A stretch of 14,671 nt of DNA from an uncultured bacterium (GTDB lineage Bacteria > Lernaellota > Lernaellaia > Lernaellales > Lernaellaceae). Location: positions 1-14,671 of the forward strand of contig CAZHPN010000155.1 of the NCBI GenBank assembly GCA_964534375.1. Reading direction: 5' to 3'. A program made the translations under genes and the position numbers. The notes beneath the pieces were generated by a model. That model was not told where the DNA came from. It searched no databases and saw only the letters and a program-made list of their open reading frames with translations. How positions within the stretch are numbered: the stretch's first letter is position 1; every line of letters starts with the position of its first letter. This document shows positions 1-14,671 of this stretch, piece after piece.

Positions 1-1239
1 CACGGCATGGAATGGGGCTTCAACTGGAAGCTCGGCCCGTTCCGCACGTGGGACGCGATCGGCCTGCGCAAGAGCGTCGACAAGATGAAGGCGGAAGGCA
101 AAGCGATCCCGCCGGCCATCGAGAAGATGCTGAGCCTGGGCAACGAGACCTTCTACAAGAAGGAAAAGGGCAAGGAATATCAGTACGACCTCGTCAACAA
201 CAAGTACGTCGAAATTCCGAAGAACCCGAAGATCATCATCCTGCCCGAAGATTCGAAAGCCAAAGTGGCCGAGAACGACGGCGCGACGATCTGGGACATC
301 GGCGATGGCGTGATCTGCCTGGAATTCCACACCAAGATGAACGCGATCGACCAGGAAGTCATCGATATGCAGCACAAGATGGTCGATCTGCTGGACGAGG
401 GCAAGTTCGAAGCGGCCGTCGTGGCCAACCACGGCGAAAACTTCTCGGTCGGCGCGAACCTGTTCCTGATCCTCATGGTCATGAACCAGGATCCGAAAGG
501 CGGCGCCGCGACGGTCGAGAAGCTCTGCCACGAACTGCAAAAAGCCAACATGCGCATGAAATACTGCAAGCGCCCCGTGGTCACGGCTCCGGCCGGCATG
601 GCCCTCGGCGGCGGCTGCGAAATCACCCTGCACGGCCAGAAGGTCGTCGCGGCGGCCGAAACCTACATCGGCCTGGTTGAAGTCGGCGTCGGCTTGATCC
701 CGGCGGGCGGCGGCACGAAAGAAATGGTGCTGCGCACCATCGAGGGCCGCGGCGACGCCAAAGCCCCGATTCTGCCGTTCGCGCAAAGAGCGTTCGAAAA
801 CGTCGCCACCGCGAAAGTGGCGATCGGCATGAAAGACGCCGTGGACAACGGCATCCTGCGCGCGTCCGACATTATGTGTCCGAGCCGCGATCTGCTGATT
901 CACCGGGCGAAGGAAGTCGCGCTGGGCATGCGGGAAGCCGGGTTCGATCCGGGCCTGCCGCGCACCGACATCGTGGTCGGCGGCGAAAGCACCAAAGCGG
1001 CCTTCATCGTCTTCGTGAAAGGCATGCGGGACAACGGTTACGTCAGCGACCACGACCTGCTGGTGTCGTCGAAAGTGGCGCACATCGTCGCGGGCGGCAA
1101 TCGCTGGGAAGGCCAGACGATCAGCGAGTGGGAACTGCTGGATCTCGAACGCGAAGCGTTCATGAGCCTGCTGGGCGAGCCCAAAACCCGCGAGCGGATG
1201 GCGTACATGCTGCAAAACAACAAACCTCTGCGGAACTAA
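1..1239 (+). CDS. fadN: 3-hydroxyacyl-CoA dehydrogenase / enoyl-CoA hydratase family protein (FadN-type), 5'-truncated by the window edge
   Basis: The frame is open from base 1 (CAC GGC ATG...). 'MEWGFNWKLGPFRTWDAIG' is the end of a 3HCDH C-terminal domain. It is followed by a crotonase-like domain ('NFSVGANL', 'GMALGGGCE', 'GLVEVGVGLIPAGGG') and the typical ending 'LLDLEREAF...KPLRN'. It lies directly upstream of a thiolase. Confidence 0.9.
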   Translation, partial: HGMEWGFNWKLGPFRTWDAIGLRKSVDKMKAEGKAIPPAIEKMLSLGNETFYKKEKGKEYQYDLVNNKYVEIPKNPKIIILPEDSKAKVAENDGATIWDIGDGVICLEFHTKMNAIDQEVIDMQHKMVDLLDEGKFEAAVVANHGENFSVGANLFLILMVMNQDPKGGAATVEKLCHELQKANMRMKYCKRPVVTAPAGMALGGGCEITLHGQKVVAAAETYIGLVEVGVGLIPAGGGTKEMVLRTIEGRGDAKAPILPFAQRAFENVATAKVAIGMKDAVDNGILRASDIMCPSRDLLIHRAKEVALGMREAGFDPGLPRTDIVVGGESTKAAFIVFVKGMRDNGYVSDHDLLVSSKVAHIVAGGNRWEGQTISEWELLDLEREAFMSLLGEPKTRERMAYMLQNNKPLRN

Positions 1240-1254
1240 GGGAGGGAGTGAACC

Positions 1255-2496
1255 ATGAGAGAAGTTGTCATCGTTTCCGCCTGCCGCACCGCGGTGGGCA
1301 AAGCCAACCGGGGCAGCCTGATTCACACCCGCCCGGACGAAATGGGCGGCGTGGTCCTCAAGGAAGTGATCAAGCGCGCCGGCATCGATCCGAAAGAAGT
1401 GCAGGACGTCATCATGGGTTGCGCGATGCCCGAGGCCGAGCAGGGCATGAACGTGGCGCGCCAGGCGATTCACTGCGCGGAACTTCCGGATGAAATTCCG
1501 GCGTTCACCATCAACCGCTATTGCAGTTCCGGCCTGAACTCGATCTGGCTGGTCAACCTCGACATCGCCTCCGGCATGATCGACATCGGCATCGGCGGCG
1601 GGACCGAGACCCAGTCGATGATCCCGATGGGCGGCAACAAAATCGTGCCGAACCTGCGGATGGCCGAGAAGTATCACAAGGCGTTCGTCGGCATGGGCAC
1701 GACGGCGGAAAACGTCGCGAAGCTCTACAAAGTCAGCCGCGAAGACCAGGACAAGTTCGGCCTGGCCTCGAACCTGAAGGCGGCGAAAGCGATCGCCGAA
1801 GGCCGCTTCAAAGAGCAAATCGTGCCGCTGCCCGCGCAGATTTATGACGGCAAAGGCAAGAAGAAAGAGTTCATCTTCGACACGGACGAAGGTCCGCGCG
1901 GCGACTCGACGATCGATGGCATGGCGAAGCTGAAACCCGCCTTCGCCAATCCGGCGTCGAAGTATCCGGGCAAAGACGGCCTCGGCACCGTGACGGCCGC
2001 GAACTCCTCGCAGATGAGCGACGGCGCCGCGGCGGTGCTGTTGATGGCGAAGGAAGTGGCCGAGAAGAAAGGCATCAAGCCGTTGGCCAAGCTGCACGCG
2101 TTCCGCGTGGTGGCGTTCGACCCGGACGTCATGGGCATCGGACCGGCGCTGGCGATTCCGGCCTTGCTGGAAACCGTCAACAACCAGCGCAAGGCGGCCG
2201 GCGAGAAAGCGCTGACCCTCAATGACATCGGCGTGTTCGAGATCAACGAGGCGTTCGCGTCGCAGGCGCTGTATTGCTGCCGCGTGCTCGGCCTCGAAGG
2301 CGACGCCCGCGTCAATCCCAACGGCGGCGCCATTGCGTTGGGCCATCCGCTGGGCTGCACCGGCGCGAAGCTCTCGACGCAGATCATCTATCACATGAAG
2401 GACAACAACCTGAAGTACGGCATCGTCTCGATGTGCATCGGCGGCGGCATGGGCGCCGCGGGCCTCTTCGAGAACCTGCAGTACAAGGCGAATTGA
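1255..2496 (+). CDS. fadA: Acetyl-CoA C-acyltransferase (3-ketoacyl-CoA thiolase)
   Basis: Thiolase motifs are intact: 'INRYCSSG' (nucleophilic Cys), 'EINEAFASQ', 'NPNGGAIALGHPLG' (His) and 'SMCIGGGMGAA' (second Cys). A GGAGGGAG Shine-Dalgarno lies upstream. Confidence 0.96.
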   Translation: MREVVIVSACRTAVGKANRGSLIHTRPDEMGGVVLKEVIKRAGIDPKEVQDVIMGCAMPEAEQGMNVARQAIHCAELPDEIPAFTINRYCSSGLNSIWLVNLDIASGMIDIGIGGGTETQSMIPMGGNKIVPNLRMAEKYHKAFVGMGTTAENVAKLYKVSREDQDKFGLASNLKAAKAIAEGRFKEQIVPLPAQIYDGKGKKKEFIFDTDEGPRGDSTIDGMAKLKPAFANPASKYPGKDGLGTVTAANSSQMSDGAAAVLLMAKEVAEKKGIKPLAKLHAFRVVAFDPDVMGIGPALAIPALLETVNNQRKAAGEKALTLNDIGVFEINEAFASQALYCCRVLGLEGDARVNPNGGAIALGHPLGCTGAKLSTQIIYHMKDNNLKYGIVSMCIGGGMGAAGLFENLQYKAN

Positions 2497-2520
2497 CCTT
2501 CGCGTTACGGCGATGACGCC

Positions 2521-2553
2521 AAGGCCGGGGCCGATAGGCTCCGGCCTTTTTTT
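2521..2553 (+). terminator. Rho-independent terminator of the fad operon
   Basis: AAGGCCGGGGCC-GATA-GGCTCCGGCCTT hairpin (one G:U pair) running into a T7 tract, 24 nt after the thiolase stop. Confidence 0.9.
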
Positions 2554-2626
2554 GTTGCGCGTGGCGGAAACGGCGCCTCCGTTGCGCGTCCCGGCGGGCA
2601 TCGTCGCGGCAAGCCGCGACCGCCGC

Positions 2627-2655
2627 TTGACGGACGGTTCTCGACGCGGTAATCA
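2627..2655 (+). promoter_or_regulatory. Possible sigma70-type promoter for the PH-domain gene
   Basis: TTGACG-17 nt-TAATCA. The -10 element is imperfect. Confidence 0.35.
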
Positions 2656-2696
2656 TCGGCCATCGGGATATCAAACCAATCATGAAAGGCGGACAA

Positions 2697-3167
2697 ATGA
2701 ACTACGTCGATTCCAATTTGTTGTCCGGCGAGACGGTCGCTTACCGCGCGCAGTTGCACTGGATCGTCTATCTCCGCCCGGCCTTTATCCTGTTTCTCGC
2801 GCTCGTCGACGCCATTTTTGCCATGTCGCTTTCGCGCGAGTGGCGCGGCGTCATGCTGATTATCGCCGGCGTCGTCGGCGCGGTCGCGGCGCTCGATTTC
2901 ATTGCCGCTCGCGTCCGCATTCTGTCTTCCGAATTCGCCGTCACCAACAAACGCGTTATCATTAAATTAGGTTTGTTTACGCGGCGGACCTTGGAAATGA
3001 ACCTGGTCAAGGTGGAGAGCGTCGGGGTCGAGCAGTCGTTTCTCGAACGAGCGCTCGGTTGCGGCACGATCGTCGTCATCGGCTCGGGCGGCACGAAAGA
3101 ATGGTACAGCCGCATTGCGGCCCCGCTCGAGTTTCGCAAAGCCGTCGAGGCCGCCACGCTGCCGTAA
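2697..3167 (+). CDS. Membrane protein with bacterial PH domain (bPH_2/YdbS-like)
   Basis: N-terminal 'YVDSNLLSGETVAYRAQLHW', two hydrophobic helices, then 'EFAVTNKRVIIKLGLFTRRTLEMNLVKVESVGVEQSFLERALGCGTIVVIGSGG', typical of this family. ATG 2697 is preferred over 2682 because GAAAGGCGGA provides an SD for it. Confidence 0.85.
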   Translation: MNYVDSNLLSGETVAYRAQLHWIVYLRPAFILFLALVDAIFAMSLSREWRGVMLIIAGVVGAVAALDFIAARVRILSSEFAVTNKRVIIKLGLFTRRTLEMNLVKVESVGVEQSFLERALGCGTIVVIGSGGTKEWYSRIAAPLEFRKAVEAATLP

Positions 3168-3183
3168 CGGACGGCGCCGTCAT

Positions 3184-3212
3184 TTGCCCGGTTCGCTCAA
3201 TTAACGTAAGAT
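3184..3212 (+). promoter_or_regulatory. Putative sigma70 promoter of the glycosyltransferase/radical SAM operon
   Basis: TTGCCC (3184-3189)-17 nt-TAAGAT (3207-3212) in an AT-richer intergenic patch. The ATG follows 9 nt later with no SD. Confidence 0.55.
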
Positions 3213-3221
3213 TCCCCAGCC

Positions 3222-5222
3222 ATGCGGAAGAAAGTCCTGATCGTCGCCTGTGAATTGCCGCCGTTGCCGGGTTTGCCGACCCGGGGCGGCGGGCTGCGCA
3301 TTTGGGGGCTCGGCGAAGGGCTCAAGGCGCACGGGCACGACGTGCGTTACGCGCTGCCGAAGGCGGCCGTGCCGGCGGGCGTCGAATTGCCGGTCGAATT
3401 GGCGAATTTGCTGTACGAGCCCGAGACGTTGACCGAGACCGTGCTCGCCGCCGCGCCGGATGCGGTCATCGTCGAGCAGTGGGGCCTCGCGACTTACCTC
3501 GACGATTTAAAAATTCCGCTGGCCATCGATTTGCACGGCCCGCTGTCGCTCGAAAACGCCTTTAAAGAGGAAAGCAACTTTCTTTCCGACGCGCTGACGA
3601 AAATCGATGCGTTGGCGAAGGCCGATCTGCTGATCTGCCCGGGCGAATATCAGCGACAATATTTTCTGAGTTGGTTTTTGCTCGCAGGCGCCGCGCCGCG
3701 GCAGGCGCCGACGATCGTCGTGCCGATCGGGTTCCCGCCGACGCCGCCCGCGCGCCGCGAACCGGAGAACCTGCGCTTCGTTTTCGGCGGCGTGACCTGG
3801 CCGTGGATCGACCCGTTCCCCGGCCTCGAAATCCTCGCGCGCCGCGTCGCCGCGCACGAGACCGCCGCGCTGGATTTATTCGTCGGCGCGCCGGCCATGA
3901 ATTATCAGCATCCGCTCTACGCGATCAACAAGAACATCTTCCGCGATTACGGCGAGCGGCTGGCGAACCTCGCGCGCGTGGCCTTCCACGACCTGACGCC
4001 CCGCGAGCAATTGCTCGACGTCTACGCCGGAGCGTCGGTCGCGTTCGACCTTTATCAGCCGAACCCCGAACGCCAACTCGCCGTCACCACGCGCACGGTC
4101 GAATATCTCTGGTGCGGCCTGCCGCCGCTTTACGGCGATTACGGCGAATTGGCCGCGCCGATCCGCCTGTACGACGCCGGCTGGGTCGTCGATCCGGCCG
4201 ACGAAAAAGCGATCGGCGCCGCGCTGGACGAAATCTTCGGCGACCCGGCGAGCGTCCGTCGCAAAAGCGCCAATGCGCAGCGCCTCGCCATGGAGCGTTT
4301 CGCGTGGGACCGCGCCGCGGCGCCGCTCGCGCGCTTCCTCGACAGCCCAACGATCCGCGAGAAAAAACCGACGCTGCTGGCCGGCTTCCGCGACTATTTC
4401 CGCAAGGAAAGCGTGAACCAGATTCTCGCGGCCAAAGAGCAGGTCGGCAAACTCAACGAGGCCCTGCGTGAAGCGGCCGTGCAGGCCGACGCCGACCGGC
4501 GCGAACGCGACAAGAAGCACGAAGACCTGTCGCTCGAATTCAAAAAGTTCCAGCAGGAAAACGACCAGCGGCTGAGCCGCCAGGCCGATCTGCACCGCGA
4601 AGAACTCGGCCGCAAGGAAGACGACCTGCGCCGCCAGCAGGAAAAGCTGGATCGCGAAATCGAGAAGCGCGACGCCGAAAACGAACGCCTGCGCGCCGAG
4701 CAAAAGTCCGCGGTGGCCGAGGCGTATGAAGAAATCGCGCGGCTGAATCAAGACAAGGAAGCTCAGCGGCTGGCGCACGAAGAAGAAGTCCGCGGCCTGG
4801 TCGCCGTGCACGATGCGGCGATGGCCGAGCGTCGCGCCGAGGCCGAGCGCCAAAGCGGCCTGATCGAGCAACTCGCGCAGGAACGCGACGCCGTCAAAGC
4901 GACGATGGCCGGCCGGCTGGCGGAGATCGAACGCGCGGTCGCCGACAAAGAGCGCTACGTCGAAACGGCCGAGCGCCGCCTGGGTGAAATGGAAGCCGAG
5001 ACCGCGACGCTACGCAAACGCGCCGCGCTGCTCGAGCGCCGCCTCGCCGATTTCGAAGACGACGAGAAATTGAAAACGCGCGCGCGCCGGCGGTTCCGGC
5101 TGGTGCGGCTGGTTGCGCAGGCGCCGCGGCTGGCGTGGCTGCTCGCGGTCAACCTCGGCGCGAATATCTATATGAAGATTTACGAAAAGCGGAAGGGAAT
5201 TAAGATTTTCCCGGGGACCTGA
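3222..5222 (+). CDS. GT4-like (GT-B) glycosyltransferase with long C-terminal coiled coil and amphipathic tail
   Basis: N-terminal 'KVLIVACE...GGGLRIWGLGEGLKAHGHDV', later 'TTRTVEYLWCGLP' and 'ERFAWDRAAAPL'. About 220 aa of E/K/R/A/Q-rich heptad sequence follow, then a basic/hydrophobic C-terminal helix. Confidence 0.85.
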   Translation: MRKKVLIVACELPPLPGLPTRGGGLRIWGLGEGLKAHGHDVRYALPKAAVPAGVELPVELANLLYEPETLTETVLAAAPDAVIVEQWGLATYLDDLKIPLAIDLHGPLSLENAFKEESNFLSDALTKIDALAKADLLICPGEYQRQYFLSWFLLAGAAPRQAPTIVVPIGFPPTPPARREPENLRFVFGGVTWPWIDPFPGLEILARRVAAHETAALDLFVGAPAMNYQHPLYAINKNIFRDYGERLANLARVAFHDLTPREQLLDVYAGASVAFDLYQPNPERQLAVTTRTVEYLWCGLPPLYGDYGELAAPIRLYDAGWVVDPADEKAIGAALDEIFGDPASVRRKSANAQRLAMERFAWDRAAAPLARFLDSPTIREKKPTLLAGFRDYFRKESVNQILAAKEQVGKLNEALREAAVQADADRRERDKKHEDLSLEFKKFQQENDQRLSRQADLHREELGRKEDDLRRQQEKLDREIEKRDAENERLRAEQKSAVAEAYEEIARLNQDKEAQRLAHEEEVRGLVAVHDAAMAERRAEAERQSGLIEQLAQERDAVKATMAGRLAEIERAVADKERYVETAERRLGEMEAETATLRKRAALLERRLADFEDDEKLKTRARRRFRLVRLVAQAPRLAWLLAVNLGANIYMKIYEKRKGIKIFPGT

Positions 5223-7756
5223 TGAATATCCTGATGCTCCATCCGCACGACGTGTACTCCAATTCGGAGCCGTGGACCGTGCGCATCACCTATCTCGCGA
5301 GCGAGATGGTCAAGCGCGGGCATCACGTGCGGCTGATTTATCACCTGCTCGATCCGCGCGTCAGCCTGGAAGAGGCCACCGCGCGCCAGGATTTTCCGTT
5401 CACCACGATTCCCGCATACCGCCATCAGATGACGCTCGTCGCCAAGATGAAGAGCGCGGTCGAATTCGCGCGCTGGGCCGACGTCATCCATTTTCAGAAG
5501 TGCTTCCCGCACGTCAGCGTCCCGGCGGTCTGGGCCGGATATAAATTGGGTAAACCGGTCCATTACGATTGGGACGATTGGGAATACGGCATTTTCAATT
5601 ACAACCCCGGCAACCGCGTCGTCGGCCGGACGATCGATATTTTCGAGCGGATCCTCCCGCGCCTCGCGGACACCGTGAGCGTCGCCTCCGACGCCTTGCG
5701 CGAGCGGGCGCTGGCGCTCGGCGTGCGGCCGCAGCGGATTTTCGAAGCGCACGTCGGCGCGGACTTAACGCATTTTCGGCCCGATATTTCCGGCCATCGC
5801 GTGCGGGCGCTGCACCACATCGAAGGGCCGATGGTGTTGTACCTCGGCCAGCTTCACGGCGCGCAATATCTCGAACTGTTTCTCCACGCGGCGAAAATCC
5901 TGATCGAACGCGGCTCGCCGGCGGTGTTCGTGGTGGTCGGCGGCGGCGACCGCTTTGGCGAATTGTTCCAATTGACCGAGCAACTCGGCATCGGCCACCG
6001 CGTCGTGTTCACCGGCGCGGTCGATCACAACGAAATTCCGGAATACGTCGCCGCGGCCGACGTATGCGCGGCGTGCTTCGAAGACACCGAACAGCAGCGC
6101 TCGAAAAGCCCGCTCAAGATTTGTGAATATCTCGCCGCAGGCAAGGCGATCGTCGCCAGCCGCGTCGGCGAAGTTCCGCACATGGTTGGCGACGCCGGTG
6201 TGCTGGTCGAGCCGGGCAACGTCGAGCAACTGGCAGGCGGCATCGAGCGCCTGCTGGCCGATCCGATGTGGCGGCGCGAGCTGGGCGCAAAGGCCCGGCG
6301 GCGCGCGGAAATGAAATATAACTGGGGCGTGACGGCCGAGAATCTGCTGCTCGCCTATGAGGCGGGCCTGCGCGAACGTCGCTGGCTTTTCTGGCAGACC
6401 GAACCGAAAAAAAAAACTTCTGAGCTAGCCGCGGATGGGCGAGGCCGGTCGGACGGGTCGGACAAGTCGGACACGTCGGACAAGCCCGGCGCAGCCGACG
6501 ACAACCGTGCCGTGCCGGCCGACGGCCTGCTCGGCCGCGTGCGCGGTTTCGTCGAGGCCAATCTCGATCTGGTTGGCGCGCTCGACGGCCGCGAGAGTTA
6601 CATTGGGCCGCACACGGTGCAGATCGACCCGACCAACCGCTGCAACAACGATTGCCTCGCTTGCTGGTGCAACAGCCCGCTGCTGCTCGACAAGGCGCTG
6701 CCGAGTCCGAGCCGCGACGCCGTGCTGCCGCTGCCGCTGATCGTGCAATTGCTCGACGACATGACCGCGCTCGGCAGCAAAGAGGTCTACCTCGCCGGCG
6801 GGGGCGAGCCGTTTTGCCATCCGGACATCAAACGCATCGTCGCCGAAATCAAGGCGCGCGGCCTGATCTGCAACATCAACACGAATTTCACGCTGATCGA
6901 CGAAGAGACGGCGCGTTTTCTCGCCGAGCAGCGCGTCGATTTCATGACTGTCTCGGTCTGGGCGGGGACGCCGGAAACCTACAGCCTGCTGCACCCGAAC
7001 AAGACCGAAGAAACGTTCGTGCAGATCAAAAACATCTTGCGCTATCTCAACGCGACCAAGCGCGAGGTCCCGCGCATCAAAGTCTACAACGTCATCAGCA
7101 ATATCAATTTTCAGGAATTGCCGGCGATGATCGACTTCGCGCTGCAGACCGGTTCGGAATCCGTCGAGTTCACCGTGCTCGACGTCATCCCCGGCCGCAC
7201 CGACGGCCTGCTGCTCGATGAAAATCAGCGCCGCTGGCTCCACGCGGAAGCGCTCCGCCAGCGCGAGCGGATTGAGCGCGAAACGCCGCCGCGGCTGCAC
7301 CTCTTCAAATACGACCAATTCCTGCGGCGCATCGGCGGCGAACACACGCTGGCCGGCGAACACGACAAGACGATCGTCGACGCCCTGCCCTGCACCGTCG
7401 GCTGGCAGTTCGCCCGCGTGCTGGCCGACGGCAACGTCAACCAATGCCTGAAGGCGCACCGCATTCCCGCGGGCAACTTGCGCGACGTGCGTTTCCGCGA
7501 CCTCTGGACCGGCCCGCGCCAGCGCGATTGGCGCGCGAAAACCAACGTGCTGGAAAAAAGCGACGCGTGGTTCGCGCAGATCGGCAACGACCCGGAGGCG
7601 CGGGTCGGCTGCTATAAATCCTGCGACGACCTCGGCCGCCTCGAACACCTCGCGCGGCGCTATCAGGCGCTGACACCGACGCAGCGCGCGGCGCTCAAGG
7701 GCGCGGCGCTGTGGCTGCGCGCGCGCGGCAAGCACTTGCAATCGGCGGACGCATGA
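5222..7756 (+). CDS. GT4 glycosyltransferase - radical SAM (SPASM/Twitch-type) fusion protein
   Basis: aa 1 to about 390 are GT4 ('MNILML', 'RGHHVRLI', 'KSPLKICEYLAAGKAIVASRVG', 'YNW'). After a low-complexity linker come the radical SAM CxxxCxxC motif 'CNNDCLAC' (6641-6664), 'AGGGEPF', and C-terminal cysteines 'PCTVGW...NQC...GCYKSC'. The start overlaps the previous stop (TGATG). Confidence 0.9.
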   Translation: MNILMLHPHDVYSNSEPWTVRITYLASEMVKRGHHVRLIYHLLDPRVSLEEATARQDFPFTTIPAYRHQMTLVAKMKSAVEFARWADVIHFQKCFPHVSVPAVWAGYKLGKPVHYDWDDWEYGIFNYNPGNRVVGRTIDIFERILPRLADTVSVASDALRERALALGVRPQRIFEAHVGADLTHFRPDISGHRVRALHHIEGPMVLYLGQLHGAQYLELFLHAAKILIERGSPAVFVVVGGGDRFGELFQLTEQLGIGHRVVFTGAVDHNEIPEYVAAADVCAACFEDTEQQRSKSPLKICEYLAAGKAIVASRVGEVPHMVGDAGVLVEPGNVEQLAGGIERLLADPMWRRELGAKARRRAEMKYNWGVTAENLLLAYEAGLRERRWLFWQTEPKKKTSELAADGRGRSDGSDKSDTSDKPGAADDNRAVPADGLLGRVRGFVEANLDLVGALDGRESYIGPHTVQIDPTNRCNNDCLACWCNSPLLLDKALPSPSRDAVLPLPLIVQLLDDMTALGSKEVYLAGGGEPFCHPDIKRIVAEIKARGLICNINTNFTLIDEETARFLAEQRVDFMTVSVWAGTPETYSLLHPNKTEETFVQIKNILRYLNATKREVPRIKVYNVISNINFQELPAMIDFALQTGSESVEFTVLDVIPGRTDGLLLDENQRRWLHAEALRQRERIERETPPRLHLFKYDQFLRRIGGEHTLAGEHDKTIVDALPCTVGWQFARVLADGNVNQCLKAHRIPAGNLRDVRFRDLWTGPRQRDWRAKTNVLEKSDAWFAQIGNDPEARVGCYKSCDDLGRLEHLARRYQALTPTQRAALKGAALWLRARGKHLQSADA
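6407..6416 (+). repeat. A10 homopolymer in the GT/radical SAM linker
   Basis: CCG AAA AAA AAA ACT TCT GAG CTA G; the longest homopolymer I found in the window. Confidence 0.9.
6448..6483 (+). repeat. 9-bp tandem repeat (GTCGGACnn) x4 encoding SDG-SDK-SDT-SDK
   Basis: GTCGGACGG GTCGGACAA GTCGGACAC GTCGGACAA read directly from the sequence. Confidence 0.9.
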
Positions 7757-8379
7757 CCGAGTTCTTTTATCGCGACGACCGCGCCGAGCGGCCATGGCGT
7801 TTGGCGAACGTGCCCTTGCGCGTTGAACGTCCGGACGATCTGCCGGCGCGCGTCGCTGAATTGCTCGCGGCGGGAAAGGCGGTCGGCTGGTTTCAGGGCG
7901 GGTCCGAGTTCGGTCCGCGCGCGCTGGGGCAGCGCAGCATCCTTGCCGACCCGCGCGACCCGAACATGCCCGCATTTCTGAACGAGCGCATCAAGCACCG
8001 TCAGTGGTTCCGCCCCTACGCGCCGGCGGTGCTGCTCGAGCATCTGCCCGAGTGGTTCGAACTCGACGCGCCGAGCCCGCACATGCTGCTCGTCGCGCGC
8101 GTGCGGCCCGAAAAGCGCGCGGCAGTGCCGGCGATCGTGCACGTGGACGGCACCGCCCGCATTCAGACCGTCGCACCGGAGAGCGGGCCGTTTCGCCGCG
8201 TCATCGAAAGTTTCCACGCGGTGACCGGCGTGCCGCTGGTGCTCAACACGAGTTTCAACGACCACGGCGAACCGATCGTCGAAACGCCGCTCGACGCTTA
8301 TCAATGCTTCGCCGCGACCGATCTCGCGTTTCTCGCGATCGGGCCGCTGCTGATCGCGAAGGACGGCTCCCATGGCTAA
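7753..8379 (+). CDS. Carbamoyltransferase C-terminal (YrdC-like) domain, stand-alone protein (CmcH/NodU/TobZ family)
   Basis: 'VGWFQGGSEFGPRALGQRSILADPR', 'IKHRQWFRPYAP' (KxRxxxRP), 'AIVHVDGTARIQTV' and 'VLNTSFN...EPIVETP'. The start is placed at ATG 7753, which overlaps the upstream TGA (ATGA), rather than the ORF-track start at 7711. Confidence 0.92.
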   Translation: MTEFFYRDDRAERPWRLANVPLRVERPDDLPARVAELLAAGKAVGWFQGGSEFGPRALGQRSILADPRDPNMPAFLNERIKHRQWFRPYAPAVLLEHLPEWFELDAPSPHMLLVARVRPEKRAAVPAIVHVDGTARIQTVAPESGPFRRVIESFHAVTGVPLVLNTSFNDHGEPIVETPLDAYQCFAATDLAFLAIGPLLIAKDGSHG

Positions 8380-11056
8380 GCCGCTTTGCGTCGTCGGCGC
8401 GGTCGTCAGCGACCACGACAGCGCGGTGGCGCTCGTCGTCGACGGCCGGCTCGTCGCGGCGATCAACGAAGAGCGACTGTGCCGCGTGCGCCGCGGCGAT
8501 CCGCGCAACAGCGTGCGGCGGGCGCTCAATTACGTTCTCGCCGAGGCGGGCCTGACGCCGGCCGACATCGATCTCGTCGCGTGCGATACCGCCTATTACT
8601 ACCCGCCCGGCGGCCATCCGCCGATCGCCGTATTCCCCGATTTCCCCGATGAAAAAATCGTGCTGCTCGATCATCACCTCGGGCACGCCGCGTCGGCGTT
8701 TCTGCCGAGCCCGTTTGACGAAGCCGCGGTGCTCACCGTCGACGCTTCCGGCGGCGTCGCGCCGCTGACCGCCGACCGCCGGCGCTGGGGTTTTCGGCCC
8801 GCCGATCTCGCGTTCCGCGACCGCGGCTTTCGCGCGGCGCATCGCCATCCGACCGTCGCGGAACTGCTGCGCGCGCATCCCGAAGCCGAGGCCCGCAACT
8901 ACCCCGCCGAGAGCCTGACCCTCGGCCATGCGGTGCGAGGCGAGCGGTTCGTCGAAATCGAAGACCAGATGGCCGGCGGTAGCCTCGGCTATTTCTACGC
9001 GATCTGCGCGCATTTCCTGGGTATGGAGGAAGGCAGCTTCATGGGTTTGGCGGCGCACGGCGGGCCGAACAAATTCGATGAATTGTTCAGACAGATTCTG
9101 CGAATCGAAAGCGACGGCCGCTTGACGCTCGATCCGGATTGGCTGCGGTTCTGGGCGGACGATCGCGTGCTGGAAGACCCGGTGTCGTTCAAGCGTCTCG
9201 CGCCGCGCTGGTTCGAGACCTTCGGTCAGCCGCGCCGGCCCGACGATGATATTTCGCCACGCGACAAGGATTTCGCCTGGTCGGCGCAACATCGTTTGGA
9301 AGAAGCGCTGGCGCACATCGCAACCCGCCTGCGGCAGCTCACGGGCAGCCCGAATCTCTGCCTCGCCGGCGGCGTCGCGCTCAACAGCGTTGCCAACGGC
9401 AAGCTCATCGCGCGCGCCGGCTTCGAGCGCGTGTTCATTCAGCCGGCGGCAAGCGACGACGGCATCGCGCTCGGCTTCGCGTTGTTCGCCGATTACGTGC
9501 TCGCGGGCGTTCCGGCGAAAAAGCGCTGGACGATGACCGACGCCGCGACCGGGCGTACGTATCCCGAGGCGGATATCGCCGACTTCTTCGCGCGCCTGCA
9601 AAGCGGCCGGCTGCCGCTGGAATATCTCGCGGCGATTCCGGGAACGCGGCGCGTGGATGTCGTGTGGTCGATCGGCGGCGGCGCTCCGCAACGGACCGCG
9701 ATGGCCTACGACGAACCCGCTCGCCGGTGGCGCGCCGAATTGCCCGTGCCGGTCGGCGCCGCGGTCGAATATTCGTTCGAGAGTTTCGGCGACCCGATCG
9801 AGACCTATCTGCTAGCCGAGCCGCCGTCCGCGCCAGCGCCCGCGGCCGAGAAAACGGATCTGCCCGCGGAATTTCGCAAATTTCTGGATGACCACCGCGA
9901 TCTGGCCGGCGCGCTCGACGGCGAACGCGCCTTCATCGGGCCGGAGCACGTGGTGATCGACCCGACCAATCGCTGCAACAACAATTGCCTGCCGTGCTGG
10001 ACCAACTCGCCGCTGCTCGGCGACTTCGGGCCGCCGGCCTCGTGGGCGCGGCAGGAAATGCCGGCCGAAATGCTGCTGCGGCTGATCGACGAACTCGCGA
10101 CGCTCGGCGCCAAGCGCCTCCGCTTCACCGGCGGCGGCGAGCCGCTGCTGCACCCGGCGATTTTCCCGGCGATCGAACGCGCCAAGGCCCGCGGCCTGAT
10201 TTGCGCGCTGACCACCAACTTCAGCGTCATCGACGACGCGGGCGTGCGGCGCCTGGCCGCCGCGGGGCTCGATGAATTGACAGTCAGCCTGTGGGCTGGC
10301 TCGGCGGCGATTTACAGCCGCAGCCATCCGAACAAAACGGAAAAAACCTTCGCGGAAATCGAGCGGCACTTGCGGCTTTACGCCGAGTGCAAGCGGCCCG
10401 GCGCCGAAATCGTCATGGCCAACGTGCTCTTCTCGATGAACTTCATGGAGTCGCGCGAGATGCTCGATTTCGCCCTGCGCGTCGGCGCCGACGGCCTGTA
10501 TTTCGCGCTGGTCGATTCCGTCCACCCGCGCACCGACGGCCTGCTGCTCGCCCCGCCGCAGTTGCGGATTCTGCGCCAACACCTCGGCGACGTGCGCCGG
10601 CGCGTGGACGAGGTGCGCGCCGCCGGCCGGCTGTTCCGCCTCGACAATTGGGACGGCCTGCTGGCGCGCGTCGAGGCGGCGGGCGCGCCGCGCGGCGATT
10701 ATGATCAAGCCGCGGTCGAGGCGATTCCGTGCTACGTCGGTTGGATGTTCGCACGCGTGCTGCCGACCGGCGAAGTCGCGCCGTGCTGCCGCGGCGTCAA
10801 CAAGCCGCTCGGCGATTTGCGCCGGAAATCGTTCGCCGAAATCTGGCATGGCGAAAAAGCCCGCGAGTTTCGCCGCATGGCCTTGCGCGAATCCAAGCGC
10901 CACCCCTATTTCGCGGCGATCGGCTGCCGCCGCGTCTGCGACAACCTGATGCACAACGGCGAGTTTCACGCGCGAATGCAGCGCCTGACCGCCGAAGAGC
11001 GCGCGCAGTTGCGGCGGTTCATCGTCGACGTCGAACCGGCCGGGCCGGCGCGATGA
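8372..11056 (+). CDS. Carbamoyltransferase N-terminal (Kae1-like) domain - radical SAM (SPASM/Twitch-type) fusion protein
   Basis: 'HDSAVALVVDGRLVAAINEERLCR', 'HHLGHAASAF', 'TVDASG', 'MGLAAHG', 'LCLAGGVALNSVANGK' and 'IQPAASDDGIALG'. Then the CxxxCxxC motif 'CNNNCLPC' (9974-9997), 'TGGGEPL' and 'PCYVGW...PCC...GCRRVC'. 8-nt overlap with the upstream gene. Confidence 0.92.
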   Translation: MAKPLCVVGAVVSDHDSAVALVVDGRLVAAINEERLCRVRRGDPRNSVRRALNYVLAEAGLTPADIDLVACDTAYYYPPGGHPPIAVFPDFPDEKIVLLDHHLGHAASAFLPSPFDEAAVLTVDASGGVAPLTADRRRWGFRPADLAFRDRGFRAAHRHPTVAELLRAHPEAEARNYPAESLTLGHAVRGERFVEIEDQMAGGSLGYFYAICAHFLGMEEGSFMGLAAHGGPNKFDELFRQILRIESDGRLTLDPDWLRFWADDRVLEDPVSFKRLAPRWFETFGQPRRPDDDISPRDKDFAWSAQHRLEEALAHIATRLRQLTGSPNLCLAGGVALNSVANGKLIARAGFERVFIQPAASDDGIALGFALFADYVLAGVPAKKRWTMTDAATGRTYPEADIADFFARLQSGRLPLEYLAAIPGTRRVDVVWSIGGGAPQRTAMAYDEPARRWRAELPVPVGAAVEYSFESFGDPIETYLLAEPPSAPAPAAEKTDLPAEFRKFLDDHRDLAGALDGERAFIGPEHVVIDPTNRCNNNCLPCWTNSPLLGDFGPPASWARQEMPAEMLLRLIDELATLGAKRLRFTGGGEPLLHPAIFPAIERAKARGLICALTTNFSVIDDAGVRRLAAAGLDELTVSLWAGSAAIYSRSHPNKTEKTFAEIERHLRLYAECKRPGAEIVMANVLFSMNFMESREMLDFALRVGADGLYFALVDSVHPRTDGLLLAPPQLRILRQHLGDVRRRVDEVRAAGRLFRLDNWDGLLARVEAAGAPRGDYDQAAVEAIPCYVGWMFARVLPTGEVAPCCRGVNKPLGDLRRKSFAEIWHGEKAREFRRMALRESKRHPYFAAIGCRRVCDNLMHNGEFHARMQRLTAEERAQLRRFIVDVEPAGPAR

Positions 11057-11697
11057 ACGCCGTGGGCCCGCGCCATCCGGCGTTGGAGGCGGGGCTCGTC
11101 TGGCTCGCGGTTTGCGCCGCGCTGGCGGTTTTGCTCCATCTCGGCGGCCGGCTGCCGGTCGGCTCGGTGCTCGTTCCCGTGGTTTGGCTCTGGACGCCGC
11201 CGGCCGTGCTTTATTTCACCCGGCGCAATTTTGCCGAATACGGGCTCTTGCCGGCCGATTGGCGGCGCGGCCTCGGTCTCGGCGCGATAGCGTCGGCGGT
11301 CATCCTGCCGCTGTTCGCCGCCGGCTACTGGCTGACCTGGGGTGTGTTCGCCGGCCGCGCGCTCGCCTGGCAATTCAACGGGCCAGCGGCGAAATTCGCC
11401 TTCACGTCGCTGATCGTCTTTGCCCTGCCAGAAGAAGTTTTTTTTCGCGGCTACCTGCAAACGCTCTTCGCCAAGGCGTGGCCCTCGCGGCGCGGGCAGG
11501 ATTTGGCGATCGTCGCCGCGGCCGCCTGTTTCGCGCTGGCGCATCTGCTGCCGGGGCCGCAATTGTCGCGGTTGGCGACGTTCTTCCCGGGGCTGGTTCT
11601 CGGCTGGCTGCGCCGGCGCAGCGGCGGGATCGTCGCGCCGATCGTCTTTCACGCGCTCGCGAACGCCACGATGGTGATCTTGGAAGGCCGGCTTTAA
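11053..11697 (+). CDS. CPBP (Rce1/CAAX/Abi) family intramembrane glutamic protease
   Basis: Multiple hydrophobic helices with the CPBP motifs 'PEEVFFRGYLQ' (EExxxR), 'FALAH' (FxxxH) and 'HALAN' (HxxxN). The start is placed at ATG 11053 (ATGA overlap with the upstream stop), not 10729. Confidence 0.9.
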   Translation: MNAVGPRHPALEAGLVWLAVCAALAVLLHLGGRLPVGSVLVPVVWLWTPPAVLYFTRRNFAEYGLLPADWRRGLGLGAIASAVILPLFAAGYWLTWGVFAGRALAWQFNGPAAKFAFTSLIVFALPEEVFFRGYLQTLFAKAWPSRRGQDLAIVAAAACFALAHLLPGPQLSRLATFFPGLVLGWLRRRSGGIVAPIVFHALANATMVILEGRL

Positions 11698-11700
11698 GCG

Positions 11701-12726
11701 TCAGCCGATGTGGCTCTTCACCTTGAGGAAAACCTTGACGAAGTTCGGGTCGAACTGTGTGCCGGCGTTGCGGCGCACGATCTGCAGCGCGCGCTCGACC
11801 GGCAGCGCGGGGCGGTAGGAGCGGTCGGAGGTCATCGCGTCGTAGGCGTCGCAGATGGCCATGATGCGGGCGCCGACGGGAATTTCTTCGCCGCGCAAGC
11901 CGTCCGGATAGCCGGCGCCGTCGTAGAACTCGTGGTGCGAGCGGACGATCCGGGATATCCGCTTGAACTGCGGCACCTGCTCGATGATCTTCTGGCTGAT
12001 CAGCGGGTGCTTCTTGATCTGATTGTATTCTTCTTCGGTCAGCCGCCCCTGCTTGTTCAGCACATTCTCGCTGATGCCGATCTTGCCGATGTCGTGAAAG
12101 AGGCCCGCGAGGTGGATTTCCTCGACGTCGGCCGCGGGCAGGCCGATGTCGTTGGCGACGATCAGCGAATCGTCGGCGACGCGCCGGCTGTGGCCCTCGG
12201 TGTACTTGTCCTTCGCTTCCAACGTGCTGACCAGCGAACGGATTGTCGACACCAGCAGTTGCTGCTTCTCCTGGTTGTGCAGCCGCAACGCGAGCATCTT
12301 TTCCTTGATTTTCTTTTCCATGTTCGCTTGCAGTTCGTGGTTCTGCAGCACCAGCCGGCGCTTTTCCACCGCGCGTTTGACCGCCAGCAGCAGGTCGTAC
12401 GCGTGCACCGGCTTCGGCACCAGATCGTAAGCGCCGTTGTCGATGATCCGCCGCACATTGTCGATGTCGGTGTACGAGGTGAGCGCGATGACGTCGATCC
12501 CGAAGCGCCCCTGCAGCGCGTAATTCATCACGTCCATGCCGGCCGAGCCGTTCGGCCCGATGTCGGCGATCAGCAGGTCGATGTCCTCTTCGTGCAGAAT
12601 CTGCCGCGCCGCGGGGCCGGCCGCCGCGTCGAAAACCGCGTAGCCGGCCGAACCAAGCACGTCTTTGATCGAATCGCGGACGAAGGATTCAGGCTCAATG
12701 ACCAAGATTCGCGCATTTTGCGCCAT
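11701..12726 (-). CDS. Response regulator with HD-GYP domain (RpfG-like c-di-GMP phosphodiesterase)
   Basis: Receiver domain ('DLLIADI', 'ALTS', 'PKP'), a coiled-coil linker, then 'KDKYTEGHSRRV', 'FHDIGK', 'HHEFYDGAGYPDGL' and 'DAYDAMTSDRSYR'. A GGAG SD lies 8 nt upstream. Confidence 0.95.
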   Translation of the reverse strand: MAQNARILVIEPESFVRDSIKDVLGSAGYAVFDAAAGPAARQILHEEDIDLLIADIGPNGSAGMDVMNYALQGRFGIDVIALTSYTDIDNVRRIIDNGAYDLVPKPVHAYDLLLAVKRAVEKRRLVLQNHELQANMEKKIKEKMLALRLHNQEKQQLLVSTIRSLVSTLEAKDKYTEGHSRRVADDSLIVANDIGLPAADVEEIHLAGLFHDIGKIGISENVLNKQGRLTEEEYNQIKKHPLISQKIIEQVPQFKRISRIVRSHHEFYDGAGYPDGLRGEEIPVGARIMAICDAYDAMTSDRSYRPALPVERALQIVRRNAGTQFDPNFVKVFLKVKSHIG

Positions 12727-12749
12727 TTATTTTTCTCCACGCTCGATTC

Positions 12750-12778
12750 AGTATATCCGTCCGCAAGCCCATTTGCAA
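12750..12778 (-). promoter_or_regulatory. Putative sigma70 promoter of the HD-GYP gene
   Basis: On the minus strand: TTGCAA-17 nt-TATACT, followed by GGAG and the ATG. Confidence 0.65.
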
Positions 12779-12900
12779 ACCTGCGCAGGGCGAATAAGCG
12801 CCCGCGCCGGCGGGCGCGAACGGCCCGCAATGGGGCGCTCAGCAGAGGAACACCAAAAGACTCAGCGGCGGTTCCTCGTCCACAGTCCGCGGATTTTGCC

Positions 12901-12929
12901 TTGAACGAACCGGTCCGATGCCGTAACCT
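12901..12929 (+). promoter_or_regulatory. Putative sigma70 promoter of the R-M locus
   Basis: TTGAAC (12901-12906)-17 nt-TAACCT (12924-12929), with the ATG 9 nt downstream. Confidence 0.5.
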
Positions 12930-12938
12930 CCTAGGAAG

Positions 12939-13949
12939 ATGAAGTACGTTGATGCAATAAACAAAAAGCTGGTTCCGACGCGAAACGGCGGACCGAAGAC
13001 GGTTGATTTGTTTGCCGGCTGCGGAGGTTTGGCGCTTGGTTTTGAAGCGGCCGGTTTTGAAACTATCGGGTACGAAATAAACGCTGACTGTACCGAAACG
13101 TATAACAGGAACTTGGCCGGGACCTGCCACAACGTCGCGTTGACCAAGGAAACGCCGCTGGAGTCGTGCGATGTGATCATCGGCGGCCCGCCCTGCCAAC
13201 CGTTCAGCGTGCGGGGTCATCAAAACGGGTTAGCGGACTCCCGCGACGGTTTTCCCACATTTATTTCGGCCGTCGAGCGATTGCGCCCGGCACTATTTCT
13301 GTTCGAGAACGTTCGCGGTCTTTTGTATCGCAACGGCTGGTATTTGGACGAAGTGATCGAGCAGCTTAAAGCTCTCGACTATGTCGTGGAGAAGCAGCTC
13401 GTCAACGCCCGGCATTTCGGCGTGCCGCAGAACCGGGAACGCTTGATTGTCGTCGGACACACGGGCGACTTCTTCTGGCCAAAACCGGTCAAGTACATGG
13501 TGACGGCTGGCGAGGCGCTCGGCGAATTGGCCTTTCAAACCCCGCCGGGGTCTAAGTTTTTGACACGCAGCATGGACGAATATGTTGCCCGATATGAGAA
13601 GGCGTCCTTTTGCACGGTTCCGCGCGACTTGCATTTGGACCGGCCCGCGCGGACGCTCACGTGCCGAAATCTCGCTGGCGCGACCAGCGACATGCAACGA
13701 ATCAGACTTCCCGACGGACGGCGGCGCCGATTGACCGTGCGCGAGGCTGCACGTCTGCAAAGTTTTCCCGATTCGTTCGAGTTTGCAGGCGGCGAAACGA
13801 GCCAATACAACCAAATCGGCAACGCCGTTCCGCCGTTGCTTGCGTTGCATTTGGCCGAGCGCGTGATGGCCTATCTTGAATCCCGAGGCGTTGATGAGTC
13901 GAGGCCGAAAAAGCAGCAGACGACCGGCCGGCAACTTGCGCTTATTTAA
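12939..13949 (+). CDS. DNA (cytosine-5)-methyltransferase of a type II R-M system
   Basis: Motif I 'DLFAGCGG', IV 'GGPPCQPFS', VI 'FENVRG', VIII 'VPQNRER', IX 'RRLTVREAARLQSFP' and X 'QIGNAVPP', all present and in order. Confidence 0.96.
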   Translation: MKYVDAINKKLVPTRNGGPKTVDLFAGCGGLALGFEAAGFETIGYEINADCTETYNRNLAGTCHNVALTKETPLESCDVIIGGPPCQPFSVRGHQNGLADSRDGFPTFISAVERLRPALFLFENVRGLLYRNGWYLDEVIEQLKALDYVVEKQLVNARHFGVPQNRERLIVVGHTGDFFWPKPVKYMVTAGEALGELAFQTPPGSKFLTRSMDEYVARYEKASFCTVPRDLHLDRPARTLTCRNLAGATSDMQRIRLPDGRRRRLTVREAARLQSFPDSFEFAGGETSQYNQIGNAVPPLLALHLAERVMAYLESRGVDESRPKKQQTTGRQLALI

Positions 13950-13961
13950 GAGGTCCTTCAT

Positions 13962-14636
13962 ATGCCGAACACGCAGGGAATCCTCGGCGGCGACCGGACT
14001 TGCAAAACATTTGCCGCCAAGACGTCAAAAAGACGCGAGTTGATCAACGAAGCTCTCGATATTTTGTCGGCTTTCGGGATTCCGATGACAGGAACCGCGA
14101 GAGCGCTTGAACGCATGGCGGAAGCGTTCCTGGCGGTTGCGGACGTAACAAAATTGCAAGGATGGGCCAAGGCGAAGAGTCTTTCCGACGGCCGATCTCT
14201 CAAGACGAGAGACATCATCGAGTACGTAAACCGCCACTTTGGCGAAAATATTTCGAGAGGTTCCTACGATGACGTTAGGCGGCGAGATCTGTTGCTTCCC
14301 GTGACGGCGAAAATCGTCGTTTCAACGGCGCCGGGTTCGGCGCGAAACGCGCCCAATCGAGGTTACGCGTTGAGTGTCGAGCACTGTGCCTTGATTAGAA
14401 AGTTCGGGAAATCGGGTTGGCGATCGGACGTGGAGAATTTCGCCGCGAAACGGGGGCGATTGGCCGACGCCCTAAGTTCCGCTCGGAATTTGGAACGCCA
14501 TGAAGTTGTTATCAGCGCCGATCGGAGGTTGGACTTAGGCCCTGGCGAACACAATCTTCTTCAAAAGAAGATCGTCGAGGAATTGCTTCCGCGTTTTGGT
14601 TTCGGCGCCAAGGTGCTCAGGGCTCCGGCATGTTGA
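13962..14636 (+). pseudogene. BsuBI/PstI-family type II restriction endonuclease, truncated before its catalytic C-terminal region
   Basis: GAGGT SD 7 nt upstream. 'INEALDILSAFGIP', 'ENISRGSYDDVRR' and 'LGPGEHNLLQKKIVEELLPRFG' resemble this family. Homologues as I recall them continue 'xVLYVGDT...' for more than 100 aa, but here 'AKVL' runs into 'RAPAC*'. Confidence 0.75.
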
Positions 14637-14671
14637 CTTGCAAATGATTGAAGTTTTGGGATTTGTCTTTT
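14618..14671. mobile_element. Probable terminal inverted repeat/end of an insertion sequence (ISAs1-family-like)
   Basis: The sequence CAGGGCTCCGGCATG starts exactly where endonuclease similarity ends and fits the CAGGGC-N4-GCAT pattern I recall for ISAs1-family ends. The following DNA is AT-rich. No transposase is visible in the window. Confidence 0.55.

Follow-up and report, generated by a model that had tools for sequence, protein, structure and literature searches.

Homopolymers mutate at high rates, and among the classic contingency loci are genes for surface glycans. In Neisseria, Haemophilus and Campylobacter, phase-variable homopolymers lie early in surface-glycan glycosyltransferase genes, where their length varies between strains and switches the genes ON or OFF. 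The ribosomes of E. coli are also known to slide on runs of AAA codons. For the dnaX gene of Thermus thermophilus, an A9 run with nearby stops in both non-zero frames is described, and the two products are formed in a ratio of about 1:1 (PMC1088944, PMC5009743). The RNA-DNA hybrid is given as 9-10 bp (PMC5009743, Fig. 18 legend) and the slippage threshold as nine (PMC1088944). The RNA polymerase of E. coli is reported not to slip below 7 T or 8 A and to slip better on T than on A runs (PMC6260861), a preference that counts against slippage on the A run described below but may not hold for the polymerases of the organisms considered here. Sites at which slippage truncates the product were omitted from the screen of Baranov et al., as they are hard to judge by comparison and open no new coding sequence (PMC1088944).

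The window analyzed here is a stretch of 14,671 nucleotides (contig CAZHPN010000155.1, assembly GCA_964534375.1) from an uncultured bacterium of the Lernaellaceae. It contains a gene in which a GT4 glycosyltransferase (GT) is fused to a radical SAM/SPASM domain (rSAM). The features of the locus are as follows.

3222..5222, forward strand: upstream gene of 666 aa with weak GT4 matches, both Pfam matches being below cut-off.
5222..7756, forward strand: fused GT4-radical SAM/SPASM gene, zero-frame product of 844 aa (open reading frame list, translation, Pfam).
5222..6403, forward strand: GT4 (GT-B) domain, aa 1-394, with Pfam Glyco_trans_4_4, Glycos_transf_1 and Glyco_trans_1_4 above cut-off.
6404..6541, forward strand: low-complexity interdomain linker, aa 395-440 (protein alignment).
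6407..6416, forward strand: A10 tract, the proposed slippage site, coding for K396-K398 and the first base of T399.
6421..6423, forward strand: TGA ending the frame reached with one additional A in the mRNA (equal to a -1 ribosomal shift); product ..KKKNF, 400 aa.
6426..6428, forward strand: TAG ending the frame reached with one A fewer (equal to a +1 shift); product ..KKKLLS, 401 aa.
6542..7753, forward strand: radical SAM/SPASM domain, Pfam Radical_SAM at aa 470-640 and SPASM at aa 724-773.
7711..8379, forward strand: downstream gene matching only Carbam_trans_C, which shares 46 nt with the end of the fusion gene (open reading frame list, Pfam).

Assignment to GT4 required an N-terminal Glyco_trans_4_4 or Glyco_transf_4 match and a C-terminal Glycos_transf_1 match, each above the Pfam gathering score. 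Both GT-B halves are present, with 50.9, 40.4 and 90.6 bits against cut-offs of 29.7, 28.5 and 26.4. The radical SAM half scores 69.3 bits for Radical_SAM (cut-off 29.5) and 31.0 bits for SPASM (cut-off 21.5), and its CxxxCxxC motif reads CNNDCLAC in the translation. A search of this half against NCBIfam gave no model and no named subfamily above cut-off; its sequence matches in the PDB are weak (PqqE, E 5.7e-5). The relatives of the fusion gene keep one open frame across the fusion and encode proteins of 815-1080 aa. The GT domain is as long as whole stand-alone orthologues (380-405 aa), and the tblastn alignments stop at query residues 379-399. The linker is hypervariable among orthologues (40-727 nt) and in the window carries a 9-nt repeat in four tandem copies at 6447-6482 (TRF). 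Base 5222 is common to the stop of the upstream gene and the ATG of the fusion gene. The overlap with the gene at 7711..8379 is a possible context for coupling or polarity; that early termination might be polar on the downstream carbamoyltransferase genes is speculation.

Positions 6404-6430 read CCG AAA AAA AAA ACT TCT GAG CTA GCC. The A10 run is thus a sense-strand homopolymer of more than nine bases within a coding sequence, situated between the Pfam matches to GT4 (aa 20-376) and those to Radical_SAM and SPASM. The zero frame stays open through all 844 codons, while the other two frames stop two codons (TGA) and three codons (TAG) past the run; products ending there would be devoid of the radical SAM/SPASM domain. 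The first-pass annotation, which had reported the run, both stops and a position just after the end of the GT4 domain, was exact in these points. The TGA arises from the rare serine codon TCT followed by GAG, and the TAG from the rare leucine codon CTA followed by GCC. The same annotation had regarded the codons around the run as atypical. This applies to ACT (2.5% of Thr codons), TCT (2.0% of Ser) and CTA (0.9% of Leu), which are very rare genome-wide, but not to AAA, which makes up 44% of the Lys codons. When the downstream codons were recoded synonymously 5,000 times with the gene's own usage, only 0.46% of the recodings had stops this near in both frames. The run itself is exceptional: the longest A/T runs of the 6.3-Mb, 64% GC genome have ten bases, and there are only three of them. 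In 2,592 long GC3-rich open reading frames there are 40 coding-strand A8 runs, no A9 and a single A10, that of the fusion gene.

The A10 tract is not an assembly error, a possibility that had been raised along with the first observation. Logan contigs from two DNA runs span it without gaps (X1 record 7, 6202-7218; X2 record 10, 5591-6524), and the metagenome contig L101, 100% identical and from the same organism, also reads A10; X1, X2 or L101 may each be the source sample. From RNA libraries, assembled contigs were obtained that do not bridge the run: contigs of 99+% at 5224-5609, 6413-6631 and 7105-7291 in run X5, and two contigs (5225-5415 and 7368-7593) in run X6. One X5 contig begins at 6413, within the run, at a depth of 2.5; low coverage or trimming of poly-A can account for this start.

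The junction between the two domains was compared in 44 distinct orthologues. Loci without a GT match to query residue 370 (L066, L068, L084, L090, L096, L099, and non-orthologous loci) and exact duplicates (L021-L027, L101, L102, L104) were left out of the count. Exactly ten A are found in the interdomain linker of 21 of the 44, nine A in one, and eleven or more in none. The remaining 22 fusions have no run of nine or more; A8 in L028 and G8 in L030 are their only runs of eight. The run is therefore not required for the fusion to work, and its absence from half of the fusions counts against slippage. The carriers are uncultured wetland and sediment bacteria of a small Deltaproteobacteria-like class and a Cloacimonadota-like clade (the second clade), together with a Planctomycetota MAG. 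The class of the window organism comprises 17 genomes, every one of which had already been sampled. In the phylum of the second clade, 14 of 87 genomes gave a match, and one new partial junction (L143) has A10. A metagenome scan yielded 16 loci, four of them with a junction: L101 from the same organism, L102 and L104 as duplicates of L007 and L013, and L103, which is new and carries A10. Frame breaks in L066/L016 and in L090 do not coincide with homopolymers; they were put down to assembly errors or pseudogenes and disregarded.

The run is read in two codon phases. In most genes it is AAA AAA AAA ANN (KKKT/S/I), in L002 and L015 it is CAA AAA AAA AAC (QKKN), and in six genes of the Cloacimonadota-like clade it is NAA AAA AAA AAG (Q/EKKK). 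It also occupies four distinct positions in the linker: 16 residues past a conserved AY in the window clade, 5-6 residues past AY in the Cloacimonadota-like clade, 14 residues past an aligned F in L055, and, in L009 and L013, about 155 nt beyond a first site that has degenerated to AAG AAG or A7. As a control, six other all-Lys columns of the GT domain were read in eight genes of the window clade, and AAA was found in 20 of the 48 cells; identical residues in this domain share the same codon at 34-70%. By its length, its two phases, its four positions and the Lys control columns, the run is conserved at the nucleotide level beyond what the peptide needs. The comparison indicates that the conserved element is the run of bases and not the peptide.

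Two trees were used to follow the history of the run. At least four changes are forced on an 80-row GT tree, which came from a quick tree search. On a 34-row two-domain tree, the starred branches force just one change, which is compatible with a single ancient origin; this tree was built without the f3 and f4 genes and without fusions whose reading frame runs off the locus (L008-L014) or whose GT match is incomplete (L005, L016). A single origin would also be compatible with a run that has no function, namely a basic KKK patch derived from an old intergenic spacer and written as AAA by chance and shared ancestry. With AAA at 44% of Lys codons, a KKK written as A9 would be no great surprise in a single genome. 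Nevertheless, such a neutral origin is extremely improbable in our estimation: the other conserved Lys columns do not share the preference for AAA, the length of the run is constant while the peptide varies (QKKN, EKKK), the run has been relocated in L009 and L013, and runs of nine or more A are otherwise absent from the long open reading frames. In five relatives, there are 2-7 sites of ten or more A/T apiece, and in five second-clade genomes about 7-27; the junction is among them in each.

A further suggestion of the first-pass annotation was phase variation in the DNA, in which slippage during replication would alter the tract length in the chromosome and so turn the radical SAM half, possibly together with the downstream genes, on or off within subpopulations. 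The discussion of PMC1088944 mentions replication slippage on runs of this kind. The assemblies nevertheless disfavor this explanation, which we regard as very unlikely. All 22 run-bearing assemblies, which come from different groups, keep the reading frame (A10 in 21, A9 in one) and none has A11, although a consensus would hide minority alleles and with them any switching at low frequency. The searches were made with the GT half alone, so that broken alleles would have been found. The contigs of the two DNA runs and the metagenome contig are uniformly A10, and no indel is listed for them. No short GT protein exceeds 69% identity among the best 120 of 479 short matches in a collection of 5.8 billion proteins. 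The best of these matches (62-69% identical) were considered as slipped alleles and rejected; they either are truncated by a contig end or have a C-terminus that lacks a K run.

The frames that would be entered by slippage are short throughout. In all 21 genes tested, both shifted frames stop within 0-21 codons. In the high-GC clade, the share of open reading frame positions with an equally near or nearer stop is 0.01-0.25, with the exception of one frame of L009 (0.46), and L003 retains the same two stops although the serine is replaced by proline. Under synonymous recoding, P for both frames is 0.0008-0.05 in L001, L003, L006, L009, L013, L052 and L055 and 0.05-0.86 in the other 12 genes; the tails of the low-GC clade are unremarkable. 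Selection on the hidden stops thus appears uneven across genes, and this was likewise counted against slippage.

The relation of the run to the fusion is seen in the split orthologues. In the 80-row tree, 36 stand-alone GT orthologues form the sister clade, and in L072 the GT and rSAM are encoded by separate genes with an ATGA overlap. These relationships indicate that GT-only is a natural form of the family. None of 41 non-fused GT orthologues, many of them from genomes of 25-45% GC, has A9 or longer at its 3′ end. An A9 in L083, 29 nt past the GT stop, is unrelated and encodes the N-terminal HKKK of the next gene. A role of the run at the nucleotide level that does not involve two products has to be weighed here. 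The poly(A) could act as a pause that aids folding of the GT before the rSAM emerges, or as a site of mRNA processing or decay, with frameshifts as noise that is put up with. In every carrier the run falls within the interdomain linker, its independence of phase is what a pause signal would also show, and the hidden stops of the low-GC clade show no sign of selection. We consider such a role quite improbable, however, as it leaves unaccounted for the exact length of 10 (rather than 9-13), the very rare stop-making codons in both frames of L001 and L003, and the link to a family of mostly GT-only proteins.

We propose that selection maintains the A10 tract as a recoding site like that of Thermus dnaX, with slippage of the RNA polymerase as its likeliest mechanism, and that both a GT-only protein and the full fusion would be made from it; we hold this to be probable, though modestly so. 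The mRNA with the templated A10 would give the 844-aa GT4-radical SAM fusion. Some expression events would instead shift frame at the run, and translation would end 2-3 codons on, at the TGA at 6421 or the TAG at 6426, giving a GT-only protein of about 400 aa that matches the free-standing GT orthologues in size. The likeliest slipping step would be a realignment of the RNA polymerase on the T10 template, leading to transcripts with A9 or A11; a ten-base run would allow the 9-10 bp RNA-DNA hybrid to shift by one base without a mismatch. The minimum for E. coli RNA polymerase (7 T or 8 A; PMC6260861) fits the need for more than the seven bases of a ribosomal shift site. RNA structure beside the run is not significant (upstream 70 nt, z -0.49; downstream 84 nt, z -1.13), as would be expected of slippage on a long homopolymer that needs no structure. 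Terminator and promoter scans around the run found nothing. The sequences show the layout of the gene, the A10 in the DNA, its conservation as nucleotides and the short tails of the shifted frames; from these we infer slippage, its transcriptional nature and a use for the GT-only product. The first-pass idea of a GT-only protein of about 400 aa alongside the 844-aa fusion is thereby partly supported, by the exact-length and phase-independent run, its restriction to fused genes, the short tails and the stand-alone GTs of the same size.

The same two proteins could arise from a uniform A10 mRNA if some ribosomes shifted by -1 or slid on A_AAA_AAA, A_AAA_AAC or A_AAA_AAG. An in-phase heptamer of the form X_XXY_YYZ is contained in every run (A_AAA_AAA in the window and, in the other phase, A_AAA_AAC or A_AAA_AAG), and this counts against the assignment to the transcriptional level. 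The six second-clade genes with A_AAA_AAG carry the shift site of E. coli dnaX as given in PMC1088944 and PMC5009743. In addition, of the 12 genes of clade (a) that were tested, 8 have a stop in the -1 frame, which equals one additional A, 1-5 codons past the run. A ribosomal shift site, however, needs seven bases in a fixed phase, whereas the run is held at 10 and in two phases. The flanking z values give no sign of a stimulatory structure, although low-level shifting is still compatible with them, and in the window the 20 nt preceding the run show no GGAGG-like element. Since the downstream linker is hypervariable, a conserved ribosomal stimulator is unlikely. Frameshifting by the ribosome is on these grounds an unlikely, though not negligible, source of the two products.

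The retention of a run of exact length in many distantly related uncultured bacteria suggests purposeful slippage that would yield a short and a long protein from one gene. On a wider claim our judgment is evenly balanced: an old slippage site, kept across several phyla, may 'un-fuse' a two-domain biosynthetic enzyme at the RNA level, set a fixed ratio of free GT to fusion, and be re-created elsewhere in the linker after decay, L009 and L013 being examples. Comparative screens can hardly detect slippage sites that truncate the product; here the signal is the run itself, which has an exact length, is independent of phase, has changed its position and is restricted to fused genes. If true, this would be a rare case of dnaX-type slippage in a metabolic gene, recognized only by the conservation of the run, and, if confirmed, a conserved chromosomal example of programmed slippage that is neither mobile nor part of a replicase. 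The gene fusion would then be partly reversible at the level of expression, which would tune the stoichiometry of the domains, and such genes would encode two proteins where automated pipelines report one. Confirmation would also provide a search rule, namely exact-length A/T runs in the linkers of fused genes that have split orthologues. Among the papers listed by a full-text literature search, judged in part by title or abstract, none describes slippage in a gene of the GT-radical SAM type.

The locus resembles phase-variable glycan loci in having a homopolymer within a glycan-modifying gene and premature stops in the shifted frames; it differs in that the length is 10 in 21 assemblies, always in frame, and the run is placed at a domain boundary. 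With the -1 frameshift of E. coli dnaX (A_AAA_AAG, an SD-like element and a downstream hairpin) it would share the production of a short and a long product from one open reading frame, and A_AAA_AAG is in phase in six second-clade genes, but flanking stimulators were not found here, and the run is three bases longer than needed and independent of phase. IS elements and the Shigella type III secretion genes mxiE and spa13 likewise have A/T runs of about 9 as slippage sites for RNA polymerase (PMC1088944, PMC5009743); there slippage joins two open reading frames into a longer product, whereas here the frame is intact in the DNA and slippage would shorten the product. The closest likeness is to Thermus thermophilus dnaX, in which a sense-strand A run also lies within a single open reading frame, the zero frame gives the long product, and a slip by other than a multiple of three gives a truncated protein without the C-terminal domain or domains (PMC1088944, PMC5009743). 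Unlike that A9 run in a replicase subunit, the present one, a putative slippage site, is an A10 in a biosynthetic GT4-radical SAM fusion, and it lies in a variable interdomain linker in which its position has turned over between lineages.

The first-pass annotation had described a run of ten A's followed by stops in both shifted frames, and direct reading of the sequence confirms this: positions 6404-6430 read CCG-A10-CTTCTGAGCTAGCC, with the A run at 6407-6416. The features concerned are:

5222..7756, + strand: fusion gene, the single ORF holding the A10, 844 aa (ORF list, translation)
6421-6423, + strand: TGA, in the frame of one extra A (shared with a -1 ribosomal shift)
6426-6428, + strand: TAG, in the frame of one A fewer

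The gene encodes a GT4 glycosyltransferase (GT) domain (aa 20-376) and Radical_SAM and SPASM domains (aa 470-773), all above the Pfam gathering scores. As the run encodes K396-K398, it is located in the interdomain linker. The predicted slipped products are 400 aa (ending KKKNF) or 401 aa (ending KKKLLS) long. The fusion enzyme matches no NCBIfam model at cut-off and gives only weak sequence matches in the PDB; the GT4-radical SAM enzyme family is uncharacterised. Just downstream of the run, a 9-nt tandem repeat (6447-6482, GGTCGGACA x4, 88% matches) encodes SDG/SDK/SDT/SDK in the linker.

Base 5222 belongs both to the stop of the preceding 666-aa ORF (3222-5222, sub-threshold GT4 matches only) and to the ATG of the fusion gene, an arrangement suggestive of translational coupling. 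The carbamoyltransferase in the window is divided over two ORFs in permuted order: the Carbam_trans_C domain stands alone in the first, of 222 aa (7711-8379), and the overlapping second one (8372-11056, 894 aa) joins Carbam_trans_N to another radical SAM/SPASM domain, which shares about 40% identity with that of the fusion gene. Upstream of the glycan cluster lie enoyl-CoA hydratase-like and thiolase genes (7-2496); a 150-aa ORF without a family match is found at 2513-2965. Next to the glycan cluster, a C5 cytosine DNA methylase gene (12939-13949) and, behind it, a gene for a BsuBI/PstI-type restriction endonuclease (13962-14636, truncated by the end of the window) resemble a type II restriction-modification pair.

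The longest A/T runs in the genome of the window (6.3 Mb, 64% GC, 381 contigs) are 10 bases, and there are three of them. On the coding strand of its 2,592 long GC3-rich ORFs there are 40 runs of A8, none of A9 and a single A10, that of the fusion-gene junction. The sole other coding A10 of the genome (contig C108, 3195-3204; locus L144, 796-805) lies 43 nt downstream of an A8; the 170-aa ORF that carries it, in its N-terminus (MTEKKSRK...ETKKKERG), has no assigned family. A non-coding T10 (contig C286, 851-860) directly follows a GC-rich hairpin (GCCCCGCGAGGGGC) past an ORF end and looks like an intrinsic terminator. The junction A10 is spanned gap-free by contigs from two DNA runs, and a further, separate contig from a metagenome has the identical sequence, these samples possibly including the source. 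The tract is thus no one-off homopolymer miscount, and the assembly error considered in the first-pass annotation was not borne out. The codons there had also been called atypical. This holds for ACT, TCT and CTA (2.5%, 2.0% and 0.9% of their own families in the genome) but not for AAA, which makes up 44% of Lys codons. The two hidden stops are created by exactly the TCT and CTA codons. When the next 30 codons were recoded with the gene's own usage, stops this near in both frames arose in 0.46% of 5,000 draws.

Every family and class relative holding the fusion has it as a single open frame (815-1080 aa), and in the protein alignment the linker is hypervariable, in sequence as well as in length. 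Among 44 distinct junction-bearing orthologues (43 and the partial L143, duplicates removed), the linker run is exactly A10 in 21 and an in-frame A9 in one (L043); the other 22, half of these fused genes, lack any run as long as nine. The run was found in the following groups:

Group (a): ten genes from families f1, f2 and f4 of the small class to which the window belongs; run after a WL[FY]W motif
Group (a'): genus g10 of family f3; two genes, L009 and L013, relocated A10
Group (b): nine genes from a clade whose genomes have 30-49% GC and in part carry the label Cloacimonadota; run after AYHLGxG
Group (c): one Planctomycetota MAG; L055

The distance from the last conserved GT helix to the start of the run is 16 (a), 5-6 (b) or 14 (c) residues, and the residues flanking the run are unrelated between these three groups. 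In L009 and L013 the original site has decayed to AAG AAG and A7, respectively, and a new A10 (L009 2839-2848, L013 2842-2851) is found about 155 nt deeper in the linker, again with immediate shifted-frame stops (KKKNP*, KKKNS*, KKK*). The site seems to have turned over here. In L016/L066 (one genome, G016) and L090 the fused gene is disrupted by frame changes away from homopolymers (L066 at GT residues 181/182 and radical SAM residue 779, L090 around residues 309-334); these are pseudogenes or assembly errors.

Stand-alone GTs of 380-405 aa are widespread (Omnitrophota, Woesearchaeota, Methanosarcinales-labelled MAGs and others) and are the sister group of the fused genes in a quick tree (SH-aLRT 100). 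At the 3′ ends of the 41 non-fused GT orthologues no run reaches A9, not even where GC is 25-45%. The stand-alone form is evidently functional. The predicted slipped product therefore equals a natural form in size, and it retains the C-terminal helix with which stand-alone GTs end. In a MAG labelled Desulfobacteraceae (L072 3740-3960), the GT and radical SAM genes are separate, with an ATGA stop/start overlap and without a homopolymer. In the GT tree of all rows, well-supported branches force at least four gains or losses of the A10 label; the two-domain tree of 34 complete fusions (f3 and f4 omitted) is compatible with one ancient origin and later losses. Whether an ancient run persisted while the proteins diverged by about 50% or new runs arose repeatedly, the pattern points to function. 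The relocation in L009 and L013 favours turnover.

Two codon phases of the run are found inside each large group: AAA AAA AAA ANN versus CAA AAA AAA AAC in group (a), and AAG AAA AAA AAA ATT versus NAA AAA AAA AAG in group (b). A phase change that retains ten A's needs matched changes at both run ends. Six other all-Lys columns of eight compared group-(a) genes served as control and showed AAA in 20/48 cells; pairwise, identical residues of these genes share the same codon in only 34-70% of cases. Shared ancestry therefore does not explain the unbroken AAA codons, and the sequence comparison indicates that the run is conserved at the nucleotide rather than the peptide level. Five relatives have 2-7 sites of at least 10 A/T, and five genomes from groups (b) and (c) have about 7-27, so such sites are rare throughout; in each of these ten genomes the junction is one of them.

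Both shifted frames terminate within 0-21 codons in all 21 genes tested, and L003 keeps the same two stops as the window's gene L001 despite a Ser to Pro change. The support from synonymous recoding is uneven: strong in L001 and L003, modest (0.02-0.05) in L006, L009, L013, L052 and L055, and absent in the remaining tested genes. In the high-GC group the median distance to an off-frame stop is 11-171 codons, and the share of ORF positions with an equally near or nearer stop is 0.01-0.25 (0.46 for one L009 frame); in the low-GC group off-frame stops are common throughout. The close-by stops are genuine and, in the window's lineage, selected in part, but the main conserved element is still the run. 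In eight low-GC loci (L041, L042, L043, L045, L050, L052, L053 and L056) the frame of one A fewer always ends at the same place, about 24 nt past the run (..VSNF*, ..VSYF*, ..ASSF*). The stop consists of a conserved Leu codon and the following A; this codon is TTG, CTG, CTA or TTA, never CTC/CTT, which would abolish the stop. The pattern is not significant by the recoding test.

Phase variation of tract length in the DNA, the alternative raised in the first-pass annotation, is disfavoured: neither the 22 assemblies nor the DNA contigs hold an out-of-frame allele or, the in-frame A9 of L043 apart, one of another length (consensus data, in which rare variants are invisible), and no short close homologue appears among the best 120 of 479 short protein matches. 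Ribosomal shifting or sliding could draw on the in-phase heptamer within every run. Seven bases and a fixed phase would suffice for such a site, yet ten are kept in either phase, and the scan of the flanks revealed no RNA structure that stands out; both points favour polymerase slippage. A polymerase slipping on the run would produce the truncated GT-only protein beside the zero-frame fusion. The RNA-DNA hybrid measures 9-10 bp (PMC5009743, legend of Fig. 18); ten A's match this length and would let the hybrid shift by one mismatch-free. Slippage by the E. coli polymerase is absent on runs shorter than 8 A (PMC6260861, section 19), which argues in the same direction. Contigs from the RNA libraries lie on either side of the run and cover parts of the gene; none spans it.

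The free GT may serve stoichiometry or a second acceptor, or termination may lower downstream genes by polarity, in which case the carbamoyltransferase and second radical SAM genes may be the targets. Among the papers listed by full-text literature searches, none reports slippage in a GT-radical SAM gene, as judged by title or abstract; truncating cases were, by their own statement, excluded from the screen of Baranov et al. (PMC1088944). The favoured reading, with unusually clear comparative support, is that the junction would be a site of programmed slippage of the dnaX type. According to PMC1088944 and PMC5009743, Thermus thermophilus dnaX has the same anatomy as the fusion gene, namely a long sense-strand A run, a zero-frame long product and near stops in both other frames, and it yields its products at about 1:1.
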